DNA of 64,000 nt, taken from the NCBI GenBank assembly GCA_963771795.1, contig CAVYUR010000002.1, forward strand, positions 23,557-87,556. Reading direction: 5' to 3'. Positions within the stretch are counted from its first letter, which is position 1. Each line of letters begins with the position of its first letter. Below are positions 1 through 64,000 of the stretch, piece after piece. The DNA comes from an uncultured Chloroflexia bacterium. GTDB lineage: Bacteria; Chloroflexota; Limnocylindria; Limnocylindrales; CSP1-4. A program made the position numbers and the translations under genes. Below the pieces are notes generated by a model. That model was not told the origin of the DNA. It did not search any database and was given only the letters and a program-made list of their open reading frames with translations.

Positions 1-815
1 TGCCATACGCGAGCGCAACACCAGAAGTGCTTCTCGCGGCCCACCAGGCCGAGTGTGGGATCAGCTTCCAGGACTCGCTGACGTTCGCTGCGGCGGCCGG
101 CGCGGACATCGTGAGTGTCGCCGCAATCCTCCAACGAACCGCGTCCGCCATCGGCGTTCTGGGTGGCGGTCCGCTCCAGCGGCCTAAGGACCTCGACGGT
201 AAGACTTACGCAGGCTTCGGCTATCCGAACGAGGTGCCGACGCTCAAGGCGGTTATCGCGGCCGACGGCGGCAAGGGCGAGTTCACGGTCGCGACGCTGA
301 ACAGCGCGGCCTACGAGGCGATTTACAACAAGCAAGCCGACTTCACGATCCCGTTCACCGCCTGGGAGGGGGTCGAGGCCGATCTCCGCGGAATTGACCT
401 GCGCTACTTCCAGTTCTCGGACTACGGGTTCCCCGAGTTCTACCAGGTCGTCATCGCATGCGATCGGCAATGGCTCGAGAAGGACCCGGACGCGGCGCGC
501 AGGTTCGTCGCGGCCACGGTCCAGGGCTTTGAGTTCGCCGCCGCGGAACCCGCTGCGGCGGCCGAGATCCTGATCGCGGAGAACCCGGGCGTATTCGACT
601 CGAACAAGGAACTCCCGGCGGCAAGCCAGCGCTTCCTCGTCGATGGGGATTACCTGCTCGACGCCGAAGGGCGGTTCGGGACGCAGACGATCGAGCGCTG
701 GCGAGGCTACTCCGGATTCCTGTACGAGCAGGGACTCCTGGTCGACGGCGCCGGCAAGCCGCTTACGGCCCCGCTCGACTACGCCTCGCTCTTCACGAAC
801 GACTTCCTGCCGTGA
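1..815 (+). CDS. ABC transporter substrate-binding protein, NMT1/THI5 (ThiY-like) family, 5' partial
   Basis: Frame is open to the window start (PYASATPEVLLAAHQAE...). Motifs DLDGKTYAGFGYP and FTIPFTAWEG, C-terminal FTNDFLP. The stop overlaps the permease start (GTGA). Confidence 0.8.
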   Translation, partial: PYASATPEVLLAAHQAECGISFQDSLTFAAAAGADIVSVAAILQRTASAIGVLGGGPLQRPKDLDGKTYAGFGYPNEVPTLKAVIAADGGKGEFTVATLNSAAYEAIYNKQADFTIPFTAWEGVEADLRGIDLRYFQFSDYGFPEFYQVVIACDRQWLEKDPDAARRFVAATVQGFEFAAAEPAAAAEILIAENPGVFDSNKELPAASQRFLVDGDYLLDAEGRFGTQTIERWRGYSGFLYEQGLLVDGAGKPLTAPLDYASLFTNDFLP

Positions 816-1618
816 CCGAGCGGGCGACGGACGGCTGGCGGCGGTTCGGGCCGCCGGTCGTCCTGGTCGCGATCTTGCTCGTCGCCTGGGAGACTTACTC
901 CAGGGCATCGGGCATGAGTCAGTTCGTGCTTCCGTCGCCGAGCAGCGTCGTCGGCTCGCTGTGGGAGTCGCGTGAGCTTGCCCTCCAACACAGCGTCCCG
1001 ACGATCGTCGAGACGGTCGCCGGCCTCGGCGTCTCGATCGTCTTCGCGATCGCTGCGGCGGTGGCGATGGATCGGGCAGGGATCGTACGCAGGGCAGTCG
1101 AGCCCCTCTTGGTCGCCTCACAGACGATCCCGATCGTGGCCGTGGCCCCGCTGATCGTGGTCTGGTTCGGGTTCGGGCTCGCCCCGAAGATCCTCGTCGT
1201 CGTCCTTGTCACGTTCTTCCCGATCACCGTGGCGCTGCTTGCGGGCTTCTCGTCCGCGGAGGCCGCTGCGACGGACCTGATGCGCTCGTTCGGCGCCTCG
1301 TCGTGGCAGACGTTCCGCAAGCTGCGCTGGCCGTCGGGACTGCCCGGGCTGTTCACCGGATTGCGCATCTCGGCGACCTACGCGGTCGTCGCCGCGGTGT
1401 TCGCGGAATACGTCGGGGCGACGGAGGGGCTCGGCATCTGGATGCAGCTCTCGCAGAAGTCCTTCCGAACCGACCTCGTCTTTGCCGCCATCCTGCTCAC
1501 CGCGATCCTCAGCATCGGCCTGTTCGCGCTCGTCGTCGCAGCTGAACGAGTGACGATTCCGTGGTACCGGGCGTCCCGTTCGGCGCGCCTGCCGGAACGG
1601 TCTTCCGAAGCGGCGTAA
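812..1618 (+). CDS. ABC transporter permease, NitT/TauT (ThiX-like) family
   Basis: Multiple TM helices, SQTIPIVAVAPL, EAA-like loop (DLMRSFGASSWQTFRKLRWPSGLP), AEYVG..GLG. Confidence 0.85.
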   Translation: MTERATDGWRRFGPPVVLVAILLVAWETYSRASGMSQFVLPSPSSVVGSLWESRELALQHSVPTIVETVAGLGVSIVFAIAAAVAMDRAGIVRRAVEPLLVASQTIPIVAVAPLIVVWFGFGLAPKILVVVLVTFFPITVALLAGFSSAEAAATDLMRSFGASSWQTFRKLRWPSGLPGLFTGLRISATYAVVAAVFAEYVGATEGLGIWMQLSQKSFRTDLVFAAILLTAILSIGLFALVVAAERVTIPWYRASRSARLPERSSEAA

Positions 1619-1709
1619 CGTAGGGCGTACAACCCCGGTACACGATCTACGCTTACCAACGCGGCAGGCGCTGGCGCGTCGCGCGCAGCCGCACCAGGAG
1701 GGCCCCGAC

Positions 1710-3161
1710 ATGACCGACGTCATCGAGCGCGTCAAGACCTACCAGCAGTTCATCGGCGGCGAGTTCGTCGATTCCGCGTCGGGTGAGACGCTCGACGTCG
1801 AGAACCCCGCGAACGGCCAGGTGATCGCCAAGGTGCCGGCGTCCGCCGACGAGGACGTCAACCGGGCGGTCGATGCCGCCGACAAGGCCTTCCAGACCTG
1901 GCGCCATACGACACCGCAGGATCGGAGCCTGATCCTGCTCAAGATCGCCGATGCCCTCGAGGCAAACGCCGACGAGCTGGGCCGGCTCGAATCCGCGAAC
2001 GCCGGCAAGCCGGTCGGCGCGGCGATCGACGAGATCGCGGTCTGCGCGGATCTCTTTCGGTTCTTCGCCGGGGCGGCGCGGGTGATGGACGGCCTGGCCG
2101 CGAACGAGTTCCTTGCCGGCCACACCTCGATCATTCGGCGCGACCCGATCGGCGTGGTCGCGAGCATCGCCCCGTGGAACTACCCGCTCTACATGGCCTC
2201 CTGGAAGCTTGGCCCGGCGCTTGCCACCGGCAACACCGTCGTGCTCAAGCCGTCGATCCGGACGCCGCTGACAGCGCTGCGCTTTGCCCAGATCCTCGCG
2301 GAGCACCTGCCGGAAGGCGTCGTCAACGTTCTGTCGGGCTCCGGAGCGGCGATCGGCGACACGCTCGTCGCCCACCCGAAGGTCCGGATGGTCTCGATTA
2401 CGGGCGATACGGTCACCGGCAAGCGGATCGCCGAGATCGCCGCTGGGACCGTCAAGCGCCTGCACCTCGAGCTCGGCGGCAAGGCCCCGGTCATCGTCTT
2501 CGACGACGCCGATCTCGACCTGGCGGCCGAGACCCTCAAGGCTGCCGGGTACTGGAACAGCGGCCAGGACTGCACCGCTGCCACGCGAGTCATTGCCGGG
2601 CCGGGCGTCTACGACTCGTTCCTCGAGAAGCTCTCCGACCAGGTCCGCTCGATCAAGTGGGGCGACCCGGCCGAGGCGGACGATCTCGACATGGGCTCGC
2701 TGATCGCTCCGGCCCACGCCGACAAGGTCCAGGGCATGGTCGATCGCGCCCGGGACGGCGCCGAGGTGGTCGTCGGCGGGGTCCGACCGGATCGGCCGGG
2801 CGCGTACTACGAGCCCACAATCGTCGCCGGCGCGGACCAGAAGTCAGAGATCATCCAGGACGAGATCTTCGGGCCGGTCGTCACCGTCCAGCGGTTCGCC
2901 GACGAGGACCAGGCCGTCGCCTGGGCCAACGACACGCCGTTCGGGCTCGCCTCGTCGATCTTTACGAGCGACATCGGCAAGGCGATGCGGGTGGCCAAGG
3001 CGCTCGACTTCGGGCACGTCTGGATCAACGAGCACTTCACGCTCGCGTCGGAGACGCCTCACGGCGGCGTGAAGCAGTCCGGCTACGGCAAGGACGGCTC
3101 CAAGTACGCGCTCGAGGACTACACGTTCGTCAAGCACGTGATGATCAATACGGGCATCTGA
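1710..3161 (+). CDS. patD: Gamma-aminobutyraldehyde dehydrogenase (NAD-dependent ALDH)
   Basis: ALDH motifs PWNYP, LELGGKAP, NSGQDCTAA, EIFGPV, GGVKQSGYGKD. AGGAGG SD upstream. Confidence 0.75.
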   Translation: MTDVIERVKTYQQFIGGEFVDSASGETLDVENPANGQVIAKVPASADEDVNRAVDAADKAFQTWRHTTPQDRSLILLKIADALEANADELGRLESANAGKPVGAAIDEIAVCADLFRFFAGAARVMDGLAANEFLAGHTSIIRRDPIGVVASIAPWNYPLYMASWKLGPALATGNTVVLKPSIRTPLTALRFAQILAEHLPEGVVNVLSGSGAAIGDTLVAHPKVRMVSITGDTVTGKRIAEIAAGTVKRLHLELGGKAPVIVFDDADLDLAAETLKAAGYWNSGQDCTAATRVIAGPGVYDSFLEKLSDQVRSIKWGDPAEADDLDMGSLIAPAHADKVQGMVDRARDGAEVVVGGVRPDRPGAYYEPTIVAGADQKSEIIQDEIFGPVVTVQRFADEDQAVAWANDTPFGLASSIFTSDIGKAMRVAKALDFGHVWINEHFTLASETPHGGVKQSGYGKDGSKYALEDYTFVKHVMINTGI

Positions 3162-3179
3162 CGCCCGTGCCGACCAGCC

Positions 3180-4136
3180 TCACGGGACCAGTCTGACGAT
3201 CTCCTCGCGGATCTCGCCCAGGCGGCCGATCGTCTCGAGGTCCCACGGCGACCGAAAAACGAAGATCGGGTGGCGGAAGCCGACGGCAGCGTAGTCGGCC
3301 AGTGCGGCGGCGATGTCCTTCGGCGGCCCGAAGGCCGCTCGGCTCTCCCAGGCCGTCGGTTGGTGGGTCGCCAGGTATGAGTTCCAGACGGCCTCCGCCT
3401 CGGTGCGGGAGCCGCGCGCCACGGCATTCATCGTGAACGTCCGCTCGATCTCCGCCTGATCGCGGCCGACGGCCTCGCAATGCTCGACGAGAATCGCGTC
3501 ACTGGCGGCGAGGGTCTCCGGGCTGCCATAGGCGTTCCAGATGTCGGCATGGAGGGCGACGGTCCGGAGCGTCTTGCGCGGCCCGGACCCGCCGATCAGG
3601 ATCGGCAGGCGCTCCTGGAGTGAGCGCGGCTCGCAGAGTGCGTCTTTGAAGGTGTAGAACCGGCCCTCATGGCTGAACCGCTCTCCGTCGAGCAGCCGCC
3701 GGATGATCCCGACCGCCTCTTCCAGCCGATCGAGCCGCTCGCCGAACCCGCTGCCGAAGTCGACTCCGAAGGCCTCGTGCTCCCGCTCGAACCAGCCGCC
3801 GCCCAGGCCCAACACGGACCGCCCGGCGCTGATCCCATCGACCGTGGTCGCCAGCTTGGCCGTGAGTCCCGGATTCCGGAACGTGTTGGCCGCGACGAGC
3901 AGGCCGATCCGGGCGCGGGAGGTGGCGGCCGCGAGCGCGGCAAGCGCCGCCCAGCCCTCGAGCTTGCCGTCGTCCGAGTCGCCCTCGTCGGACATGAGGT
4001 GGTCGTCCACCCAGAGGCTGTCGGCCCCGGCCTCTTCGGCGGCCACGACCGCATCGCGGAGGCTCGGCCAGTCGGTTCGCTGGATCCAGAACGCCGCGCC
4101 GATCTGGATCGGGTGGGGAGGTGCCGGTGACTGCAT
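3180..4136 (-). CDS. LLM-class (probably F420-dependent) oxidoreductase
   Basis: AEEAGADSLWVDDH, RNPGLTAKLATTVD, LGLGGGW, PILIGGSG motifs. Confidence 0.8.
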   Translation of the reverse strand: MQSPAPPHPIQIGAAFWIQRTDWPSLRDAVVAAEEAGADSLWVDDHLMSDEGDSDDGKLEGWAALAALAAATSRARIGLLVAANTFRNPGLTAKLATTVDGISAGRSVLGLGGGWFEREHEAFGVDFGSGFGERLDRLEEAVGIIRRLLDGERFSHEGRFYTFKDALCEPRSLQERLPILIGGSGPRKTLRTVALHADIWNAYGSPETLAASDAILVEHCEAVGRDQAEIERTFTMNAVARGSRTEAEAVWNSYLATHQPTAWESRAAFGPPKDIAAALADYAAVGFRHPIFVFRSPWDLETIGRLGEIREEIVRLVP

Positions 4137-4142
4137 CGATCG

Positions 4143-4152
4143 ATGCTACGCT
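4143..4152. promoter_or_regulatory. Overlapping back-to-back -10 boxes (TAGCAT on -, TACGCT on +) for divergent leaderless genes
   Basis: Each hexamer lies 6 nt upstream of an ATG (4136 on -, 4159 on +). The intergenic gap is only 22 nt and has no SD. Confidence 0.55.
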
Positions 4153-4158
4153 CGGGCC

Positions 4159-5091
4159 ATGGCCGTGAACGTGCTCGTTGCGCCATCGCCGACGCCCGAT
4201 GAAGGGCTCCGCGACGCCATCCTCGGCTGGTACGACGCTCGCGGACGGAGCCTCCCGTTCCGCGGCACGACGGATCCATACGCGGTCCTCGTGTCCGAGG
4301 TCATGGCCCAACAGACGCAGATCTCGCGCGTGGCTCCGGCCTGGACGGCGTTCATGGCGATGTTCCCGACGATCGCCGACCTCGCCGCCGCTACATCTGC
4401 CGACGTGCTGCGGGCATGGCGCGGGATGGGCTACAACCGCCGAGCGCTCAACTTGTTGCGAACGGCCCGTGTCATTGTCGAGGACTACGGCGGCCGGCTG
4501 CCGTCCGACGTCGCGACATTGCAGCGGCTGCCGGGGATCGGCCCGTATACGGCTCGCGCGGTGGCCGCGATCGCGTTTCGCGCCCCGGTCGGGGCGGTCG
4601 ACACGAACGTCCGACGGGTGCTCGGTCGAGCGATCGGCGGCTCGCTTGACGCGTTCTCCGCGAGCGAGCTCCAGCGTGTTGCCGACGCCGTCGTCCCCGC
4701 TGGTCGGCCGGCCGACTGGACCCATGCCGTCATGGACGTCGGCGCGACGTTCTGCCGGACAACCCGGCCGCTCTGCGGCGATTGCCCGGCCGCGACGGCG
4801 TGCCGCTACGCGGCTCTCGACTCGGCTCTCGACTCGGCGGGGACCAGCCCCCGTCGGCCGGGCCGGAGGCCCGGGTCGACATCGCCCTTTACCGCCACCT
4901 CGCGCTGGCTCCGCGGCAGGATCCTGGATCGGCTCAGGGAGGCTGACGGCGCCGTGTGGGCCACGTTCGACGAGAAGATCGGCGTCCACGACGGCGCTGC
5001 CGTCGTCGAGGCGCTCAAGACCCTTGCTGGCGAGGGACTGCTCGAGCGCCACCCAACCGATCCGCGGCTCGCCCGACTGCCGATCGTCTGA
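4159..5091 (+). CDS. mutY: A/G-specific adenine glycosylase, short form without a C-terminal NUDIX-like domain
   Basis: VLVSEVMAQQT, HhH motif LPGIGPYTA, VDTNVRRV, Fe-S motif C-x6-C-x2-C-x5-C (FCRTTRPLCGDCPAATAC). Start reassigned to ATG 4159. Confidence 0.9.
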   Translation: MAVNVLVAPSPTPDEGLRDAILGWYDARGRSLPFRGTTDPYAVLVSEVMAQQTQISRVAPAWTAFMAMFPTIADLAAATSADVLRAWRGMGYNRRALNLLRTARVIVEDYGGRLPSDVATLQRLPGIGPYTARAVAAIAFRAPVGAVDTNVRRVLGRAIGGSLDAFSASELQRVADAVVPAGRPADWTHAVMDVGATFCRTTRPLCGDCPAATACRYAALDSALDSAGTSPRRPGRRPGSTSPFTATSRWLRGRILDRLREADGAVWATFDEKIGVHDGAAVVEALKTLAGEGLLERHPTDPRLARLPIV

Positions 5092-5127
5092 ACCGGCGCA
5101 CCGGCTGGCGAGCGGCTAGGCTTCGCC

Positions 5128-5940
5128 GTGATGACCTCCACCTCCGTGCCGTTCGAATCGTCGACCGAGCCGCCGCTGCCCGCGGACGATCCGGGCCTGT
5201 TCGAACTCGACCTGCGCGGCCTTCGAAGCCGCTGGGCCGCGACCGCAAACCGGCCGCCGATGAGCGCCGAAGCGATGGTGGGTGCCGACAAGAAGGCGCA
5301 GCGGCTGGGCGTTCCAGGCGAGCGGCTGATGGAGCACGCCGGGACCGCGGCCGGAGCGGCGGCCCGAGCGCTCGCGATCGAGACCGACCGATGGCTCAAG
5401 GGGCCGATCGTCGTATTCGCGGGTCCCGGGAACAACGGCGGGGACGGCTTTGTCGCGGCCCGCCGACTCGCGAAGGCCGGAGCACAGGTCGTCGTCGCGT
5501 TCGTCGCCAGTGAGGGTCGGCCGAAAGGTCGGGACGCCGCCCGGAACTGGGACCGGCTGATCAACGAGCCCGGCGTGACGCTCATCCACGCCCCCGCGAG
5601 CCGCGATCTCGCGATTCTCACCCAGGGGATCGAAAAGGCATCGATCATGGTGGACGCGCTGCTCGGCACCGGCGTCAGCGGTGAGCTTCGCGACCCGATC
5701 CGCAGCGCGGTCGAGCTGATCAACGGGGCGCGGGCCGCGATGGTCCCGGTCCTCGCCATTGACACGCCAACCGCGGTCGACCTGTCGAGCGGCCAGCCGT
5801 CCGATCCGGCCGTCCGGGCCGATCTCACGATCACCTTTCACCGGCCGAAGACCGGCCTCCGGACGCGGATGGGTGCCGCGCTCGCCGGGCGAATCCTCGT
5901 CGCACCGATCGGAATCCCCTCGCAGGCGGACCGTGGCTGA
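5128..5940 (+). CDS. nnrE: NAD(P)H-hydrate epimerase (stand-alone YjeF N-terminal domain)
   Basis: LMEHAG, GPGNNGGDGFVAAR, VDALLGTG, AIDTPT motifs. TAGGCT -10 just upstream. Confidence 0.85.
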   Translation: MMTSTSVPFESSTEPPLPADDPGLFELDLRGLRSRWAATANRPPMSAEAMVGADKKAQRLGVPGERLMEHAGTAAGAAARALAIETDRWLKGPIVVFAGPGNNGGDGFVAARRLAKAGAQVVVAFVASEGRPKGRDAARNWDRLINEPGVTLIHAPASRDLAILTQGIEKASIMVDALLGTGVSGELRDPIRSAVELINGARAAMVPVLAIDTPTAVDLSSGQPSDPAVRADLTITFHRPKTGLRTRMGAALAGRILVAPIGIPSQADRG

Positions 5941-6142
5941 GCGTGCGATCGGCCTCAGGGATGTGCTCGTCGCGGCCGGGCTGAGCGTTGCCGTGGTCCT
6001 CGGTGCGGCGCTCGCGACGAGCCTGCTGCCGCCCGACGCCCAGGCGATCGTCTTCAAGACGCCTCTGCTGATCGTGGTGCTCCTCGTCGGCACCGCGGCG
6101 GCGCTCTGGCGGATCGCGCGGCCGCGGCCGCCGGGCGAATGA
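5933..6142 (+). CDS. Small two-TM membrane protein
   Basis: GTG 5933 overlaps the nnrE stop and its stop overlaps the glpD start (ATGA). Two hydrophobic helices. Confidence 0.6.
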   Translation: MAERAIGLRDVLVAAGLSVAVVLGAALATSLLPPDAQAIVFKTPLLIVVLLVGTAAALWRIARPRPPGE

Positions 6143-7764
6143 CGGCGGCGCCGGGCGATAGACGGCGCAGCGATCTCTCGACGCTCGCGAGCGAGAGCTT
6201 CGACGTCCTCGTGGTCGGCGGCGGCATCGTCGGTTGCGGCGCGCTGCTGGATGCAACGTCGCGTGGGCTCCGGGCGGCGCTCGTCGAGCGTGAGGACATC
6301 GCCGTCGGCACGTCGAGCCGGTCGTCGCGCCTGATCCACGGCGGGCTCCGCTACCTCGAGCAGTTCCGGATCCATCTGGTCCGCGAGGCGCTGGCGGAGC
6401 GCGCACGGCTGCTACGACTGGCACCCCATCTCGTCCGGCTCGAGCCGCTCCTCTTCCCGCTCTACGGGCGACCCGTGGTGACGCGCGCGTTCTACGAGGC
6501 GGGCATGACGCTCTATGACGTCCTCGGTGCCCGTCGCGACGGTGGCTGGCATCGCCACCTGTCGGCCGCGGAGACGATCGAGCTCAGCCCGACGGTTCGT
6601 TCGGCCGGCCTTCGAGGCTCGCTCATCTACCACGACGGCGTCGAGGATGACGCGAGATATGCGTTGACGGTGGCCAGGACGGCCCAGCGATCCGGAGCCA
6701 CGGTTGTGACGCGGGCAGCTGTCGAGGGTCTTGTCGAAGAGGGCGGCCGGCTTGTCGGCGCGCGGGTCCGCGACGCGATCGGCGGCGATGTCCTTGAGGT
6801 CCGGGCACGTGCCGTGGTTGACGCGACCGGGGTCTGGGCTGCGGATCCATCCGCGCCCCTGTCCGGCGGGTCGACCAGGATCGTCCCGAGCCGCGGTGCC
6901 CACCTCGTCGTCCGTCGCGACCGGATCCCGAGCAGCGTCGGCCTGACCGTGCGGGTTCCGGGCAAGGTGGTCTTCCTCGTCCCGTGGCCGGGTCACTGGT
7001 TGATCGGGACGACCGATGCGCCGTACCACGGCCCGATCGATCGCCCGACGGCCGGCGTCGACGAGGTCGACGAGCTCATCGCCGCGGTCAATCGAGCGCT
7101 CGATGTCGACCTTGGTCGGGAGGACGTCGTCGGGACCTACGCTGGGCTGCGGCCGCTGATCGCGCCATCGAGCGGTTCGACCCTGACGGCGTCTCGAGAG
7201 CACCGGGTCGTCGTCGAGGCGAACCGGCTCGTCCGGGTCAGCGGCGGGAAGTACACGACCTACCGCGTCATGGCCCGTGACGCGATCGACGCGGCCGTTC
7301 GCGAGCTGGGATTCGAGCCGAAGGATCGGCCGAGCAGGACGGCCAGTCTCGCGCTCGTCGGGGCGACGGATCGCGAAGCCCTCGATGCGCTGGCGACCTC
7401 GCTCGCCTCGGCACATTCCCTGGCGCCGGCGGTGGCGACCCGGCTGGTCAACCGTCACGGAACGCAGGCTTCGGAGGTGGCGGCCGTCGGGGCGGGCGAG
7501 GGTCTGCTCAGCAGGCTCGGCCCGGAGATCGACCACCTCGAGGCCGAGGTCACGTGGGCGGCGCGCGAGGAGATGGCGCTGTCGCTCGACGACGTCCTCG
7601 CGAGGCGGATGCGGCTCGTTCAGGAGCTGCCGGATCGCGGGGCGTCGATCGTTCCGCGGGTCGCCGAGCTGCTCGGGCGGGAGTTGGGCTGGGACGAAGC
7701 CAGGCGAGGCCGCGAAAGCACCGAGTTCCTCGAATCCGCCCGACGCGAGTACGGGGTTCCATGA
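6139..7764 (+). CDS. glpD: FAD-dependent glycerol-3-phosphate dehydrogenase/oxidase
   Basis: DVLVVGGGIVG, GTSSRSSRLIHGGLRYLEQ, GLRPL, GGKYTTYR motifs. Confidence 0.92.
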   Translation: MTAAPGDRRRSDLSTLASESFDVLVVGGGIVGCGALLDATSRGLRAALVEREDIAVGTSSRSSRLIHGGLRYLEQFRIHLVREALAERARLLRLAPHLVRLEPLLFPLYGRPVVTRAFYEAGMTLYDVLGARRDGGWHRHLSAAETIELSPTVRSAGLRGSLIYHDGVEDDARYALTVARTAQRSGATVVTRAAVEGLVEEGGRLVGARVRDAIGGDVLEVRARAVVDATGVWAADPSAPLSGGSTRIVPSRGAHLVVRRDRIPSSVGLTVRVPGKVVFLVPWPGHWLIGTTDAPYHGPIDRPTAGVDEVDELIAAVNRALDVDLGREDVVGTYAGLRPLIAPSSGSTLTASREHRVVVEANRLVRVSGGKYTTYRVMARDAIDAAVRELGFEPKDRPSRTASLALVGATDREALDALATSLASAHSLAPAVATRLVNRHGTQASEVAAVGAGEGLLSRLGPEIDHLEAEVTWAAREEMALSLDDVLARRMRLVQELPDRGASIVPRVAELLGRELGWDEARRGRESTEFLESARREYGVP

Positions 7765-7815
7765 CGCTCGGGTCCCCCTCGATTTTCCCTCTGTACAAGA
7801 GAGTTCCAACGCGGG

Positions 7816-7949
7816 TAGACTCCCCCACGGAATGTCGCGGAAGCGTCCGCGACTAAAGAACGTAGCTCACCGACGACTCGGACTCCTCTCACGGCTGACG
7901 CGAGAAAACCCAGAGGGATCGCGCGGCTACCGAGAGGAGTTTTCGTTTC
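7816..7949 (+). promoter_or_regulatory. Promoter (-10 TAGACT) and structured ~120-nt 5' UTR with a sequestered SD
   Basis: Hairpin 7834-7853 (8 bp). ACTCCTCTC 7882-7890 is complementary to GAGAGGAGT 7932-7940, which contains the SD. Confidence 0.55.
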
Positions 7950-8363
7950 GTGTACAACGACAAGAATCTGACCTGCGCTGACTGCGGCCAGGAGTTCGTG
8001 TTCACCGCAAGTGAGCAGGACTTCTACGCACAGCGTGGGTTCACCGAGCCGCGCCGTTGTCCGTCGTGTCGCGCAAGCCGCAAGGCTGCCCGCGGTGCGG
8101 AGGGCGGCGGCAGCAGCTACGGCGGCGGCTACAGCGCAGGCGGCGGCTACAGTGCCGGCGGCGGTGGTGGCGGCGGCGGTGGCTACAGCAGCGGCGGTGG
8201 TGGCGGCGGCGGCTACGGCCGCGACCGTGGTCCCCGCGAGATGTTCGCAGCAACATGCTCGTCCTGCGGCCGTGAGGCCCAGGTCCCGTTCCGCCCAACC
8301 AGCGGCAAGCCCGTGTACTGCTCGGACTGCTTCCGAAGCCAGCGCGGCGGATCCAGCTACTAA
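7950..8363 (+). CDS. Zinc-ribbon protein (N-terminal zinc-ribbon + Gly/Tyr-rich linker + CxxC-x17-CxxC domain)
   Basis: DKNLTCADCGQEFVFTASEQDFYAQRGFTEPRRCPSC and ATCSSCG...FRPTSGKPVYCSDCF. Confidence 0.85.
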   Translation: MYNDKNLTCADCGQEFVFTASEQDFYAQRGFTEPRRCPSCRASRKAARGAEGGGSSYGGGYSAGGGYSAGGGGGGGGGYSSGGGGGGGYGRDRGPREMFAATCSSCGREAQVPFRPTSGKPVYCSDCFRSQRGGSSY

Positions 8364-8411
8364 ACCAGTCCTCTCGGCGCGGGCCATCGAGCCCGCCGAA
8401 CCACGTGATCC

Positions 8412-8440
8412 CGAGCCAGGTCGTCAGCCGACCTGGCTCG
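8412..8440 (+). terminator. Perfect 12-bp hairpin downstream of the zinc-ribbon gene
   Basis: CGAGCCAGGTCG-tcagc-CGACCTGGCTCG. The U-tail is poor (ATCGATTCT). Confidence 0.55.
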
Positions 8441-8492
8441 ATCGATTCTGAGTGGCGGGAATCTCGGCTGTCACGCCAGGACGATCAGGGCC

Positions 8493-8785
8493 GCGTTGCG
8501 GCCTGTGCTCCTCGCTCACGGACGTCTGAGTCCGTTCGCGCTTGGAACCAAGCACGCGCTTCGCGCGGCGGTGCTCGGACCGCGCCTTGCCCTGACCGCC
8601 CGGGCGCGACGAACGCAGTCGGCTGTCGCGTCTGGACGGCCGATCGCGGCGTTGACCGCTGCGCTCCTCGCTCACGGACGTTGAGTCCGTTCGCGCGTGG
8701 AACCAAGCACGCGCTTCGCGCGGCGGTGCTCGTGGTCGCCTTGCGCTCGACCATCCGGCCGCGACGAACGCCGTCGGCTGTCGTG
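8493..8785. repeat. Tandem duplication, period 155-156 bp, of a multi-hairpin unit
   Basis: Cores 8507-8577 and 8663-8732 differ by one indel and one substitution. The flanks are also homologous. Confidence 0.9.
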
Positions 8786-8801
8786 GCGGGGCACACTACC
8801 T

Positions 8802-8963
8802 GACAGATACCACCCTGTGTGGTGAGCGTCGGCACTGACACGCCCAACAGGGCTGGGACTGTGACGAATCCGGCTCAACCGGGCGCCATCAACACCCCGG
8901 GTGGTGGATGTCGTCAACTGGCGCCCGATCCGCGGTCACAAACTACGCGAGGTGGTATCTGGC
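8802..8963. repeat. Gene-less (solo) copy of the nuclease-associated repeat module, folded into a long inverted-repeat hairpin
   Basis: ACTACGCGAGGTGGTATCTGGC at 8942-8963, inverted copy at 8802-8823, GGGTGGT core at 8899. Homologous to 14329-14412 and 13472-13542. Confidence 0.8.
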
Positions 8964-8994
8964 GCCTACCTGGCGCCAAGCTGAACGACGGTAC

Positions 8995-9627
8995 TCAGCC
9001 GCCACGCCCAACGAGCAGCCCGAAGTCGAACTTTCGCTCCGTGCCATGGATCAGGCGGTCGATGTTGTCGGCGTGGGCTATCCAGACGATCGCCGCCGCT
9101 GCGGAGGCATAGAGCGGATACGCGCCGGAGATCGGCCCGTTTGCGGCTGCCCAGAGCCCCCAAGTGGCAACGGCCATCGCACCCGTTCCGAGCAACGAGC
9201 CCAGCGACACGTACCGAGTCAAAGCGACCGCGGCCACGAACACTGGCGCGGCGAGCAAGACGGCAACCGGCTGGATTGCGAGCATGCCCCCGAGATTCGC
9301 TGCGACGCTCCGTCCACCCCGGAGTCCGAGGAATATCGACCAGGTTGCACCGACCACCGCGGCCAGGGCACACAGGACCTCGACGGCGGCGCCCAGATCG
9401 AGGAGCCGGGCTACTAACACGGGGATCGCGCCTTTCAGCGCATCGCCGAGGAGCACGACGGCCGCTGGACCAGGCCCCAATGCTCGCAGCGCATTCGTTC
9501 CGCCTGTCCGTCCCGAACCAACCGTCCTCGGGTCCGCACCGCCGACCAGCCGCGCCACGGCAATGCTGATCGGGATGGATCCGACGAGGTATGACGCGGC
9601 CACGAGCAGGAGAGCCGATCCGTCCAT
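8995..9627 (-). CDS. plsY: Glycerol-3-phosphate acyltransferase PlsY
   Basis: YLVGSIP, DPRTVGSGRTGGTNALR, DALKG, GGRSVA, HADNIDRL..GTE. Confidence 0.9.
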   Translation of the reverse strand: MDGSALLLVAASYLVGSIPISIAVARLVGGADPRTVGSGRTGGTNALRALGPGPAAVVLLGDALKGAIPVLVARLLDLGAAVEVLCALAAVVGATWSIFLGLRGGRSVAANLGGMLAIQPVAVLLAAPVFVAAVALTRYVSLGSLLGTGAMAVATWGLWAAANGPISGAYPLYASAAAAIVWIAHADNIDRLIHGTERKFDFGLLVGRGG

Positions 9628-9725
9628 CCCGGGGCGAGTCTAGCAGCGGCGGATCTGCGGTCGGCCGCCATCAGACCCGTGTCGTCGGTTGCGCGGTTCT
9701 CGACGCCACGCGTACCATCGCCACG

Positions 9726-9788
9726 ATGACCCAATCGCCCGTCCGGCCGCTTGGCGTGCTCGGGATGCGGCCCGCCCGAGGCTCCTGA
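9726..9788 (+). CDS. Putative leaderless 20-aa upstream ORF (MTQSPVRPLGVLGMRPARGS) ahead of lpdA
   Basis: TACCAT -10 at 9713-9718, 7-nt spacer, ATG 9726. The stop lies 3 nt before the lpdA ATG. Confidence 0.4.
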   Translation: MTQSPVRPLGVLGMRPARGS

Positions 9789-9791
9789 CCC

Positions 9792-11234
9792 ATGGCCGTC
9801 GGCTCTTCCAACGACTTCGATCTCGTCGTGCTCGGCGCGGGTACCGGCGGCTACACGGCGGCGTTCCGGGCGGCCCAGCTCGGGCTGCGCGTCGCGCTCG
9901 TCGACGAGGACAAGATCGGCGGGACGTGCCTCCATCGCGGCTGCATCCCGACGAAGGCCCTGCTGGAATCCGCCGCGTTCACCGAGCGTGTCCGCCATGC
10001 CAAGGATTTTGGCCTGAAGCTGCCGGGCGAGGCCGAGATCGACTACGTCCAGATGGCCGCCCGCCGCGACCAGGTCGTCAAGCGGATGTGGACGGGGCTC
10101 AAGACGCTCGTCGACAAGAACAAGGTGACCTGGATCCAGGGTCGTGGCCGCCTCGATGGCCCCAACAAGATCCGGGTCGCCCAGGCCGGCGAGGATGGCA
10201 CCCCCGGAAAGGGCGGCGAGCGGGTCCTCCAGGCCAACGACGTGATCGTCGCTACCGGGTCGCGCGTCAAGTCGCTGCCCGGCCTCGTGCCGGACGGCGA
10301 ACGGATCCTGACCTCCGACGACGTCCTGCGCGCCGACAAGCTGCCGAAAGACGTGATCGTCGTCGGTGGCGGCGCGGTCGGCGTCGAATTCGCCTCGATG
10401 TACCACGACCTCGGCGTCAAGGTCACGCTTCTCGAATACCTGCCGGCGATCGTCCCGCTCGAGGATCGCGAAGTGAGCCAGGCGCTCGAGCGCAGCTTCA
10501 CCCGCCGCGGCATGACCGTCATGACGAACGCGCGCTTCGACGCGACCAAGGTCGACATCGAGAAGGCGGGCGTCTGCGTGATGGTCGGGCCGGAGGGCAA
10601 GGAGCCGCAGGAGCTGCGGGCCGACTTGATGCTGGTCGCAGCGGGACGGGCGACGAACGTCGAGGAGATCGGCCTCGATACGACGAAGGTCGAGGTCGAC
10701 AAGGGCATCATCAAGGTCGACGGCCGGATGCGGACGAAGGAGCCCCATGTATACGCGATCGGGGACGTCGTCGGCGGGCTGATGCTCGCCCACACCGCCG
10801 CGCACGAGGGCATCGTTGCAGCTCACACGATCGCCGGGGAGAAGGACGTCCACCCGATCGACTACGTGAAGCAGCCGCGGGCGACCTACTGCCGCCCGGA
10901 GATCGCCTCGATCGGGTTGACCCAGCAGCAGTGCGAGGAGCAAGGGCTGCCGATCAAGGTCGGCAAGGTGCCGTTCCAGGCGATCGCCAAGGCGATCATC
11001 GGCGGCGAGTACGAGGGCTTCACCAAGGTCATCGGCCACAAGGAGACGGACGAGACCCTCGGGATCCATATCATCGGCCCGCATGCGACGGACCTGATCG
11101 CCGAGGCATCGGTCGCGTTCGAACTGGAAGCGACGCCGTGGGAGATCGGCGGCGCAACGCACGCCCACCCGACCTTCTCGGAGGTCATGGGGGAGGCGGC
11201 GATGGCCGTTGACGGACGATCGATCAACTTCTGA
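9792..11234 (+). CDS. lpdA: Dihydrolipoyl dehydrogenase (E3)
   Basis: GAGTGGY, GGTCLHRGCIPTK redox disulfide, GGGAVGVEFA, HAHPTFSE. Confidence 0.95.
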   Translation: MAVGSSNDFDLVVLGAGTGGYTAAFRAAQLGLRVALVDEDKIGGTCLHRGCIPTKALLESAAFTERVRHAKDFGLKLPGEAEIDYVQMAARRDQVVKRMWTGLKTLVDKNKVTWIQGRGRLDGPNKIRVAQAGEDGTPGKGGERVLQANDVIVATGSRVKSLPGLVPDGERILTSDDVLRADKLPKDVIVVGGGAVGVEFASMYHDLGVKVTLLEYLPAIVPLEDREVSQALERSFTRRGMTVMTNARFDATKVDIEKAGVCVMVGPEGKEPQELRADLMLVAAGRATNVEEIGLDTTKVEVDKGIIKVDGRMRTKEPHVYAIGDVVGGLMLAHTAAHEGIVAAHTIAGEKDVHPIDYVKQPRATYCRPEIASIGLTQQQCEEQGLPIKVGKVPFQAIAKAIIGGEYEGFTKVIGHKETDETLGIHIIGPHATDLIAEASVAFELEATPWEIGGATHAHPTFSEVMGEAAMAVDGRSINF

Positions 11235-11253
11235 GCCGGCAGCGGAGGAGCTG

Positions 11254-12354
11254 ATGGCGGTGACATCCCGGACGCGCAAGGCGGCGGCAGCGCACCTCGG
11301 TGACGCGGTCGGGCTGTCCGACGCGCAGTTGCTCGAGATGTACGGCGTCGTCGCGCTCGCCCGGGCCGTCGACGAGCGGATGTGGATCCTCAACAGGGCC
11401 GGCCGGATCCCGTTCGTGATCTCGGGGCAGGGTCACGAGGGCGCCCAGGTCGGGATCGCCTGGGCCCTTGAGAAGAAGAAGGACTGGATCGCCCCGTTCT
11501 ACCGCTCGATCGCGACGTGCCTGACGTTCGGGATGAGCGCCCGCGACATCCTCACCGCGCAGTACGCGACCGCGAGCGACCCCTCGTCCGGCGGCCGTCA
11601 GATGCCGGGTCACTACGGCAGCCACGAGCACAACATCGTGTCGGTCTCCTCGCCGGTCGCGACCCAGCTCCTCCACGCCGTCGGGATCGCGCTCGCCGCG
11701 AAGATCCGCAAGACCGGCCAGGTCGCAATGACCTCGATGGGGGAGGGGAGCAGCAACCAGGGAGACGTCCACGAAGGGCTCAACTTCGCGGCGATCCACA
11801 AGCTGCCGTTCATCTTCGTCGTCGAGAACAACGGCTACGCGATCAGCGTGCCGCTGGCCCGCCAGGTCGCCGGCTCCAGCGTCGCCGATCGGGCGGCCGG
11901 CTACGGGATCCCCGGTGTCACCGTCGATGGCTCCGATGTCCTGGCCTGCTACGCCGCGTCGCGCGCAGCCGTCGAGCGAGCCCGGCAGGGCGATGGACCG
12001 ACCCTCATCGAGGCAAAGGTCACCCGCCTCACCGCCCACTCATCGGACGACCAGCAGACGAAATACCGCTCCGAAGAGGAGCTCGCCGCTGAGAAGGCAC
12101 TGGACCCGCTGCCGCTCTTCCGGGCGCAGCTCGCCGATGCGGGCGTCCTGACGCCCGAGGCGGAGGAGAAGATCGTCGCCGACATCACCGCCGCAGTCCA
12201 CGACGCGACCGAGTACGCGGAGTCGCAGCCGGATCCCGACCCCTCCACGGCGATGAAGTGGGTCTTCGCCGAGGACTGGCCGGGCGAGACGCCGCCGCCG
12301 TGGGGCTTCGGGAAGCCAGGCGTGGCCGAGGGCGAGGGCGAAGGCGCCCACTGA
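11254..12354 (+). CDS. bkdAA: 2-oxoacid dehydrogenase E1 alpha, branched-chain (Bacillus BkdAA-like)
   Basis: MWILNRAGRIPFVISGQGHEGAQVG, TPP motif GEGSSNQG...VENNGYAIS, AHSSDD. GGAGGAG SD before ATG 11254. Confidence 0.75.
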   Translation: MAVTSRTRKAAAAHLGDAVGLSDAQLLEMYGVVALARAVDERMWILNRAGRIPFVISGQGHEGAQVGIAWALEKKKDWIAPFYRSIATCLTFGMSARDILTAQYATASDPSSGGRQMPGHYGSHEHNIVSVSSPVATQLLHAVGIALAAKIRKTGQVAMTSMGEGSSNQGDVHEGLNFAAIHKLPFIFVVENNGYAISVPLARQVAGSSVADRAAGYGIPGVTVDGSDVLACYAASRAAVERARQGDGPTLIEAKVTRLTAHSSDDQQTKYRSEEELAAEKALDPLPLFRAQLADAGVLTPEAEEKIVADITAAVHDATEYAESQPDPDPSTAMKWVFAEDWPGETPPPWGFGKPGVAEGEGEGAH

Positions 12355-13337
12355 TGCCGACCAAGACCTTCATCGAGGCGATCCGCGAGGGCCTGCGCGA
12401 GGAGATGGCCCGAGACGAATCGGTCATCGTCCTCGGCGAGGACGTCGGCAAGAAGGGCGGCGTCTTCCTGGTCACGGACGGGCTGTGGGCCGAGTTCGGT
12501 GAGGAGCGGGTCATCGATACGCCCCTCACGGAGTCGCAGATCATCGGAACCTCCATCGGGGCATCGATCAACGGGCTCCGGCCGGTCGCCGAGATCCAGT
12601 TCGCCGACTTCATCTTTCCGGCCTTTAACCAGCTCCTCTCCGAAGCGGCCCGGATGCGCTACCGCTCGAACAACGGTTACGGCCTGCCGATGACGGTTCG
12701 GGCGCCGTACGGCGGCGGCGTCCACGGCGCGCTCTATCACAGCCAGTCGGTCGAGGCGTTCTTCACCCACATCCCCGGACTGAAGGTCGTGATCCCGTCC
12801 ACGCCGTACGACGCCAAGGGCCTGCTCCGCTCGTCGATCCGCGACGAGGACCCGGTCCTGTTCTTCGAGCACAAGAAGATGTATCGGAGCGTGCGCGGCG
12901 ATGTCCCGGACGGCGAGTACAGCGTGCCGCTCGGCCGGGCCGCGGTGACTCATCCAGGGACCCAGGTGACGGTCATCGCCTACGGACTGATGGCCCACTA
13001 CGCGCTCGAGGCCGCCGACCGGGTCGCGGACGAGGGGATCAGCGTCGAGGTCGTCGACCTTCGGACGCTCCGCCCGCTCGACAAGGAGACGGTCCTCGAT
13101 TCGGTCCGCAAGACCGGCAAGTGCCTCGTCGTCTACGAGGACAATCGCTTCGGTGGGTATGGCGCGGAAGTTGCCGCGATCGTGGCCGAGGAGGCGTTCG
13201 ACTACCTCGATGGCCCCGTGTCCCGGATCGCCGGCCCGGATGTCCCGAGCGTCCCGTACAACCACGCGCTCGAGGACTGGTTCATGGTGAACCCGGAGAA
13301 GATCGCCGACAGCATCCGGAAGCTCGCCGCGTACTAG
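12354..13337 (+). CDS. bkdAB: 2-oxoacid dehydrogenase E1 beta, branched-chain type
   Basis: GEDVGKKGGVF, DTPLTES, EIQFADF, GGGVHGALYHSQS. ATG overlaps the E1 alpha stop. Confidence 0.8.
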   Translation: MPTKTFIEAIREGLREEMARDESVIVLGEDVGKKGGVFLVTDGLWAEFGEERVIDTPLTESQIIGTSIGASINGLRPVAEIQFADFIFPAFNQLLSEAARMRYRSNNGYGLPMTVRAPYGGGVHGALYHSQSVEAFFTHIPGLKVVIPSTPYDAKGLLRSSIRDEDPVLFFEHKKMYRSVRGDVPDGEYSVPLGRAAVTHPGTQVTVIAYGLMAHYALEAADRVADEGISVEVVDLRTLRPLDKETVLDSVRKTGKCLVVYEDNRFGGYGAEVAAIVAEEAFDYLDGPVSRIAGPDVPSVPYNHALEDWFMVNPEKIADSIRKLAAY

Positions 13338-13375
13338 CGGCTAGTTGCCGAGGAGCGCCCGCAGGCCGCGGCAGC

Positions 13376-13489
13376 CGCCACCTACCACCCCGAGTAGTCG
13401 ATGACGCGCCGGGACGACACCACGGCGCTCCACCGAGCCCGGAATCCCCGGATCCTGCCGTCATGCTCCGTTCGGGGTGGTAGATGGCG
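13376..13489. repeat. 18-bp inverted repeat (1 mismatch) built from the same motif family
   Basis: CGCCACCTACCACCCCGA at 13376-13393 versus TCGGGGTGGTAGATGGCG at 13472-13489. Confidence 0.85.
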
Positions 13490-14412
13490 ACATATTGAGG
13501 GGACGAACAAGGCAACAACTACGCGGGGTGGTATCTGGCACTAGCCCGCACCCCGGATAACCGGGAGTAGAGAGCCCGCCGCCAAGATCGGCCGATGGAT
13601 GACGTGCGCGTGGGCCGGCTCCTTCGTGCCATGCGGCTTCGGCTCGGATGGACACAGAAACGGCTGTCGGCGCGCAGCGGCGTAAGCCAACAAGAAATCT
13701 CGCTGTTCGAGCGCGGACACGTGGACCGTGCGCCGATTCGACTTGTCCGCACCGTGTTCAAGGCGCTCGACGCCAGCGCTGACTTCGACATTCGCTGGAG
13801 GGGCGGCGGCATGGATCGGTTGCTCGACGACCGACATGCCGTACTTGTCGCCGCGGCCGGCTCGTTGCTCGCACGTGCTGGTTGGGAGGTGCTGCCCGAG
13901 GTGTCGTACAGCAGGTTCGGTGAGCGTGGGTCGATCGACCTCGTTGCCTGGCATGCACCTACGAGAACCCTCCTCGTCGTCGAGGTGAAGTCGGAGCTGA
14001 CATCGCTCGAGGCAACGCTCCGGAAGCACGACGAGAAGGTGCGCCTCGGCCCGGAGGTAGTAGCAGAGAGATACGGCTGGCGGCCAGTGAAGGTGGCGCG
14101 ACTCCTCGTATTGCCGGATAGCCGAACCGCCCAACGCCGGGTGGCCGGCGCCGACAGCGTCCTGCAACGGGTATATCCGGCGCGCGGCTGGACCGTCCGG
14201 CGATGGCTCAAGGCTCCGATCGGGCGTGGCGATGGGCTCATCTACCTGCCAATAACCGCCCCACGTAGTCGAAGTCGAGCTTCGGAACGATGAAGGAGCC
14301 GGATTCGGCGCGGATCGCCCAAGGTGCACGCCATCCACCATCGAGGGTGGTGAGCGTCATCCAGTTGCCGACAGGATCTCGGCAGTCACTACGCGGGGCG
14401 GTATCTGGCACT
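13472..14412 (+). mobile_element. Candidate nuclease cassette: direct-repeat modules 870 bp apart flanking an HTH-nuclease gene
   Basis: ACTACGCGGGGYGGTATCTGGCACT at 13518-13542 and 14388-14412 (24/25 identical), with upstream GGGTGGT cores at 13475 and 14345. Mobility is inferred, not shown. Confidence 0.55.
13595..14293 (+). CDS. XRE-family HTH fused to a PD-(D/E)XK-type nuclease domain
   Basis: N-terminal LLRAMRLRLGWTQKRLSARSGVSQQEISLFERG (XRE HTH). C-terminal GWEVLPEV...GSIDL...LLVVEVKSE (E, D, ExK catalytic pattern). Confidence 0.75.
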   Translation: MDDVRVGRLLRAMRLRLGWTQKRLSARSGVSQQEISLFERGHVDRAPIRLVRTVFKALDASADFDIRWRGGGMDRLLDDRHAVLVAAAGSLLARAGWEVLPEVSYSRFGERGSIDLVAWHAPTRTLLVVEVKSELTSLEATLRKHDEKVRLGPEVVAERYGWRPVKVARLLVLPDSRTAQRRVAGADSVLQRVYPARGWTVRRWLKAPIGRGDGLIYLPITAPRSRSRASER

Positions 14413-14423
14413 CGGGCGCCGAG

Positions 14424-15599
14424 TCACGGGCGCGACGCAGCGACTGAGACACGCAACGGGCGACCGAGGAATGCCGCCAGGCGATCCGCCTCGTCCTTGA
14501 GCTCAGGCCGGGCACCGCCGCGCCAAGAGAAGAATGGCGTGACCGCGATCGTGCCCGAGCCGCGCTTGGCAGCCTCGATCTCCCAGGTTCCGGCGACCCG
14601 GCCGTCGATGACGACGACCGGCGTGACCCAGCCGGCCGTCCGATGGACGCGGTCGTGGTGGGCGTTGCCCAGCACGGAGTCGACCCGGCGTGGCAACTCG
14701 TTGGTGAACGGATCGAAGCCCGGTAGGAGTCGAGCCTCGTGGATCGGCTTCACCGCGGCGAGCGCGGCGACATCCTCGCCGCGCACCAGACCCCGGATGC
14801 CATCGACGTCGACCTCAACGATCGGATCGGTCATGACCTTGAGCGCCCGCGTGACTGCCGCCATGCGCCCGCCGCCCCACCAGCGGGCGATCATCTCGCG
14901 GCTGGCGCCCGGGAAGACCGCGAGGTAGCGCTCGATGAGCCGCCCCAGCGCGTGGTCCGCGGCTTCCGGATCCTTGTCCGGTGCAATACGCCGGCCGAGC
15001 CACTTCGAGGGATCGACGAATGCAACGTTCCGGCCGTCCGACGGGCCGAAAATCAACCGACCGCGCTGCGCGGCCGGGCCAAGGAACGTTCCCCAGCCGG
15101 TCAGCATGTCCTCGCGCAGATGGGGTCTCTTGACGCGCTTCACCACCGCGTCCACGACCTCGACGCGGGTCATCGGGCGGTCTGACAGCCCGTTGCCGAT
15201 GGCATCGATCACCTCGGCCACGCCCGCCTCGGTCATCTTGAAATAGCGCAGCCAGACCGGCGTGTGCCAGCGCTCGAGGCTCCGTGCGGCGACGACGAAT
15301 TCCTCAAGATCGTCCGGGCTGAGCAGGTGCAGGGTCTGGCGGAAGGCCCAGACTTTGACGAGGCTCCGGCGCTCCCACAGCGCATCCCGCACATCCGCGG
15401 GTCGCAGCCCGTCGATCCTGGCGGCTGCCTGGAGTTCCGCCGAGCTCAGCACCTGGGCGTGGAGGCCGACCATCCGGGCGACGACATCGACGAGCTCGTC
15501 CCGCTTCGCCCGGTTGGTGATGCGTTGGCGCTGGAGTCGAAGCGTCAGGACCTGGGGCCAGGTCGTCGAAAGGGCCGGTGGGGCGGCTGGCTTCGGCAT
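14424..15599 (-). CDS. Winged-helix DNA glycosylase, AlkZ/YcaQ (HTH_42) family
   Basis: GLHAQVLSSAELQ, VKVWAFRQTLHL, RLLPGFDPF, PVVVIDGRVAGTW. Confidence 0.75.
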   Translation of the reverse strand: MPKPAAPPALSTTWPQVLTLRLQRQRITNRAKRDELVDVVARMVGLHAQVLSSAELQAAARIDGLRPADVRDALWERRSLVKVWAFRQTLHLLSPDDLEEFVVAARSLERWHTPVWLRYFKMTEAGVAEVIDAIGNGLSDRPMTRVEVVDAVVKRVKRPHLREDMLTGWGTFLGPAAQRGRLIFGPSDGRNVAFVDPSKWLGRRIAPDKDPEAADHALGRLIERYLAVFPGASREMIARWWGGGRMAAVTRALKVMTDPIVEVDVDGIRGLVRGEDVAALAAVKPIHEARLLPGFDPFTNELPRRVDSVLGNAHHDRVHRTAGWVTPVVVIDGRVAGTWEIEAAKRGSGTIAVTPFFSWRGGARPELKDEADRLAAFLGRPLRVSVAASRP

Positions 15600-15648
15600 C
15601 GCCAAATGATGCCGTCTCGACCTGACATGGTTTGTCAGGTACGGCGCG

Positions 15649-16479
15649 TCAGATCTCGACGGCGCCCTGGATGCACGTGATCGTCCCGCCGCCGACCCAG
15701 ATCGTGCCCTCGGGATCCTGGCTGATGTGAGCTCGGCCGGCGCGGCCCAGCGCGGTGCCCTGGCTGGCGATGTACGGCGCCCGGGCCCGTCCGGTGCCCA
15801 GCAGCCAGCCGGCCAGCGAGGCGTTGAGGCTGCCCGTCACGGGGTCCTCGACCGTCGCGCCGTTGAGTGGGAAGAACGCCCGGACCTCGAAGGCGGCCGA
15901 TCCGCCGGCCGGATAAGGCCCGACGACGCCCAGGTCAAGGTCCACGAAACCCGGCTGGAGCGCCAGGACCTCGGCCGCCGACGACAACAGGACGGCGACC
16001 CAGCCCGGTCCGTTGTCGACCCACTGGCCCTCGACGATCGCCTCGCGCGGGATCCTGAGTACGTCGGCGATGTGGGCGATTGTCGGTTCGTCGACCGGCC
16101 CATCGCGGACGAGCGGCGGCGCCGCGAATGCGAGTCCGTCTGCGGATCGTCGGATTGGAATCAGGCCCGCCGGGCACTCCTGGACGATCAGAGCGGGGTC
16201 CCGGGGCAGGCCGCCCGCCTCGAGCCAGGCGTGGCATGTCCCGAGGGTCGGGTGCCCGGCGAATGGCAGCTCCTGGCCCGGCGTGAAGATGCGGACACGG
16301 TAGTCGGCCTCTTCCGAGGTGGTCGGCACGATGAACGTCGTCTCGGAAAGGTTCGTCCATTGAGCGAACCGCTTGAGCGTGGCATCGTCGATTCCGGAAG
16401 CGTCGAGGACGACCGCGACCGGATTGCCGCGGTACGGCTCCGTGGTGAAGACGTCGACCTGACTGAACGCGCGTCGCAT
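15649..16479 (-). CDS. PhzF-family isomerase/epimerase
   Basis: QVDVFTTEPYRGNPVAVV, NLSETTF, ELPFAGHPTLG, EDPVTGSLN. Start reassigned to ATG 16479. Confidence 0.88.
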   Translation of the reverse strand: MRRAFSQVDVFTTEPYRGNPVAVVLDASGIDDATLKRFAQWTNLSETTFIVPTTSEEADYRVRIFTPGQELPFAGHPTLGTCHAWLEAGGLPRDPALIVQECPAGLIPIRRSADGLAFAAPPLVRDGPVDEPTIAHIADVLRIPREAIVEGQWVDNGPGWVAVLLSSAAEVLALQPGFVDLDLGVVGPYPAGGSAAFEVRAFFPLNGATVEDPVTGSLNASLAGWLLGTGRARAPYIASQGTALGRAGRAHISQDPEGTIWVGGGTITCIQGAVEI

Positions 16480-16596
16480 GGTTTGAGTCTGCCACGGACA
16501 ATCGTGTGCGGCGCATCGCGGCTCGATGCGCGACACTAGGCGCCGAACAACGCGATGGCGGACCCCGATCCGCCCGGCGACCCGGAGGACTGACCA

Positions 16597-18207
16597 GTGG
16601 CCAAGGTGACGATGCCCCAGCTCGGCGAGAGCGTCGCCGAGGGGACGATCGGCAAGTGGCTGAAGCAACCCGGTGACACCGTCGAGAAGTACGAACCACT
16701 CGTCGAGGTGATCACCGACAAGGTCAACGCCGAGGTTCCCTCGCCGTTTGCCGGTGTGCTCAAGGAGATCCTCGCCGAGGAAGGTGCGACCGTCCCGAAC
16801 AACGCCGAGATCGCGGTCATCGAGACCGCCGACGAGAGCAACGGGACGAGTGCCGCCGCCGAGGCCGCACCCGCGGCAGAAGCCTCGCCCGCAGCGGCGG
16901 AAGCAGCGCCGCCGGCCGAAGAGCCCGCCGCAGCCGCGGAAGCCCCGGCAGCCGCCGCCACGGCCGCCCCGGACGAGGCGGGCAACGGTCCGGCCGGCTC
17001 CGACGAGCGCCCAGCGGCCGAAGCCCCGACGATAGCCGCACCGGCGCCAGCCGCACCGGCGCCAGCCGAACCCGCCGCGGCTCCGACCGCCGTCGCGAGC
17101 GCGGTCGCGGCGCCACCCAGCGCGACCGATAGCAACGGGCCGGGGAACCCGGACGCCCGCATGACGCCCGCCGTCCGACGTCTTCTGCGCGAGCACGGCC
17201 TGACGGCCGCGCAGATCGTCGGAACGGGCGGCGGCGGACGCATCACCCGCGACGACGTGACGAACTACGTGGAGTCGCAGCGAACAGGAAAGCCCGTCGG
17301 CGGCCAGGCGGTCGCCGGCACAGCGGAAGCACCTCCGGCGCCTGCGGCCGCGCCCGCTGCCGCCGCACCCGCCGCAACCACAGCTGCGGCTCCAGCCGCT
17401 CCCGCGGCCCCGACCGCCGCACCGGCGCCGGCGCCAACGGGCCCCACGCCTGCCCGGGTCGCCGCCTCAGGCGGCACGTCGATCAACTTCCCCGATGGCG
17501 TCGACGAGTACCTCGTTCCGCTGACCCAGATGCGGAAGGGCATCGCGGCCCAGATGACGCGGGCGCTCCAGGCGCCGCACGCCTACGTCCAGATGGAAGT
17601 CGACGTGACTCGCCTCGTCGCCTTCCGAGAGAAGGCCAAGCGCGAGTACCAGGCTCGCGAGGGGATCGGCCTCAGCTTCGTCCCGTTCGTGGTCAAGGCG
17701 TCGGCGGAGGCGCTCAAGCGCAACCCAACGTTCAACGCCACCTGGACCGACCAGGGTCTCGTCGCCAAGCGCCGCGTCAACATCGGCGTGGCGGTGGCGG
17801 TGGACGACGGCCTCATCGTCCCGGTGATCCGCGATGCGGACCAGCTGTCGATTCACGGGCTCAACGTCGCGATCGCGGACGTGGCGGCTCGCGCCAAGGC
17901 CGGCAAGTTCAAGGTCGACGACTTCGGCGGCGGAACGTTCACCGTCGACAACACGGGCTATCTCGGGACGAACCTCGTGATGCCGATCCTCAACGTCCCG
18001 GAGGTCGGGATCGTGACGATGGAGGCGATCACCAAGCGCCCCGTCGTCGTCTCGACGCCTGATGGCGACGTGATCGCGATTCGGCCGGTGATGAACATGG
18101 TCCTTGGCGTCGACCACCGAGCGAACGATGGCGCCGGCGGCGCAGCCCTCCTCCGCGACATCAAGGCATGGCTCGAATCAGTTGGCCCGGACACGCCGAT
18201 CTACTGA
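16597..18207 (+). CDS. bkdB: Dihydrolipoamide acyltransferase (E2)
   Basis: Lipoyl domain MPQLGESVAEG...TDKV, E3-binding MTPAVRRL..EHGL, catalytic DHRANDG. GGAGG SD. Confidence 0.85.
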   Translation: MAKVTMPQLGESVAEGTIGKWLKQPGDTVEKYEPLVEVITDKVNAEVPSPFAGVLKEILAEEGATVPNNAEIAVIETADESNGTSAAAEAAPAAEASPAAAEAAPPAEEPAAAAEAPAAAATAAPDEAGNGPAGSDERPAAEAPTIAAPAPAAPAPAEPAAAPTAVASAVAAPPSATDSNGPGNPDARMTPAVRRLLREHGLTAAQIVGTGGGGRITRDDVTNYVESQRTGKPVGGQAVAGTAEAPPAPAAAPAAAAPAATTAAAPAAPAAPTAAPAPAPTGPTPARVAASGGTSINFPDGVDEYLVPLTQMRKGIAAQMTRALQAPHAYVQMEVDVTRLVAFREKAKREYQAREGIGLSFVPFVVKASAEALKRNPTFNATWTDQGLVAKRRVNIGVAVAVDDGLIVPVIRDADQLSIHGLNVAIADVAARAKAGKFKVDDFGGGTFTVDNTGYLGTNLVMPILNVPEVGIVTMEAITKRPVVVSTPDGDVIAIRPVMNMVLGVDHRANDGAGGAALLRDIKAWLESVGPDTPIY

Positions 18208-19198
18208 GCCGTCCCAGAAGCGGATCGCCGTCACCGGCGGAGCCGGGTTCGTCGGTCGGGGAGTCGTCCGCGGGCTGAGTGATCGTGGTGACACGGTCGT
18301 CGCCCTGGTCCGTGACCCGAAGAAGGCGCCACCGGACCTCGCTGGTCCCGGCGTCGAGCTCGTCGCGAGCGATCTGTCCGACGTCGAGGAGCTCGCGGAG
18401 CAACTGCGCGACGTGGACGGCGCAATTCACGTCGCCGGCAGCTACCGGGTCGGCATCCGGAAGGACGAGCGTGGCGCGATGTGGGATGCCAATGTCGGGA
18501 CCACGACGCGAATCCTCGATGCCGTCGAGGCTACAAGAGTGCCGCGCATCGTCTACGTCTCGACCGCGAACGTCTTCGGCAACACCCGTCGCGTGGTCGT
18601 CGACGAGACGTACAAGCGCGACCTCGCCGGGGGCTTCCTTAGCTGGTACGACGAGACCAAGTACGGAGCCCACGAGGTCGCAGAGCAGCGAATTGCGGCC
18701 GGCGCGCCCGTCGTGATCGTCATGCCGAGCCAGGTCTATGGGCCCGGCGATCACACGGCAGTCGGGGAGCAGCTGCGACTGGCCTACGAGGGTCGCCTCC
18801 GATATCGGGCTGCCGACGACGTCGGGCTCGGCTTCGTCCACGTCGACGATCTGGCGGCCGGGATCATCGCGGCGCTGGACCGCGGCGTCGTCGGCCAGTC
18901 CTATGTGCTTTCCGGGCCGACGACAACGCTTCGAGACGCGACCGAGATAGCCGCCCGGATCGGCGGGCACACGCTGCCGCGACTCCGGATCTCATCCGGC
19001 GTCCTCCGCGCCATGGCGCCTCTTGGGCGCCTCGTTGGCCAGCCGAACCTGCGTGAGGTTGTCTCGGCATCGGCCGGCGTCACCTACTGGGCATCGGCCG
19101 CGAAGGCCGTCGCTGAGCTCGGCTTCGCGCCGCGCGATGTCGAACAGGGCCTGCGCGACACCTTCACAAGCCGCGACGCGGCCGAACCATCGCCCTGA
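18182..19198 (+). CDS. NAD-dependent epimerase/dehydratase (extended SDR); start uncertain
   Basis: KRIAVTGGAGFVG, YxxxK (YDETK). No ATG lies near the expected start: either TTG 18182 or a lost T in CCCA(T)GAAGCGG near 18216. Confidence 0.75.
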   Translation: MARTRRSTEPSQKRIAVTGGAGFVGRGVVRGLSDRGDTVVALVRDPKKAPPDLAGPGVELVASDLSDVEELAEQLRDVDGAIHVAGSYRVGIRKDERGAMWDANVGTTTRILDAVEATRVPRIVYVSTANVFGNTRRVVVDETYKRDLAGGFLSWYDETKYGAHEVAEQRIAAGAPVVIVMPSQVYGPGDHTAVGEQLRLAYEGRLRYRAADDVGLGFVHVDDLAAGIIAALDRGVVGQSYVLSGPTTTLRDATEIAARIGGHTLPRLRISSGVLRAMAPLGRLVGQPNLREVVSASAGVTYWASAAKAVAELGFAPRDVEQGLRDTFTSRDAAEPSP

Positions 19199-19635
19199 TG
19201 GTCGGCCGCCTGGCCCTTACCGTCTGTGCGGCAATCTTGGCATCGGGCGGGTGCGGTCGGATCCTCCCGGGAGATGAGGTCCTTTCGGTCGTAAGAACCG
19301 ATGGGGACCTGCGCGTTCGGGTGGCTGGCTGGGCGAGGTCCGGGGCCGAAGTCTTCCTCTGTCCCAACCCGATCGTGATCCCTGACGACCGACAGAATGT
19401 CGGAGCGCTAGTCCTGGCCGCGGGCTGCATCATCGTCGGGCAAGTCGGTGCGGACTCGGACAATTCGGAGGTTGCCGTTCGTTTCGACGAGCTCCTCCCT
19501 CTTGAGCAGTCGCAACTTGATCGCCGGGCAACATGGTCGGTCGTGGTCCTCCAAGTCCCAGAGCCAACGAATCACCCGCCGGAGTCCATCCAGCAGGAGA
19601 TCCCGGGTGGACCCATCAGCCCGCCACCAGCGTGA
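19198..19635 (+). CDS. Hypothetical exported protein or lipoprotein
   Basis: TGATG overlap with the upstream gene and a hydrophobic N-terminus ending in Cys. No family recognised. Confidence 0.5.
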   Translation: MVGRLALTVCAAILASGGCGRILPGDEVLSVVRTDGDLRVRVAGWARSGAEVFLCPNPIVIPDDRQNVGALVLAAGCIIVGQVGADSDNSEVAVRFDELLPLEQSQLDRRATWSVVVLQVPEPTNHPPESIQQEIPGGPISPPPA

Positions 19636-19658
19636 ACGATCCGACGTAGACTCCCGGC

Positions 19659-20687
19659 ATGTCCCGCGAGCTCCCGATCTTTAGTCCTTCGGGTCCAGCC
19701 CACCACGGCTCTTCCGCGCCTGAGACCATCGCGATGGGCGGCTCGGTCACGCCGCTGCGGAGGCATCCCGACTGGATCCGCTCGCGACTGCCGTCCGGCG
19801 AGAACTACCACGACCTCAAGGGCCTGATGCGCGGCCTCAATCTCAACACGGTCTGCGAAGAGGCGCACTGCCCGAACATCGGCGAGTGCTGGGACCAGCG
19901 GACCGCGACGATCATGATTCTCGGCGACACGTGCACGCGGGCCTGCGGCTTCTGCGCCGTCAAGACGGGCCGACCGACCTGGTTCGACGACGACGAGCCG
20001 CGCCGGGTCGCCGAAGCAGTCGGGGCCATGCACCTCGAGCATGTCGTCGTAACGAGCGTCGCCCGGGACGACCTGCCCGACGGTGGATCCAGGATCTTCG
20101 CCGAGACGATCCTCGCGATGCGCGATACGAGCCCCGGGATGGGGATCGAGGTCCTGATCCCGGACTTCGACGGCTCCGACGATCGGCTGCGGACCGTGAT
20201 GGACGCCCGGCCCGACATCCTCAACCACAACCTCGAGACCGTGAAGCGGCTCCAGAAGCCGGTCCGCAAACGAGCCCGATGGGATCGCAGCCTGTACGTC
20301 CTGCGACGGGCGAAGGAGATGTCGGTCGAGATCGGCTACCCGGCCCACACGAAGTCGAGCCTGATGGTCGGCCTGGGCGAGGCACGCGACGAGCTCACGG
20401 AGGCGTTCGAGGCACTGCGCGAGGTCGACGTTGACATCCTCACGATCGGCCAGTACCTGCGGCCTTCGGAAAAGCACCTGCCACTTGAGCGCTACTACCA
20501 TCCCGACGAATTCGCTGAGATGAAGCTCGAGGCGCTCGGGCTCGGGTTCAAGCACGTCGAGTCCGCGCCGCTCGTCCGGTCCAGCTATCACGCCCGCGAC
20601 CAGGTCCCGGGCGCGGAGCTGCGGGCGCTCCGCCGCCGCCAGGCCACACTCGACTCCGACGGCCGCGTCGTTCCGGCAGCCAGCTGA
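19659..20687 (+). CDS. lipA: Lipoyl synthase
   Basis: [21 protein letters not shown] radical SAM motif, VRSSYHA. Leaderless TAGACT -10 at 19647. Confidence 0.95.
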
Positions 20688-20718
20688 TCAGGCCCCGGCA
20701 GCTGCCCGGGCGGACGAC

Positions 20719-21474
20719 ATGAATCCGGACCCCGACGCCACCGAGCTCTTCGTCGAGCGAGTCCGGGTGACGGGGCGGCGTCCGATCGTCTCGGCGGTGA
20801 TCGTTGGCGCGGCGGTCGTGTCGTTGATCGGCCTCGCCATCCTGAAGCCATGGGTACCGCCGCCGGACTTGCGCGCCGACGGAGTTTCGACTTCGGGGTC
20901 AACAATCGCGCCGTCGTTCGGAAATGCAGCCCCGTCGCGGGCACCGACCAGCGCCACGCCTCGACCCATCGTCCAGGCGACGCCGCTGCCGTTTCTCCCA
21001 CGTGCCGCCGAACTCCTCGGGACCGCGGCGCGGCACGATGACTGGGGCATCCGTGCGGTCGTCGTGCCGGCCGTGACGATGCGATTCGATGTGAATGGGC
21101 CAGTCCTCGCCGAGCGCTGGATGTCAATCGACGTCGCCCACGGCGCGGCATGGAACCTGGCACGGGAAGGCGCGGCGGAGAGCTCGGGCGATGCCGTACT
21201 GGCGATTGGTGCAACGACGCCCGCCGAGGTCACTCCACTCGGCGTCCGGTTCTGGCGGCTCGACGACGTGTCCGGACCGCGCGAGATCGAGCCAGTGCTG
21301 CTCCAGAGCCCCGATCAACAAACGCAGTTATGGCTGCCAGACCCTGCCAACTCGACGCGGATCGGCACGTGGCCGCCCGGGTCCTACAGGATCGATGTGA
21401 CGGATGGGGAGCGGGTCGTCCGGCTCGTGATCATCGTCCGAGGCGAGCCTTCGGCTGACCGCCCCTCGAACTGA
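20719..21474 (+). CDS. Hypothetical single-TM membrane-anchored protein
   Basis: One TM helix (IVSAVIVGAAVVSLIGLAIL), Ser/Thr/Pro linker, beta-rich C-terminal domain (WPPGSYRIDV). Confidence 0.6.
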   Translation: MNPDPDATELFVERVRVTGRRPIVSAVIVGAAVVSLIGLAILKPWVPPPDLRADGVSTSGSTIAPSFGNAAPSRAPTSATPRPIVQATPLPFLPRAAELLGTAARHDDWGIRAVVVPAVTMRFDVNGPVLAERWMSIDVAHGAAWNLAREGAAESSGDAVLAIGATTPAEVTPLGVRFWRLDDVSGPREIEPVLLQSPDQQTQLWLPDPANSTRIGTWPPGSYRIDVTDGERVVRLVIIVRGEPSADRPSN

Positions 21475-21575
21475 GGCCTTGAATCGCCGTCGGCCGAGCC
21501 ACATAATCCCGCGACCGGGCTGGACCCATCGCTTCGTGACTGCGCCCGGGGCGATGACAGCGTGAGAGTGCGGCC

Positions 21576-23259
21576 TTGCAAATCGTGGCCCTCGCACCGC
21601 CCGGTCAATTCCCGACGACCATCGCAGACCTGCCCTGGTGGGGCAGCCTCGCGGCGTCCGGCCACGACCTCGAGCGGCCGTCGGTCAACGCCCGGTGGTG
21701 GCGCGACCTGGCGTCGCCGGACGGGGCGCGGACGCTAAGGGCGACATCAGGCAAGATCCCGGACCTGGCGACCAACGCCGGCGCCGCTCTCCAACTGCTG
21801 CAGACGGCCGAGACGTTCGCCAGCCGCGACCGCTATCGATCGGCGGTCGGCGCCATCGGTCGCCTTCTCGACCAAATCAACGACGATCAGCCGGATCTCC
21901 GGCTGTCCTTTGCGGCCGGTGCGCGTGTTCGAGGGCTCGATTGCGAGGATAGTCGCGCGATCGTCCGGTACGCCGGCCGCGCTACTCAGCTGTCGGCGTC
22001 AGTCGAGCGAGCCCTGCGCGTCGTCGGTCCGGAGCCCGACATTGCCATCGTCTCTGTGACGAGCACGGAGGAGCTCCTCACGGCCTTCATCGCGGTGCGT
22101 CTCCTGAAGGAACGGTCACCCAGGCTGTTCGCGGTCCTCGCCGATCACAGCTTCGGAAGCTTTTCACTTACGCCCCATGTCGATGCGCTCGCTCGCTCTG
22201 GCGCAGTCGCCACATGGTTCGACGCCATGATCGTCACGCCCGGCGATCGCGATGCGCTCGTCCCGGCGATCGTTCGCGAGCTTGAGCAGGGCAAGCGACC
22301 CACGGGCTTCCTCCGGCTCGGCGACCTGCCGGACGTCGAGGCGAGCGCGGCCGGCAGCTCTGCCCCGCCGCCGACGGATACCTTCGCGCCGGCGCCGGTG
22401 GCCCGGCTCCGACTGAGTGGCGGTCGCTGCTACTGGGATCGCTGCACGTTCTGTGTCCAGGCGGAGAGCCTGTCGGACCGGCCGCCGTCGCTGGCTGACG
22501 TTCCTACCGCGGTCGAGCGTCTCGAACGGTTCGTGGCCGCCGGGTACCGCCATGCCATCTTCGCCGACGAGGCGCTCGCCCCGGCGTTCCTGGCGCGCCT
22601 GTGCGAGGCCCTGGAGGAACGTGCTCTGCCGATCGAATGGGCATGCCGCTCGAAGATCGAACGGGCCTTCACACCGGAACTGTTCAGGGCGATGGCCAAA
22701 ATCGGCTGCACCGAGGTCCTGTTCGGGCTCGAGTCCGTCGTTCCGCGCGTGCTGCGGCTCATGGACAAGGAGACTCCGGGACTCGACGCGGACGGAATCG
22801 CTCGAAATCTGCAGTGACGCCGCCGCATCCGGCATCGGCGTCCACATGAACCTGATTGCCGGGTTCCCGGGGGAGCGACCGGCCGAATTGGAAGCCTCGG
22901 TGGCGTTCGTCGAGCGCCGCCTGGCCACCCTGCCGAACGCGACCTTCTCCCTGACGCCGTTCATGCTGTTCAACGAGGCCCCGATCGCCGCCGATCCGAC
23001 GGCCCCGCTGACATCGCCGTCGGCCGCCGGCGACATGCCATTCATTCGTCGCCACTCGGGGGCGGAAGCGTGGGAGGGCGACCGCCGTCGCATCCTCGCA
23101 GCGTTGCCGCGCCTCGAACGCCGGCTGCGCGCGGCTGGAGGGTGGGGCGACGATTTGGCCTCGCGCCTTGCATGTGATTTGCTCTCCGAAACGGGACACG
23201 CGCTCATCTTCAAGTCGGCGGCTCGTGGGCCGGGATCGCCACGCTGGAGGGCGGCGTGA
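21576..23259 (+). CDS. Radical SAM protein (class B / B12-binding-like architecture); apparent +1 frameshift near 22805
   Basis: RCYWDRCTFC (Cx4Cx2C), FADEAL, WACRSK, FGLES..PRVLRLMDK. The C-terminus GIGVHMNLIAGFPGE continues in the 22417-23259 frame. TTG start uncertain. Confidence 0.75.
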
Positions 23260-23750
23260 CGACGCGCTCACTTGCGACATCGAGCCGATGGATCGGCAGC
23301 GCCGTGCTCTTCCCAGTCGCTGCGGTCGTACTGGTTGCCGCGTTCTGGGCCGAGTTCGGGCAGCAATTGCTCGGGCTGGCCGGCCTCGCCTGCGCGGCGT
23401 GCGCCGATCCCAGCAACGGCATCGACCCGGCGGGGGCGGCAGCCGGGGCTGCGGCGGCGGGAACCGTGGCGGGCGGCGCGGCGGCTGGAGGCGGCACGAC
23501 GGGAACCGATGGCGCCGATGACGCATCAGGTCGCGAACCATGGACCCCAAGGCCGACCCGGGATGCTCGCCTTCCCGACCCAACCGATGACTCAGGTGAT
23601 CAAACCCCGTGGGAGTCGCTCCCACCAAGGCCCCCAGATGCCTGGTATGAGGATCGGAGGCTGATCGAGGCCACGGAGCAGTTGCAGAAGTGGGCCGAAG
23701 GATGGATCGGAGTCGACCGAAAGGGCACCGCCCCGGCGTCCAAAGCGTGA
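23256..23750 (+). CDS. Membrane-anchored CAAC-motif protein, paralogue A (candidate RiPP-like precursor)
   Basis: GTGA overlap with the rSAM stop. TM helix, LLGLAGLACAACADPSNGID, Gly/Ala-rich tract, C-terminal KGTAPAS. Confidence 0.75.
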   Translation: MTTRSLATSSRWIGSAVLFPVAAVVLVAAFWAEFGQQLLGLAGLACAACADPSNGIDPAGAAAGAAAAGTVAGGAAAGGGTTGTDGADDASGREPWTPRPTRDARLPDPTDDSGDQTPWESLPPRPPDAWYEDRRLIEATEQLQKWAEGWIGVDRKGTAPASKA

Positions 23751-23763
23751 GGGAGAGGAAGCG

Positions 23764-24276
23764 ATGACTGTCTCGTCAGTCATGTGGAGCCGCTCGCGGA
23801 TCGGCCTCTGGGTGCTGATTCCGTCTGTGGCAGCAGTTCTCACGGTCGTGGCTCAGGCCGCGGTCGGACAGGACCTGCTCGGCCTCGCGGGCCTCGCATG
23901 CGCGGCCTGTGCCGATCCGAGCAACGGCATCGACACGATCGGAGCGGTCGGTGGGCTATTCGGCGCTGGAACGGCGGCGGGCGGTGCGGCAGCCGGGGGC
24001 GGGACCGGGACCGGCGAAACAGGCGGCGTCGGGGTCGACCGAGACGGCCGGACCGTGTGGTATCCGACCGGCCCCGAGAGCTTTCCCGATGAGCAGTCCC
24101 GCCGGAACTGGTTCGACCAGCACTTCGGACCGGGGCCGGGGCCGGTGCACCAGACGATCATCGACACGACGATTCGCGTGGGAGAACAGGTGGAAAAGTG
24201 GGTACAGGAATGGGTCGATCCGGACAAACGATGGCTCTTCGACGAAAAGGGCACAGCGCCGGCGTCGTTGTCATGA
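23764..24276 (+). CDS. Membrane-anchored CAAC-motif protein, paralogue B (candidate RiPP-like precursor)
   Basis: GGAGAGGA SD. The same 20-aa motif starts at the same residue (38). Gly/Ala tract, C-terminal KGTAPAS. Confidence 0.75.
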   Translation: MTVSSVMWSRSRIGLWVLIPSVAAVLTVVAQAAVGQDLLGLAGLACAACADPSNGIDTIGAVGGLFGAGTAAGGAAAGGGTGTGETGGVGVDRDGRTVWYPTGPESFPDEQSRRNWFDQHFGPGPGPVHQTIIDTTIRVGEQVEKWVQEWVDPDKRWLFDEKGTAPASLS

Positions 24277-24295
24277 CAATGAGTGAGGCGACGCG

Positions 24296-25463
24296 ATGAC
24301 TGCTCCGGCGATTGCAGCACCGACCCGGCGTGGAATCCCGACCCTGCTCCTCACTGGCGGCCTCATCGCGGCCATCGTCGTGTTCCTGTGGCAGCTCGCC
24401 CTGGTTCTCGCGCGGAGGCGGCGAGGCGTTCCTTATCAACCTCTGGTATCACGGCTATGTCTTCGTCTGGCTCCTGGTCATCACGGCCCTCGGGCGAACC
24501 CTCCCCCTCAGAGTCCTGGCCGCGGCGTTCTTCTTCGGGCTGTTCCTGTCCGTTGCCGTCGCGCTGGCGATCGGAGCCCCGCTCGCCGATGCTCTCGGGT
24601 CCAGCAGCCGGCTCTTCGACTCGGTCCTCATCCCGGGGCTCGAAGAAATCAGCAAGGGCCTGCCGATTCTGGCGTACTTCTGGATCCTGACCCGGCGGGG
24701 GACGTGGCAGCCGTCGATGACGGACGGATTGATGCTCGGCTTCCTCGTCGGGGCAGGTTTCGCGATCTACGAAGACGCCCTGTTCGACCGGAGCTTCGGG
24801 AGCGACTTCGGCATCGCGGACCTGACCGTCATCTTCCCGACCGTCGACGACCATCGCCTCATCGGCGAGGGCCGGAGCTTCGGCTTCTACCACGCCCAGT
24901 GGTCGGCCCTGATCGGCCTGGCGATCGGTGCCGCCTTCTTCTTTCGAGCGCGCTTCCGGCTCGCGTGGCTCTTCCCGATCGTTGCCCTGGCAGTCGTCTG
25001 GCTCGATCACGGGCGCGTGAATTACGTCGCCGGAGAGCTCGGCATTGCCGTTCGCAGCAGCCCGACCTCAGACGTGCTCGGATCGCTGACGCTCGGTGGT
25101 CGACTGCCCGTCTACCTGCTCATTGCCGGGATCATCGCCGCTGTCGTAACGGAGATCGTCGTTCGCCGCCGCATGGCTAGGCGGGACTACTTGTTCAAGG
25201 GCATCTCGCTGCCGACCCTTCTGACATGGCTCCGGTCGGGCGGTGTCGCCGGATTGCGGCGCGTCCAGGCGGGTCGCGAATACATTCGAGCGCGTCGCGC
25301 CGTCCACTACGCGCTGTGGCACTCGGCTCCGGGAGCGCTCGATTCGGGTCGGGTCTCGCGGATGGGCAGGATGCTTGTCGTCTTGGGCATGCGCGCCGGC
25401 ATGACGTTCCCGGAGCCCGGCGGCGTTCAGGGCCCGGCGCCACCACCGGCTCCTGCGGTGTGA
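24296..25463 (+). CDS. prsW: PrsW-family intramembrane metalloprotease; apparent +1 frameshift near 24400
   Basis: PGLEEISKG, GAGFAIYED, HAQWSALIG, WLDH motifs. The N-terminal TM (MTAPAIAAP...VFLWQL) is in the 24296 frame. Confidence 0.75.
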
Positions 25464-25479
25464 TTCCGACCGCCCGACT

Positions 25480-25498
25480 AGAACGTATGTTCTATACT
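25480..25498 (+). promoter_or_regulatory. LexA (Cheo-type) SOS box overlapping a TATACT -10 of a leaderless gene
   Basis: AGAAC-GTAT-GTTCT at 25480-25493, TATACT at 25493-25498, ATG 7 nt later. Confidence 0.8.
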
Positions 25499-25505
25499 GC
25501 CTCGT

Positions 25506-26510
25506 ATGGACGTCGCGTATCGCGAGGAGCCTTGCCGCTCGGCGCTGAACCGCGTGAGGGGCATGATGTTCGGCTGGTCGCTCAACCCGTACATGGGCTG
25601 CGCCCACCGCTGCACCTTCTGTTACGTCCGGAATTTCGAGCGGCGCGCCGATCGGCCCTCTGACGACCGATACGGCCGATCGATCCGGGTCAAGGTCAAC
25701 GTCGTCGAGGTGCTTCGCCGGGAGCTCGCTAGGCCGCGCTGGAAGCACGAAGTCGTCGCAATCGGAGCCGCGACGGACCCATACCAGCCGGCGGAGGGCA
25801 GGTACCGGCTGACGCGCGGCTGCATCGAGGCGCTCGCCGAGGCCCGCAACCCGCTCTCGATCATCACCCGCGGCCCGATGGTCATCCGCGACATCGACGT
25901 CCTCGTGGAAGCCTCGCGACGTGCGAAGACATCGGTCACGTTCTCCGTCCCCACGCTCGATCACGAGATCTGGCGAACGACGGAACCGGGCACGCCGCCA
26001 CCCCGGCAACGGCTTCGGGCGCTGAGCCGCCTGGTGGACGCGGGCATCGACGCCAGCGTCGGGATGGCCCCGATCCTGCCAGGTCTATCGGACCGGCCTG
26101 AGCTGATGGCGGACGTCGTCAAGGCCGCCCGCGATGCCGGTGCGACGTCGATCTGGACGAACGTGCTGTACCTCCGGCCCGGAACGCGCGAGCACTTCCT
26201 TGAGAACCTCGCTCGCGACTGGCCGGAGCTCGTGCCACGTTATGAGCGCCAGTACGCCGGTCGCGCCTACCTGCCGAAGAGCCAGGTCGAGACGGTTCGG
26301 CGCGAGGTCGCGGACCTTCGCCATCGGTTCGACATCGCCGATCGTCGCCAGGTCAGGCTCATGCCGGCGCCCGCGCCTGATCCGAACGAGCAGCTCCAAC
26401 TGGGCCTCGGCGCCGCCGTACCTGGCCAAATGTCCACCCGCAGAACGTTCGGGAAGCTGGGTGGTGCCGTCGGCGCTCTGGATGGCGATTCGTTAGCCGC
26501 TACAGGGTGA
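25506..26510 (+). CDS. SplB-like DNA-repair radical SAM protein (Rv2578c/PA0069-like family)
   Basis: SLNPYMGCAHRCTFCYVR, GAATDPYQPAEGRYRLTR, EPGTPPP..RL, MAPILPGLSD. Confidence 0.85.
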   Translation: MDVAYREEPCRSALNRVRGMMFGWSLNPYMGCAHRCTFCYVRNFERRADRPSDDRYGRSIRVKVNVVEVLRRELARPRWKHEVVAIGAATDPYQPAEGRYRLTRGCIEALAEARNPLSIITRGPMVIRDIDVLVEASRRAKTSVTFSVPTLDHEIWRTTEPGTPPPRQRLRALSRLVDAGIDASVGMAPILPGLSDRPELMADVVKAARDAGATSIWTNVLYLRPGTREHFLENLARDWPELVPRYERQYAGRAYLPKSQVETVRREVADLRHRFDIADRRQVRLMPAPAPDPNEQLQLGLGAAVPGQMSTRRTFGKLGGAVGALDGDSLAATG

Positions 26511-26644
26511 TTCTTCGCGCAGGAGCGCCCTGTAGTGGGGTCGGACCTGCCCTAGGGTTCCCCGGGCGAACATTTGGCCAATTGCAGTCGCTGGGGCGGC
26601 CCCGACACCCGCCGGAAGCCAGTCCCTCGGCTATCCTGAGTCCG

Positions 26645-27700
26645 ATGGCACGCCAGCTCTCACGCAAGGTCCCGCTCGCCGAGCTCCACTGCCACCTCGG
26701 CGGCGCGGTGACGCCGGCGATCATGTGGAGCATCGCCCACGCCCAGGGCATCAAGCTCCCCACCCGCGACTACTGGGAGTTCCGGGACTCGATCACGGTC
26801 TCGGACAAGCGCAGCCGGTCGTTCGACGGGTACCTCCAACTCTTCCACTGGACGGAGCTGATCCAATCCTCGCCGCTGGCGGTCGAGCGGGCGGTCTACG
26901 AGGTCGTCGGCGGCGCGTACCGCAAGAACAACGTCACGACGATGGAGCTCCGCTTCAACCCGATGAAGCGAAACCGCGGCGGCGAACAGGACCTCGACCA
27001 CATCATCGCGGCGGCATCGCGCGGGATGGACCGGGCGACCCTCGAATACCCGGTCAAGCCCGGCCTGATCTTCTGCCTGGACCGGGCTTTTCCGTTCGAG
27101 CTCAACGAGATCATCACCGAGAAGGCGATCGGCTGGCGCGATCGCGGCGTGGTCGGGATCGACATCGCCGGTCCTGAATCGGCCACGTTCCGCGTCGCCG
27201 ACTACAAGCGCCTCTTCCGGAAGGCCCGCCAGTACGGTCTCGGGCTGACCGTCCACACGGGCGAGTCCGGGTCCATCGACGAGGTGGCACGCGTGGTCGA
27301 GCTGCTGGAGCCCGACCGGATCGGCCACGGGGTCAAGGCAGCCTACGACCCGCGGGCGATGGCGATGATCCGGGAGCGCGGGATCGTCCTCGAGATCTGC
27401 CCCAGCTCGAACCTGAATACGCGCGTCGTCTCGGGCTGGGACGAGTTCCGCTGGATCTTCGACACATTCCGGCGAAACGAGATCCGCTTCACGATCAACA
27501 CGGACGGGCCGGAGATGCTCCAGACCTACATCCGCGACGAGATGGCGACGCTGGGGCGGCTGGGGATCCTCTCGCTCGAGGACCTCGAGCAGGCGGCTGC
27601 GACGTCACTCGCCTCATCGTTCGTCCCGAACGTCTCCGACGTTCCGGCGCCGCGCCTGGCCCCCGCCACTCGCGAGGTCGTGGAGCGCGAAGAGGCCTAG
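26645..27700 (+). CDS. add: Adenosine deaminase family protein
   Basis: ELHCHLGG, GIDIAGPE, TVHTGE, RIGHG, EICPSSN, INTDGP. Leaderless TATCCT at 26632. Confidence 0.8.
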   Translation: MARQLSRKVPLAELHCHLGGAVTPAIMWSIAHAQGIKLPTRDYWEFRDSITVSDKRSRSFDGYLQLFHWTELIQSSPLAVERAVYEVVGGAYRKNNVTTMELRFNPMKRNRGGEQDLDHIIAAASRGMDRATLEYPVKPGLIFCLDRAFPFELNEIITEKAIGWRDRGVVGIDIAGPESATFRVADYKRLFRKARQYGLGLTVHTGESGSIDEVARVVELLEPDRIGHGVKAAYDPRAMAMIRERGIVLEICPSSNLNTRVVSGWDEFRWIFDTFRRNEIRFTINTDGPEMLQTYIRDEMATLGRLGILSLEDLEQAAATSLASSFVPNVSDVPAPRLAPATREVVEREEA

Positions 27701-28446
27701 GGCGCCTCGGCGGTGGCGCCCGACGCGACCATCGCGCGCAGGTCCGGCAATTCCACGATGCGGTAGGTGCAGCTGCGGTCGCCCGACGCGATGTGGGTCT
27801 CGCGAACGACGTTCGCTCCGAGCACGTCGCGGAACAGGTCCAACTCGGCTTCGCACGGCAATGAGCTCTGGGCGGCGATCCCGAAGATCGCGCAATTGCA
27901 TTGCCGCAGGCGGATCGTGCCGTCGTCGCCGACGCTCGCGCTCGACAGGTAGCCCTGCTCGTCCTGGATGACGGCCAGCTCGCGGACCTTCGCCTCCAGC
28001 GAAGCATCGGCCGGCAGACGCTCGTCGAGCCGGCTCCGGACCTGGTCCGCGATCAGCTGCCGGCGGACGGCGAAGACCCGGGCAACGAGCTCATCGCCCC
28101 CGACCGTACCGACGGCCGCCAGGAGGCCCGCCGCGAGCGCGTCGTAGTTCGAGGGGAAGGTGACCTGCGCGCTGGGCGTCACGTCGTAGAGATGCCGCGG
28201 CCGCCCGACGCCGTGGCGGACCGTCCGCCGATCGACGAAGCCGGCCGCCTCGAGGGAGCGTAGCTGCTGGAGGATGCCGGTCCTGCTTGCCCCGAGCGCG
28301 ATCGCCAGCTGCTCGGGGGAGCTCGGCCCGTCGCGGCGAAGCTGGACGAGGATCTCCCGGCGGAGGCCCGACGCGCCCGGCTGACCCGGGTTGTGGCCTC
28401 GCGGCGTGCGGGAGGTCGGGGACGCCTGAGAGTGCGGCGCAGGCAT
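27697..28446 (-). CDS. HTH transcriptional regulator, SufR-like with C-terminal Cys cluster
   Basis: HTH (LAIALGASRTGILQQLRSLE), GRPRHLY, QCNCAI...CEAEL...CTY. Start set at ATG 28446 behind TAGCCT. Confidence 0.75.
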   Translation of the reverse strand: MPAPHSQASPTSRTPRGHNPGQPGASGLRREILVQLRRDGPSSPEQLAIALGASRTGILQQLRSLEAAGFVDRRTVRHGVGRPRHLYDVTPSAQVTFPSNYDALAAGLLAAVGTVGGDELVARVFAVRRQLIADQVRSRLDERLPADASLEAKVRELAVIQDEQGYLSSASVGDDGTIRLRQCNCAIFGIAAQSSLPCEAELDLFRDVLGANVVRETHIASGDRSCTYRIVELPDLRAMVASGATAEAP

Positions 28447-28523
28447 GGCGGCTAGGCTAGCACTCGCGCCTCGACGCCGCAGGATGGCCCCGGAGCAGGG
28501 GACCATGCGGTACCCTCGGGGTC

Positions 28524-29690
28524 GTGGACCTCGACCTCTCGCCCGAGCATGAGCTGCTCCGCCGGACGATCCGCGACTTCATGGTCAAGGAGGTCGCACC
28601 CGTCGTCGACGAGCACGAGCGCGAACGAAAATTCCCCGTCGACATCGTCCGCCAGCTCGGCGAGATGGGCTGGCTCGGCATCCCGATTCCCGAGGACGAA
28701 GGCGGCGCCGGCCTCGATACCCTCGCCTACGCGATCGCGATCGAGGAGATCGGCCGTGTGTGGGGCTCGCTCGGGTTGATCGTCGCCGCCCACACCAGCC
28801 TCGGCTGCGGACCCATCCACCTCGCTGGAACGCCGGAACAGAAGGAACGCTTCCTCGTCCCGATGGCGTCCGGCAAGGTGCTCGGCGCGTATGGCCTGAC
28901 CGAGCCCGGCGCGGGCTCCGACGCCGGCGGCACCCGAACCACCGCCCGCCACGAGGCCGGCTCAGACGGCGGCACCTGGGTGATCGACGGCGGCAAGAGG
29001 TTCATCACGAATGCCGGCCACGCCGGGACGTACGTGATCACCGCGAAGACGGGTGAGAAGGAGAAGGGCGACGCCGAGATCAGCGCCTTCATCGTGCCCG
29101 CCGACACGCCCGGTTTCAGCGTCGGCCGGCTCGAGGAGAAACTTGGCCTCCACGCATCAGCGACGGGCGAGCTGATCTTCTCCGGTGCGAGCGTGCCGGC
29201 GGCGAACATGCTCGGGCCGCAGGGCGACGGCTTCAGGACGTTCCTCAAGATCCTCGACGGCGGGAGGATCTCGATCGGCTCGCTGGCCGTCGGGCTTGCC
29301 CAGGCCGCGCTCGATGCCTCGATCCCGTATGCCCAGACTCGCGAGCAGTTCGGGCGGCCGATCGGCAGCTTCCAGGGCGTAGCCTTCATGGTGGCCGACA
29401 TGGCGACAGAGATCGAAGCGGCCCGCCAGATGGTCTGGCGGTCGGCCTGGCTCAAGGACCAGGGCCGCGACTACAGTCTGGCTGCTGCCCAGGCGAAGCT
29501 CTTCGCCTCGGAAGTCAGCTCGCGGGCGACCAATAATGGGATCCAGATACACGGCGGCTACGGCTACGTCGAGGAGTACAAGGTCGAGCGCTTCATGCGG
29601 GATGCGAAGCTGACCGAGATCGGCGAAGGGACGAGCCAGGTCCAGCGGCTCGTGATCGCCCGCAAGATCCTCGGCCTCCGCGTCGTCTGA
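28524..29690 (+). CDS. Acyl-CoA dehydrogenase (short/branched-chain type)
   Basis: YGLTEPGAGSDA, KRFITNA, KLGLHASAT, GRISIG, QIHGGYGY, IGEGTSQVQRLVIAR. Confidence 0.92.
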   Translation: MDLDLSPEHELLRRTIRDFMVKEVAPVVDEHERERKFPVDIVRQLGEMGWLGIPIPEDEGGAGLDTLAYAIAIEEIGRVWGSLGLIVAAHTSLGCGPIHLAGTPEQKERFLVPMASGKVLGAYGLTEPGAGSDAGGTRTTARHEAGSDGGTWVIDGGKRFITNAGHAGTYVITAKTGEKEKGDAEISAFIVPADTPGFSVGRLEEKLGLHASATGELIFSGASVPAANMLGPQGDGFRTFLKILDGGRISIGSLAVGLAQAALDASIPYAQTREQFGRPIGSFQGVAFMVADMATEIEAARQMVWRSAWLKDQGRDYSLAAAQAKLFASEVSSRATNNGIQIHGGYGYVEEYKVERFMRDAKLTEIGEGTSQVQRLVIARKILGLRVV

Positions 29691-29797
29691 ACGGCGACAA
29701 ATCGCCACAAGCACGGGTGTAGCATCCGGCCGACACCCCCGCGCGTAAGGCGGGCGGTCGACCACGGTGTGGTCGTGCGAACCAGGAGGGTGGTTCC

Positions 29798-30358
29798 ATG
29801 CACAAGCAGGTCAGCGCCTTGGTATCCGCGGGCAGTTCGCCCGGCAAGCTTGCCCTGTTCGGCAAAGCGCTCGGAGCCGCGGACCTGGACATCGATACGA
29901 TCGGTGGCGCCGAATGGCTCCACGATGGTCCGCTGACGTTCATCCTCAAGGACGACGGCGAGGCGGCCATGCGACGCTTCGCGAGGGTCTGCCACGCTCA
30001 CAAGGTGCCGTGGCTCAGCTTCGCCATCGTCGCTGTCCAGATGAACGACGTGAAGGGTGAGCTCGGAAGGGCTGCCGACGCGGTCGACAACATCAACATC
30101 TACTCGGTGATCGTCCTCGAGTCGTCTGGAGACACGGCCCGGGTTGGACTCGGGATCCGGCCAACGGAGGCCGATGAGGTGGTCAGCCGACTTGGGCGCG
30201 CCGATCCTCCGTTCACGGCGGAGGTTCTTCATCACCCCGATGACCCGAACGAAGGTGTCATCTGGGACGAACGGACCGAGAGCCTCCTCCCGCTCTGGGA
30301 GGATCCGAGCACGCAGAAGGACGACCCTCGATTCTGGCAGTTCCAGAGCGCCGGCTGA
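29798..30358 (+). CDS. ACT-like domain protein, paralogue 1
   Basis: SPGKLALFGKAL..DIDTIGG and DVKGELGRAADAV..INIYSV (ACT-like repeats). Trp-rich tail. AGGAGG SD. Confidence 0.55.
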   Translation: MHKQVSALVSAGSSPGKLALFGKALGAADLDIDTIGGAEWLHDGPLTFILKDDGEAAMRRFARVCHAHKVPWLSFAIVAVQMNDVKGELGRAADAVDNINIYSVIVLESSGDTARVGLGIRPTEADEVVSRLGRADPPFTAEVLHHPDDPNEGVIWDERTESLLPLWEDPSTQKDDPRFWQFQSAG

Positions 30359-30954
30359 TGCATCGCCAGGTCGCATCTTTGATCTCGACCCGCTCGCCCG
30401 GCCGCCTCGCGAAGCTGGGAAGCGCGTTGGGTGCGCGCAGGATCGACATCGCGACCACCGGCGGCGCCGAGTGGAAGCACACCGGGCCCGTCACGCTGAC
30501 GATCAAGAACGACTGGGGCACGGGACCGGACGATCAGCTCCGTGGCTTCGCCGAAGTCATGGCCGAGGGCGAGTTTCCTTGGCTCGTGTTCCGGACGATC
30601 GAAGTCGCACTGAAGGACGAGGCTGGCTCGCTCGGCGCGGCGGCGACGGCGCTCGGTGACGTCAACGTCTACGCCGTCACGATCCTCGAAACCGACGGCA
30701 CCGATGCCCTGGTCGGGCTCGGTGTGCGTCCCAGCGAGGTCGGCGAAGCGATCGAGCGGCTGCGGGCTGCCAAGTACGAGGCACGCCGGCGCCGCCACCC
30801 GAACGAGACCGACGATGACAGCTGGTGGGATGCCTGGGACGACCGGACGGAGCGGCTCATCCCGGACTTCGACAATCCGAAGGTCCGACCCAACGACCGC
30901 AGGTTCTACCAGCTCATACGACCGACTGATCGGGGGGTCGACCGGCGTCGGTGA
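30358..30954 (+). CDS. ACT-like domain protein, paralogue 2
   Basis: TGATG coupling. SPGRLAKLGSAL..IDIATTGGAEW and DEAGSLGAAATAL..VNVYAV. Homologous Trp-rich tail. Confidence 0.55.
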   Translation: MHRQVASLISTRSPGRLAKLGSALGARRIDIATTGGAEWKHTGPVTLTIKNDWGTGPDDQLRGFAEVMAEGEFPWLVFRTIEVALKDEAGSLGAAATALGDVNVYAVTILETDGTDALVGLGVRPSEVGEAIERLRAAKYEARRRRHPNETDDDSWWDAWDDRTERLIPDFDNPKVRPNDRRFYQLIRPTDRGVDRRR

Positions 30955-33900
30955 ACTGACCGGCTCCGACGCGAACCGCGATCGTCGCGGCCTCGACCCG
31001 GTTGTTGACGCCGAGCTTGTCGAGGATGTGGGTGACGTGAACGCTCGCGGTCTTCGGGCTGATGAACAGCGTTTCCGCGATCTCGGCGTTCGACCGCCCC
31101 GCCGCGACCAACTCCAGAACTTCCCACTCTCGTGCCGAGAGGCCGAGGAATCTTGGCCGGATCGGCCGCGACCGGCCCGGTCGGCTCATCCTCGACGGGA
31201 GCCACGGCGGCCGAGGTCGGGGCGGCGAGCAGGATCCGCGACCGCGTCGCGATCGCCTCGATCGCGGTTCGGAGCGGGAGAGCGCCCAAGCTGTCAGCGG
31301 CGGCGTGAGCCTCGCGGAGCAACTTCGCGGCTTCGTCCCGAGGTCCGCGGGCTAGCAGGACGGCCTCTCCCGCGCGCGCTCGAGCACGGGCCGCCGGGAA
31401 CGGCATCGGTACCGCGTCCCAGGCCTCCGCCGCCACGACCCAGGCATCCGATTCGGACTTCCCCTCGAGGCGCGTTCGCTCGGCCTCCACTGTCGCAATG
31501 GTTGCGATGATCGACGGGGTCGGCGTGGCGTCGGCAGTGCCGCCCGCGAGCGTCCTGGCCTGATCGACGAGACCCTCGGCCGCGGCCTTCGCCGCCGTAA
31601 CCGCCGCGGGGTCCCGGAACGCGCGGCCGTTGTCTGCGAGGTCCGCCGCCGCCGCCATCCCGACGACGAGGAGCGGCGCAATCAGCAGGACCTCGTCGCT
31701 CCCCGCGAACTCAGCCAGCGCCTCCTCGACGGCCCGAAGCGCGTCGGCCGGCCGGCCGTCATGGAGCGCCGCCTCGGCGACCGCCTGGAGGAGATACGCC
31801 TGGACGTCCGGGTCGACGTCACCGGTGGCGAGGACCTGCGCGCCCGCCAGCTCGGCGGCGGCGGCGTCCGTCTCCCCGCGGGCCGTCAGGAACATGACCC
31901 GCGTCGCACGCAGGTAGATCGCGCCCGATATGTCCTCCCCGCCGTCGCGACCTTCGGTCGTCATGGCCTCGGCCTCGTCCCAGCGACCGGAGCGCATCAG
32001 GATGTCGCCGGCACTTGCCCGGAGGCCCGCCCCGTAACGGCGCTCGAGACCGACCCGGTTTGCCGTGGCGAGGCCATCCATCGCGACCGTGAGGCCCTCG
32101 TCGAAACGGTCGGTCTGGCTGAGGAAGAACGCCAGGTTGTGCTGCGCACCGATCTGCGACTCGAGCGCGCCGGTCTCCCGGGCGATCCTGACGGCGACCC
32201 GCAGGTGGTCGAGGCCGGCATCGATGTCACCCAGGCCGACCAGGTCCATGCCGAGGAGGTTCAGCAGGCGCGGCTCGCCCTCGTGCGATCCTGCCGCCCG
32301 GAGGGTCGCAAGCGCCTCCTCTGTGATCTCGCGGGATTCGCGGTAGCGCCCGGCAGCCGGAAGCGTGGCCGCGAGCCCGCCGAGGACCCGAGCCCGCTCG
32401 ACGGATGGCGGCTCCGCGGGCACGAGCCCGACCGCCGCCTGGTACTCCGCAACGGACGCCTGGGTCTGGCCGGTCGTCCACAGGTACAGCGCGAGCTTGG
32501 ACCTCAGGATGCCCGCGTGGACCGGATCGGCGGCCTCGTCGATCTCCGCCACCGCGGCCTGGCCGAGGTCCACGGCGAGCGCCCCCTGGCCGTCGCGGTC
32601 CGCGGCCGACGCCGCATGATCGAGCACGCTCGCCCGGTCGACTCCGGCGAGCGTCACCGGGTCGCCGACCCCGTCCCATACCTCGAGCGCTCGTTGGAGA
32701 TGGCGAAGCGCGTCGGCGTGGGCATGGACGGCTGTTGCCTCGTCGGCGGCCTGGACGGAGGCCCGGAGCGCCTCGTGGAGGTTGTCCGCAGCGAACCAGT
32801 GATGGGCGAGCTCGGCGCACGTGCCTCGGGGTACTGCGGCGCCGGCCCGTTCGGGCTCCGCCAGCCAGCCGGCGACTGCCGCGTGGAGTCGTCGACGCTC
32901 GACCGGCAGGAGATCCGCGTAGACGACCTCCGTGAGGAGGGCGTGGCGAAGGCGGTACGTTCCGGCCGCCTCGTCGACCTCTAGGACCTGGCGAGCCACC
33001 GCTTCGCGGATCGCATCGACGAGCTCGCCGTCGGACAAGTCAGTCGCCCGGGCGAGGAGCGCCTCATCCGCGCGAGCGCCGGCGACCGCGACCGCTCCCA
33101 GCATCCGCTGTGCGTCGCTAGACAACCTGGCGACGCGGCTGATGAGAATGTCGCGGAGCGAGCGCGGGATCGATGCCGGTCCGCCGTTGGTGTCTTCCAG
33201 TCCGGCCCGACTAGCCACGATCTCTTCGGCGAAAAACGGGTTCCCCTCCGATCGCGCGTGGATCCGTTCTGCGACGTCACGTTCCGGCCGATGGCCGAGG
33301 ATCCCGGCGACCTGCTCGCGCTGCTCGGCGAGGGTGAGCGGCTTCAAGTCGATGCGCTCGACCACCGGGAAGCGCTCGAGCTCGGCGAGCCTGGCGAGCA
33401 AGGGATGCCCGCGCTCGAGGTCGTCCGAGCGGAACGTCGCGATGATCATGACCCGGCCCTGCTTGAGGTTCCGAGCGAGGAACGCCAGCAGGTCGCGACT
33501 CGCGGGGTCGCTCCAGTGGAAGTCCTCGAGCACGACAACGAGCGGCCGGTCACTGCTCAGGCGGTCGGCCAGGAGGAGGATCAGCTCGAAGAGACGGGCC
33601 TGGTCCAGCGCCCCGCCGGCTGTGGACGGGGCCGCCGGCTCAACCTCGCTATCGGGTGCGAGGAAGCGTGCGAAGCCCGGTGCCACGGCGACGAGCTCCG
33701 GCCCCACATCGCCAAGCAGCCTCGCAAGTCCCTCCGGAGGCAGCTCTCGGCCAAAAACTCGGAGAACCTCCAGGAACGGGCCGTACGGGACGCCCTCGCC
33801 GCCGAGGTCGACGCAACCGCCCACCAGGACCCTCGCGCCCGACTCGCGAGCTCCGGCAGCGAACTCCTCGACGAGGCGCGACTTGCCGAGGCCCGCGTCG

Positions 33901-34016
33901 CCGCCGATGAGGAGGATCGCCGGCACGCCGTCCTCCGCGCGCCGGAGGGCGACGTCAAGTTCGGCGAGTTCGGTCGCTCGACCGACGAGAACGGGACTCG
34001 ATAGCGTGCCCGGCAT
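30914..34016 (-). CDS. LuxR-family STAND ATPase regulator (AAA + TPR + LuxR HTH); apparent +1 frameshift near 31150
   Basis: Walker A GDAGLGKS, Walker B LEDFHW, SEGNPFFAEE. The LuxR HTH LSAREWEVL...FISPKTASVHVTHILDKL is in the 30914-31189 frame. Confidence 0.85.
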
Positions 34017-34064
34017 CCACCGATGATAGGCCCAGCCTGTCTCGCCGCGGTCTGGACCGGACGT

Positions 34065-34802
34065 TCAGCCCGTCGCGGCGAGCCTGACCATGAGCCGGAG
34101 CTCGCCGTTGGCGCCGACGCAGGTCTGGAGCGTCATGCTGGGTTTCGTTTGGGCGGCCCACGCCCACGAAGCGCTCGTCGTCGGCCTGGTGACCTTCCAC
34201 CAGATGACCGAGTAGGTTCGGACCCGGCCCGCGCCGTCGGCGTAGATGACCTTCATGCCCTTGCGCAGGCGCCCGCTCACGTAGGCATCGTGGAGCGCCT
34301 TGAACACGCTGTGCGCGTGGCCCATCAGATAGACATTGTTCCGGCCGGAGCAACCCCAGCGGTAAATGTGGTTGCCCGGCGCCTGGCTCCGCGTGCAGGG
34401 GAACGACGCGACCGACCGCTTGATCCCGAGGGCGGGGATCCAGACGTGATTGCGACCCTTGTATGACGCGGCTGAAGGACTCGTCGAGCGGCTCGGAGCG
34501 ACTACGGCGGCCCGCGCCGTGGTTGCGACTTCGGGCCGGATCGCGGCCGCCCGTCCAAGCGACGGCCGAGCGTGGTTCTGGGGCTCCACGTTGCCGGGAG
34601 CTTCATGGCGCGCGTCACGCGCCGGCGGCACAGCCAGTGCCGCGGCGGCTCCTGTGGGGGCGACGACGGGAGCCACGGAAACGCTGCCCGCGCCGGGCAT
34701 CACGAGGGCGGCCGTTGCCAGCCCGGCGGCTTCGCCGACGAGCATGACCGCGAGGAACAAGGGCAGGAGCAGGCGGCGATGAGAGGTGGTCGAGGGAGCC
34801 AT
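34065..34802 (-). CDS. Sortase-family protein
   Basis: N-terminal TM/signal, HVWIPALGI, GHAH (His), TLQTC (Cys), downstream Arg (LMVR). Confidence 0.75.
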   Translation of the reverse strand: MAPSTTSHRRLLLPLFLAVMLVGEAAGLATAALVMPGAGSVSVAPVVAPTGAAAALAVPPARDARHEAPGNVEPQNHARPSLGRAAAIRPEVATTARAAVVAPSRSTSPSAASYKGRNHVWIPALGIKRSVASFPCTRSQAPGNHIYRWGCSGRNNVYLMGHAHSVFKALHDAYVSGRLRKGMKVIYADGAGRVRTYSVIWWKVTRPTTSASWAWAAQTKPSMTLQTCVGANGELRLMVRLAATG

Positions 34803-34986
34803 ACGGCGAGCATCGACGCGCCGCCCGCCGGCCTCCGTGGCCCGGTGGTCCCGCCCGGGCAGGAACGATGGGACGGGCCCTCGGTCATACGGACGACAGC
34901 AGACCGTCCCTCACGGACCCGGACCGGCCCGGACCGCACCAGGGGGCTGCGCGGCTCGTCGGCCAGCTTCAGCGCCCGTATCTGGA

Positions 34987-35475
34987 TCAGTCGCCGGTTC
35001 CCGCTGCCTCCGTGATCGCCGCCCGGACCGCCGCGCGGAACTCGGGCGCCCACGGCCCCGCGCTGGCCACGACGAACGGCGATGCCTCGATCGAGACGAA
35101 TGCGTCAGCATCCGTCGCGTATGACTGGGCGCAGCCGTCGACGCTCTGGCGCAGACGCTCGAAGCTGGCGCGGTTGCGGAAGATGTAGAGGTACACGCGC
35201 GTCGGTGCCTGCTGGTCGAGCCCGGCCGCGTCCAGCCCGATCGCGGTGCGCTGCAGGGTCAGGTCCTCGCAGCCGGCGTCGCCCGACACGACGTGGTCGA
35301 TCCGGAGCCCGCGCTGCGCCAGTGCGGCGGCGATCCCCTGGAAGTCGGCCGGCGTCGCCGGCGGCGGCGTTGTCGACACACCGCATCCGGCAAGTCCGGC
35401 GACGAGGGCGACCAGGAGCGCTCCGGCCGCGACGACGGACGCCCAGGATCGGGGCGGATGGGGGACGGGGGACAT
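34987..35475 (-). CDS. Hypothetical lipoprotein
   Basis: Lipobox LAGC, two further Cys. Leaderless TAGCCT at 35483-35488. Confidence 0.7.
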   Translation of the reverse strand: MSPVPHPPRSWASVVAAGALLVALVAGLAGCGVSTTPPPATPADFQGIAAALAQRGLRIDHVVSGDAGCEDLTLQRTAIGLDAAGLDQQAPTRVYLYIFRNRASFERLRQSVDGCAQSYATDADAFVSIEASPFVVASAGPWAPEFRAAVRAAITEAAGTGD

Positions 35476-35539
35476 CGGTCGGAGGCTACCATCGGCCGCT
35501 CCGAGGCGCGTCCGCCGCGGTCGATCGATCGTTCGCGTC

Positions 35540-38533
35540 TCAGCCGCCGCGTTTCCTCCGCTTGGCTTCGCGCAGGCGGGTCAGCGTGTCGCTCGCCTCC
35601 TCAGGGACTGGCGCCGGTGCCGGTCGCGGGGCAGCGGCCGGGGGCGGCGGCGCTGCAGCCGGCGGAGTCGCGGGTACGGCTTTCGGCTCGACTGCACGGG
35701 TAGCGGTGCGCGCCGCGGCCGGCCTCTCCGCTACGGGTCCCGGTGTCGGGGCGACCACCAGCGGTGGGGCGACCGCCTCGCCGGATGCCGCGACGTCACC
35801 TCGAAGGATTGCCGCCCTGGCCGACGATCCAGCCGCCCGATCGCGTGCGGCCAACATGCCCGCGACCTCGACCGGCCTTGGCGCGACCGCCCCGCGGCGC
35901 CGCCAGCCGCCGGCCAGCCAGCGGCGGGCGTCGACGAGCTCGCGACGACCCATCGACACCCGCCGCAGGGCGATGTCGAGCGGCCAGAGGAGCAGCGCGA
36001 GGATGAGCAGGCTCGGCCAGAGGTCCGTGTAGGTATCGGTCGTGGCGAGGTCGTGGGTCCAGGGCTGGGCAGCCGTCTCGATTGCCCGACCACTCGTTGC
36101 CGCCCGGAGCGTCGCGAGGAACGCCTCGTTCGAGCCGAGCAGGCGGTATTCAGCCGGCGTCGGCGCGACGAGGCCGAGCGTCCGCCCGAGCGGCGTCGAC
36201 CCGGATCGGGTCTGCGAGACGCGGACGATGTACGCACCGGCCTCGATCTCCCCGAGCGGTGCTTCGTAGACGCCTGGCGCGACCTGGACGAGGCCGATGG
36301 CCTTCGACGTAAGGTCGGGAGCGGTGATCGCGACGCCGGTCGTGTAGAAGTCGCGCGGCGATCCGTCCTCCGCGACGCTCTCGACCCGCAACTTGGTCGT
36401 CGTGCCGTCGGTGATGAGCGAGGCCTCGATGCCCGCGGTCTCCTCGCCCGGGAACGTCCAGCCCACGAGCTGACTGAAGAACTTCGAGAACCCGTCCCAG
36501 CCGACCCAGCTGCGTGCCCAGCGGCCGGTCGAGTCGGAGGTCCACGCGACCGACCTCCCCAGCCCGAACTGCCACTGGGCAAGGAGGGGATCGTCGCGGG
36601 CGGTCACGAGAACCGTCTGGGCGGCGGGCTTGGCGGTCGTGCCGTTGTAGCCCAGCAGCTGGGGGAAGCCTTGGTCGAGGCCGCGCAAGATCGGCGACGA
36701 CGAGGTGATGATCGGATGGAACGTCTCCTCGACGATCTGCTGGCCGGAGACCTGCTGCGTCTCCTTGAGGAAGATGTCGGGGATGCTCGCGGGATTCGCC
36801 GCGTCGTAGAACCGGCCGCCACCGTCCTTCGCCAGGCCCTGGAGGAAGGGGTTCGATCCGCCGCCCGCGCCGACGGTCGAAAGCGTGATCCCCGCGGCCT
36901 TCATCCTGGCGATGATCGCGTCGTACTGGCCGGAGCTGGACCAGCCGTCCGTCAGCAGGATGATGTGGCGACGAGTCGCGACCGTGTCCTCGAGCGAGGT
37001 CACGGCCTGTTCGAGGCCGGCGAAGATGTTCGTCTGGCCGAGCGGCTGGATCCCGGCGATGTTGCCGGGAAGGTTGCTGATCCCGCCGAGCGGCTGGGTC
37101 TTCACGACCCAGTGAGCGGACTGGTCGAAGGCGACGACGCCAAGCTCGTCGCGCGCCGTCATCGCTGCGGCTGCTCGGAGGATGGCTTCCTTGCCGATGT
37201 CGACCTTCCGCACGCCGGACATTCCCGGGCCGCCCATGCCGCCGTCGAAGGAGTTGCAGTGGCATGCGTCCATCGATCCGGACTTGTCGATCACGACCAC
37301 GAGGGCGATGTCGGGCTGCTTCTGCCGATCACGGACCCCCATGTCGACCGGGAGCGTCTCCTCGATCGGTGTCTTCTGGTAGCCGCCGGCGCCGTAGCTT
37401 CGGGGCCCGCCGATCATGACGAGGCCCTTGCCGAGATCCCGGACGTAGACCTGGAGAGACGCCATCTGGCGGTCGGTCAGCGACGTGCGCGGCACGTCGA
37501 CGAGCACGATCGAGTCGTAGGTGGCCAGCGTCAACGGGTCCGCAGAGAGTCCCGCCGCGGCGACGGTGTCGACGTCCTGGCGCTCGAGCTCGAGGGCCGT
37601 CACGAGCTCGGCGGCGACCGACTCGTCACCGGTCACGACGAGGATGCGTGGCTCGCCCTGGACGATCGTGTTCGAGTCCGCCCGGTCGTTCTGGCTGAAC
37701 GTGTTCTGGGCCGCCTCTACGACGACACGGAATCGGACGAAGCCGGCCTCCTGCGGTTCGACGAGGAACTGGACCTTGTTCGCGCCCACCTCGAGATCGA
37801 GGCGCTCGATCCCGACCTGGACGCCGTTGGCGAACAGCCGGACGGTCGCCGGTTGAGCGACGGTCGAATTGACGTCGGCGACCACCTCGACCTTCTCCCC
37901 GAGCCGCGACGTCGAGGGAGTCGTCAGGCGCTCGACGATGACCTCTTCGGCCGTTCCCAGCCCGATCACCTTCGTCTCGACCTGGATTCCGCGAGCGGCC
38001 GCGAGCGCCGCCTCCGACTGGCCCTGGCCCGTCGTGTCGTTGCCGTCCGACAGCAGGACGATCCGCTTCTGGGCATCGTCCGGGAAAAGCGCCGAAGCGA
38101 GCCGGAGCGCGGACCCGATATCGGTGGCGGACTGGACGGGCGAGGATGCGATCCGGTCGATCGAGCGTAGCTCGGCGGGGAGGCGCTCGACGAGAGCTCC
38201 CTTGCCGAACGCGACGATCCCCGCCGCATCGCCCTCCGGCATCAGGGCCAGGCTCTCGCGGATGAACGCGAGCGCGTCCTCGCGACCGTCTTCGCCCACC
38301 GAATCCGAGAGGTCGACCACGAAGACAGTGGCCAGCCGGTCGACCGGCAGGACGAGCCTGAAGCCTGCGAGCGCGAAGACGAGGGCCGTGAGCAGGACCG
38401 TCCGCAGGATCAGCGCGACCCTTCGCCGGCCCTTGCCCGTCCGCCGTCGTGCAGCGGCAAAGAGGCCGAACGTGATGCCGAGCGCCGGAATGAGCAGGAG
38501 CAGCGCGAGCGGGACGTCGAAGGCGATGCCCAT
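35540..38533 (-). CDS. Membrane protein with two VWA domains and a glutamine-amidotransferase-like domain
   Basis: MIDAS motifs DLSDS and DKSGS, LLSDG/LLTDG, N- and C-terminal TM helices. Start at ATG 38533. Confidence 0.8.
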   Translation of the reverse strand: MGIAFDVPLALLLLIPALGITFGLFAAARRRTGKGRRRVALILRTVLLTALVFALAGFRLVLPVDRLATVFVVDLSDSVGEDGREDALAFIRESLALMPEGDAAGIVAFGKGALVERLPAELRSIDRIASSPVQSATDIGSALRLASALFPDDAQKRIVLLSDGNDTTGQGQSEAALAAARGIQVETKVIGLGTAEEVIVERLTTPSTSRLGEKVEVVADVNSTVAQPATVRLFANGVQVGIERLDLEVGANKVQFLVEPQEAGFVRFRVVVEAAQNTFSQNDRADSNTIVQGEPRILVVTGDESVAAELVTALELERQDVDTVAAAGLSADPLTLATYDSIVLVDVPRTSLTDRQMASLQVYVRDLGKGLVMIGGPRSYGAGGYQKTPIEETLPVDMGVRDRQKQPDIALVVVIDKSGSMDACHCNSFDGGMGGPGMSGVRKVDIGKEAILRAAAAMTARDELGVVAFDQSAHWVVKTQPLGGISNLPGNIAGIQPLGQTNIFAGLEQAVTSLEDTVATRRHIILLTDGWSSSGQYDAIIARMKAAGITLSTVGAGGGSNPFLQGLAKDGGGRFYDAANPASIPDIFLKETQQVSGQQIVEETFHPIITSSSPILRGLDQGFPQLLGYNGTTAKPAAQTVLVTARDDPLLAQWQFGLGRSVAWTSDSTGRWARSWVGWDGFSKFFSQLVGWTFPGEETAGIEASLITDGTTTKLRVESVAEDGSPRDFYTTGVAITAPDLTSKAIGLVQVAPGVYEAPLGEIEAGAYIVRVSQTRSGSTPLGRTLGLVAPTPAEYRLLGSNEAFLATLRAATSGRAIETAAQPWTHDLATTDTYTDLWPSLLILALLLWPLDIALRRVSMGRRELVDARRWLAGGWRRRGAVAPRPVEVAGMLAARDRAAGSSARAAILRGDVAASGEAVAPPLVVAPTPGPVAERPAAARTATRAVEPKAVPATPPAAAPPPPAAAPRPAPAPVPEEASDTLTRLREAKRRKRGG

Positions 38534-38534
38534 C

Positions 38535-40643
38535 TCAGGCACTCCCTCCGGCGGGCCGGCGGAGCCGACTCGAGAGCGAGCGCCAGCCGCGGGTGACGAC
38601 GTCGCGGTGGTAGAGCGCCCACTCGACACACAGGCCGATCAGGACGAGCAGGACGATCGGGAACCAGAGCTCGTCCCGGGCCGGTGGTCGAGACTCGACG
38701 GCCGGATCCGGCGCAGCCGAGGCGCCGGGTGCGGGCGCCGCGTGGCCCAGGTTCTCCAGGACGGCCGCGGAGCCAGGGATGATCGTCGACTCCGCCACGT
38801 CGAACAGATCGACAGCAAAGCGGATCGGGGCGTTCGGATCGACAAGGCCCGAGCCGGTTCCGGGGCTGCCCGACGCGCCGGGTGATGCGCTCGGTGTCGG
38901 CGTCGCGCTCGGCGACGGGCTCCCGGGGCTGGCAGAGGCGTTGCCGGCCGCCGGCCGGATCGCCGTGGCCGTGTAGACGCCGAGCAGGTTGGTCTGGGCG
39001 AAGGTCACGCTGGCTCCGCCGGCCGTTCCGGGGGCGAGCTCGACGATCGATCCGTCCGGCCGTTCGACCCGCAGCCCCGTTGCGCCGACGGGCATCGCCA
39101 GCACCACCGGATCGCCGGGCTTGACGGCGTCGGCCGGCGCCGCGCTGCCTCCCATCAGCTCGCCTGTGAGGTTGGCGATCAGGATGGGAAAGGCGACCTG
39201 GAGCGGCAGGTCGCTGCGGCGCGGTTCGAACGCCAGGACACCGGTCGGGACGCCGTCGAGGACGCCCGCGTACAGGAGCGGTGCACCCTTCGGTCCGGGG
39301 ATGACGGCTCGAGCCCAGGCCGGCAGGGCGAGCTTGACCGCTTCGGCGATATGGATCGTCGAGAGGTCGACGTAGCGGAGGATCGGCTCGTCCGGCGAGA
39401 GCGTGCCGATGCCCGGGTTCGTCAGCTTGCCCGAAACGGCGCCGGCCGGGCTCGTCCTGGGCGGAGCGATTACGAGGGTCGGAACTCTCGGCAGCGTCGC
39501 GGGGACGAACCCTTCGAAGATGATCAGGTCCCAGTCGGTCCCGTCGCGCCGTTGCGCGTCGGCCGGGTAGCGAGCCGGCGTCACGCCGAAGAGATTCGAG
39601 TTCGGCAGATACGACAGCGCGGTCTCGAGGTACGGATCGCCCTCGCCGACGAGAAGGATCTCCCGCTTGCGATCGGGCGGGACGATCGCCCAGGCCCGAT
39701 CGTCGGCGGCGAGCTGGTCCGGCGGCTTCGACGGATCCGAGGAGCCATCGGCGGCGACGAGGCGGACCTCGACAACGGCAACGCCCAAATCGACGTCGTC
39801 GATGATCACGTCGGCCCGCTGCAGTGCACCCATCCGGACGTCGCGTGCTTCCAGCAGCAGGCCGTCGCCCCAGAGCTCGAGTCGCCGCATCGAGGGTTCG
39901 ACGTCGAGGTTGGCCATTCCCACGAAGACCGATCGCGTCACGGCGGACGGAGCGGTGCGGACGGCAAGCGCGACGATCGCCTGGTTGCGGCTGCCGCGCT
40001 CGCTCCCGACGCGGAGGACGCGGACCTTGGCGTCGACGTCCGTCGTCGGCACCGATGCCAGCGCTGCGTCGGTCGCGATCAGCACCTCCGCATCGCCGGA
40101 TTGCGACGCGAGCTCAGAGGCGAGCTCCAGCGCGTCGGCGAGGTCGCCGGCGGCGGTCGTGGGACGGATCGATTCGATCGCCAGGCGCACCCGGCCGAGG
40201 TCCGACGAGCCCGCCGCGACGATCCGCGCCGTGCGTCCGGCCTCGATGACGCTGACCTTGCCGCCCGCCGGCAGGTCCTTGAGCGCGTCCAGGGCGGCCT
40301 GTTTCGCCGCGGTCAGGCGATCCGGCGAGACGTCCGTGGCGGCCATGCTGGCGGATGTGTCGATGACGAGGACGATGTCCCTGGCCAAGCCGGCCGGACG
40401 CTCGATGAACGGTCGCGCGGCGAGCAGGACGAGGATGATCACGAGAAGCAGCTGAAGGAGGAAGAGCAGGCTCCGACGAAGCTTCTGCCACGGTGCATTG
40501 GCCTCGACGTCCGCGACGAGCCGCTGCCAGAGCAGGGTCGAGGAGACCTTGGTCTCTTCGCGACGCAGCTTCAGCAGATACATCGCGATGACGGCCGGCA
40601 CGAAGAGGAGGCCGAGCAGCGCGAGTGGCGTCGTGAGGGGCAT
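38535..40643 (-). CDS. BatA-type N-terminal domain + VWA domain protein
   Basis: MYLLKLRR...SSTLLW (BatA-like), DTSASM MIDAS, C-terminal TM with EW.LYHR. Confidence 0.82.
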   Translation of the reverse strand: MPLTTPLALLGLLFVPAVIAMYLLKLRREETKVSSTLLWQRLVADVEANAPWQKLRRSLLFLLQLLLVIILVLLAARPFIERPAGLARDIVLVIDTSASMAATDVSPDRLTAAKQAALDALKDLPAGGKVSVIEAGRTARIVAAGSSDLGRVRLAIESIRPTTAAGDLADALELASELASQSGDAEVLIATDAALASVPTTDVDAKVRVLRVGSERGSRNQAIVALAVRTAPSAVTRSVFVGMANLDVEPSMRRLELWGDGLLLEARDVRMGALQRADVIIDDVDLGVAVVEVRLVAADGSSDPSKPPDQLAADDRAWAIVPPDRKREILLVGEGDPYLETALSYLPNSNLFGVTPARYPADAQRRDGTDWDLIIFEGFVPATLPRVPTLVIAPPRTSPAGAVSGKLTNPGIGTLSPDEPILRYVDLSTIHIAEAVKLALPAWARAVIPGPKGAPLLYAGVLDGVPTGVLAFEPRRSDLPLQVAFPILIANLTGELMGGSAAPADAVKPGDPVVLAMPVGATGLRVERPDGSIVELAPGTAGGASVTFAQTNLLGVYTATAIRPAAGNASASPGSPSPSATPTPSASPGASGSPGTGSGLVDPNAPIRFAVDLFDVAESTIIPGSAAVLENLGHAAPAPGASAAPDPAVESRPPARDELWFPIVLLVLIGLCVEWALYHRDVVTRGWRSLSSRLRRPAGGSA

Positions 40644-40652
40644 GAGCGTGAG

Positions 40653-41600
40653 CTACCCGAGCACTCGTCGTCGTCGCAACTCGGCGAAGATCAGGTCATT
40701 CAGGGGCACGTCGGACGACAGGTCGACGTAGCTCGCGCGGCGGCGGGCCGCGAGATCGGCGAACGACTCCTTCCAGGCGGCGAGCCGCGATCGGTAGGCG
40801 TCAAGCGTTTGCAGATCGGCCGTGATGTCGACGCCAGCCCCCGTTTCGGTATCGACGAGCCGCAGATCGCCCTCGAGCTGCGGATCGAGCTCCTCGGGCG
40901 ACAGGATGTGCAGGACGATCAGCTCGGAACGCGTGGCGGCAAGCTCGCGGATGACGCGATCGGCGGCCGGGTCGAGCAGATCGGACATCAGCACGACGAC
41001 GCCGCGACCGTGGAGTTGGGCGGCCGCGTGGCGGGCCGACGCGACGAGATCAGTCGGTCCGGCGGCGGGCTGGATCCCGGACAGGTTCGAAAGCAGGCGG
41101 AACACCCGACCGGAACCCCGGAGCGGCGTCTGGCGGCGACTCGTCCGGCCACCGAGGGCACTGATCGTGACGCGATCCTCGGATGCCAGGCCGATGTACC
41201 CGAGCGCCGCGGCCGCCCGCTTGGCGAAGATCAGCTTCTCCGGCCGGCCGGACGCCATCGATGCGGACGTGTCGATGAGGATCGTGATCGTCACGTCCTC
41301 TTCCTCGACGAAAAGCTTGACGAACAGCTTCTCGAGCCGGGCGTAGACGTTCCAGTCGAGCTGTCGAAGGTCGTCGCCGAGGGCGTAGTCGCGGTAGTCG
41401 GCGAACTCGACGCTCTGGCCGCGCTTCACGCTTCGGCGGCCGCCCTTGAGCCCACCCCGGACCGGGGATCGGAGTAGCAGGAGGAGCCGCTCCAGCTGCC
41501 TGAGGAAGCCCTCGTCGAAGACCGTCGGGTCGAGGTCGTTCGGCAGGAAGGCCGGGCGGGAGCCCTGCGCCGGCGGCGTGCTCGCTGGTCCCTGGGTCAT
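40653..41600 (-). CDS. DUF58 domain protein (MoxR-associated, VWA-like)
   Basis: SVEFADYRDYALGDDLRQLDWNVYAR, FVEEED, DTSASM, MSDL. Confidence 0.9.
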   Translation of the reverse strand: MTQGPASTPPAQGSRPAFLPNDLDPTVFDEGFLRQLERLLLLLRSPVRGGLKGGRRSVKRGQSVEFADYRDYALGDDLRQLDWNVYARLEKLFVKLFVEEEDVTITILIDTSASMASGRPEKLIFAKRAAAALGYIGLASEDRVTISALGGRTSRRQTPLRGSGRVFRLLSNLSGIQPAAGPTDLVASARHAAAQLHGRGVVVLMSDLLDPAADRVIRELAATRSELIVLHILSPEELDPQLEGDLRLVDTETGAGVDITADLQTLDAYRSRLAAWKESFADLAARRRASYVDLSSDVPLNDLIFAELRRRRVLG

Positions 41601-41661
41601 TGCCAAGCCGCCGCCAGATCCGTGTCGTTCGTGGGTCTCGACCGCGCCGGACCGACGCCGC

Positions 41662-42681
<1,020 letters not shown>

Positions 42682-42721
42682 CGGAACCTCCGGATCGGTC
42701 GCGGGCGCGCCAGCGCCGGCG

Positions 42722-44766
<2,045 letters not shown>

Positions 44767-44767
<1 letters not shown>

Positions 44768-46006
44768 CAGGTGGCCCTCCGGAATGGACGCCGCAGGAAT
44801 CCGGGACGCCAGCGACGTGTTGGTGAGACGAGTTGAACGGATGCGAGGATGAGAACGGTCGACAGGACGATCCAGGCAGCAACGCTGCGCGGCCAGAAGG
44901 TGTCGCGCCGGATGCCGAACGGCTGGACGGGGGCGACGTCATTGACGATGACCTTCCCGTCCGGGAAGACGGCGGGCCCACGCACGCCTACCGGGATCGA
45001 TCACCCCGCCCGGCACGATCGTCGAGCCTCCCGTGGCCCCGCCGCCGATGCCGATGCTGATCGCCCCGTTCGTCACCTCGGCCAGGCGGGAGCACCAGCC
45101 GCCGTATCCGTCGGACGCTCCGCAGATGACGTCGTACTGGGCGGCGAAGGGGTTGTACCAGAGCAGCGCCTGGGGCGGTCGGCCCTTGATCGGCCCGATT
45201 CCCTGGTTGCCAAAGCCCGCCTGATTCGGCGAGATGCCGGCCATCGTCGTCCAGAAGAGGACGACGAAGAGAGAGCCCATCGTCAGGGCCATGACGCCGA
45301 AGAACGTCACGACCGTGGCTGCCTGTGTCCGCTGCATCAACGCAGAGATGAAGAGTCCCAGTGCACCGAGGCCGATCGCCGATGCGAACAGGACGATATA
45401 GCCGCGCAGCACCTCATCCGGCCCGACGCCTCCGAACACGAAGACCATCGCGGTCAGCGGGATCGACGCGATGATGAGGATGAAGACGTACGTGAGCGCG
45501 CTCAGGAGCTTGCCGATGACGATCGCGAGCGACGAGATCGGCGTCGCAGTCAGCATGTCGAGCGTCTGCTTCTCTCGCTCGAGGCTGATCGCCCCGGCAG
45601 TGAACGCAGGCGCGAGGAACACGACGAGGAGGGTCTCGATGATGAGCAGGGCCCCGAAGATCTCCTGGCCGATGAGTGCGGACGCAAACGCCGCCGAGGA
45701 CCCGCCGAACGCACCGGTGTTCCCGTATGCCCGCTCGGCGATGAGCTCCCAGGCCCACGCAAAGCCGGCCAGGAAGAGCAGATAGATGGTCAGGATCACG
45801 AACGCCCGGCGACCGCGCATCCGGCCCCGCAGCTCCTTGACCCCCACGGCGACGATGCCCGCCGCCAGGGAGCGGATCGCCGCAATCGGGTGAGGGCGCC
45901 TGCGTCGTGCGGCCACCGGCCCCACGGAAATGGCGGCTGCCTCGGCGTCGCTCTCCTCGACGTCGACGACCGGGATCTCGACGATCTGGCCTGTTCGGTC
46001 AGTCAT
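44767..46006 (-). CDS. ABC-2-type permease; apparent +1 frameshift near 44994
   Basis: KELRGRMRGRRAF, AGAISLEREKQTLDML. The C-terminal FWPRS...SPTRRW in the 44767-44985 frame matches the adjacent paralogue. Confidence 0.82.
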
Positions 46007-47084
46007 CGCCAGCTACCTCGGGGCTCCGGGACCTGACCGGACGGCCGGGCCAATGCCACCGCCTCGTCGGCGAGATCGACTGTGCGGCGGCGACGATCCC
46101 CACGGCTGCGAGGGCCAGGTAGACGACGACCGACTTCGGCCAGAAGTCGCCGCCGGCCGGGATCGGCTGAGGGACGAGCTGCATCCCGTCGCCGACAAAT
46201 ACTGGATTGCCGGAATCATCAAATTGCTGCCCGGCAAACGGGTCAAGGACAACCCGCGGCATCGTTGCCTGCTGGGCGAGGCAAGCCTCGCCGGTCGCCT
46301 GGCAGATGACGTCGAACTGGGCCACGAACGGATTCAGGTAGAGCAGTGCTTCCGGAGGTCGGGCGGCTGTCTGGTTCTCCTCGCGAGAGTCGAGGCCGAT
46401 CCACGCCGCACTCGCCCCAACGACCAGCAACGCCGTCGCGATGAAGGCCGAAACCGTGGCCGCCTGCGTTCGATTCATCGCCGCGGAGCACCAGATCCCG
46501 ATTGCCCCGATCCCGATCCCCGTTGTCGCGAGGACAAAGTAGCCTCGGAGGAGATCCTCCGGACCGATGCCGCCGAACGCGAATGCCAGGCAGGCGATCG
46601 GGAATGATGCGACGACGACGAGCCCGAGATACGACAGGCCACTGAGCAGCTTGCCGGTGACCATCGAGAGCGACGAGATGGGGGTGACGGCTAGCAGGTC
46701 GTATGTCTGCTTTTCCCGTTCACCGCTGATTGCGCCGGCGGTGTAGGCCGGGGCGAGTGCCACGACCACCAACGTCTCGATAAGCAGGACACCCGCGAAG
46801 ATCCCGCGGCCGATCGCAACTGATTGCGTCGCGCTCAGCGTTTCCATCGGGGCGGTCCGGAGGGCGAGCCACAGCAGCGCCGAGAGGAAGCCCAGGTAGA
46901 CGGTGATGAAGATGAACGCGCGCTTCCCGCGCATCCGACCGCGAAGCTCGCGAACCAGGATGGCCGACACACCGGCCAGCCGGCCAGGATCGTAGGTCGG
47001 GTCGACCGGCCGGGTCGGAAGCGCCGGCTCGGGGACGGCCAGGGGAGCAGCCGCGTCGACGTTCGCCGGGGACGCGTCGGTCAT
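45999..47084 (-). CDS. ABC-2-type permease (paralogue)
   Basis: RELRGRMRGKRAF, AGAISGEREKQTYDLL, LYLNPF, FWPKS...SPTRRW. Confidence 0.85.
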   Translation of the reverse strand: MTDASPANVDAAAPLAVPEPALPTRPVDPTYDPGRLAGVSAILVRELRGRMRGKRAFIFITVYLGFLSALLWLALRTAPMETLSATQSVAIGRGIFAGVLLIETLVVVALAPAYTAGAISGEREKQTYDLLAVTPISSLSMVTGKLLSGLSYLGLVVVASFPIACLAFAFGGIGPEDLLRGYFVLATTGIGIGAIGIWCSAAMNRTQAATVSAFIATALLVVGASAAWIGLDSREENQTAARPPEALLYLNPFVAQFDVICQATGEACLAQQATMPRVVLDPFAGQQFDDSGNPVFVGDGMQLVPQPIPAGGDFWPKSVVVYLALAAVGIVAAAQSISPTRRWHWPGRPVRSRSPEVAGDD

Positions 47085-48040
47085 GCGACGGCCCCGGCGG
47101 TGTTGCCGGAGGTGACCTGCAGGAACAGCTCTTCGAGATCGCTCGCCGCACGGGCGAAGCTGACGACCCTGATCCCGGCCCCGATGGTCCGCGCCAGGAG
47201 CTCCGCGGACTCGTCGTCGTCGCCGCGGAATCCCAGCTCGATCTGACCGTCGTCGAGGATCGTCGCGGAGGCGACCCGTGCCTCGGCGGCGTAAAAGGCG
47301 CGCGCGACCTCGATCGCATCGCCGTCGCCGAGGACTCGGACCCGGAGGACGGCGCCGTACCGGAGCCGTTTCTCGATGTCGGAGACGCGGCCCTGGGCGA
47401 GGACCTGGCCGTGGTCGACGATCGCGACGCTCGTGCAGAGCTCCTCGAGCTCCGGGAGGATATGGCTGCTGATCACGATCGTCTTGCCGAGGGCCCGGAG
47501 CTCCCTGAGAAGTTCGCGAAGCTCGACCCGTGCCCGCGGATCGAGGCCGGACGCCGGCTCGTCGAGCAACAGGACCTGCGGGTCGTGGACGAGCGTGTGG
47601 GCGAGGCAGAGTCGCTGCTGCATGCCGCGCGACAGGCCCTGGACGTACGCATCGCGCTTGTCGCCGAGATCGACGAGGTCGAGGAGGTCGCCGATCATCC
47701 GCCGCCGCTTGTCCGCCGGGATCCCGTAGCAGCGGGCGAAGAAGTCGAGGTACTCCCAGACCTTCATGTCGTCGTAGACACCGAAGACGTCAGGCATGAA
47801 GCCGAGGACGCGCCGTGCCGCATCGGGGTTCCGCCGCACGTTGATCCCGGCGATCTCCGCCTCGCCCGATGTCGCCGAGAGCAGCGTCGCGAGGATCCGC
47901 AGCGTCGTCGTCTTGCCGGCCCCGTTCGGCCCGACGAGGCCGAAGATCTCGCCATCGGCCACCTCGAGGTCGAGCCCGGCAACGGCCAGGGTTCCTGCAT
48001 AGCGCTTGATGAGGCCGCTGGTCCGAACGATCGTCGTCAT
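47081..48040 (-). CDS. ABC transporter ATP-binding protein
   Basis: GPNGAGKTT, LSRGMQQR, LLLDEPASGLDP, SSHIL. Confidence 0.92.
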   Translation of the reverse strand: MTTIVRTSGLIKRYAGTLAVAGLDLEVADGEIFGLVGPNGAGKTTTLRILATLLSATSGEAEIAGINVRRNPDAARRVLGFMPDVFGVYDDMKVWEYLDFFARCYGIPADKRRRMIGDLLDLVDLGDKRDAYVQGLSRGMQQRLCLAHTLVHDPQVLLLDEPASGLDPRARVELRELLRELRALGKTIVISSHILPELEELCTSVAIVDHGQVLAQGRVSDIEKRLRYGAVLRVRVLGDGDAIEVARAFYAAEARVASATILDDGQIELGFRGDDDESAELLARTIGAGIRVVSFARAASDLEELFLQVTSGNTAGAVA

Positions 48041-50536
48041 CGGATGTTCCCTTCGAGCGAGAGGCTGAAGGACATCCCGACACCGTCAGATCGTTCGTTG
48101 ACGAAGCGGACCTGGACCGTGCCCGTCGCGGGATCCACGTACTTGGCCGGGTCCTTCAGGGAGTAGCTCACGCCCTGGCTCAGGTGGGGCAGTCGCCGCC
48201 ACGTGCCCGTCGTCAGGTCCAGGACCTCCATTTCCGGCAATCCGTCGAAGCCGTTCGGGAACGGCTCCTGCGAGGGACACGGCCGGGCGAGACAGACGAC
48301 CGGCGGCTCAGAGGAGGGGAGAGGTTCGATGGGCTGGCCGCCGCCCGCGACCGGCTCGCCGAAGCCCATCGCCAGCAGGACCTTGGTCGCCTCGAACGAG
48401 CCGTCGAACGGGATCGGCCGGTAGGCGAGCGTGACCGTCCCCTGGCCGAAGCTCATCGTGTAGGGGTCCTTGCTGAAGAACGCGGCGTCCGCCGATAGGA
48501 CCGTGCTCCGCATCAGATCCGGTGCAAATGCGGTCTGCCCGCTCACCGACATCGAGACCGGGATGTAGTACAGGATGTTTGCGGATCGAGCCGGCTTCTG
48601 CCCTTCGACGTCGACGGCGAGGAGGCTGTCGCGCCCCCATGCCAGGACGACCGGCCCGTCCGACGGAAGCTGCCCAACGTTGCCCGACATCGGGTCGTAC
48701 GTCAGCTGATCGACGATGCGGTGGCGCGTGGCCGACCGTCGCTGCTTCTCGCTGCTCGCGGCGTTCTCGTTGAAGAAGATCTGACCGAAGATCTTGTCCG
48801 ACAGCGACTGACCGAACTGGCCGCCGGCGACCCGGAGGTTGACGGTGGCCTCCGCCCCTGCCGCGAGATCGGCCAGGACGACGACGTTGCTGCCGAGCAC
48901 GACCGCCGGCGATTCCAGCAGCTTGTCCGAGTCGTTCCGGATCGTGCCCTGGACGACCCCGTTCACCAGCCGGAGGTCCGCATGGATCTTCGGGACGTCG
49001 ACCGGAGTCTCCGCCCTGACTGTCCGGAGCGAGCCGAAGCCGACCGACAGGTTGCGGACCTGGGCAGTGTCCCCCTGGACCACGTCGAGGAGGGCGCCCT
49101 GACCCGCGAAGAAGTCGCCGACGACCGGCGCGGAGAGCAGGGCACCACCGGGGAGCGACAGCTGATACGTGCCGCGCGTCGGCGAGAACACGCCGAGGTA
49201 GACCTGCGCTGTGCCTTCGGTCGCATCCGGTGCGCCGCGTACGATCGCGACCTCGTTGACGATGATGCTGCTGCCGCGCAACGCGTTGCCGAACCCGTAG
49301 GCCCCTACCGCGAAGATCGCGATCAGCACCGGCATCGTCACCCAGGCCCACTCGCGCCGATCGAGACGCCGCAGGACCAGGTAGTTGATCGGGCCGATGA
49401 GGATGATGTAGCCGAGGAGCAGGACAAGCAGCCCGCCGATCGGCGGGAGAGCAAGGGCAGGCAGCTCCGAGACGGCGCCCACGATCTGGCTGTCGTCCCC
49501 GGATCCGATCAACCCCGATGACCGCGGCGGGATCAGGCCTCGCCACATCGCCGTCGTCGAATTCGACTCCGCGATCCAGCCGACCGTCGGATCGATGCCG
49601 AGGACGGTCACCGAGCCGCTGCCGTAGCTGGCGTCTGCGGCGACAACCCGGTCGCCCGACTCGGCCAGGACCCGGCCGCGTGTCAGATCGCCGGCGAGCG
49701 CCGGGACGTCCGTTCTGTCCTTCGGGAGGTCGGTCAGGAGCGACGTCAGCGATTCAGGCGCGACATCGATGGTGTTGATCGGCCGGTACGGCAGGATGTC
49801 GTCGGGGAAGCCGGACAGGACGCCCGGGTCCTGCGGTTCCGCCGACGATGATCAATCGGCCGCCGAGAGCGAGCCAGCCCCGTAGCGCGGCAATCTGGCG
49901 ATCCGTCAGCGTGTTCGTGTCGACGTCCTGCCAGATGAGGCGATCCAGCGCGGACCAGGCCTCGATCCGCTCTGGCAGATCGGTCGGGTCGAGCGGAATG
50001 AGGACCGGCTGGGAATTGTTCGGACCGGCCGGGAGGTGGATGCCCGCGACGATTCCCTGGGACTGAGCCGCAACGACGCCGACCGTCAGCTGAAATGCGT
50101 CGTGGATCGTGAACGCGACCTTCTGCGCAGCCACGACGTTGCCGTTGTCGGCGACCAGCTGGATCTCGAGCTGCTGCCCGAACGAGGGGGGCTGGGCGTG
50201 GAGGACGAACCGCTTGTCCGCCGGACTCGCCAGGTCGACCGGCACGGAGAACCGCGTGCCGCCCTGGGCACCGCCCTGCAGCCGGAGCTCGCCGACGACC
50301 GGAGGGCCATCGTTCGTGAGGCGAACCTCGATCGCGAGCCAGGAGCCGATGCGCGCGTGGCCCTCGAGGAGGACGCGCGCTTCCATCTGGGGCCCGTCCG
50401 CCGCCGCGGCGAGGGGAGCAACTGGGCCGGCCACCGCCCAGAACAGGACGCCGACCAGCGCGATGCGTGCGGCGAACCATCGGGGAGACCGGGACACGGC
50501 GACTCCAGGCACGGGTAAGAGATACGGTCCCAGCAT
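48037..50536 (-). CDS. Large exported/membrane protein of the MoxR-VWA-ABC operon; apparent +1 frameshift near 49825; start uncertain
   Basis: Removing one base at GGACCCGGGCGTC joins ORF 49754-50536 to ORF 48037-49611 (AGPGVLSGFPDDILPYRP...GSGSVTVLG). Signal-like N-terminus and two internal TM helices. Confidence 0.75.
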
Positions 50537-50720
50537 CGACGTCCGGCTCCCCCGAAAAGTTGCGTTCCCGGCTCGACGGTGCCCGCTCTCGACCCGTTGA
50601 CGGCAGCGCCGTCGCCTCTATCGTACGATGCTCCCACGGCAGCACCTCTCGGGCGGTCCCTTTCGCAGGTCGGCCCCAGTCCGCTCCGAGCGCCGTCATC
50701 GCACTCGCCTGAGGGAGGCC

Positions 50721-52040
50721 GTGCCCGAGATCCGTCCGTTTCGCGCCCTGCGCTACGACCCCGAATCGGTCGGCGACCTGGCGGCGGTTGTTGCGCCGCC
50801 CTACGACGTCATCGATCCGGAGAACGAAGCGCGGCTGCTCGCGCGGCATCCGAAGAACGTCGTCCGGCTCGACCTGCCGAGCATTGCGCCGGGGGAGGAG
50901 CCCGACGAGCGGTATCGACGCGCGGCCCGCACGCTCGCGGCATGGCGCTCGGACGGGACGTTCCACAAGGACCCCCGCTCGGCGATCTACGTCTACGAGC
51001 AGACCTACCGGGTCCCCGGAACCGACACGGAGCGGACCCAGCGAGGGTTCTTCGGCCGGCTGCGCCTCGAGTCGTTCGGGCCGGGAGCCGGGATCCTGCC
51101 TCACGAGCGCACGCTCGAGGGTCCGCGCGAGGACCGGTATCGGCTGCTCCGCGCCACCGGCGTCAATACGAGCCCGGTCGTCGGGCTGTATGACGACGCG
51201 TCCGGCAGCACCGCGGCGATCCTAGCCACGATTGCAGGCCGCAAGGCCGCGATCGACCTCCGCGACGACGACGGCGTCCGCCACCGGCTGTGGGTCGTCG
51301 AGGCCGAGGGCGAGGCCGCGGACCACGTCACGCGCCTGCTTGGCGCCGTGGCAGCCGGGCCCGTCACGATCGCCGACGGTCACCATCGCTACGAGACTGC
51401 GGTCCGCTACCGCGACGAGCGACGAATGTCGCGATCGTGCGAGGAGGATCCGGCGTTCGACTACCTGCTGACGCTCCTGCTCGAAACGACAGCCGAGCCG
51501 CTCACGGTCCTCCCGACCCATCGAATCGTGCGCGGGCTGGGCCGCGAGGGCCTGGCTCGGCTTCGCGACGGGCTTGATGAGCTGTTCGAGTCGCGATCGG
51601 CCGGTCGGGCGGAGCTGGAGCGGACGTTCGGCAACGGACTTGCAGAGGGTGGCGCCGGTCGCTTCGGGCTCTGGACGCGCGACGGCGGATCGCTCCTGAC
51701 GGCGCGCCGCGACGCGTTCAGTGGCGCCGGATCCGACGCTGCCGATGCGGTCAGGCATCTCGACGTCTGGCTCCTCGGCGTCGCCCTGGAGCGTCTCTGT
51801 GGCATCGACGATGCGGCCGTGGCCGGCGGTGACCGGATCGCCTACACGAAGTCGGCCTCGGAGGCGATCGCCCGGGTTGAAGGGTCCGTCGACGGCGCCG
51901 ACGTCGCGTTCCTGCTCGAGCCGACGCCCGTGCCATCGATCACATCGGTCGCCCGGTCCGGCGAGGTTATGCCGCAGAAGTCGACCTATTTCTACCCGAA
52001 AGCCCTGACCGGGCTCGTCATCAACCCGCACGAATGGTGA
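50721..52040 (+). CDS. DUF1015 family protein
   Basis: PEIRPFRALRY, APPYDVI, ILPHERT, IADGHHRYETA, MPQKSTYFYPK. GGGAGG SD before GTG 50721. Confidence 0.88.
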   Translation: MPEIRPFRALRYDPESVGDLAAVVAPPYDVIDPENEARLLARHPKNVVRLDLPSIAPGEEPDERYRRAARTLAAWRSDGTFHKDPRSAIYVYEQTYRVPGTDTERTQRGFFGRLRLESFGPGAGILPHERTLEGPREDRYRLLRATGVNTSPVVGLYDDASGSTAAILATIAGRKAAIDLRDDDGVRHRLWVVEAEGEAADHVTRLLGAVAAGPVTIADGHHRYETAVRYRDERRMSRSCEEDPAFDYLLTLLLETTAEPLTVLPTHRIVRGLGREGLARLRDGLDELFESRSAGRAELERTFGNGLAEGGAGRFGLWTRDGGSLLTARRDAFSGAGSDAADAVRHLDVWLLGVALERLCGIDDAAVAGGDRIAYTKSASEAIARVEGSVDGADVAFLLEPTPVPSITSVARSGEVMPQKSTYFYPKALTGLVINPHEW

Positions 52041-52062
52041 AACGACCGATGGTGGACCGCCA

Positions 52063-52938
52063 ATGACCGAGACCACGCCCGACCACATCCTTGCCCGAGC
52101 CCAGGTACAAAGCGCGGGTCGACCGGTGCGCAAGGACGAGATCGAGCTAGTTGAACGCGGCCTGTACATCGAGTCGTGGCTGCCAGAGCGCCGCTCTCGC
52201 CGCAAGCCGCTGCTCTTCATCCACGGCGAGCTGACCGGTTCGTGGGTGTGGGAACGGTATCTCGGGTACTTCGCGGGGCGCGGCTGGGAAGGGCACGCGC
52301 TCAACCTGCAGAACCACTTTTGGTCGCGCACCGTCGATCCGACCGAGCTGTCGTTCGAGACATACACGGAAGACGTCGTCGCTGCGCTCGAGCGGCTCGG
52401 CCCGACGACGGTGATCGTCGGCCACGGGATGGGCGGATTGCTCGCGCTGAAGGCCGCCGAGCGCATGGCGATCAGCGGGATCATTCTCATCTCGTCGGAA
52501 CTGCCGCGCGACCTGCGGGTGCCGGCCCGCTCGCACGAGCTGCGAGAGGTGCCGGCGGTCTACGGCCGGTCGCTCGCCGGCTGGGCGACCCTGCCAGAGA
52601 AACTCCAGCGCGACCACCGCGACCTGACGCTCGACGACGTGATGCGCATCCAGCACCTGCTCGGCCAGAAGCCGCACGAGAGCGGTGCCGCCCGACGGCA
52701 GGTCCTCCAGGGCGTCTCGGTGGATCGCCGGCCGCTCGCCGAGGTCCCAAAGCTGGTCATCGGCGGCGGGCTCGACCAGACGGTGCCGGAGGAGGCGTCC
52801 GAGCGGCTCGCGGAATGGCTCGGGGCCGAGTACGAGCCGTTCGGGGCTCACTCTCACTACGGGCTGATTCTCGGCGAAGCCAGCCACCAGCAGGTCGCCG
52901 AAGCGATCCGCAGCTTCCTGGACGCCAACCGCCTCTGA
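52063..52938 (+). CDS. Alpha/beta fold hydrolase-like protein
   Basis: PLLFIHG, VGHGMGG (Gly replaces the usual nucleophile Ser of GxSxG), D-x-x-V and late His (AHSHYG). Confidence 0.7.
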   Translation: MTETTPDHILARAQVQSAGRPVRKDEIELVERGLYIESWLPERRSRRKPLLFIHGELTGSWVWERYLGYFAGRGWEGHALNLQNHFWSRTVDPTELSFETYTEDVVAALERLGPTTVIVGHGMGGLLALKAAERMAISGIILISSELPRDLRVPARSHELREVPAVYGRSLAGWATLPEKLQRDHRDLTLDDVMRIQHLLGQKPHESGAARRQVLQGVSVDRRPLAEVPKLVIGGGLDQTVPEEASERLAEWLGAEYEPFGAHSHYGLILGEASHQQVAEAIRSFLDANRL

Positions 52939-52962
52939 GCCTTGGCGTCGAACGCGGGTCGT

Positions 52963-52971
52963 TGGTATCAT
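52963..52971 (+). promoter_or_regulatory. Extended -10 (TGnTATCAT) upstream of tRNA-Glu
   Basis: TGGTATCAT about 43 nt upstream of the mature tRNA 5' end. Confidence 0.5.
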
Positions 52972-53014
52972 CCCGACGGCTGCGACGGGTCCTCCCCCGG
53001 ACGCGCCAAGCGGC

Positions 53015-53091
53015 GCCGCATTCGTCTAGAGGCCCAGGACACCGCCCTCTCAAGGCGGAGATCACCGGTTCGAATCCGGTATGCGGTACCA
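53015..53091 (+). tRNA. tRNA-Glu (anticodon CUC)
   Basis: Acceptor stem GCCGCAT/ATGCGGT, anticodon arm CCGCC-CTCTCAA-GGCGG, T-loop GGTTCGAATCC, encoded CCA. Confidence 0.97.
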
Positions 53092-53216
53092 AACCTCCGG
53101 CTCAACCCTTCCGGGTGAGGCCATGCTCGCCGCCAGCCGACGGTTGCCGGGATCGAGACGCGCGCGAGACGGCCCTGGGCGATGGTGCTGACCGCTCGAA
53201 CCAAGGAGGAACCGGC

Positions 53217-54329
53217 ATGACGCTCCACGAACGTAAGACCACGGCGCCTGATGACCAAGCCCTGGCCGGCATCCGGATGTGTATCGACCGGCGACTGCCG
53301 CGTGAGGACGTCCCGGCGGCCGAGGCGGCCGCGATCGAGGAGCGGCCGGACAACCTGCGGCTCGTCCCGATCCGGCGAGGCAATGGTCCCGTCCAGTCGC
53401 GGATGGCGATCATCATCGCCAGCCTGTGGAAGCCCGGCTCCACGCTCCACGTCAAGTTCCTCGATGGCGACACGCTCGTGAAACAGAAGGTCGAGATGGT
53501 CGCCCACGGCTGGGAGGACGAGGCGAATGTCCGGTTCGTGTTCGACGACCAGGCCGACGCCGAGATCCGCATCAGCTTCCTCCAGGAAGGCTCGTGGTCA
53601 TACCTCGGCAAGGACGCCCTCCAGATCCCCGCCAGCGAGCCGACGATGAACTACGGCTGGCTGACGCCCGACTCCGAAGACGACGAGTACTCACGGGTCG
53701 TCCTCCACGAGTTCGGCCACGCGCTTGGCGCCGTCCACGAGCACCAGAGCCCCGCCGTCACAATTCCGTGGGACCAGAAAGCGGTCTACGCGTACTACGC
53801 CCTTCAGGGCTGGTCGAAGGAGGACACGAACCACAACGTCCTCCTCCCGTACAGCCCGGAGGGGATGCAGTTCTCCGAGTTCGACCGCAAGTCGATCATG
53901 CTCTACGCGGTCGACAACCGCCTGACCCTCGGCGACTTCGAGGTCGGCTGGAATCGCGAACTGTCCGAGCAGGACAGGGCGTTCATCCGGAGTCGCTATC
54001 CCGCCGATGAGAAGCCGATCGCGGAACTCGCGATCGGGGCAACGCCGACGGACGCCGCAATCGGCACGGCCGGCGAGATCGACTGGTTCAAGTTCGTGGT
54101 CGACAAGGCCGGCAGCTTCATCATCCGCACCTCCGGCACCACGGACGTCGTCATGAGCCTCCACGGTCCGGGCAGCCAGACGCCCCTGATTGCGTTCGAC
54201 GACGACTCGGGCATCGGCCTGAACGCAAAGATCCAGCGGCGGCTCAACGCGGGAACCTACTTCGTCCAGGTCCGGCACTACGGCCGCACCGGCGTCGGGA
54301 ACTACCAGGTCTCCGTCAAGAAGCGCTGA
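53217..54329 (+). CDS. Astacin/M12-like zinc metallopeptidase with C-terminal PPC domain
   Basis: HEFGHALGAVHEHQ zincin motif, SIMLY Met-turn, PPC-like tail (DDDSG.GLNAKI...GTYFVQV). AAGGAGG SD. Confidence 0.85.
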   Translation: MTLHERKTTAPDDQALAGIRMCIDRRLPREDVPAAEAAAIEERPDNLRLVPIRRGNGPVQSRMAIIIASLWKPGSTLHVKFLDGDTLVKQKVEMVAHGWEDEANVRFVFDDQADAEIRISFLQEGSWSYLGKDALQIPASEPTMNYGWLTPDSEDDEYSRVVLHEFGHALGAVHEHQSPAVTIPWDQKAVYAYYALQGWSKEDTNHNVLLPYSPEGMQFSEFDRKSIMLYAVDNRLTLGDFEVGWNRELSEQDRAFIRSRYPADEKPIAELAIGATPTDAAIGTAGEIDWFKFVVDKAGSFIIRTSGTTDVVMSLHGPGSQTPLIAFDDDSGIGLNAKIQRRLNAGTYFVQVRHYGRTGVGNYQVSVKKR

Positions 54330-54345
54330 CCGGCGCGGGCGTCTG

Positions 54346-54798
54346 TCAAGCGGGACCGGGCTCGAACGACGACTCGATCGCGGTCCGGATCGCTTCGAGT
54401 GCGCCGGTGACCTCCGCGTACTTGACGCGGTCGGCGAGGTCGCCGGCGCCGCTGTCGATCAGCAGCGCGCGCAGGTTCGTCAGGCGGTCGATGACGAAGC
54501 CGACGGGGTCGGCGGTCAGGCGATCGTCGAACGACCGTTCGCCCACGTCGCCCTTCTCGAAGTGGGGGTGGTAGTGGTAGATCACCTCACCGTTCTGGTC
54601 CCGGAACAGGTCCGCTCGCCAGATCCCCTCGCTGACCGGCAGCAGCCGCAGCCCTGCCACGCCGGCCGCCGCGTCGCCAATCTCCTCGTGCTCCACACGC
54701 CGGATCTCGACCCTCGCGCCGGACTCGGTGTCGACGCCGCGCTGGATCCAATGGCCGACGGTGATCGCGATCGGCCCGACGATGTAGGCGTGCAGCAC
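54346..54798 (-). CDS. Hypothetical protein
   Basis: AAGGAGG SD before GTG. GC-typical codon pattern. No family recognised. Confidence 0.6.
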   Translation of the reverse strand: MLHAYIVGPIAITVGHWIQRGVDTESGARVEIRRVEHEEIGDAAAGVAGLRLLPVSEGIWRADLFRDQNGEVIYHYHPHFEKGDVGERSFDDRLTADPVGFVIDRLTNLRALLIDSGAGDLADRVKYAEVTGALEAIRTAIESSFEPGPA

Positions 54799-54827
54799 GT
54801 CGACGTCTCCTCCTTCGAGTGGCTATC

Positions 54828-55730
54828 TCAGCCGCGACGCGTCGATCGCGGGTCGAGCGCGTCGCGAACGCCATCGCCGATGAAGTTCACGGCCAGCACG
54901 AGCAGCGCGATCACGACACCGGGCGGGACCCAGATCCACGGCAGGCCCTGGAGGGTCGATGGCGCCGTTGCTGCGTTGATCATTTCCCCGAGGCTCGGCA
55001 CGGGCGGGCGGACGCCGAGGCCAAGGAACGACAGCGACGCCTCAAGGAGAATCGCCTGGGCGACACCGAACGTGGCGACGACCGTCAGCGGACCGAAGAT
55101 GTTTGGCAGGAGATGGCGGATGGCGATCTCGCGGCTGCTCGTGCCGACGACGCGACTTGCCGTGATGAACTCTGCCTCTCGGAGCGAGAGGAGCTGCCCG
55201 CGGACGACACGCGTCGTATGTGGCCAGCCGAGCAGGCCGATGACCGCGATGACGGAGACGAGCCCCGGCCCGACGATCGAAATGAAGACGATGCAGAGCA
55301 GGATGAGGGGGAGCGCCAGTAGCGTGTCCGTGAGGCGCATGACGAGCTGGTCGCGGATCCCGCCCGAGAAGCCGGCGACCATCCCAAGGGTGGTGCCGAC
55401 CAGCATGTAGAGGGCAACGGCTCCGAAGCCGACGACGAGCGAGATCCGGGTGCCATGGACGACGCGGGCGAGGACGTCACGCCCGGACAGGTCGGCGCCG
55501 AGCGGGTGGCCTGGGCCCGGTGGCTGGCGGATCGCGCCGTAATCCGTCTTGAGTGGGTCGAGCGGGACGAGGAAGGGCGCGACCACGGCGGTCACGACGA
55601 TGACGGCCAGGATCACGACCCCGACGATCGCGAGGCGGTGGCGGAGGAATCGCCGGACGGCCTGGCGAACGAGACTCTCGTGCGCTCCCGCGACGATCTG
55701 GCGGGGGATGCTCTCAGCGTCGGCCGACAT
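54828..55730 (-). CDS. Oligopeptide/dipeptide ABC permease (OppC/DppC type)
   Basis: HPLGADLSGRD, EAA loop EFITASRVVG, HLLPN, EASLSFLGLG, NFIGDGVRDALDP. Confidence 0.9.
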   Translation of the reverse strand: MSADAESIPRQIVAGAHESLVRQAVRRFLRHRLAIVGVVILAVIVVTAVVAPFLVPLDPLKTDYGAIRQPPGPGHPLGADLSGRDVLARVVHGTRISLVVGFGAVALYMLVGTTLGMVAGFSGGIRDQLVMRLTDTLLALPLILLCIVFISIVGPGLVSVIAVIGLLGWPHTTRVVRGQLLSLREAEFITASRVVGTSSREIAIRHLLPNIFGPLTVVATFGVAQAILLEASLSFLGLGVRPPVPSLGEMINAATAPSTLQGLPWIWVPPGVVIALLVLAVNFIGDGVRDALDPRSTRRG

Positions 55731-56685
55731 AGCGAATCCTCGGGTCGGCGACTGAGTAGGCAAAGTCCGCCATGATGCTTGCGATGATCGTGAACGTCCC
55801 CACGATCAGGACTACGCCCATCATCAAGGCCGGATCGCGGTCGCGGGCGGCCCGGACGGCGAGCTGACCGAGGCCCGGCCAGTTGAACACCGTCTCGGTG
55901 ATCACAGCACCGGCGATGAGTTCCGGCAGAAGGATTGCCAGGATCGTGATGACCGGGATCAGCGCGTTGCGCAACGCATGGCGGACCAGCACGACGCGAC
56001 TGATGAGGCCCTTCGCTCGAGCGGTCGTGATGTATTCGGTGCCGAGTACCTCGAGCATGCTCGCCCGCGTGTAGCGCATGAGCTGCGCGGCATTGGCGAG
56101 GCCGAGGATCATCGCGGGCATCACGATGTGGGCGATCCGGTCGACGACGTCGTGTTCCTTGCCGAACGTGAACAGCTCGCCGACCGGCAGGACCTTGAAC
56201 GTGACCCCAAAGAGGTAGAGCGCGACGAGCCCCAGGACGAAGGTGGGCGTGCTGATCAGCAGGATCGTGAACCCGGACAGGGCGTAATCGACTCGGCCGT
56301 ACTGGTTCACGGCGGACAACACGCCGAATGGCAGGCCCACGAGCAATGCGATCAGCGCCGCGACGACCATCAGCGTCAGGGACGGCCCAAACCGGGAGGC
56401 AACCTCCGCGGCGATCGGGCGCCCACTCACGATCGAGTAGCCGAGGTTCCCCTGGACGACGTCGCCCAGCCAGCGGACGTAGCGGATCGGGATGGGCTGG
56501 TCGAGGCCGAGATCGCGACGACGCGCCTCGATGTCGGCCGGGGTCAGCCGGGCAAGAACCTCGGGATCGAGGCGCGCGAGCACGGGATCGCCCGGTGCCG
56601 CCGACAGCACGAAGAAGGCGGCGATCGTGATCCCGATCAGGACCGGGAAGGCGATGAACAGCCGGCGGAGGAAGTACGCGGCCAC
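55714..56685 (-). CDS. Oligopeptide/dipeptide ABC permease (OppB/DppB type)
   Basis: PGDPV, LGLDQP, EYITTARAKGL, RHALRNA, ETVFNWPGLG, DPRIR. Confidence 0.9.
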   Translation of the reverse strand: MAAYFLRRLFIAFPVLIGITIAAFFVLSAAPGDPVLARLDPEVLARLTPADIEARRRDLGLDQPIPIRYVRWLGDVVQGNLGYSIVSGRPIAAEVASRFGPSLTLMVVAALIALLVGLPFGVLSAVNQYGRVDYALSGFTILLISTPTFVLGLVALYLFGVTFKVLPVGELFTFGKEHDVVDRIAHIVMPAMILGLANAAQLMRYTRASMLEVLGTEYITTARAKGLISRVVLVRHALRNALIPVITILAILLPELIAGAVITETVFNWPGLGQLAVRAARDRDPALMMGVVLIVGTFTIIASIMADFAYSVADPRIRYVGRR

Positions 56686-56702
56686 GCGACCTCGCGATAC
56701 GT

Positions 56703-56734
56703 GGCGGCACCCGCCGTGACCGGCGGGTGCCGCC
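56703..56734 (-). promoter_or_regulatory. Intercistronic 14-bp hairpin between the binding-protein and permease genes (mRNA stabiliser/attenuator)
   Basis: GGCGGCACCCGCCG-tgac-CGGCGGGTGCCGCC. Such hairpins are a known feature of ABC operons. Confidence 0.7.
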
Positions 56735-56764
56735 CGTGGTTCTACCGCCTTGCGGCGGCGGTCA

Positions 56765-58423
56765 TTACTGGAGCGTCCAGGTCTCGACGTCCATGAACGA
56801 CTCGCGCTCGTTCAGGTGGATGTCGAAGCCGCCACCAAGGCTCTTCGACGCCACCATCACAAGGTCCGCCGAGTAGAGGTTGGCCTGCGGAACGTCCTCG
56901 TTGAGAATCTTCGCGAGCTCGTGGTAGAGCTCGTCCTGCTTGGCCGGATCGGCCGTCGCACGACCCTCCGCCCAGAGCTCGAAGATCCGGGGGTTGGTGT
57001 ACCCGGATTCTGTCTTGCCCTCCGTGGTGAAGTACTGGGCGGATCGGTCAGGTGACAGGCCCTCGCTTCCGCCGGAGGCGATGAAGCCGTCCCACTGGGT
57101 CCGGTCGTTGTACTTCGCGAGATAGGTCTCGTTGTCCGTCGGGACGAGCTCGACGGTGACGCCGGCCGCCTGCAGGTCGCTCTGGATGAGCGGCATGATC
57201 GCGGTCGCATCCGGGAATGTCTGGTTGTAGAGGAGCCGGAACGGCTCGCCTTTGTAGCCGCCGTCGGCGAGGAGCTGCTTCGCCGTGTCGACGTTGTACT
57301 CGTACTTGTTGAGGTCCGGGTATTCCGCGAAGCCGGGTGGGTTGATCAGGACCTTGGCCCGGCCCTTGTAGAAGTCTGCGACGATCGCCGCACGGTTGAT
57401 CGCGGTATAGAACGCCTGGCGGACCCGCTTGTCACTCCAGGGTGCAGCCTCCGTCTTGAACACGATGCGGAGGATCCCGGGGTTGGCGGCCGAGATGACA
57501 TTGAGCGAATCGATGGCGGACAGCCGGTCGAATTCACCCGGGGAGACGCGGAACGCCAGGTCCAGGTCGCCAAATTCGAGCTGGGCGACGGCCAGCGCCG
57601 GGTCGGCGAACAGCTTGAAGATGATCTTCCCGATCTTCGGCGCGCCCTTGAAGTAGTCGGGGTTTGCATCGAGCTCGACCGACTGGTCGGCGACGAAGTT
57701 CGTGAGCTTGTATGGACCGGTCCCGATCGTGGCACCGGGCTTGCCGAGGGTGAAGTCCACCTTCTCGACGTCGGCCTTGGTGACGTCCTTGAGGATGTGC
57801 TCCGGCAGGATCACGTTGGCCATGTCCGTGATGCTGTAGAGGAACCGCGCGTTCGGCGCGGCCAGCGTCACCTCGACGGTCGAGTCGTCGATCTTCTTGA
57901 GTCCCTCGGGCGTGTTCGTCGTGCCGAGGACGGCCTCGGCACCCTTGATCTGGTTCCAGGCAGGCAGGAAGCCCTTGAAGGCGTCGTAGTTCTGCACGGT
58001 CCAATTGATCGTGAACATCACGTCGTCGGCGTTGAACGCCTCGCCGTCATGCCACTTCGCGTTGTCGACGAGATGGAACGTGTAGACCGTCGCGTCCGGC
58101 GACACGTCGAATGTCTCGGCCAGATCGCCAACGACCGTCTTCGAGTCGGCCTCGGCTTCGACGAGCGTGTTGAAGACCGCGCTCCACCACTGGAACTGGT
58201 TGCCGGTCTGGAACTCGACCGGGTGCCAGAAGTTGTAGTGGTCCGCGAGGCGGGCGACCTGCAGCACGGAGTCGCCGGTGCCGCCCGATGGCTGCTCCGA
58301 CGGAGCAGCGGACGCGGAACCCGAGGGAGCGGCGCCGGACGGCGACGCAGTGGTGGCCGGGGCCGCGCAGGCCCCGACGAGCAGGGCGATCGCGATCCCG
58401 ATCGCTGGTAGACGCAGTCGCAT
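56765..58423 (-). CDS. ABC substrate-binding lipoprotein, family 5 (OppA/DppA type)
   Basis: Lipobox LVGAC, DLAETFDVSPD..YTFHL...WHDG, GTGPYKL, NPDYFKG.PKI. Start at ATG 58423 behind AGGAGG. Confidence 0.9.
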   Translation of the reverse strand: MRLRLPAIGIAIALLVGACAAPATTASPSGAAPSGSASAAPSEQPSGGTGDSVLQVARLADHYNFWHPVEFQTGNQFQWWSAVFNTLVEAEADSKTVVGDLAETFDVSPDATVYTFHLVDNAKWHDGEAFNADDVMFTINWTVQNYDAFKGFLPAWNQIKGAEAVLGTTNTPEGLKKIDDSTVEVTLAAPNARFLYSITDMANVILPEHILKDVTKADVEKVDFTLGKPGATIGTGPYKLTNFVADQSVELDANPDYFKGAPKIGKIIFKLFADPALAVAQLEFGDLDLAFRVSPGEFDRLSAIDSLNVISAANPGILRIVFKTEAAPWSDKRVRQAFYTAINRAAIVADFYKGRAKVLINPPGFAEYPDLNKYEYNVDTAKQLLADGGYKGEPFRLLYNQTFPDATAIMPLIQSDLQAAGVTVELVPTDNETYLAKYNDRTQWDGFIASGGSEGLSPDRSAQYFTTEGKTESGYTNPRIFELWAEGRATADPAKQDELYHELAKILNEDVPQANLYSADLVMVASKSLGGGFDIHLNERESFMDVETWTLQ

Positions 58424-58527
58424 CAGTCGTCCTCCTGTCGATGAATTCCGCCGGGTCTGGTTCCGATGGTCCAGAGCTCCTCCCATGTGCGCCTCCTTCC
58501 ACGATGGTATCCAGGTAGATGGTCGGT

Positions 58528-59805
58528 TCAGGGCGCGATCGACTCGCGGATGATCTGCGCAAGGTCGTCTGCGGTCGCCGGCCGCGGGCTCACGGCGAGC
58601 AGCCGTGTCTGCTTGAGGGCGCCATCGACGAGCGCGTCGACATCGTCCGGGCCGTAGCCATACGACGCCAGCCCGAGTGGGGCACCCACGTCGCGGCAGA
58701 GCGAGTCGATCGCTTCAGGGAGGGCATCGAGCCCGCGCGCGCCACCGGTGCCCGTCAATAGCCGAGCCGCCTCGTCGTGACGGTCCGGGCTCGTCGGATA
58801 GGTGAACCGGAACGCGGCAGCGGCGGTTGCGACGACCGACAGGCCGTGGGGGACGATCGGTCCCTCGTCGGGATAGTCCGGCGCACGGTAGTCGCGGACG
58901 AGGCCGGCGATCGGGTAGGCGCAGGCGTGCGGCAGGTGCACTCCGGCGTTGCCGAAACCGATCCCCGCGAACGTCGAGGCGAGCATCATGCCCTCGCGTG
59001 CCTCGAAGTCGCCCGGCTGGTCGACCGCACGGCGGAACCAGCGGCCAAGCAGCTCGAGCGCCCGGACCGCCCAGATATCGCTGATCGGGTTGGCGCCGTT
59101 GTAGCCCGGCCGCCCGCCCGGCCCGCCAGAGGCCGGCCGCGAGTCGAATGGCCGGGCTGTGTACGACTCGAGGGCGTGGCACAGCACATCCATCCCGCTC
59201 GCGATGGTCACTCCGCGCGGCAGTGACGTGGTAGTCAGCGGGTCGACGATCGCCAGCCTTGGTCGAAGCGCCGGGTGGCTGATCCCGGTCTTCACCCGGA
59301 GCGCCTTAACCCCCAGGACGCAGACCGCGGTGCTTTCGGCGCCCGTCCCGGCCGTCGTCGGCATGGCGATCAACGGTTTGAGGGGCTGCGTCGGTGCGCG
59401 GCCGGCACCAATCGGGGGGTTGAGGTACTCGCCGAGGTCGCCCTCGTTCGTCGAGATCAGGTTCATCGCCTTGGCGGTGTCGATGACCGAGCCACCACCC
59501 ACCGCAACGTAGCCGTCGGGCGCCTCCGAGCGCGCCCAGTCGCCTGCCTCGCGGAGGGAGTCGTCCGTCGGTTCGATGTGAGCGTTGGCGAAAACGACCG
59601 TCTCGACGCCTGCCGCCGCCAGCGAACGCGTCGCGCGACCCGGGAGGTCGGTCCGGGCGAGCCCGGCATCGGTCACAACCGCCACGCGTCGGAGCCCGAG
59701 CCCTGCGGCATGGTGCCCGACCTCGTCGAGCGCGCCGCGGCCGAAGACGAGGGGTGGCGCACCCCAGGTGAAGACCGTTTCGGATGCTTCGGGGGCCGCT
59801 GTCAT
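58528..59805 (-). CDS. Hydroxyacid-oxoacid transhydrogenase (iron-containing ADH family)
   Basis: GGGSVIDTAKA, PTTAGTGAE, GMDVLCHALESYT, GFGNAGVHLPHACAYPIAG, VPHGLSV. Confidence 0.8.
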   Translation of the reverse strand: MTAAPEASETVFTWGAPPLVFGRGALDEVGHHAAGLGLRRVAVVTDAGLARTDLPGRATRSLAAAGVETVVFANAHIEPTDDSLREAGDWARSEAPDGYVAVGGGSVIDTAKAMNLISTNEGDLGEYLNPPIGAGRAPTQPLKPLIAMPTTAGTGAESTAVCVLGVKALRVKTGISHPALRPRLAIVDPLTTTSLPRGVTIASGMDVLCHALESYTARPFDSRPASGGPGGRPGYNGANPISDIWAVRALELLGRWFRRAVDQPGDFEAREGMMLASTFAGIGFGNAGVHLPHACAYPIAGLVRDYRAPDYPDEGPIVPHGLSVVATAAAAFRFTYPTSPDRHDEAARLLTGTGGARGLDALPEAIDSLCRDVGAPLGLASYGYGPDDVDALVDGALKQTRLLAVSPRPATADDLAQIIRESIAP

Positions 59806-59906
59806 GTCGACGCCGGGGTTCACCTCTACTGCAATCTAAGCGGTGCGGAGCAACCATGCTACACGGAGAGTGCGCGGCGGAGTCATTCTTTTCGTAGACT
59901 TCGGGG

Positions 59907-60989
59907 GTGAGCTCCCCCTCGGCGCGTCGCCTCGTGATCCTGACGGAAGGGCAGTGGCACGTCCACAACGCCAAGACCGCGATCGGCGTGATCCGCTACG
60001 GCACCGACGACGTCGTCGCACTCCTTGACTCGACGATCGCAGGGCGAAACGTTGCTGAATGGCTGCCCGGCCATGACATCCCCGCGGTCGCGACGCTGGC
60101 CGAGGCGCTCGCCGTCGACCCGGCACCAACGGCGCTCCTGATCGGAATCGCTCCCACCGGCGGCCGCCTTCCGGCGCCGTGGAGGACGACGATCCTCGGG
60201 GCGATCGACGCCGGCCTCGACATCCTGTCCGGCCTTCACACATTCATCGGCGACGATCCGGAGTTCGCCGCGGCCGCCGAGCGTGCCGGGACGAAGATCA
60301 TCGACTATCGGCGGCCTCCGGACCGGATGGAGACCGCCGTAGGGCGACGCCACCGGGCAGGCACCCGGGTCATCCTGACGGTCGGGACCGACTGTGCGAT
60401 CGGCAAGATGTCCGTGGCTCTCGAGCTGCGCAAGTCCGCCCTCGCTGCCGGCCGGTCGGCCGTGTTTGTCCCAACCGGCCAGACGGGGATGATGATCGAC
60501 GGCTGGGGCGTCGCGGTCGATCGGGTCATCAGCGACTTCGTCCAGGGCACCTGCGAATGGCTGCTCGACGAAGCGGAGGCACGCGGCGACTGGATCATCG
60601 TCGAGGGGCAGGGTTCGCTCGACCATCCGGCGTATTCGTCCGTGACGTTGGGCCTCATTCACGGCACAACGCCACACGCGATGGTCCTGGTCCATAAGCC
60701 GGGGCTCGTCGACCACAACTTCGATCACCTCCCGGATCGGTCGTTCCCGATCGCTCCCCTGGGCGCCTTCATCACGCTCCACGAGCAGGTCGCGAGCCTC
60801 GTCGCGCCGTCGAAGGTCGTCGCGATCGCGGCCAACACATCGCTCATCGAATCGGACGACGACGCGCGGACCGAGATCGCGCGGATCTCCGCGGAGACCG
60901 GTCTTCCGTGCGATGACCCGGTCCGGTTCGGGGCCGATCGGCTGTGGGGCCAGATCGAGGCCGGCGTCGAAGCATTGCCGTGGGTCTGA
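59907..60989 (+). CDS. DUF1611 domain protein (DgcN-like P-loop/N-acetyltransferase family)
   Basis: AKTAIGVIRY, IGIAPTGG, SGLH, VGTDCAIGKM, TGQTG, EGQGSL.HP.YS..TLGLIHG. Confidence 0.85.
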   Translation: MSSPSARRLVILTEGQWHVHNAKTAIGVIRYGTDDVVALLDSTIAGRNVAEWLPGHDIPAVATLAEALAVDPAPTALLIGIAPTGGRLPAPWRTTILGAIDAGLDILSGLHTFIGDDPEFAAAAERAGTKIIDYRRPPDRMETAVGRRHRAGTRVILTVGTDCAIGKMSVALELRKSALAAGRSAVFVPTGQTGMMIDGWGVAVDRVISDFVQGTCEWLLDEAEARGDWIIVEGQGSLDHPAYSSVTLGLIHGTTPHAMVLVHKPGLVDHNFDHLPDRSFPIAPLGAFITLHEQVASLVAPSKVVAIAANTSLIESDDDARTEIARISAETGLPCDDPVRFGADRLWGQIEAGVEALPWV

Positions 60990-61001
60990 GGTGAACCGGG
61001 C

Positions 61002-62054
61002 GTGGCGCTGAAGCTCAGCCACGAGGTCCTGCATCTCAACCTGCGCGAGCGCTTCGTCATCGCCCGCTCGGAGCCCGGCGCCGGCAAGACGGTGACGACG
61101 GTCGTCGTCGAGCTGCGCGACGATCGTTTCCCGGACCTCGTGGGCCTCGGCGAGGGCTACCCGGACCGCTACTACGGCGAGACGCCGGAGACGATGGCGG
61201 TCGTTCTGCCCCTGCTCCTGACGGCGGTCGGGGAGCCTGTTATGACCGCGACTGGGCTCGCCGAAGCCGACCGTGCGATGGACTCGGCGATTGCCCATCA
61301 CGGCGGCGCAAAGTGCGCGCTCGACATCGCCCTCCACGACCTGGCGTCCCAGGTCGCCGGGCAGCCGCTGTATCGATTTCTGGGCCTGTCGGCTGACATC
61401 CCACCGACCGACTTCACGATCGGGATCGACGAGCCGGCGATCGTCGCCGAGCGCGCGTCGAGGGCGGCCCATTTTCCAGCGCTCAAGATCAAGCTTGGTG
61501 GACCGGACGACCTTGCAACGCTTGAGGCCGTTCGGGCGGTGTTCGGCGGGCCGATCAGGGTCGACGCCAACACGGGATGGCAGCCCGACGACGCGCTGGC
61601 ACTCCTGCCGGAGCTGGAGCGGCTCGGGGTCGAGCTGATCGAGCAGCCATTCCCGGGACATCGACTCGACCAGCTCCGCTGGCTCCAGGAGCGCTCATCG
61701 TTGCCGATCGTCGCCGACGAGAGCGCCGTTTCGTTCGAGGCCCTCGAGAGCCTCGTCGGGGTCGTCGACGGCATCAACGTAAAGCTGGCGAAGTGCGGCG
61801 GTGTCGGGCCGGCGCTGCGGATGCTGAGCCATGCGAAGGAGCTCGGATTCCGGACCTTCCTCGGTTGCATGGAAGAAACGACCGTCGGGATCGCGGCATC
61901 GGCTGCCGTCGCGTCACTCGCCGATTGGGTCGATCTAGACGGCAACCTCCTGCTTGCCGACGATCCATTCGAAGGCCTGGAGCTCGGCCCGGAGTGCCGC
62001 TGGCGGCTGTCCGATCGCCCGGGCATGGGGGTCGGCCGCCGACCTGCTGCCTGA
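61002..62054 (+). CDS. Dipeptide epimerase (L-Ala-D/L-Glu epimerase / DgcA-like, enolase superfamily)
   Basis: KIKLG, RVDANTGW, IEQP, ADES, NVKLAKCGG, GCMEET, DLDG. Confidence 0.85.
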   Translation: MALKLSHEVLHLNLRERFVIARSEPGAGKTVTTVVVELRDDRFPDLVGLGEGYPDRYYGETPETMAVVLPLLLTAVGEPVMTATGLAEADRAMDSAIAHHGGAKCALDIALHDLASQVAGQPLYRFLGLSADIPPTDFTIGIDEPAIVAERASRAAHFPALKIKLGGPDDLATLEAVRAVFGGPIRVDANTGWQPDDALALLPELERLGVELIEQPFPGHRLDQLRWLQERSSLPIVADESAVSFEALESLVGVVDGINVKLAKCGGVGPALRMLSHAKELGFRTFLGCMEETTVGIAASAAVASLADWVDLDGNLLLADDPFEGLELGPECRWRLSDRPGMGVGRRPAA

Positions 62055-62083
62055 CATCAGGCACGTACCGCACGGGCGTTCAC

Positions 62084-62097
62084 CGAACACCCGTTCG
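62084..62097. promoter_or_regulatory. LexA (Cheo-type) SOS box
   Basis: Perfect CGAAC-ACCC-GTTCG. Confidence 0.65.
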
Positions 62098-62130
62098 TGT
62101 GGATAAGTTGGTGGACGAGATGGTGGACAA
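62098..62130. promoter_or_regulatory. DnaA-box-like trio with a 12-bp period
   Basis: TGTGGATAA (perfect) at 62098, GGTGGACGA at 62110, GGTGGACAA at 62122. Confidence 0.45.
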
Positions 62131-62308
62131 ACCCTCTTCCGGCGCTGGAGCGTCGGGCCTACGATGGCCACTCGGTCGCCAAGCGCTTCCCAGAGAGGGG
62201 TGAAGCGCGGAACCGATCTCCCGCCCAGGGGAGTCACCCGTGGTCGGTCTGTCCCGCCGACCGTCGGGATGGAATCGTCATGTCATGGAATAGGAGGGCA
62301 CGCCATCG

Positions 62309-62773
62309 ATGGATCCAGGAACTGCGCCGGAGCGTGCATCATCGGTCGATCCCGCCGCAGGCGAACCGGATGCCATCGACTTTGTCCGCTTCTGCTACCG
62401 ACGCCGGCACGTCGGCTGGCCGGAGCTGTATGACGAGATGTGCGCCGTCGCCGGCCGCGGTCTCTACCACGGCTATTGCGCCGAGGACCTGAGCCGCATC
62501 GGGATCGGATTTGCCTTGTACGAGATGCCGGCGCTCGCCACCATCGTCCAGCGCGTGGTCTCAGAGGACCAGGTGCGACGCCGATTGAGCGCCCAGGCCG
62601 TTCGGGTCCACTACCCAGACGGCGAGACCGTCGCCGAACCGGTGGCCGGTCAGAGCAATTCAACGCCCCAGAACGCCCCAGTGGCGCCCCAGCCGACCCG
62701 CACCGAGCAGGCCCCGGCAGAGACGCCCGAAACCCACCCCAGGCTGGTTGCGATGTCGGCCGGCGCGCACTAG
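62309..62773 (+). CDS. Hypothetical protein
   Basis: AGGAGG SD. Ordered N-terminal domain (DFVRFCYRRR..WPELYDEMC) and Pro/Ala/Thr-rich tail. Confidence 0.65.
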   Translation: MDPGTAPERASSVDPAAGEPDAIDFVRFCYRRRHVGWPELYDEMCAVAGRGLYHGYCAEDLSRIGIGFALYEMPALATIVQRVVSEDQVRRRLSAQAVRVHYPDGETVAEPVAGQSNSTPQNAPVAPQPTRTEQAPAETPETHPRLVAMSAGAH

Positions 62774-62838
62774 GGACGCTGTCTTCGACGGCGCCCAGAA
62801 CGCCCTCGATCTCTTTCCCGCCGATATCGGCGGACAAC

Positions 62839-62872
62839 GGAGGACCCCCGCCGGTCAGGGCGGGGGTCCTCC
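62839..62872. terminator. Bidirectional terminator-like hairpin between convergent genes
   Basis: GGAGGACCCCCGCC/GGCGGGGGTCCTCC 14-bp stem followed by TCGTTTC. Confidence 0.75.
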
Positions 62873-62906
62873 TCGTTTCATGCGACCGGCGCGGACCAGG
62901 CTCGGA

Positions 62907-63134
62907 CTAGGCTCGGATCTTGCGCCTGGCCATCTCGCCCTCGATCTGGCGCTCCGCCTCGACGTAGCGGTCGATCTGCTCGCGGACTTTGTTGGCCTCC
63001 GGCGTATAGAGATGGACCTGTTGCTGCAGAACGTACGAGAGCCGCCGGCTCGTCATCCGAACATGGTCGAGATTCTTCATCAGGACGAGCGGATCCATCG
63101 CCGCCAGGTCGGACGGGTGGTACATCTGCTTCAT
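62907..63134 (-). CDS. Small helical hypothetical protein (75 aa)
   Basis: Leaderless TAGAAT at 63141-63146, 6 nt before ATG. Non-shadow amino-acid composition with a coiled-coil-like C-terminus. Confidence 0.7.
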   Translation of the reverse strand: MKQMYHPSDLAAMDPLVLMKNLDHVRMTSRRLSYVLQQQVHLYTPEANKVREQIDRYVEAERQIEGEMARRKIRA

Positions 63135-63162
63135 GACCGCATTCTAGGGCGGAACGGAGCCG

Positions 63163-64000
63163 TCAGATGGCGCGGAGCCCGCGTTGCGGCCACTCCCAGT
63201 CGACCGGCGTTGCCGCCCCCGCGAGCGCGCGACGGCGTCCGGCTTCGGTCGCTCCCAGCACGAGGATTCGGTCGGTCTTCGTCGCTCGTCCAGCCTCGGC
63301 TCCCCAGAGTTTCGTCATCTTCCGGTTCGCCGCGACGTCGTCGAGGGCAATGCCAGCCAGGCGGTATCCCTCAGGTTCGGCCGCCGACTCCCAGACCCGC
63401 TCCGCAAGGCCAACGGCACCCGCGATGGGCCGCCCTCGGTCGAACTCGACGTCACCGATGACTAGGACGACGACCGCGTCGTCCGTCAGGATCGTGCGGA
63501 GGCCCGACAGGACGTCGCGCAGGAACGCCAGGTAGGGCTCGCGGTGGTGGGCATCGTCGAGCGCCGCGTCGATGGCGCGCGCATCGAAGCCGAGCAGCCA
63601 GGTCCGGAGCCAGTTGTAGTAGCCGTACTTGACGACCCGGAGGTAAGGCGGCGACGTCACGACCAGGCGAGCTCGATCGGGCAGGCCGCGCTCGCGCAGC
63701 GACGCTCTCGCCCTCGGCCCGACATCGCGCGCATCGCCGAGCAATGCAAGCCCTGGCGTTTGCGGCGGCGCCTGCCGGTAGAGCCTCGTCAGCTTGCGTT
63801 CGAGGCCATCGAAGACGTCGCGATCGGGTGACTGGAATGCCGTTCGCGCGGCGAAGTCGCGGACGTAGCGCGGGGCCATGCTGAACGTGTTCGGCATGAT
63901 CTCCGACAGGTACGAGGCGCTCTTGCCGTGGAGGATCCCGGTCAGCCCTGCGGCGAGGAACCGATCGGTCGGGCGGGCAAGATCGAGCGCCGTCCGGACG
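63163..64000 (-). CDS. Amino-methyltransferase (N4-C/N6-A DNA methyltransferase-like), 5' partial
   Basis: Motif IV VVTSPPY, VVLVIGD. The frame stays open to the window end (VRTALDLARPTDRFLAAGLTGILHGKS). Confidence 0.75.
   Translation of the reverse strand, partial: VRTALDLARPTDRFLAAGLTGILHGKSASYLSEIMPNTFSMAPRYVRDFAARTAFQSPDRDVFDGLERKLTRLYRQAPPQTPGLALLGDARDVGPRARASLRERGLPDRARLVVTSPPYLRVVKYGYYNWLRTWLLGFDARAIDAALDDAHHREPYLAFLRDVLSGLRTILTDDAVVVLVIGDVEFDRGRPIAGAVGLAERVWESAAEPEGYRLAGIALDDVAANRKMTKLWGAEAGRATKTDRILVLGATEAGRRRALAGAATPVDWEWPQRGLRAI

Follow-up and report, generated by a model that had tools for sequence, protein, structure and literature searches.

REP repeats of bacteria are palindromes of 20-40 nt that carry a GTAG/CGTC tag and are found in tens to hundreds of copies, and REPINs are doublets of about 100 bp. 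The RAYT protein is an HUH/Y1 (IS200-like) transposase. Miniature inverted repeat elements (MITEs) stem from the two termini of a DDE-type IS or transposon; their terminal inverted repeats are identical to those of an autonomous IS, and they produce duplications of the target. Resolvase belongs to the serine recombinases, and each transposon has one res site. In CRISPR arrays at least three direct repeats are separated by unique spacers that match foreign DNA, and cas genes are nearby. REP/REPIN elements with RAYT genes were reportedly described by Nunvar in 2010 and by Bertels and Rainey in 2011.

The window analysed here is a stretch of 64,000 nt from an uncultured Chloroflexia bacterium. 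With moderate confidence, sites repeated in it are taken to be 164-bp cognate site clusters of a nuclease encoded at positions 13595-14293, i.e., a REPIN/RAYT-like gene-plus-repeat system with a new enzyme. The linkage between gene and module and the arm sequences specific to each paralogue are demonstrated by the sequence. As in REPIN/RAYT systems, the gene itself is largely stationary and vertically inherited, a genome has several paralogues that are each linked with a separate repeat class, and the gene is flanked or overlapped by its repeats, which are also found as gene-less inverted doublets. The non-autonomous units are likewise intergenic and composed of a short palindrome in inverted copies, show no regular target duplication and persist for long. 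However the enzyme has an XRE-type helix-turn-helix (HTH) and a PD-(D/E)xK fold instead of HUH/Y1, and the units are 145-170 bp with three sites, not doublets of about 100 bp. There are also only a few to about 10 copies per type, with arms of 23-31 nt, and the arms look like double-strand protein sites as opposed to single-strand hairpins. The literature searched yielded no account of this pairing of gene and repeat.

The 164-bp module and its spacing

A sequence-only reading of the window had pointed out three loci where GGGTGGT (8899, 13475 and 14345) is followed by ACTAC (8942, 13518 and 14388), with exactly 36 nt between the two words. This was confirmed at all three loci, and the interval sequences it quoted are those of the window. 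When a gap of 30-42 nt is allowed, this pair of words has three matches in the window, against 0.02 expected from shuffles. Missed in that reading was an inverted arm, L, which lies 141 bp upstream of the right arm, R, at each locus; the GGGTGGT core is part of a middle palindrome, M. The sites are modules of 164 bp, from the start of L to the end of R, with three copies in the window and a fourth at C1:384998-385161. Each module has three degenerate palindromes of about 31 bp, L, M and R, with the consensus TGCCAGAT-ACCAC-N5-GTGGT-ATCTGGCA, and the core centres are 82 and 51 bp apart. The features of the window are as follows.

8801-8964, + strand: module 1, a gene-less "solo" copy of the own arm type, i.e., that of the nuclease gene in the window; L 8801-8823, M about 8883-8913 (GGGTGGT at 8899), R 8942-8964
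13377-13540, + strand: module 2; L 13377-13399, M 13459-13489 (GGGTGGT at 13475), R 13518-13540
13541-13594, + strand: promoter/operator-like region of the nuclease gene, with two RRTAAGC-type boxes about 11 bp apart (GATAACC, GTAGAGA)
13595-14293, + strand: gene for the 232-aa protein P0001, with an XRE-type HTH (residues 6-62) and a predicted C-terminal PD-(D/E)xK domain
14247-14410, + strand: module 3, the gene-linked copy and putative "master"; L 14247-14269, M about 14329-14359 (GGGTGGT at 14345), R 14388-14410
26421-26582, + strand: gene-less module of a different arm type, 162 bp, whose cognate paralogue is C6:1184119-1184781

L and R are arms of 23 nt, mutually inverted, and own-type arms each have the palindromic core ACYAC-N5-GTRGT. 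The R arm ACTACGCGGGGTGGTATCTGGCA (23 nt) is found three times in the window at no more than 2 mismatches, against none expected. Own-type arms have GTAG at their inner end, which is absent from the other arm types, and the module interior also bears a CGAATCC-like motif that does not depend on the arm type. The arms of the module at 26421-26582 are CCTGGCCAAATGTCCACCCGCAGAAC and GTTCCCCGGGCGAACATTTGGCCAAT. Modules 2 and 3 flank the nuclease gene on either side. Module 2 sits between the E1-beta gene, which ends at 13337, and the nuclease gene promoter, and its R arm ends 54 bp before the gene start. The L arm of module 3 overlaps codons Y217-S225 of the nuclease gene, the last 15 codons of which fall inside the module. 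About 13 nt to the left of the L arm of module 1 (8788-8800) are still similar to the 3′ coding end of the nuclease gene.

The sequence-only reading had also called the 51-bp period invariant. The period applies to all three loci, counted from the T of GGGTGGT to the T of GGTGGT in the R arm, and this M-R spacing is kept gap-free in the orthologous modules of a sister species. Other sub-families differ, however. The M-R spacing is 50 in three copies of the 154/155-bp sub-family, and no M match was found in a scan of the 144-146 and 155-157 bp sub-families with own-type arms. The "invariant" 51 bp is thus limited to the 164-bp sub-family, because spacing and length differ elsewhere. Variable spacing in further copies had been named as evidence against the idea, and it is present in part, across sub-families.

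The 36-nt intervals are 39-42% identical to one another and are therefore diverged homologues, not unrelated sequences; their position is conserved in orthologous modules. Judged from these comparisons, the "variable 36-nt interval" is the diverged interior of old module copies and no spacer. Searches of the kind that the sequence-only reading had called for revealed no targets: only short chance words were found in the own genome, there was no match to phages, and two plasmid hits had E=0.3, which is not significant. As in CRISPR arrays, a pair of similar short cores flanks a dissimilar segment of constant length, 36 nt, which could suggest a degenerate CRISPR-like repeat-spacer unit. However there is no array but just two cores per locus, and inverted arms bound the unit. 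The supposed spacers are homologous to each other, are kept in orthologues and are without protospacer matches, and the genes that adjoin the modules have unrelated Pfam matches, with no cas genes seen among them. This explanation is effectively refuted, with a probability close to nil.

A predicted nuclease and its paralogues

The HTH of P0001 matches Pfam HTH_31/HTH_3, and Pfam gives XRE HTH domains only; residues 88-145 have weak YraN-family hits. The core of PD-(D/E)xK superfamily proteins has the order alpha-beta-beta-beta-alpha-beta; its second strand bears an acidic residue and its third the (D/E)xK motif. In the AF2 model of P0001 (pLDDT 89.6), strands 98-107, 110-120 and 125-131 carry D115 and E130-x-K132, which are putative catalytic residues together with E102. 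Across 40 homologues there is no variation at D115, E130 and K132 and next to none at E102. The best Foldseek matches of the C-terminal domain are the R2 retrotransposon protein, AF1548, XisH and Can2/Card1, in alignments with 15-19% identity, which is too low to indicate membership in any of these families. Model, conservation and Foldseek matches agree with the PD-(D/E)xK fold and motif, and P0001 is a predicted nuclease with a restriction-endonuclease fold and a DNA-binding HTH, of a kind hitherto undescribed. The fold and the catalytic motif are like those of the PD-(D/E)xK domains of selfish elements (the RLE of the R2 retrotransposon, XisH and the homing endonuclease I-Ssp6803I), but no reverse transcriptase and no intron or intein context is present here, and similarity to these too is below the level of family membership. 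The family to which P0001 belongs is now annotated only as "XRE family transcriptional regulator" and comprises 827 clusters (50% identity, E<=1e-30).

The genome has six genes of this family, that of the window and five paralogues, which are 38-50% identical; five are intact and one is frameshifted. All six have an L arm over the last codons and an inverted copy about 140 bp downstream, and the arm sequence differs from paralogue to paralogue. Gene-less modules with matching arms, one to several each, are found elsewhere for the window's gene and for four of the five paralogues. Where both arms are found, the module length is 164 bp in 4/4 own-type and 163 bp in 4/4 C3-type modules, 168-170 bp in C6a and 162-172 bp in C6b. 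Modules of all types number about 17 in 2.8 Mb, and there are 2-10 copies per type per genome. In two gene-less copies, one own-type and one C3-type, about 13 nt of the 3′ coding sequence of the gene remain to the left of L, as expected if gene-less copies derive from the gene-linked copy. A Y1/RAYT transposase (PF01797) has no match in the genome, and the named control genomes do match; thus no such transposase is present to account for the repeats. A further suggestion of the sequence-only reading, that the spacing reflects the geometry of a dimeric HTH/nuclease, is supported in substance, in that a gene for an XRE HTH with a predicted PD-(D/E)xK domain lies between modules 2 and 3, and the arms are paralogue-specific and kept to a type consensus. 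The 51-bp spacing might matter for helical phase, but other sub-families show no M or differ in length.

A CAnnAT-type -10-like element (CCAAGAT) is found 6-7 nt before the ATG of the nuclease gene, which suggests a leaderless or near-leaderless mRNA. The pattern of boxes and -10-like element is present upstream of most of 85 family genes, as judged by eye. The motif GCCAGA(C/T) before start codons was considered as a third transposon end and rejected, as it belongs to this family-wide -10-like promoter element. Genes near the window modules are plsY, lpd, E1 alpha/beta and an AlkZ-like gene. The nuclease gene is vertically inherited and adjoins a 2-oxoacid dehydrogenase operon in 22 of 80 loci. 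No conserved partner gene was found; the only recurrent neighbours are E1-beta/E2 of that operon, and these recur because of synteny.

It should be considered whether the modules are operators or architectural sites, i.e., three-operator clusters with which a domesticated transcription factor or nucleoid protein regulates neighbouring genes or organises DNA. The nuclease fold would then serve another role, and the copies would have spread by ordinary duplication and not by the protein. Palindromic cores, fixed spacing and the XRE HTH of the protein are consistent with this, as are arms kept to consensus under purifying selection at orthologous positions, the close approach of the R arm of module 2 to the gene start (54 bp) and the vertical inheritance beside the dehydrogenase operon (22/80 loci). 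However a rough ORF-based survey places the modules at the 3′ ends of genes, with many in convergent gaps and no clear case in a divergent one. The promoter boxes, common to all types, are also better autoregulatory candidates than the type-specific arms, and the putative catalytic residues are kept, with near invariance of E102 and full invariance of D115, E130 and K132. Left unexplained are the universal copy over the gene's own 3′ end and the dispersed and tandem copies of type-characteristic length. We regard operator or architectural sites as rather unlikely.

Arms as protein sites or RNA stems

In orthologous module pairs (n=3) the arms are 86% and the interior 63% identical (P=1e-6), while M, taken as a 31-bp block, is no more conserved than the interior (66% vs 63%). 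The arms are kept to the consensus of their type, like protein sites. Mismatches between L and R in 25 pairs comprise 26 of G:U type, 25 of A:C type and 70 of transversion type, with no excess of G:U on either strand. There is also no covariation within modules, as L and R of the same module agree at 17.77 of 23 positions and arms of different modules at 17.49 (P=0.12). In these comparisons the arms behave as protein sites and not as RNA stems, because there is no G:U bias, no covariation and a higher conservation of arms than of interior.

In a role at the RNA level, the module would be transcribed with the 3′ UTR of the gene or in small RNAs, and L would pair with R to close a long hairpin that is processed or that serves the nuclease as a guide, antitoxin or stability element. 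The putative master copy in the 3′ end of the gene is reminiscent of TnpB/IscB guide RNAs, and module 1, taken alone, has 4 G:U-type mismatches. The modules also fold better as single strands than shuffles do (z = -4.8, -4.2 and -2.8), but good folding is automatic for any inverted repeat and the scores are therefore uninformative. Against such a role, the mismatches of the 25 L/R pairs are mostly of transversion type and covariation is missing within modules, M is a direct repeat of R and not its pairing partner, and no Rfam family is matched: a scan of the 64-kb window gave tRNA only, with no module match at gathering score. We consider an RNA element very improbable. The guide-like processed RNA unit proposed in the sequence-only reading likewise finds no support, as each locus has two direct cores and no array, and the intervals are homologous and without targets.

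Related genomes and a possible mechanism

Of 77 loci from Limnocylindria, at least 29 have the gene linked to a 3′ module, and so do 6 of 20 loci in a second family of this class. A cognate module is also present just upstream of the promoter in 6/22 loci, as in the window, while the other 16/22 have the 3′ module only. For each of the four own-type modules there is an orthologue in sister species. In one of these, G004, the orthologue of module 1 has kept L, M and R but has diverged in the interior, and orthologues of modules 2 and 3 are present; synteny with this species stops exactly at 14410, the outer end of the R arm of module 3.

The arrangement of module, gene and module in the same direction, here and in the six loci above, could also represent a site-specific excision/integration cassette. 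The flanking modules would act like res or att sites, the gene would leave with one module as a circle, a solo module would remain, and re-entry would take place at another solo. The break of synteny at the outer end of R and the presence of XisH, an excision-controlling factor, among the structural neighbours are consistent with a cassette. Like the res site of Tn3/gamma-delta, the module has three imperfect palindromic dimer sites with fixed unequal spacing over about 120-165 bp and directly adjoins the gene of its presumed binding protein. The nuclease fold is hydrolytic, however, and the copies are dispersed, unlike res; P0001 shows no recombinase domain of the serine or tyrosine type, and PD-(D/E)xK enzymes do not religate. 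Most of the 22 family genes have no upstream module, and the gene is syntenic across many genomes. The last codons kept in gene-less copies are also predicted by recombination between flanking modules and therefore do not discriminate. A cassette of this kind is improbable.

At places where the present genome has just a short intergenic region and no module, filled sites are found in G004, G035, G006 and G008; by this comparison, module copies are evidently gained or lost between species. G004 has two copies on different contigs that are 95% identical, and G008 has tandem modules. A near-identical 262-bp pair in G004 was considered as a high-copy element and rejected, with only 2-3 copies. The four own-type copies of the present genome are old and syntenic with other species, and recent mobility is thus documented in the relatives only. 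Comparison of filled and empty sites gave no exact insertion boundaries, because the available relatives, at about 80% identity, have diverged too far in their intergenic DNA. The modules resemble bacterial MITEs (Correia, ERIC, RUP, TIMEs) in being short gene-less elements bounded by terminal inverted repeats, with sub-families of characteristic length and presence/absence differences between relatives. Unlike MITEs, both arms lie downstream of the folded coding part of the associated gene, and there is no DDE enzyme. An origin as the MITE of a DDE-type IS was rejected: 13 copies show no consistent target-site duplication, the sole candidate being an 8/9 match at the C1 copy, and the only gene that shares the arms is that of the HTH-nuclease, outside the arm pair.

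In the REPIN/RAYT-like reading that we favour, the module 3 copy that overlaps the 3′ end of the gene would be the master, from which the gene-less copies derive. Dimers of the protein would read the arms through the HTH, as the palindromic cores and the XRE fold suggest. The restriction-endonuclease-fold domain may nick or cut at the module, and host repair or recombination might then copy modules to new intergenic places or duplicate them in tandem. PD-(D/E)xK enzymes hydrolyse DNA but do not join ends, and the transposition chemistry is therefore not obvious. Overall, a mostly stationary and vertically inherited nuclease gene would be accompanied by a small, non-autonomous population of inverted repeats recognised only by its protein.

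If the linkage means what it seems to mean, the REPIN/RAYT style of genome "symbiosis", in which a single-copy nuclease gene keeps up a private set of short repeats, has arisen twice, and in this uncultured lineage from freshwater and soil it did so with an unrelated enzyme. The restriction-endonuclease fold would then join the enzymes known to maintain interspersed repeats in bacteria, and a sizeable family annotated only as a transcriptional regulator would have a likely role. It would also provide naturally diversified pairs of protein and 31-bp site, several per genome and in hundreds of protein clusters in metagenomes, that could be mined for rules of DNA recognition or for programmable nicking.

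More tentatively, the XRE-HTH/PD-(D/E)xK proteins of Limnocylindria may be a new class of repeat-propagating enzymes, a "RAYT analogue" or a new transposase/homing class based on the restriction-endonuclease fold, in which each recognises and copies its own three-site module from a 3′-embedded master, and rapid divergence of the protein goes along with that of its arms, even where the chromosomal locus is fixed. Two observations count against the REPIN/RAYT-like reading. G035 and G008, both incomplete MAGs, carry arms of the own type, but the protein most similar to P0001 reaches just 43-46% identity there. In G012 the HTH recognition helix of one gene is similar to the helix of the C3 paralogue, yet the arms of this gene resemble the own type.

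Module architecture and the gene it brackets

The pattern GGGTGGT-N36-ACTAC starts at 8899, 13475 and 14345. When the gap was allowed to vary from 30 to 42 nt, exactly three matches were found in the window, each with a gap of 36 nt, where shuffles give an expectation of 0.02. The three-locus pattern of the sequence-only reading is thus borne out, and the 36-nt interval sequences and 51-bp core-to-core distance are as it quoted them. The 23-nt sequence ACTACGCGGGGTGGTATCTGGCA likewise occurs three times in the window at ≤2 mismatches (0 expected), and at each of the three loci an inverted copy of the right arm (R) lies 141 bp upstream of it. From the start of this left arm (L) to the end of R the distance is exactly 164 bp in all three window copies.

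Modules and the associated gene; the true left boundary of the module lies ~13 nt to the left of the coordinates in this list
8801-8964: module 1, 164 bp
13377-13540: module 2, 164 bp
13595-14293, + strand: nuclease gene, 232 aa, the sole gene bracketed by modules 2 and 3
14247-14410: module 3, the gene-linked copy, 164 bp
C1:384998-385161, other contig: fourth copy with the arm type of the window's gene (own type), 164 bp
26421-26582: module with the arm type of a paralogue (C6b)

Better-preserved copies in relatives reveal that L, R and a middle site (M) are each a degenerate ~31-bp palindrome, TGCCAGAT-ACCAC-N5-GTGGT-ATCTGGCA, whose outer "tails" are best kept in L and R. The spacing between core centres is 82 bp from L to M and 51 bp from M to R, and the GGGTGGT core first noticed is part of M. 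Module interiors of all arm types also carry GAATC/GATTC, mostly in CGAATCCGG-like words, at ~6-fold enrichment (16 observed, 2.5 expected). The word is present in 13 of 17 modules genome-wide, usually 42-66 nt from the start of L (in the window at 8863-8873, 13439-13449 and 14299-14309).

The 232-aa protein has an XRE-type HTH at its N-terminus. Its C-terminal 160 residues match no Pfam family and show weak YraN-family matches; they contain E102, D115 and E130-x-K132, of which D115, E130 and K132 are invariant and E102 nearly invariant among 40 homologues. This part is predicted with high confidence (pLDDT 89.6) to form an alpha-beta-beta-beta-alpha-beta core. Structurally it best matches the R2 retrotransposon protein, AF1548, XisH and Can2/Card1, the aligned parts of which are presumably restriction-like nuclease domains. 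Arm L of module 3 takes in the last 15 codons of the gene: the sequence of the folded domain closes with ...G-L-I-Y-L-P, and the arm begins with the L and P codons (CTG CCA).

Paralogues, arm types and the wider family

The genome (2.8 Mb, 69% GC; Chloroflexota, class Limnocylindria) is a MAG, 83% complete, and the other genomes compared are also MAGs. It has five further family members, 38-50% identical, one of them frameshifted. The 3′ end of each paralogue overlaps an L arm, with an inverted copy ~140 bp downstream, and the arm sequences differ between paralogues. A genome search with each paralogue's arms found gene-less copies, one or several in each case, for the window's gene and for the four intact paralogues, and none for the frameshifted one; for one arm type just a single arm was found. 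Arm types are paralogue-specific, and each has a characteristic module length wherever both arms are present.

Module length by arm type (C3, C6a and C6b are types of paralogues)
Own type: 164 bp, 4/4 copies
C3: 163 bp, 4/4 copies
C6a: 168-170 bp
C6b: 162-172 bp

At least two gene-less copies (one own-type, one C3-type) retain ~13 nt of the gene's coding sequence left of the arm, which suggests that these two derive from the gene-linked copy. The frameshifted paralogue (C6:1378641-1379323), a pseudogene or an assembly error, retains an L/R arm pair of its own. Some 650-760 bp past the end of the window (C2:88213-88235 and 88296-88318) there are two more own-type R-like arms, directly oriented and 83 bp apart; similar direct pairs occur in the relatives G008 and G018.

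Other Limnocylindria MAGs supplied 80 loci, 77 of them testable; in at least 29 of the 77 a significant inverted arm pair straddles the gene end, with spans of 113-203 bp and diverse sequences. Applied just as strictly to a second family of the class, the test is passed by 6 of 20 loci, and several others are at or near the control score. The linkage between the HTH/restriction-fold nuclease gene and the three-site inverted-repeat module is specific and family-wide, both physically and in sequence; no description of such a system was found in the literature searched. The protein family (827 clusters at 50% identity, E≤1e-30) is present in 34 of 36 genomes of the genus at 2-10 copies each, is absent from the streamlined sister family, and is restricted to class Limnocylindria in a sample of 301 Chloroflexota genomes.

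The sole name for the family in the sources is "XRE family transcriptional regulator". One rival reading has a domesticated regulator for which the modules are operator or architectural sites. In a survey of gene context that rests on crude ORF calls, modules were seen at the 3′ ends of genes, in many cases between convergent genes and in no clear case between divergent ones. As in the window, 6 of 22 loci have an additional cognate module immediately before the gene's promoter. Inspected by eye, the DNA before most family genes (window 13541-13594, and 85 genes at loci L031-L110) shows a common promoter pattern: a pair of RRTAAGC boxes with a spacing of ~11 bp, and a CAnnAT-type -10-like element that precedes the start codon by 7-9 nt. 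Such a pattern suggests leaderless mRNAs and a type-independent operator.

Arm conservation, interior and length

In 25 L/R pairs the non-complementary positions comprise 26 of G:U type, 25 of A:C type and 70 of transversion type, with no wobble preference on either strand. Among 22 own-type modules from several genomes, L and R of the same module agree at 17.77 of 23 positions and arms of different modules at 17.49 (P=0.12). Same-module arms are no more alike than others, and therefore the arms are held to a consensus rather than co-varying as pairing partners. In three orthologous module pairs, identity is 86% in the arms and 63% in the interior (P=1e-6); M as a 31-bp block, at 66%, is not distinguishable from the interior, and its GGTGGT core is kept. 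The mismatch spectrum, the L/R likeness and the arm conservation, which is of the protein-site kind, all point to protein sites. An RNA element is an unlikely rival reading. Single-stranded modules do fold well (z = -2.8 to -4.8), but so does any inverted repeat, and no Rfam family was matched.

The 36-nt segments had been described as variable, a guide-like RNA unit being one of two readings offered. They are mutually homologous (39-42% pairwise identity), lie ungapped in the same place in orthologous modules of the sister species, and have no matches in phages, plasmids or the rest of the genome. A CRISPR-like reading is excluded; the segments are diverged interiors of old copies and not acquired spacers.

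The supposedly invariant 51-bp period holds at the three window loci, and the 164-bp length in 4/4 own-type copies. Modules bounded by these arms fall into several length classes in relatives, and the period is therefore a sub-family property.

Sub-families in relatives
154-155 bp: three copies have an M match, 50 bp from R
144-146 bp: M unmatched
155-157 bp: M unmatched; a different shared interior

Conservation of length is partly inheritance, because substitutions far outnumber indels; constraint may be a further cause.

Turnover, possible mechanism and surroundings

The four own-type modules are all syntenic with sister species and are thus old. Modules are found in the sister species G004 and in G035, G006 and G008 where the window's genome has a short empty intergenic region. 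In G004 two copies on different contigs are 95% identical, and in G008 modules occur in tandem. These comparisons show that copies are gained and lost between species; no regular target duplication was seen at module copies.

A res-like excision cassette is a rival reading of the module-gene set; the nuclease gene itself is stationary. It directly follows E1-beta of an lpd-E1alpha-E1beta (2-oxoacid dehydrogenase) operon in 22 of 80 loci (L031-L110), and an E2-type gene recurs downstream of it. Orthologues after E1-beta are only ~50% identical and have quite different arms, so that protein and arms diverge quickly together. After the window operon (9792-13337) no E2 follows the nuclease gene; the next genes are AlkZ-like and PhzF-like.

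We infer that the predicted nuclease protein would bind the arms as dimers by way of its HTH, and that its nuclease activity would drive module copying. The overall logic is that of REPIN/RAYT systems. However, the defining RAYT enzyme is absent from the window's genome, and fold, copy number and module architecture differ, so the system is an analogue of REPIN/RAYT and not a member.

Synteny with G004 is lost exactly where arm R of module 3 ends on its outer side (window 14411-15620). The AlkZ-like DNA glycosylase gene that the window has here (14424-15605, - strand) is missing from G004, which has 236 unrelated bp in its place. Directly left of module 1 (8503-8783) is a 155-bp unit in tandem (1.8 copies, 88% identical), absent at the orthologous site of G004. 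The unit has short hairpins, e.g., ACGGAC-GTCTGA-GTCCGT, and is dispersed as ~14 partial or complete copies in G004, ~6 in the relative G003, and fragments of 47-55 nt at five further sites in the window's genome. The gene at 7950-8363 encodes two treble-clef zinc-finger domains, zf_Tbcl and zf_Tbcl_2, between which lies a Gly/Tyr/Ser-rich low-complexity tract encoded by 18-33-nt tandem repeats (8103-8231).

Follow-up and report, generated by a model that had tools for sequence, protein, structure and literature searches.

Analysis of a 64,000-nt stretch of DNA (hereafter the window) reveals that the segment at positions 8802–8963 on the + strand (E1, 162 nt) is a full-length, gene-less member of a family of inverted-repeat elements of about 163 nt. 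The family is linked to the 3′ end of a nuclease gene, its presence at the plsY site differs between related genomes, and its arms are conserved above its interior. We lean towards the reading, which we consider somewhat probable, that E1 is an ancient, nuclease-cognate member of this family, whose copies are REPIN-like sites at the level of DNA.

The + strand of the window corresponds to the reference orientation of the family, and all features of E1 given here are on this strand. The left arm (8802–8830) starts with the tag GACAGAT (8802–8808; family consensus GCCAGAT), which is followed by a palindrome made of ACCAC (8809–8813), the loop CCTGT and GTGGT (8819–8823), and then by GAGCGTC. The right arm (8935–8963) consists of GTCACAA, a palindrome made of ACTAC (8942–8946), the loop GCGAG and GTGGT (8952–8956), and the tag ATCTGGC (8957–8963). 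Once the outer tag bases (CT...GC) are counted, E1 spans 8800–8965. A central CGAATCCGG-type motif is present at 8864–8882, where GAATC (8866–8870) precedes a small CCGG-CTCAA-CCGG hairpin; this motif recurs as GAATC or GATTC in most of the copies inspected. The internal hairpin GCCATCAACACC-CCGG-GTGGTGGATGTC (8885–8912; consensus pairs 83–94/103–114) is conserved in orthologues and mimics both terminal 13-nt blocks in a head-to-head fusion. A CRISPR-like reading of the 51-bp spacing was considered and rejected, because this spacing is merely the constant distance from the 3′ half of the internal hairpin to the right arm.

The window belongs to a 2.8-Mb MAG (G000, the source assembly; 69% G+C, 83% complete), and the labels G003, G004, G018 and so on denote relatives of the same genus. 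Scanning of the G000 assembly with the arm sequence recovered further copies, and the copy number in this genome is seven. In G004 about 25 arm matches are present, paired at 130–165 nt. Eleven full copies were aligned over 164 columns (alignment A1) and a covariance model was built from this alignment. The model detects the family in 18 of the 43 genus genomes, with 1 to about 20 copies per genome. We gathered 84 distinct copies with their flanks from the genus genomes, about 74 of them gene-less; the hosts are Chloroflexota/Candidatus Limnocylindrales MAGs, mostly from soil. Read on the + strand of the window, the left arm in alignment A1 is GCCAGATACCACC-NNNN-GTRGTGA.GTC. Next come a stretch of variable sequence in which a CGAATCGG-type motif recurs, an internal hairpin (GCCAttcACCAcC-loop-GGaTGGTgaaTGGC) in which the two terminal 13-nt blocks stand head to head, a spacer, and a right arm mirroring the left one. 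The arm unit in E1's family comprises a conserved terminal tag, (C)TGCCAGAT, and the short palindrome ACCAC-N5-GTRGT. Between the two arms 73.9% of the cells are paired, compared with 34–49% in slid controls.

Three full copies are located in the window, all on the + strand. Besides E1, these are E2 (13377–13541, 84 bits), which ends 54 nt upstream of the nuclease start, and E3 (14248–14411, 96 bits), whose left arm (GCCAATAACCGCCCCACGTAGTCGAAGTCG) codes for the C-terminal tail of the nuclease, a disordered segment. With E2 and E3 in the window and 84 copies in the genus, the existence of other copies, as supposed in the preliminary description of this DNA, is confirmed. That description had also aligned 8884–8963 with 14329–14409, and the alignment is sound (57 of 80 positions identical; score 80 against 17 ± 7 in shuffles). 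It extends to the entire 8802–8963 against 14248–14409, which makes E1 a full copy rather than a half copy. What had been taken as a half copy 3′ of the nuclease gene is actually the whole copy E3, with its left arm inside the gene. In G008, tandem pairs of elements with a period of 202–205 nt and 81–86% identity (L176 on C218, 1201–1566; L177 on C273, 1201–1558) form small clusters reminiscent of BIME-type arrays. We also observed a sub-family of 152 nt, three copies of which (L165, 1386–2462, in G054; L067 and L069 in G004) adjoin paralogues of a gene of about 360 codons whose product ends in ...LTELWNEWGVVRPLLLAAD.

The fold of E1 was described earlier as a set of nested stems, and all of these are real: TGTGAC (8860) with GTCACA (8935), GGGCGCCA (8881) with TGGCGCCC (8919), and the inner CACC..GGTG. 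The outer stem (8804–8823 with 8942–8961) contains 16 Watson–Crick pairs, three G:U pairs and one C:A pair. The calculated folding energy is −74 kcal/mol for the + strand and −77 kcal/mol for the − strand, values that are modestly unusual (z = −2.06 and −1.94, respectively). Fold energy alone is weak evidence, and it is membership in the family that places E1 beyond chance. The covariance-model score of E1 is 127 bits (E = 8e-28; model positions 1–163), and the window contains the 13-nt arm core six times, where 0.96 occurrences are expected. A hairpin arising by chance in ordinary intergenic sequence would agree with a fold z-score of only about −2, but the 84 family members, the 127-bit score and the conserved architecture refute it, and we assign it a negligible probability.

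E1 is situated between a gene for a treble-clef zinc-finger protein (7950–8363, +) and plsY (8995–9627, −), which are convergent. Its placement between convergent genes, regarded earlier as typical of REP-type repeats, therefore stands. Immediately upstream of E1, a non-coding unit of 155–156 nt is tandemly duplicated (window 8490–8800). The unit itself is conserved throughout the genus; its duplication is specific to this lineage, since G005, G055 and G009 have a single unit, likewise after the zinc-finger gene.

Comparison of the plsY site in 30 genus genomes reveals the element in three of them, namely G000, G004 and G018. In G009 the site is short and empty, with about 25 nt separating the upstream non-coding unit from the plsY stop. 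The variable occupancy of this locus among relatives, which the preliminary description had proposed to check, is thus real. G055 carries at this site an inverted-repeat element of about 150 nt from a different family (L107, about 1290–1505), with arms CCAACTTGCGTGGGA and GCAACTTTGGCC, so two families have occupied this intergenic location. The arms of the G055 element match the 3′ end of another nuclease paralogue of G000 (contig 6, around 1183957), and G005 has a remnant of the G055-type element. G005 and G055 have a plsY of 80% identity, yet neither genome has an element of E1's family.

Synteny of G004 with the window includes plsY, the genes for lipoamide dehydrogenase, E1-alpha and E1-beta, element E2, the nuclease gene and E3. 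G003 is syntenic from plsY up to the E2-nuclease-E3 cluster, with E2 and E3 present and E1 absent. Between G000 and G004 the nuclease is 81% identical at the protein level and plsY, 4 kb off in the same syntenic block, is 60% identical. In G019 (L208, 6732–6893) and G053 (L216, 6296–6457) the only element is the one that follows the E1-beta gene, in the position of E2, and the nuclease gene is absent from the locus; either the nuclease gene and E3 arrived beside a pre-existing copy, or the nuclease gene was lost here. At least six copies of G004 face short, empty intergenic sites in G000. Filled sites carry 15–60 extra unalignable bases compared with empty ones, at a genome identity of about 80%, and the intergenic flanks are too diverged for these pairs to give exact insertion boundaries.

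The presumed cognate protein is encoded at 13595–14293 (+) and consists of 232 amino acids with an XRE-HTH domain (Pfam HTH_31) and a nuclease domain of the PD-(D/E)XK fold. Residues D115, E130 and K132 are invariant in its C-terminal domain (D...ExK motif). The AF2 model has a pLDDT of 90, with values below 50 for the disordered residues 223–232, which form the arm-encoded tail. According to this model the protein fits the PD-(D/E)XK superfamily, with a predicted alpha-beta-beta-beta-alpha-beta core and the D...(D/E)xK residues. Foldseek matches include the R2 endonuclease domain, AF1548, XisH, Can2 and Card1, and weak profile matches are to UPF0102 and MTES_1575. The gene family is multi-copy, with 2–10 paralogues in 41 of the 43 genus genomes, and its 2463 metagenome homologues are annotated only as HTH regulators or as 'transcriptional regulator'. 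Some MAG records with the family (L224, L248, L271) are titled Verrucomicrobiia or Patescibacteria and are probably mislabelled bins. A CGCCAGA-like motif, akin to the terminal tag, is found 10–35 nt upstream of the starts of several nuclease paralogues (window 13575–13594; in G000 upstream of the paralogues at C6:888231, C2:135233 and C6:1184781) and could be an operator for autoregulation.

The left arm of E3 overlaps the nuclease gene, lying in its last 45 nt, and encodes the tail of the protein. This arrangement is present in G000, G004 and G003, as well as in five paralogues with 47–57% identity, and matches to the covariance model overlap the 3′ ends of eight nuclease genes (47–100% identity). 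Each of the five G000 paralogues that we inspected has an inverted repeat starting from its last codons, with an arm sequence of its own. In other species an inverted repeat from about codon 218 (ungapped, with at least 18 of 24 matches) is present at 30 of 76 loci, compared with 1 of 76 and 3 of 72 in controls, and a 5-bp palindrome without mismatch occurs in 10 of these 30 arms, compared with 10.7% of shuffled sequences. Across the paralogue families the tag (C)TGCCAGAT is kept, whereas the adjoining palindrome varies, its two halves changing together (ACCAC/GTGGT, ACGAG/CTCGT, TACGC/GCGTA and ATCGC/GCGAT). Constancy of the tag combined with variation of the palindrome indicates that the arm is a REP-like unit. 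Only this comparison across paralogues shows the change in the palindrome; within E1's family the half-sites are nearly invariant, which makes a comparison of the local arm hairpin with the inter-arm stem uninformative. Thus the earlier view of E1 as a gene-less copy of a nuclease-linked repeat is upheld, since E1 is a full-length member of the family in the covariance model. Four genomes (G054, G008, G024 and G018) have 8–11 copies each, and no arms of the E1 type were found on their 3–9 nuclease paralogues (best score 21 bits), which suggests that conservation of the arms may not depend on a resident cognate gene. These MAGs are 68–86% complete. Either the cognate gene is in the missing 14–32%, or the copies are recognised by a paralogue with other arms, or they persist with no caretaker at all.

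Comparison of G000 with G004 shows that positional orthologues are reciprocal best matches (E1 65%, E2 58%, E3 64% and the contig-1 copy 80% identical), which speaks for vertical inheritance after the two species separated. Over the four pairs, identity is 78% in the arms plus the internal hairpin (277/357) and 53% in the interior (157/295; Fisher p = 6e-11), so that the recognisable motifs are held while the interior drifts. Intergenic DNA around the orthologous copies is hardly alignable. Copies in G000 are only 63–67% identical to one another, which argues against recent movement or spread in this genome; G004 and G054 hold clusters at 82–86%. The preliminary description therefore overstates the current mobility of the element, and mobilisation in trans is an inference. 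In G004, L067 and L069 are 95% identical, but the similarity extends over at least 90 nt of the right flank and their neighbouring genes are paralogues, which suggests segmental duplication, and we rejected this pair as a case of recent transposition. For L070 and L163 (86% identical) the shared flank is limited to about 35 nt on the left; this pair may represent a real copying event.

The preliminary description took the G:U-tolerant differences as a sign of selection on a single-stranded structure. If so, the element might act as RNA, either as a structured piece of 3′-UTR (a terminator or stabiliser) between convergent genes or as a small RNA. The long hairpin that can form at −74 kcal/mol, the position of the element downstream of two gene ends and the three G:U pairs against one C:A pair on the + strand of E1 are all consistent with such a role. 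However, the excess of G:U in E1 alone is not significant (at least three of four by chance 5/16, about 31%). When 31 copies of confident orientation were compared without gaps at 30 arm positions, anchored at the terminus, G:U (68) and A:C (62) are nearly equal, and the only G:U excess comes from one column with G:T as its inherited consensus. A count on the covariance-model alignment gave 57 G:U against 18 A:C, but it was discarded, as it leans to the model's own pair scoring and to one inherited column. The minus strand folds equally well, and the claim of single-strand selection is not sustained. At arm position 20, which is polymorphic for R/Y, the combinations AT (10), GC (7), AC (7) and GT (7) reflect independence of the arms and no covariation between them, and stem positions 14–17, 20, 23 and 25–26 are often unpaired without compensation. 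Covariation between the arms above the slid controls does exist at positions 7, 12, 16–17 and 28. It separates sub-families, so that it is explained equally well by pairing in the hairpin, by both arms having the specificity of one protein, or by common descent. Neighbouring genes of the well-oriented copies are convergent in 12, tandem in 13 and divergent in 1 of 32 cases (crude gene calls), and the orientation of the element is unrelated to neighbouring transcription (tandem ++ 4 against −− 9). A search of Rfam 15 gave no match on 8802–8963 and three chance-level matches elsewhere in 7000–16000. The strand symmetry of these constraints would be expected of sites in duplex DNA, or of hairpins that serve to the same extent on either strand. 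Nothing suggests that E1 works as RNA, and we consider a role of this kind quite unlikely.

Two other explanations were considered. E1 could be an ordinary MITE of a DDE-type insertion sequence, with the nuclease gene being only a preferred insertion site. Terminal inverted repeats, the small non-coding size, the patchy distribution and the filled and empty sites between relatives are features of E1's family that resemble MITEs. However, direct repeats in the flanks are not enriched (8 words of at least 6 nt against 7.5 expected, and 4 of at least 7 nt against 2.2), with the caveat that old copies could have lost a target-site duplication. Candidate duplications, CTACCTG around E1 (within chance) and ATCGACTC around the contig-1 copy, are not kept in the G004 orthologues and were rejected as evidence. 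Arm scans of the whole G000 assembly matched short copies only, and an autonomous parent with a transposase between the same repeats was not found among them. The only gene that carries an arm lies outside the repeat pair and overlaps just the left arm, so the term 'MITE' used previously is not the best one. In addition, different nuclease paralogues have different arm sequences, which always begin at the same codon; an insertion preference alone does not account for this, and we judge this explanation to be very unlikely. Alternatively, the host may use the copies as regulatory or architectural sites (operators or nucleoid sites), bound by an HTH protein that has ceased to mobilise them, and the family would be a domesticated regulon. 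The conservation of the arms, as opposed to the decaying interior, in old positional orthologues, the persistence of copies in genomes without a cognate-armed gene, the age and divergence of the G000 copies and the GCCAGA-like motif upstream of paralogue start codons would all fit. Against it, the sites are located after gene ends rather than at promoters (1 of 32 between divergent genes), the catalytic residues of the nuclease are invariant, and sites have been gained and lost between species. We regard a domesticated regulon as unlikely, though worth bearing in mind.

The likeness of E1's family to REP and REPIN sequences is closer. In one account REP and REPIN copies are extragenic and lie mostly after convergently or unidirectionally transcribed genes (PMC3733652), and REPINs are described as lacking target duplications, as mostly inherited vertically and as having in each population a cognate gene flanked by its own repeat (PMC3116915; 10.1101/2022.05.22.493013). 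E1's family shares the unit of tag plus short palindrome, the longer hairpin made by two inverted units, the extragenic position mainly after convergent or tandem genes (12 of 32 convergent, 1 of 32 divergent), the lack of duplications, vertical persistence and a cognate gene carrying its own repeat. However, its partner is a protein with an XRE-HTH domain and a restriction-endonuclease fold instead of an HUH/Y1 transposase. No HUH/Y1 protein (RAYT, PF01797) was detected in G000, G004, G054, G008, G024 or G018; the same search was positive in six reference genomes used as control. The tag is (C)TGCCAGAT and not GTAG or CGTC, and the element is longer, at 163 nt, and has an internal mimic hairpin. 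REPINs occur in tens to hundreds of near-identical copies, whereas E1's family has seven copies in G000 and at most about 20 elsewhere, and its copies are diverged. RAYT genes are typically single-copy; the partner gene here has 2–10 paralogues per genome. Because of the lack of a RAYT, the few and diverged copies and the multi-copy partner, we classify the family as REPIN-like and not as a member of the REP/RAYT system. The nuclease frame ends inside the left arm, as in insertion sequences whose transposase frame runs into a terminal repeat; in contrast to these, both arms are 3′ of the nuclease gene and there is no enclosing repeat on its 5′ side besides the separate copy E2. PD-(D/E)XK endonucleases of the XisH and R2 types, which are linked to excision or insertion of elements, resemble the nuclease in the C-terminal fold only (E 6e-5 to 6e-3); they differ from it in genomic context and in the domain partner, which in the nuclease is an XRE HTH. 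We found no description of this pairing of nuclease and repeat in the literature on REPINs and RAYTs, on MITEs of Chloroflexota or on restriction-endonuclease-like proteins associated with repeats.

A mechanism for the REPIN-like reading can be proposed as follows. The gene-linked version of the element is located at the 3′ end of a small XRE-HTH/PD-(D/E)XK gene, with the left arm starting from about codon 218. The arms and the internal hairpin may be recognition sites in double-stranded DNA for a dimer of the cognate HTH-nuclease, and the nuclease or its ancestor may have spread copies of the element to intergenic positions on the 3′ side of genes, in a manner similar to RAYTs and REPINs. In this reading E1 is an old insertion, also present in one related species and inherited vertically since, with a decayed interior and with arms and internal hairpin still held by selection or gene conversion. 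Binding, cutting or copying of the elements by the nuclease is suggested by the linkage and by the co-variation of the arms with the paralogues. It is a tenable possibility, though one that we would not yet call probable, that the XRE-HTH/PD-(D/E)XK paralogues constitute, together with their repeats, a REPIN/RAYT-like system of Chloroflexota not described so far, in which the nuclease recognises, spreads and maintains the elements of about 163 nt and E1 is a long-lived, still-recognised member.

To our knowledge, no persistent short repeats of bacteria are better known than REP and REPIN sequences, which have hitherto been tied to one class of enzymes, the RAYT tyrosine transposases. Here their design is paired with a different kind of protein, a small helix-turn-helix nuclease. 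E1 takes the observation beyond a gene with a 3′ hairpin, as it shows that the element exists, persists and is conserved without the gene. If the link between nuclease and repeat is functional, systems of a repeat and its caretaker would have arisen more than once, and the paralogues would make up a family of nucleases with sequence specificity, the targets of which could be deduced from the genome.

Follow-up and report, generated by a model that had tools for sequence, protein, structure and literature searches.

A candidate two-part system of XRE-HTH/PD-(D/E)XK nuclease genes and cognate ~165-bp inverted-repeat modules in Chloroflexota

A small nuclease gene in a 2-oxoacid dehydrogenase operon of a Chloroflexota genome is accompanied by ~165-bp nested inverted-repeat modules, and gene-less modules matching it, or one of its paralogues, are dispersed through the same genome. 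In our judgement there is an even chance that the locus is a member of an undescribed two-part system, consisting of a nuclease gene and its cognate ~165-bp module, which is comparable with IS/MITE or RAYT/REPIN partnerships and employs a different enzyme class. The partnership is documented by its architecture, by locus-specific covariation of the repeat arms, by cognate solo copies and by one lineage-specific gain of a module; in addition, the nuclease gene has been gained, lost and inverted at a fixed position, the bkdB-E2 gap. We put forward more tentatively the possibility of a new prokaryotic mobile or self-propagating class, in which the nuclease, in place of any known transposase or recombinase, would recognise family-specific nested inverted repeats, drive their spread as gene-less ~165-bp modules, and cause neighbouring DNA to be inverted, inserted or deleted. 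By analogy, such a class would be the PD-(D/E)XK counterpart of the RAYT-REPIN partnership.

The window is the whole 64,000-nucleotide stretch of DNA that was analysed. The three A-type modules within it follow one plan: the arm in inverted orientation (I) comes first, an inner direct copy, degenerate and with a GGGTGGT core, follows, and ~50 bp later there is a direct arm (D). The features concerned are these:

8801 to 8966, + strand: solo module 1, A type, gene-less (nhmmer match over the full length, E 2e-32); I arm 8801-8823 (TGACAGATACCACCCTGTGTGGT), inner degenerate copy ~8897-8910, D arm 8942-8966
12351 to 13337, + strand: E1-beta subunit gene (bkdB) in the operon for 2-oxoacid dehydrogenase, bordering the variable gap on the left
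13376 to 13542, + strand: module 2, A type, 5' of the nuclease gene; I arm 13376-13398, inner copy 13472-13486, D arm 13518-13542
13595 to 14293, + strand: nuclease gene, paralogue A, 232 aa, XRE-HTH and predicted PD-(D/E)XK domains
14247 to 14412, + strand: module 3, A type, belonging to the nuclease gene at its 3' end; I arm 14247-14269, inner copy 14343-14356, D arm 14388-14412
14424 to 15605, - strand: gene for an AlkZ-like DNA glycosylase, part of the gap's variable cargo
16597 to 18207, + strand: E2 acyltransferase gene, right border of the bkdB-E2 gap
26423 to 26580, + strand: solo module, D type (E 7e-30), with arms TGGCCAAATGTCCACCCGCAGAAC and GTTCCCCGGGCGAACATTTGGCCA

An earlier note on this DNA had described a pair of 25-mers with GGGTGGT cores at 870-bp spacing, and all of these are present, as parts of a larger system than was noted. 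The 25-mer ACTACGCGGGG(T/C)GGTATCTGGCACT occurs at 13518-13542 and 14388-14412 (24/25 identical, offset 870 bp) and, with three mismatches, at 8942-8966; the cores lie at 8900-8906, 13474-13480 and 14345-14351. Dinucleotide-preserving shuffles (n=100) gave no match to the 25-mer, and hence the repeats are real and not a product of chance. An inverted partner precedes every 25-mer by ~140 bp (at 8801-8823, at 13376-13398 and, within coding sequence, at 14247-14269), so that the units in the window are ~165-bp nested inverted-repeat modules rather than simple direct repeats, and the 25-mers are the right (D) arms of three of them. This architecture is met with again throughout the protein family.

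The solo module that had been placed at 8884-8963 is indeed gene-less, and its extent is greater than was described (8801-8966), with an inverted arm that had been missed. It contains a 20-nt inverted repeat that is 80% complementary, and the nearest relative (G001/G010) has it at the orthologous position, with arms that are more conserved than the interior. Module 2 begins 40 bp past the E1-beta stop codon and its D arm stops 52 bp short of the nuclease start codon; it is also conserved at the ortholog locus L011. The I arm of module 3 sits within nuclease codons 218-225 (LPITAPRS), and the unit from module 2 through module 3 (13376-14412) has inverted arms at both borders. As had been claimed, this cassette lies between convergent gene ends, E1-beta ending at 13337 (+) and the AlkZ-like gene at 14424 (-). 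The D-type solo module at 26423-26580 is cognate to paralogue D, which is located beyond the window (G000:C6:1184119-1184781).

The gene at 13595-14293 is the sole real gene between the two 25-mers, and Pfam, AlphaFold2 and Foldseek agree with its original description as a 232-aa protein combining an XRE HTH with a nuclease. Residues 6-62 match the Pfam families HTH_31 (39.2 bits, cut-off 27) and HTH_3 (34.3, cut-off 23), and PDB profile matches of the N-terminal part include HigA2, HipB and the 434 repressor. According to the AlphaFold2 model (pLDDT 91), the C-terminal half is a restriction-endonuclease-like alpha-beta-beta-beta-alpha-beta core (H73-94, E98-107, E110-120, E125-131, H138-160, E166-174), that is, a predicted PD-(D/E)XK domain. 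Foldseek matches to this model comprise R2 RLE endonuclease, AF1548, XisH, Can2/Card1 and a restriction-endonuclease-like-fold protein (E 1e-4 to 1e-2). Residues D115, E130 and K132 are invariant in 60 homologues and E110 is nearly so, giving the motif GERGSID115 ... E130-V-K132. The only PD-(D/E)XK sequence match in Pfam, MTES_1575, has E = 0.045 and falls below the detection threshold. The statement that the enzyme is not of DDE, tyrosine, serine or HUH type was confirmed by Pfam and NCBIfam scans of the protein, which returned HTH and weak PD-(D/E)XK families only and no recombinase or transposase domain. A specificity signal in the form of an HTH more variable than the nuclease domain was not seen (54% versus 61% identity); the only hypervariable part is the arm-encoded tail (26% identity), a basic C-terminal extension for which, in paralogue A, the I arm of module 3 supplies the coding sequence. 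An identity as a defence-system or phage protein was rejected, PADLOC and PHROGs matches covering the HTH only.

Paralogue A belongs to a large, unannotated family of ~230-250 aa proteins, which occurs in several copies per genome in soil, Limnocylindria-like Chloroflexota and keeps its HTH and nuclease architecture fixed across 1462 representative clusters. Homologues are multi-copy, as was anticipated: there are six resident paralogues here, with 38-50% amino-acid identity, and 3-10 copies in same-genus genomes, frameshifted copies included. No family member was found in one same-genus genome (G021) or in nine small genomes of the same order. Clustering the neighbours of 76 loci revealed no conserved neighbour other than bkd genes, and full-text literature searches returned nothing relevant.

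The 3' end of each of the paralogues A-E pairs with its own downstream arm. In about half of 70 related loci, a locus-specific arm 135-185 nt 3' of the gene pairs with the gene end; 29/70 loci have an own-locus inverted-repeat score above the cross-locus control's 95th percentile, and the median own-locus score is 11.9, against 10.3 for the 95th percentile of a reversed-sequence control. Among 26 loci picked for having a clear repeat, arms of the same locus are 76% complementary and arms of different loci 37%. The gene-linked I arm is the last conserved stretch of the coding sequence, formed by the codons after G-L-L-F-L-P. Arms measure 23-33 nt and often end in ...TGGCA; direct arms number one or two (D1, D2), with a third (D3) in some cases, and recur with a period of 48-54 bp, and the ~20-nt spacers between them differ in most loci and are tandem duplicates in one. 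The linkage of a gene to its 3' arm, taken alone, is what co-inheritance would be expected to produce; the cognate solo copies, for which one genome was examined, make the stronger argument.

Several more specific interpretations of the arms were discarded. A palindrome internal to the arm is significant in 7/26 arms only and was dropped as a defining REP-like trait. The ends of the D arms carry just 0.7-0.8 bits at the CCA/TGG positions, which does not amount to a strongly conserved terminal cleavage motif. For a miniature CRISPR-like or guide array with an anti-repeat there was no positive evidence, and solo modules occur without a gene.

Mismatches between the arms comprise 22 G:T/T:G and 23 C:A/A:C pairs, G:G and C:C being common, and this lack of a G-U bias indicates that the repeat acts at the DNA level. 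We therefore give hardly any credence to an RNA-level element, in which either long-range pairing into a stem at the mRNA 3' end, or a small RNA, would control the stability or translation of the nuclease mRNA. The I arm does lie inside the transcript, and the three window modules each fold with an I:D closing stem (z-scores -2.0 to -3.9 versus shuffles). However, no strand-specific G-U excess accompanies this folding, the interior structure differs from module to module, solo modules lie gene-less and in both orientations relative to their neighbours, and an Rfam scan of the entire window identified tRNA only, with no match for the modules.

The expectation that homologues would be flanked by the module holds on one side of the gene. 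A cognate 3' repeat is detectable in ~40-60% of loci by the methods used, whereas the upstream module is found in only 3/26 analysed loci, most others having both arms at the 3' end of the gene; its interpretation as a general feature or an autoregulatory operator was rejected on this account. The same distribution bears on the life cycle that the earlier note had proposed, in which recombination between two direct modules circles out an 870-bp unit of gene and module and leaves a solo module behind. This we consider very improbable as the normal course of events. Two direct modules do bracket the gene in the window and at its ortholog, an upstream module is also present in G005, L014 and L044, and solo modules exist; yet besides the rarity of the upstream module, the gene-less bkd gaps of relatives have no A-type arm, solo modules are squeezed into short intergenic stretches, and a search for loci at which one genome has the gene where another has a solo module found none.

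Full-length modules number at least 26 in this genome of ~2.8 Mb and fall into four types, each matching one of the resident paralogues A-D. Searches with nhmmer located at least 24 of them, 160-178 bp in length (types A and C with 5 each, type D with 14), and arm searches located two further modules of type B. Solo modules are mostly positioned between convergent genes, in either orientation. A six-frame hmmsearch with the family profile detected no gene remnants beside 14 solo modules; a reading of these as relics of dead gene copies was rejected, and their supposed origin as leftovers of excision is not supported. The D-type copies are 49% identical overall and at most 74% in any pair, the arms and a central hairpin being conserved. 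There are no near-identical modules or genes in this genome, and so no sign of recent activity. A plausible target-site duplication was seen at one of 14 modules (TCGACTCCG/TCGACTCGG, an 8/9 direct repeat at G000:C1:384998-385161) and at none of the others.

The solo module at G000:C6:14838-15014 is missing at the same site in all nine aligned same-genus genomes (9/9), which have 13-157 bp instead. These empty sites lie between the same two stop codons, and the corresponding coordinates of three more genomes are short gaps. The comparison shows that the module was gained in this genome's lineage only. At two other sites, both D-type, some relatives have a gap into which a module would not fit. 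Inserts of ~1 kb in other genomes at the D-type C7 site were considered as nuclease-gene copies and rejected, no family match being found on those contigs.

Comparison of the bkd loci, which the earlier note had recommended, proved informative: relatives differ in whether the bkdB-E2 site is occupied and in which orientation. The nuclease gene adjoins a bkdB orthologue or occupies the gap in 31/76 related loci, in both orientations, and the genes found in the gap are polyphyletic; between G002 and G005 the gene has been inverted in place. Of 15 same-genus genomes searched, four have a nuclease gene in the gap, and same-genus gaps without one contain two unrelated small ORFs and no A-type arm. 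The cargo varies as well. The AlkZ-like stop codon lies 11 bp beyond the D arm of module 3, and the AlkZ-like gene is missing at L011, with which synteny ends exactly at 14410, abutting that arm.

Homing endonucleases of the PD-(D/E)XK type are known, and a free-standing gene of that kind might cut alleles that lack it, the repair copying gene and flanks into the operon gap while the repeats played a secondary (autoregulatory or protective) part. Its sporadic presence at bkdB-E2 within one genus, the replacement of neighbouring DNA, and the polyphyly and mixed orientation of the genes there would all follow. We nevertheless regard this explanation as improbable, since it does not account for the dispersed, gene-less, full-length modules or for their type-specific match to paralogues; moreover, over half of the loci are away from the bkd site, and no target sequence was identified in the empty alleles, whose gaps hold unrelated ORFs.

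At least two solo modules are common to orthologous sites of the nearest relative and look selectively maintained, an observation that a host function fits as well as a selfish one. A domesticated, site-specific DNA-binding protein or nuclease with the modules as its conserved binding sites on the chromosome, neither part being selfish or now mobile, could serve as an architectural or regulatory system of the host: as a roadblock or terminator between convergent genes, as a set of loop anchors, or as hot spots of recombination or repair. This reading is rather unlikely in our estimation. In its favour, arms and inner hairpin are conserved while interiors stand at 49% identity, solo modules are retained at the nearest relative's orthologous sites and placed between convergent genes, the ~50 bp phasing is what cooperative binding on one helix face predicts, recent copies are absent, and the catalytic residues are strongly conserved. 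Against it, one module was gained solely in this lineage, the gene is often pseudogenised or lost (with zero copies in one same-genus genome), the genes occupying the bkd gap are polyphyletic and lie in both orientations, and the many divergent pairs of paralogue and arm per genome are more typical of selfish families.

Returning to a two-part system of nuclease and cognate module, the sequence features suggest how it may operate. The protein would bind its own arms and cut there or close by, perhaps in DNA that is looped or extruded, a substrate proposed because the sites are inverted and phased; repair of the break, or host recombination, could then spread, invert or delete modules together with adjoining DNA. 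Against the two-part reading, strand transfer is beyond a PD-(D/E)XK hydrolase acting by itself, so that insertion would need a further explanation; other points against it are the low copy number of ~26 modules per genome and the lack of near-identical copies. The conservation of arms and inner hairpin, in modules whose interiors have drifted to ~49% identity, indicates that the modules are old and under selection, and the sequences suggest not so much an active transposon as a system that replicates slowly or has in large part been domesticated.

If the protein does act on its cognate arms, then the combination of PD-(D/E)XK and XRE HTH joins the few enzyme classes that maintain dispersed repeat families in bacteria, and would provide a second independent case, beside RAYT/REPIN, for long-lived partnerships of gene and repeat. 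Each paralogue adjoins its own ~25-nt candidate recognition sequence, and the family hence represents a natural set of matched nuclease and target pairs that can be tested and might be reprogrammable. The system would also account for a variable islet in the Limnocylindria 2-oxoacid dehydrogenase operon, and supply a testable role for over 1,400 protein clusters whose present label is just 'XRE family transcriptional regulator'.

Among known systems, the integron cassette is comparable by analogy only, as another gene whose 3' end carries an imperfect inverted repeat; neither an integrase nor an array of unrelated cassettes was found near the locus. XRE antitoxins and restriction-modification controller proteins bind palindromic operators as dimers, and the N-terminal 65 residues match such proteins (HigA2, HipB, C.AhdI, C.Esp1396I) in sequence and fold. 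Unlike them, the HTH here is fused to a nuclease, the repeats are mostly downstream and not over the promoter, and no partner gene is adjacent: neither a toxin nor a methyltransferase or restriction gene was found next to the nuclease gene in the window or at the 76 loci, PADLOC matches again being to the HTH only.

TnsA of Tn7, R2 RLE, XisH and Rpn/YhgA share the predicted catalytic fold and the D...E-x-K motif; the R2 RLE domain and XisH are among the top Foldseek matches to the C-terminal part, and Rpn likewise forms a multi-paralogue family inside one genome. The difference from these enzymes is that sequence similarity is below detection and that no TnsB, reverse transcriptase or serine recombinase was found near the nuclease genes. 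The likeness to IS and their MITEs extends to fixed-length elements (160-178 bp here) with terminal inverted repeats (23-33 nt here), to gene-less copies having the same ends as the gene-bearing unit, to the inverted arms that bound the unit 13376-14412, and to insertion polymorphism between related genomes, as at G000:C6:14838-15014. In contrast to IS, there is no transposase of a known class (DDE, DEDD, HUH, serine or tyrosine), either in the protein or among the conserved neighbouring genes, and no recent identical copy, and both arms usually lie 3' of the gene instead of flanking it. Target-site duplications are not consistent, a plausible one accompanying 1/14 modules.

The resemblance to RAYT/REP that the earlier note had drawn is an apt one, given a multi-copy family with cognate repeats, dispersed gene-less modules and polymorphism, and a different enzyme class. 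RAYT is a HUH/Y1 protein (IS200/IS605-like), whereas the enzyme here pairs an XRE HTH with a predicted PD-(D/E)XK domain and has no Y1_Tnp match. REP sequences are palindromes of ~20-40 nt in tens to hundreds of copies; here there are ~26 modules, which are doublets of ~165 bp that have arms of 23-33 nt, direct arms phased at ~50 bp and an inner copy, one arm lies inside the coding sequence, and the module interiors are not conserved. In both systems, a single small nuclease-type gene is joined to its own type of repeat, several such pairs coexist per genome, each with its own sequence, the repeats form extragenic inverted-repeat doublets that are often situated between convergent genes, and inheritance is mainly vertical with slow turnover.

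The nuclease gene of the window (paralogue A) is the sole credible gene between the second and third copies of a 25-mer repeat and lies between convergent gene ends, as an earlier note had described:

12351-13337, + strand, E1-beta subunit of 2-oxoacid dehydrogenase (left flank)
13595-14293, + strand, nuclease gene, 232 aa
14424-15605, - strand, AlkZ-like glycosylase (right flank)
beyond the AlkZ-like gene and ahead of E2, PhzF-like gene
16597-18207, E2 subunit

The 25-mer, ACTACGCGGGG(T/C)GGTATCTGGCACT, is present at 13518-13542 and 14388-14412 (24/25 identical), in agreement with the pair first claimed for this site, and a further copy with three mismatches lies at 8942-8966; no match occurred in 100 dinucleotide-preserving shuffles. 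The GGGTGGT core proposed to precede the repeat was likewise found approximately 43 nt ahead of every copy. A genome-wide search allowing mismatches located an inverted partner approximately 140 bp upstream of each 25-mer (8801-8823, 13376-13398 and 14247-14269), and the units are therefore three modules of approximately 165 bp, each comprising an inverted I arm, a degenerate inner direct copy, which is the GGGTGGT core, and a direct D arm, with outer ends 5'-TGCCA...TGGCA-3'. The I arm of the third module falls within codons 218-225 of the nuclease gene (LPITAPRS). Predicted folds of all three modules contain the I:D closing stem (z-scores -2.0 to -3.9) and have dissimilar interiors, and no Rfam family matched them. 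The unit at 13376-14412 has inverted arms at both borders, lying 40 bp beyond the E1-beta stop and 11 bp short of the AlkZ-like stop; the ortholog locus, in a relative from which the AlkZ-like gene is missing, loses synteny with it exactly at the end of the D arm. Immediately upstream of the solo (gene-less) module at 8801-8966 is a tandem 2 x 155-bp repeat (8464-8790; pieces 83-98% identical); the nearest relative lacks this segment, and the flanks join directly at its orthologous site. The tandem repeat belongs to a dispersed family separate from the modules, with about 35 partial copies elsewhere in that relative (70-89% identity, often tandem).

The protein belongs to a family of fixed architecture, and its description as an XRE HTH joined to a nuclease pattern holds. 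An XRE-type HTH occupies residues 6-62 (HTH_31, 39 bits; HTH_3, 34 bits), the nearest solved relatives by sequence profile being HigA2, HipB, 434 repressor and restriction-modification controller proteins. The C-terminal half gave weak family matches alone (MTES_1575 and YraN-type); an AlphaFold2 model built from 60 homologues (pLDDT 91) has a restriction-endonuclease-like core, which Foldseek matched to the R2-element RLE endonuclease, AF1548, XisH and the nuclease domains of Can2/Card1, and D115, E130 and K132 are invariant within GERGSID...E-V-K. A word-indexed search returned 2463 matches, annotated at most as 'XRE-family regulator', and the nuclease domain alone retrieved 1462 representative clusters, nearly all of approximately 250 aa with this domain starting at about residue 71, so the two-domain arrangement is constant. 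PADLOC and PHROGs recognised the HTH and nothing else, and a literature search found no work on the HTH-nuclease family.

The genomes compared are uncultured MAGs. The window's own genome, G000 (2.8 Mb, 69% G+C, of a Limnocylindria-like Chloroflexota lineage), has five further paralogues (38-50% identity, one frameshifted), and same-genus genomes carry 3-10 copies, often fragmented, apart from one with none; homologues are multi-copy, a point that the earlier note had proposed to test. Nine small genomes of the same order contained no copy.

A locus-specific inverted repeat takes in the gene's own 3' codons. In paralogues A-E the reverse-complemented 3' end of the gene aligns to a site 90-130 nt downstream, through arms of 23-34 nt that differ in sequence from one paralogue to another. 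Among 80 related loci taken from public genomes, 70 were tested for this repeat; the own-locus score exceeded the 95th percentile of cross-locus controls in 29 of the 70 by gapped alignment, simple alignment methods detecting the repeat in about half of loci, and the median own-locus score was 11.9, against 10.3 for the 95th percentile of a reversed-sequence control. The I arm begins 10-24 nt past the G of a conserved G-L-L-F-L-P motif and the D arm lies 135-185 nt from it. For the 26 loci with the clearest repeat, arms are 76% complementary within a locus versus 37% between loci; mismatches show no G-U bias on either strand (22 vs 23), and G:G and C:C are common, so the constraint acts on DNA rather than on one RNA strand. 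D arms often occur in two or three copies with a 48-54-bp period and mostly unrelated spacers, and in the window the GGGTGGT core represents the inner, degenerate copy of one such pair. Of the flanking arrangement originally proposed, the cognate 3' repeat stands; the bracketing upstream module is rare (3/26 loci), and excision by recombination between direct repeats is unsupported as a general mechanism.

Paralogue E (G000:C6:1378605-1379320) is split by a frameshift into two overlapping frames and keeps its 3' inverted repeat; solo modules of the E type were not found. In paralogues A-E the ATG or GTG start is preceded at a distance of 6-8 nt by a conserved hexamer, CA(A/G)GAT / CAGACT (13577-13582 in paralogue A), and a Shine-Dalgarno sequence is absent, which suggests leaderless transcripts with a -10 element directly upstream of the start.

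Gene-less full-length modules share the genome of the paralogues that they match in type. Arm searches and type-specific nhmmer profiles identified at least 26 full-length modules in G000, the one genome in which types were matched to paralogues (160-178 bp; 5 type A, 5 type C, 14 type D and 2 type B), mostly between convergent genes, with one D-type copy inside the window (26423-26580). No remnant of the nuclease gene was found beside the 14 solo modules searched, and a plausible 9-bp target-site duplication was seen at one module only. D-type copies average 49% overall identity and retain the arms TGGCCAAATGTGC...GAACGTTAGC and a central hairpin TTAGCC-N7-GGCTAAC, a pattern that indicates selection on specific sites and not uniform decay. 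The conservation of arms around drifted interiors, the lack of recent copies and the low copy number fit an old, slow or domesticated system equally well, and we therefore keep a host function as an alternative, while considering it rather unlikely.

Three further features of G000 were observed. A C-type module outside the window (C1:411346-411523) sits within a long DnaE-like polymerase reading frame, where the upstream ORF (409891-411510) stops in the D arm and polymerase-like sequence resumes downstream; this may be an interrupted gene or a variable linker that accommodates the module. The palindrome GGAACGCCCGGCGTTCC, unrelated to the module arms, forms inverted pairs 150-175 bp apart (C6:850966-851138, C6:125632-125789, C6:475365-475527 and C4:125087-125251). 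A 343-bp region (C1:563406-563748) combines perfect inverted arms of 75 nt with a nearly perfect 65-nt pair nested inside them; it may represent a large hairpin, a foldback artefact of assembly or an inverted duplication of recent origin.

Modules and genes turn over between close relatives. The C-type module at G000:C6:14838-15014, between two convergent, well-conserved genes, is absent from all nine aligned same-genus genomes, the nearest relative included; the stop codons of this gene pair are separated by 13-70 bp in eight genomes and by 157 bp in the ninth, G031, and coordinates indicate short gaps in three further genomes. The intervals at two D-type sites measure 22-58 bp and 42-105 bp in some relatives, which leaves no room for a module. 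The A-type solo modules at 8801-8966 and C1:384998-385161 are common to the nearest relative at orthologous sites.

The nuclease gene adjoins the 3' end of the orthologous E1-beta gene in 31/76 loci, 17 with the operon and 14 against it, and a maximum-likelihood tree shows these genes to be polyphyletic, interleaved with those of other sites. Between the related genomes G002 and G005 a gene segment of approximately 720 bp has been inverted in situ with respect to the bkd genes and to E2 alike (flanks about 80% identical, an extra 6 kb in G002), and in G005 arm copies lie on both sides of the gene. Besides G000, four of 15 same-genus genomes searched have a match on the bkd contig: G007, a pseudogene at a different position; G009; G010; and G012, known from the sequence match alone, where part of two unrelated small ORFs is kept. 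Eight same-genus genomes lack a copy on their bkd contigs, and the two small ORFs fill the space in five of seven fetched gene-less bkd loci. The E1-beta-E2 gap (13337-16597; loci L107-L117) forms an islet of variable content across the genus, with combinations of the nuclease gene, the AlkZ-like glycosylase (intact, frameshifted or remnant), the PhzF-like gene, two ORFs of approximately 115 aa, or 3-7 kb of other DNA.

We propose that the arms are recognised and cut by their own protein, and that spreading, inversion or deletion of DNA would follow from the breaks so made or from looped or extruded structures. Integration is beyond what a PD-(D/E)XK hydrolase alone can explain. The closest analogues of this candidate system in logic are RAYT/REPIN and IS/MITE pairs; its enzyme class places it outside both.

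What the first reader, a model, noticed from the sequence alone, without database searches (positions are those of the whole stretch)
21576..25463. RiPP-like operon: atypical radical SAM enzyme + two paralogous CAAC-motif membrane peptides + PrsW protease
Seen in sequence: four co-oriented, tightly coupled genes (GTGA overlap, then 13-nt and 19-nt gaps), followed by a separately LexA-controlled gene. Established: B12-type radical SAM enzymes methylate RiPP precursors (PoyC, TsrM), other radical SAM enzymes install Cys thioether crosslinks, and PrsW belongs to the CPBP-related intramembrane protease clan, whose members process or protect against bacteriocins. Inference: the rSAM modifies the conserved Cys-containing motif or the Gly/Ala tract of membrane-tethered precursors, which PrsW then releases. 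I do not recognise this combination as a described RiPP class. It could alternatively be a PrsW/anti-sigma-like signalling module.
Basis: partly seen in the sequence, partly recalled or inferred. Interest (0 to 1): 0.8.

Follow-up and report, generated by a model that had tools for sequence, protein, structure and literature searches.

The report
Radical SAM, CxxC membrane peptides, PrsW cassette
A rare 4-kb accessory gene cassette pairs an uncharacterised radical SAM enzyme with two small membrane-anchored proteins and a dedicated membrane protease, and the enzyme's wider, apparently undescribed family sits next to exported peptides in many phyla, so it is a good lead for new peptide-modifying chemistry.

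Summary
Window 21576-25463 carries four co-oriented genes. They are a 561-aa-type radical SAM (rSAM) enzyme with an invariant CX4CX2C cluster motif, two paralogous 164/170-aa proteins sharing LLGLAGLACAACADPSNGID, and a PrsW-family intramembrane protease.

The cassette is a discrete insertion. Two same-genus genomes have lipA followed directly by the LexA-box/Rv2578c-type gene.

The peptide family is extremely rare: 22 hits among 1.84 billion representative proteins. It lies next to its own PrsW subfamily in every informative locus. The rSAM is present in 7 loci and absent from the flanks fetched in 3.

The rSAM family is much wider, with 33 species genomes across many phyla. There it usually sits beside an SDR gene and behind 1-4 exported peptides ending in x-V-R-G. 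A separate rSAM clade also has anchored proteins plus PrsW.

No Pfam or NCBIfam family covers the peptides, and I found no paper on such a system.

My reading is an undescribed RiPP-like maturation system. The modified residue is unknown: the C-terminal tail is at least as likely as the Cys motif. PrsW as the processing protease is inferred. Anti-sigma signalling is not supported.

The parts
21479..21507 (+). Promoter-like site TTGAAT-17-CATAAT ahead of the rSAM gene. Weak evidence only.
   Evidence: consensus scan found 1 site, against 0.2 expected from shuffles.
21576..23259 (+). Radical SAM enzyme gene of the 561-aa type with a CX4CX2C motif (CYWDRCTFC). It is read in two frames because of one extra base at about 22803-22805: frame A runs to the stop at 22817, frame B continues to 23259.
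   Evidence: Intact homologues are 561 aa. AF2 model pLDDT 90.9. Fold neighbours include OxsB, TsrM, AprD4 and MiaB.
23256..23750 (+). Peptide A, 164 aa. It has an N-terminal hydrophobic anchor, the LACAACADPSNG motif, a Gly/Ala tract and a C-terminal region ending in KGTAPASKA.
23764..24276 (+). Peptide B, 170 aa, a paralogue of A (46-49% identity). It has the same motif and ends in KGTAPASLS. This type lies directly upstream of PrsW in most loci.
23367..23426 (+). Motif block LLGLAGLACAACADPSNGID in peptide A. The twin block in peptide B is at 23875-23934.
   Evidence: 8 synonymous and 0 non-synonymous codon differences; family-wide core C-x-x-C-[AVI]-D-P.
24296..25463 (+). PrsW-family intramembrane protease gene. 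The ATG at 24296 opens an N-terminal TM helix in one frame. An extra C at 24397 shifts reading to the frame of the 24312-25463 ORF. The EExxK, FxxxE, H and HxxxN motifs are intact.
20719..21474 (+). A 251-aa membrane-anchored protein of unknown function. It is a variable passenger of the insertion: present in the window and L005, absent in L004 and L013 and in empty-site genomes.
25480..25493 (.). LexA-box palindrome AGAACGTATGTTCT. It is not part of the cassette and belongs to the next gene.
   Evidence: A related box occupies the same position in the empty-site genomes.
25506..26510 (+). Rv2578c-family radical SAM gene (SPL-like). It is the resident neighbour and not part of the cassette.
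   Evidence: NF038135, E = 1.5e-86, 290 bits against a curated cut-off of 430; synteny in genomes without the cassette.

Best explanation
This is an accessory, horizontally mobile maturation cassette for small membrane-anchored proteins. It is RiPP-like in logic.

Shown:
- The rSAM enzyme belongs to an uncharacterised family. The family has an invariant CX4CX2C cluster motif and an N-terminal Rossmann-like domain plus a radical SAM barrel.
- Across many phyla, members of this family lie next to genes for exported or anchored peptides with a conserved C-terminal tail.
- In this Chloroflexia-type lineage the partners are 1-4 paralogous proteins of about 130-190 aa, mostly 150-177 aa. Each has an N-terminal anchor, an invariant C-x-x-C-[AV]-D-P turn, a Gly/Ala tract and a C-terminal region of about 90 aa.
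- A private PrsW subfamily is co-inherited with these proteins.

Inferred mechanism:
1. The cytoplasmic rSAM modifies the precursor before or during membrane insertion. The C-terminal ...G-T-x-P-x-x-[KR]-[AG] tail is at least as likely a target as the Cys pair.
2. The N-terminal anchor inserts with the N-terminus inside and the C-terminus outside.
3. PrsW has its active site in the membrane near the outer face. It recognises the invariant CxxC-DP segment just after the anchor, cuts there, and releases or matures the product.

The chemistry is unknown.

The two single-base frame breaks in this copy are most likely consensus errors of a long-read metagenome assembly, not gene decay.
For: Linkage of the genes:
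- rSAM, peptide(s) and PrsW recur in syntenic loci (L005, L013, L004) and in unrelated contexts (L007, L016).
- PrsW lies next to the peptide in every locus long enough to tell: window, L003-L007, L013, L016-L018, L054, L055.
- Peptide family and PrsW subfamily are equally rare: 17-22 and 18 proteins.

The cassette is a unit:
- Same-genus genomes G064 and G030 have lipA, then about 45 bp holding the LexA box, then the Rv2578c-type gene.
- Peptide and rSAM are each found in 1 of 201 genomes of the order.

The rSAM family is peptide-linked:
- 33 genome loci were found.
- 27 of 4201 frames of at least 40 codons end in [GAS][VIA][RK]G. Of these, 24 end within about 700 nt upstream of the rSAM on its strand. 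At least one occurs in 20 of 27 loci.
- Most of those I read have signal-peptide-like N-termini and many are Cys-rich.
- A separate rSAM clade (L021, L022) has 184-209-aa anchored proteins plus an SDR plus PrsW, so either PrsW was recruited twice or it was lost from most lineages.
- CAAC-family tails mostly end [KR][AGN], and one ends TVGARG.

Enzymes look intact:
- rSAM: invariant Cys triad and a conserved DEA segment that may correspond to OxsB's ADE (GGE) motif; this was not aligned to OxsB. AF2 model pLDDT 90.9, with fold neighbours OxsB, TsrM, AprD4, MiaB, TokK and CysS. OxsB also uses CX4CX2C (PMC9204698).
- PrsW: EExxK, FxxxE, H199 and H238xxxN242 are conserved.
Against: - No modification, cleavage or expression has been observed.
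- Three CAAC loci (L003, L054, L055/L056) have peptide plus PrsW but no rSAM within 4-8 kb. The rSAM is therefore dispensable, or encoded elsewhere in those genomes.
- The CxxC-DP motif is equally conserved with and without the rSAM, so it cannot be tied to the rSAM.
- The SDR partner of the wider family is missing here. The window's epimerase is only 25-31% identical to it.
- A cytoplasmic rSAM acting on a signal-anchored protein requires modification before translocation. This is assumed, not shown.
- No RRE-like peptide-binding domain was identified.
- The peptide AF2 model is poor (pLDDT 50).
- Two of the four cassette genes are frame-broken in this genome, and reads could not be checked.
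Confidence: 0.55

Rival explanations
1. The functional unit is only peptide plus PrsW. It would be a self-contained membrane module, for example regulated proteolysis, turnover or release of a small anchored protein. On this reading the rSAM is a frequent but non-essential neighbour that does not modify these proteins.
For: - PrsW accompanies the peptide in all informative loci, whereas three loci lack the rSAM.
- The motif is invariant regardless of rSAM presence.
Against: - The rSAM clade linked to these peptides is monophyletic and is found only beside them.
- The GTGA start/stop overlap couples rSAM and peptide A.
- The family's general habit is to sit beside tail-bearing peptides.
- A separate rSAM clade is also linked to PrsW and anchored proteins.
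Confidence: 0.2
2. This is a bacteriocin-type system. The Gly/Ala-rich anchored proteins would be membrane-active toxin precursors, present in 1-4 variants per locus. PrsW would act mainly as a self-immunity protein or leader peptidase, like the CAAX/Abi-type proteins in bacteriocin clusters (from my own knowledge). The rSAM would tailor the toxin.
For: - Several paralogous precursors occur per locus.
- The family is sporadic, accessory and mobile.
- The proteins carry Gly/Ala-rich hydrophobic tracts.
- PrsW shares motifs with type II CAAX proteases (PMC8767453).
Against: - No dedicated exporter (ABC transporter with a C39 peptidase domain) appears in the gene tables of any locus.
- At 130-190 aa, the products are long for RiPP bacteriocins.
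- No similarity to any known bacteriocin family was found.
Confidence: 0.12
3. This is a PrsW/anti-sigma-like signalling module. On this reading the peptides are site-1 substrates whose cleavage relays an envelope signal to transcription.
For: The only characterised PrsW cleaves the anti-sigma factor RsiW in its extracytoplasmic part (PMC8767453).
Against: - No sigma factor or site-2 protease gene appears in the gene tables and ORF lists I inspected for the cassette loci. No dedicated sigma-factor search was run.
- The peptides have about 12 residues before the anchor, which leaves no room for an anti-sigma domain.
Confidence: 0.03
4. In this particular genome the cassette is a decaying pseudogene remnant. 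The two frameshifts would be real, so the locus would be non-functional here whatever it does elsewhere.
For: - Two of the four cassette genes are broken, and neither break is in a long homopolymer.
- In the relative L004 the rSAM region is shredded over many frames, peptide A is missing, and the surviving peptide's N-terminus is altered.
- My read of the flanking genes (E2, lipA, Rv2578c-type, ada) shows them intact in the window.
Against: - Sister MAG loci from what appear to be related samples have frame breaks in housekeeping genes: E2 in L004, E2 and lipA in L013.
- Earlier notes on this genome report many such breaks, judged to be assembly errors (unverified leads, and one search found two sigma-70 genes intact).
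- The sequence on both sides of each break is still conserved at the protein level.
Confidence: 0.25

Closest known systems
OxsB and other class-B (cobalamin-domain) radical SAM enzymes: TsrM, TokK, CysS, MgmA, and the cobalamin-free AprD4
   Same: - N-terminal Rossmann-like domain followed by a radical SAM barrel.
- These are the best structural neighbours.
- OxsB shares the unusual CX4CX2C motif, and the window family's conserved DEA may correspond to OxsB's A-D-E 'GGE' motif (and alignment).
- Weak NCBIfam hits to PhpK, rSAM_ocin_1, HpnJ, ApyD and AprD4.
   Different: - Only 13-17% identity, with TM-scores of 0.4-0.5.
- All NCBIfam scores are far below the cut-offs, for example 37 bits against 282-750.
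- PF02310 was not reported for this rSAM.
- There is an extra N-terminal segment of about 150 aa with its own invariant motif (PGRFPT...D...NxxWW).
- The substrate appears to be a protein, not a nucleoside or antibiotic.
RiPP clusters with radical SAM maturases and a membrane CAAX/Abi-type protease (for example SagE in the streptolysin S cluster; from my own knowledge)
   Same: - Precursor gene(s) lie next to a tailoring enzyme and a polytopic membrane protease of the CAAX-related superfamily.
- There are several precursor paralogues per locus.
   Different: - The precursors are 130-190 aa with an N-terminal signal-anchor instead of a cytoplasmic leader.
- The protease is PrsW-type, not Abi/CPBP (PF02517).
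- No exporter and no RRE were seen.
Bacillus subtilis PrsW-RsiW site-1 proteolysis
   Same: - Same protease family, with the same EExxK and His motifs.
- Cleavage of a single-pass membrane protein on the extracytoplasmic side is the known activity.
   Different: - The substrate here is not an anti-sigma factor, and no sigma factor is linked.
- The protease carries an extra C-terminal cytoplasmic tail of about 100 aa.
- It is genetically coupled to a radical SAM enzyme.
Cytoplasmic radical SAM maturation of proteins that are then exported (anSME with sulfatases, QhpD with the QHNDH gamma subunit; from my own knowledge)
   Same: A cytoplasmic rSAM acts on a polypeptide that is subsequently exported. 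This is the logic needed here and for the x-V-R-G peptides.
   Different: Those enzymes are SPASM/twitch-type with auxiliary clusters and have defined chemistry (formylglycine, thioethers). This family has no SPASM domain.

Membership tests
Radical SAM superfamily (PF04055) | A three-Cys motif binding the SAM-ligating [4Fe-4S] cluster | tested here: met
   C285, C290 and C293 are invariant in 32 sequences, as CX4CX2C rather than CX3CX2C. This variant is documented for OxsB.
Radical SAM superfamily (PF04055) | Profile match above the gathering score, and a partial TIM-barrel fold | tested here: met
   Intact homologues score 34.3 and 39.6 bits against a cut-off of 29.5. The window's broken N-terminal piece scores 26.6, below the cut-off. 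Radical SAM enzymes dominate the matches in the fold search.
Class B (cobalamin-dependent) radical SAM enzymes | An N-terminal cobalamin-binding Rossmann domain (PF02310) | tested here: inconclusive
   PF02310 was not reported for this rSAM (searches gave only PF04055). The precomputed Pfam lists show PF02310 only in very distant hits P0053-P0056. The model does have a beta-alpha domain before the barrel and matches OxsB, TsrM and TokK at TM about 0.45, but it also matches the cobalamin-free AprD4 and MiaB.
Class B (cobalamin-dependent) radical SAM enzymes | Actual cobalamin binding or methyl transfer | not testable with these tools
   This needs purified protein, UV-vis or EPR spectroscopy, and activity assays.
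TIGR03975 rSAM_ocin_1, TIGR04479 PhpK, NF050148 ApyD, TIGR03471 HpnJ | Score above the curated NCBIfam cut-off | tested here: not met
   Scores of 31-39 bits against cut-offs of 282-750 bits.
RiPP biosynthetic gene cluster | A ribosomal precursor gene adjacent to and co-inherited with the tailoring enzyme | tested here: met
   7 CAAC loci carry the rSAM. In 20 of 27 wider-family loci, peptides bearing the tail motif lie next to the rSAM.
RiPP biosynthetic gene cluster | A post-translational modification of the precursor, followed by leader removal | not testable with these tools
   This requires expression and mass spectrometry.
PrsW family intramembrane protease (PF13367) | Profile match above the cut-off and conserved catalytic motifs (EExxK, His motifs) | tested here: met
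   56.1 bits against a cut-off of 23.5. E116, E117, K120, F155, E159, H199, H238 and N242 are invariant or nearly invariant.
PrsW/anti-sigma (RsiW-type) signalling module | The substrate has a cytoplasmic anti-sigma domain and is linked to an ECF sigma factor gene | tested here: not met
   The peptides have about 12 residues before the anchor. No sigma factor gene appears in the gene tables and ORF lists I inspected for the cassette loci. No dedicated sigma-factor search was run.
Bacterial lipoprotein (lipobox) | [LVI][ASTVI][GAS]C at the end of a short signal peptide | tested here: not met
   Read directly from the sequence: position -3 is G for the first Cys (GLAC) and C for the second (CAAC). 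The Cys residues lie about 46-49 residues from the N-terminus.
LexA (SOS) regulon | A LexA box in the promoter of the cassette | tested here: not met
   The only box (25480-25493) lies downstream of PrsW, in front of the Rv2578c-type gene. It is present in genomes without the cassette.

The most novel reading that the evidence does not exclude
The window is an offshoot of a widespread, undescribed class of ribosomal peptide or protein maturation systems.
- An OxsB-like CX4CX2C radical SAM enzyme, usually with a dedicated SDR, would modify the C-terminal tail of Sec-type exported peptides before export. The tail is x-V-R-G in most phyla and G-T-x-P-x-x-[KR]-[AG] here.
- In some lineages a PrsW-family intramembrane protease would have been recruited as the processing enzyme for membrane-anchored substrates.
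- If so, this would be new radical SAM chemistry on a C-terminal motif, and the first non-anti-sigma substrate class for PrsW.
Probability: 0.4. Interest if true: 0.85.

Novelty: new variant of a known kind. Interest (0 to 1): 0.66.

Why it matters
**Radical SAM chemistry.** Radical SAM enzymes acting on ribosomal peptides are a main source of new enzymology and natural products. This family has a non-canonical cluster motif and no curated annotation. It has a clear, repeated genomic partner: exported peptides with a fixed C-terminal tail, plus an SDR. Members occur in at least three isolate genomes: Paenibacillus athensensis MEC069, Shimia litoralis CL-ES2 and Clostridium hydrogenum CUEA01. 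The chemistry is therefore directly testable.

**PrsW biology.** PrsW proteases are widespread. To my knowledge, their characterised substrates are all anti-sigma factors, best studied for RsiW. A private PrsW subfamily that is strictly co-inherited with a protein family carrying an invariant CxxC-DP segment offers a defined candidate substrate and recognition motif.

Tried and rejected
- **Collection scans for the peptide:** Genome contigs and metagenome-contig scans with the peptide alignment found nothing. The family is too rare, or near-relatives are withheld.
- **GC3 frame-plot census of frameshifts:** too noisy to count breaks across the window.
My search found two intact sigma-70 genes, so that note is not confirmed. 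My case for assembly error rests on split E2 and lipA in sister MAG loci.
- **AF2 of peptide B:** pLDDT 50. The model gives no usable fold beyond a long N-terminal helix and two C-terminal helices.
- **Upstream epimerase at 18104-19198 as the family's SDR partner:** rejected. It is only 25-31% identical to the partner SDR, and it is a resident gene in genomes without the cassette.
- **Lipobox reading of the CAAC motif:** rejected on the residue at position -3 and the distance from the N-terminus.
- **251-aa upstream gene as part of the system:** rejected. It is absent from L004, L013, L007 and L016.
- **Literature searches:** I searched for radical SAM with PrsW, with RiPP, with GVRG and with intramembrane protease. 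Nothing relevant came up.


Full report
**1. What is in the window**

On the + strand, after lipA (19659-20687) and a 251-aa membrane-anchored ORF (20719-21474), lie four tightly spaced genes.
- A radical SAM (rSAM) gene, 21576-23259.
- Peptide A, 23256-23750. Its GTG start overlaps the rSAM TGA stop as GTGA.
- Peptide B, 23764-24276, after a 13-nt gap that contains GGGAGAGGA.
- A PrsW-family protease gene, starting at ATG 24296 after a 19-nt gap and ending at 25463.

Pfam assigns the first gene to Radical_SAM and the last to PrsW-protease (56 bits against a cut-off of 23.5). The two small proteins hit nothing in Pfam or NCBIfam.

The next gene, 25506-26510, is an Rv2578c-family rSAM (NF038135, E = 1.5e-86, 290 bits against a curated cut-off of 430). 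It is preceded by the perfect palindrome AGAACGTATGTTCT at 25480-25493. That palindrome is the only match in the window, against 0.01 expected.

**2. The frame breaks**

I aligned the rSAM DNA with four intact 561-aa homologues. The only frame-disrupting difference is one extra base at about 22803-22805. In PrsW, one extra C at 24397 separates the N-terminal TM helix from the rest, relative to five homologues.

Protein conservation continues on both sides of each break.

Sister loci come from what appear to be related samples and carry Flye-style contig names. The genome-collection title of one reads 'uncultured Chloroflexia bacterium', isolate MFD05747.bin.2.90. These loci have frame breaks in housekeeping genes: E2 in L004, and E2 and lipA in L013.

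Earlier notes on this genome report many such breaks, judged to be assembly errors. Those notes are unverified leads. One of them was not reproduced, because I found two intact sigma-70 genes.

I therefore rate assembly error as more likely than decay, but the question is not settled. In L004 the rSAM region is badly shredded and peptide A is missing. Real loss therefore does seem to happen in this lineage.

**3. The small proteins**

The family is very rare.
- The word-indexed search of 5.8 billion proteins gave 17 hits.
- An exhaustive profile search of 1.84 billion cluster representatives gave 22 hits.
- Peptide-alignment scans of the genome collection (one genome per 185,579 species) and of the JGI metagenome collection found none.
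- Of 201 genomes of the same order, including 8 of the same genus, only the window's genome has it.

Members share the following features.
- A short, often conserved N-terminus (MT[VT]RS[FIL]).
- A hydrophobic anchor.
- The core C-x-x-C-[AVI]-D-P, which is LACAACADPSNG in this window.
- A Gly/Ala tract.
- A C-terminal region with ...LQKWAE...
- A tail that usually reads G-T-[AV]-P-x-G-x-[KR]-[AGN] at the very end.

The two copies here differ at 8 codons of the 20-residue motif, all synonymous. That agrees with an earlier first-reader note.

AF2 gives no confident fold (pLDDT 50). The Cys positions do not fit a lipobox.

**4. Co-occurrence**

| Locus | Context | Gene order |
|---|---|---|
| Window | lipA insertion site | rSAM, 2 peptides, PrsW |
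| L005/L006 | syntenic | rSAM, 1 peptide, PrsW |
| L013 | syntenic | rSAM, 54-aa ORF (possibly a broken peptide A), peptide B, PrsW |
| L004 | syntenic | rSAM (decayed), 1 peptide, PrsW |
| L007 | different (astacin-like gene upstream, DUF1611 downstream) | rSAM, 3 peptides, PrsW |
| L016 | short contig | rSAM, 2 peptides, PrsW, 2 more peptides |
| 4.8-kb Logan contig | short contig | rSAM, two peptides and a PrsW of matching contig length; not fetched |
| L003 | different | peptide, PrsW; no rSAM in the flank |
| L055/L056 | different | peptide, PrsW; no rSAM in the flank |
| L054 | different | PrsW, divergent peptide; no rSAM in the flank |
| L017, L018 | short contigs | PrsW and peptide; too short to judge the rSAM |

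So the peptide-PrsW pair is invariable and the rSAM is frequent but not universal.

The PrsW subfamily has 18 members at 53% identity or more, which makes it as rare as the peptides. It keeps the EExxK, FxxxE and His motifs.

**5. The cassette is an insertion**

Two same-genus genomes carry E2, epimerase, lipA, an Rv2578c-type gene and ada. In both, only about 45 bp lie between lipA and the Rv2578c-type gene, and that spacer already contains the LexA box.

The 4.8 kb between lipA and the box in the window is therefore accessory DNA. It holds the 251-aa gene plus the four-gene cassette. The LexA-controlled gene is a resident neighbour and not part of the system.

The rSAM family is also found in only 1 of 201 genomes of the order.

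**6. The rSAM family**

An intact homologue (P0018) retrieved 42 relatives.
- A tight clade at 71-100% identity is linked to the CAAC peptides.
- A broad set at 35-43% identity has source names such as Gammaproteobacteria, Binatia, Paenibacillus and Sulfobacillus.

A genome scan found 33 loci, and added titles such as Chloroflexia, Acidobacteriaceae, Terriglobia, Elusimicrobiota, Alphaproteobacteria, Vampirovibrionales, Planctomycetia, Clostridium hydrogenum and Shimia litoralis.

The motif R-R-C-Y-W-x-x-C-x-F-C (CX4CX2C) is invariant. So are a D-E-A motif, two further Cys residues (C357, C378) and an N-terminal PGRFPT...D...NxxWW signature.

The AF2 model is confident (pLDDT 90.9). Its best PDB neighbours are MiaB/RimO, OxsB, TsrM, AprD4, MgmA, TokK and CysS, at TM 0.4-0.5. 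All of these pair an N-terminal Rossmann-like domain with an rSAM barrel. OxsB is the documented precedent for CX4CX2C and for an A-D-E 'GGE' motif (PMC9204698).

All NCBIfam matches are far below their cut-offs. Cobalamin dependence is therefore possible but unproven.

**7. What the wider family sits next to**

*The SDR partner.* In at least 21 loci, a specific SDR/epimerase of about 300 aa follows the rSAM directly.

*The tail peptides.* Upstream of the rSAM there are one to four ORFs, mostly 65-125 aa. In a few loci the ORF is a larger membrane protein. Most of those I read have signal-peptide-like N-termini. Their C-terminal end is [GAS][VIA][RK]G, typically GVRG.
- 27 of 4201 frames of at least 40 codons carry this ending.
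- 24 of those 27 end within about 700 nt upstream of the rSAM, on its strand.
- The other three lie within about 2 kb downstream of it.
- 20 of 27 loci have at least one.
- About half of these peptides are Cys-rich near the tail.

*A second PrsW association.* Two loci, L021 and L022, have 184-209-aa N-terminally anchored proteins with an Ala/Gly or Pro tract, ending in GIRG or SGSNG. These are followed by rSAM, SDR and a PrsW that is 26-28% identical to the window's.

*Phylogeny.* In a tree, the CAAC-linked rSAMs form one long-branched clade (100/100). The PrsW+SDR group forms a separate clade. Either PrsW was recruited at least twice or it was lost from most lineages.

*Link to the CAAC tails.* Most CAAC-family tails have a penultimate K or R and a small last residue, and one member ends ...TVGARG. 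This connects them to the x-V-R-G tails.

*Annotation and literature.* No NCBIfam model covers the tail peptides. Literature searches found nothing on such a system.

**8. Interpretation**

Shown:
- A mobile, conserved cassette.
- An uncharacterised, OxsB-like rSAM family that is systematically adjacent to exported or anchored peptides with a fixed C-terminal tail.
- A private PrsW strictly linked to the CAAC proteins.

Inferred:
- The rSAM modifies the precursor in the cytoplasm.
- The anchor inserts with the N-terminus inside.
- PrsW cuts at or near the invariant CxxC-DP segment.

PrsW's known activity is cleavage of a single-pass protein on the outer side of the membrane (PMC8767453).

The site of rSAM action is open.
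- For the Cys pair: Cys-rich partners are common across the family. The Chloroflexia paralogue's partner membrane protein also has a Cys pair between hydrophobic segments.
- For the tail: the feature conserved across the whole family is the C-terminal tail. The CxxC-DP motif is also equally conserved where the rSAM is absent.

The anti-sigma reading has no support. A bacteriocin/immunity reading remains possible.

**9. Verdict**

The system is a new variant of rSAM-dependent peptide or protein maturation. It has an unprecedented PrsW partner, and it belongs to a wider family that appears undescribed.

I found no evidence of expression or chemistry. This copy may also be damaged.

Noticed in passing
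L019-L049 (for example L028:5026-5982, L027:5526-5967, L024:5215-5999): A wider, apparently undescribed system. One to four exported peptides ending in x-V-R-G lie directly upstream of the CX4CX2C rSAM, with a dedicated SDR downstream. It was found in 33 species genomes across many phyla, including the isolate genomes Paenibacillus athensensis MEC069, Shimia litoralis CL-ES2 and Clostridium hydrogenum CUEA01.
   Followed up: partly
L015:4890-6952 and L020:4543-5997: In Chloroflexia paralogue loci, the gene upstream of the rSAM is a 484-534-aa polytopic membrane protein. It has an ADNC(A/S)NL(G/S)DC turn between hydrophobic segments. In L020 it ends in ...AVSGVRG. The same MAG as L004 carries this second rSAM+SDR locus.
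   Followed up: partly
window 19198-19635: A 145-aa lipoprotein-like ORF (signal peptide, then ...ASGGC) lies between the epimerase and lipA. It has no tblastn match in the corresponding regions of two same-genus genomes. It may be another small indel in this neighbourhood.
   Followed up: partly
L061:7980-8070 and L062:7840-7925; window 25480-25493: A LexA-box-like palindrome lies in front of the Rv2578c-family rSAM gene in three genomes of the genus. This suggests SOS control of this SPL-like gene in the lineage.
   Followed up: partly
L055:441-3381: A second, shorter PrsW-family gene (317 aa) is followed by a 201-aa anchored protein and a trypsin-like protease. It lies 1 kb upstream of the CAAC peptide-PrsW pair and is a different PrsW-linked module.
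   Followed up: no
L004:2454-4039; L013:3256-6894: Housekeeping genes are split or fused by frame changes in sister long-read MAG contigs: E2 acyltransferase in L004, and E2 and lipA in L013. This is evidence that indel errors are common in these assemblies.
   Followed up: partly
L003:9759-10487: In the locus without the rSAM, a ZIP-family metal transporter gene follows PrsW directly. Given the CxxC motif, a metal link is conceivable, but it was seen only once.
   Followed up: no
P0094: A 2814-aa protein matches the peptide profile in 7 stretches (profile positions 53-144). This is probably low-complexity Gly/Ala similarity. I did not examine it.
   Followed up: no
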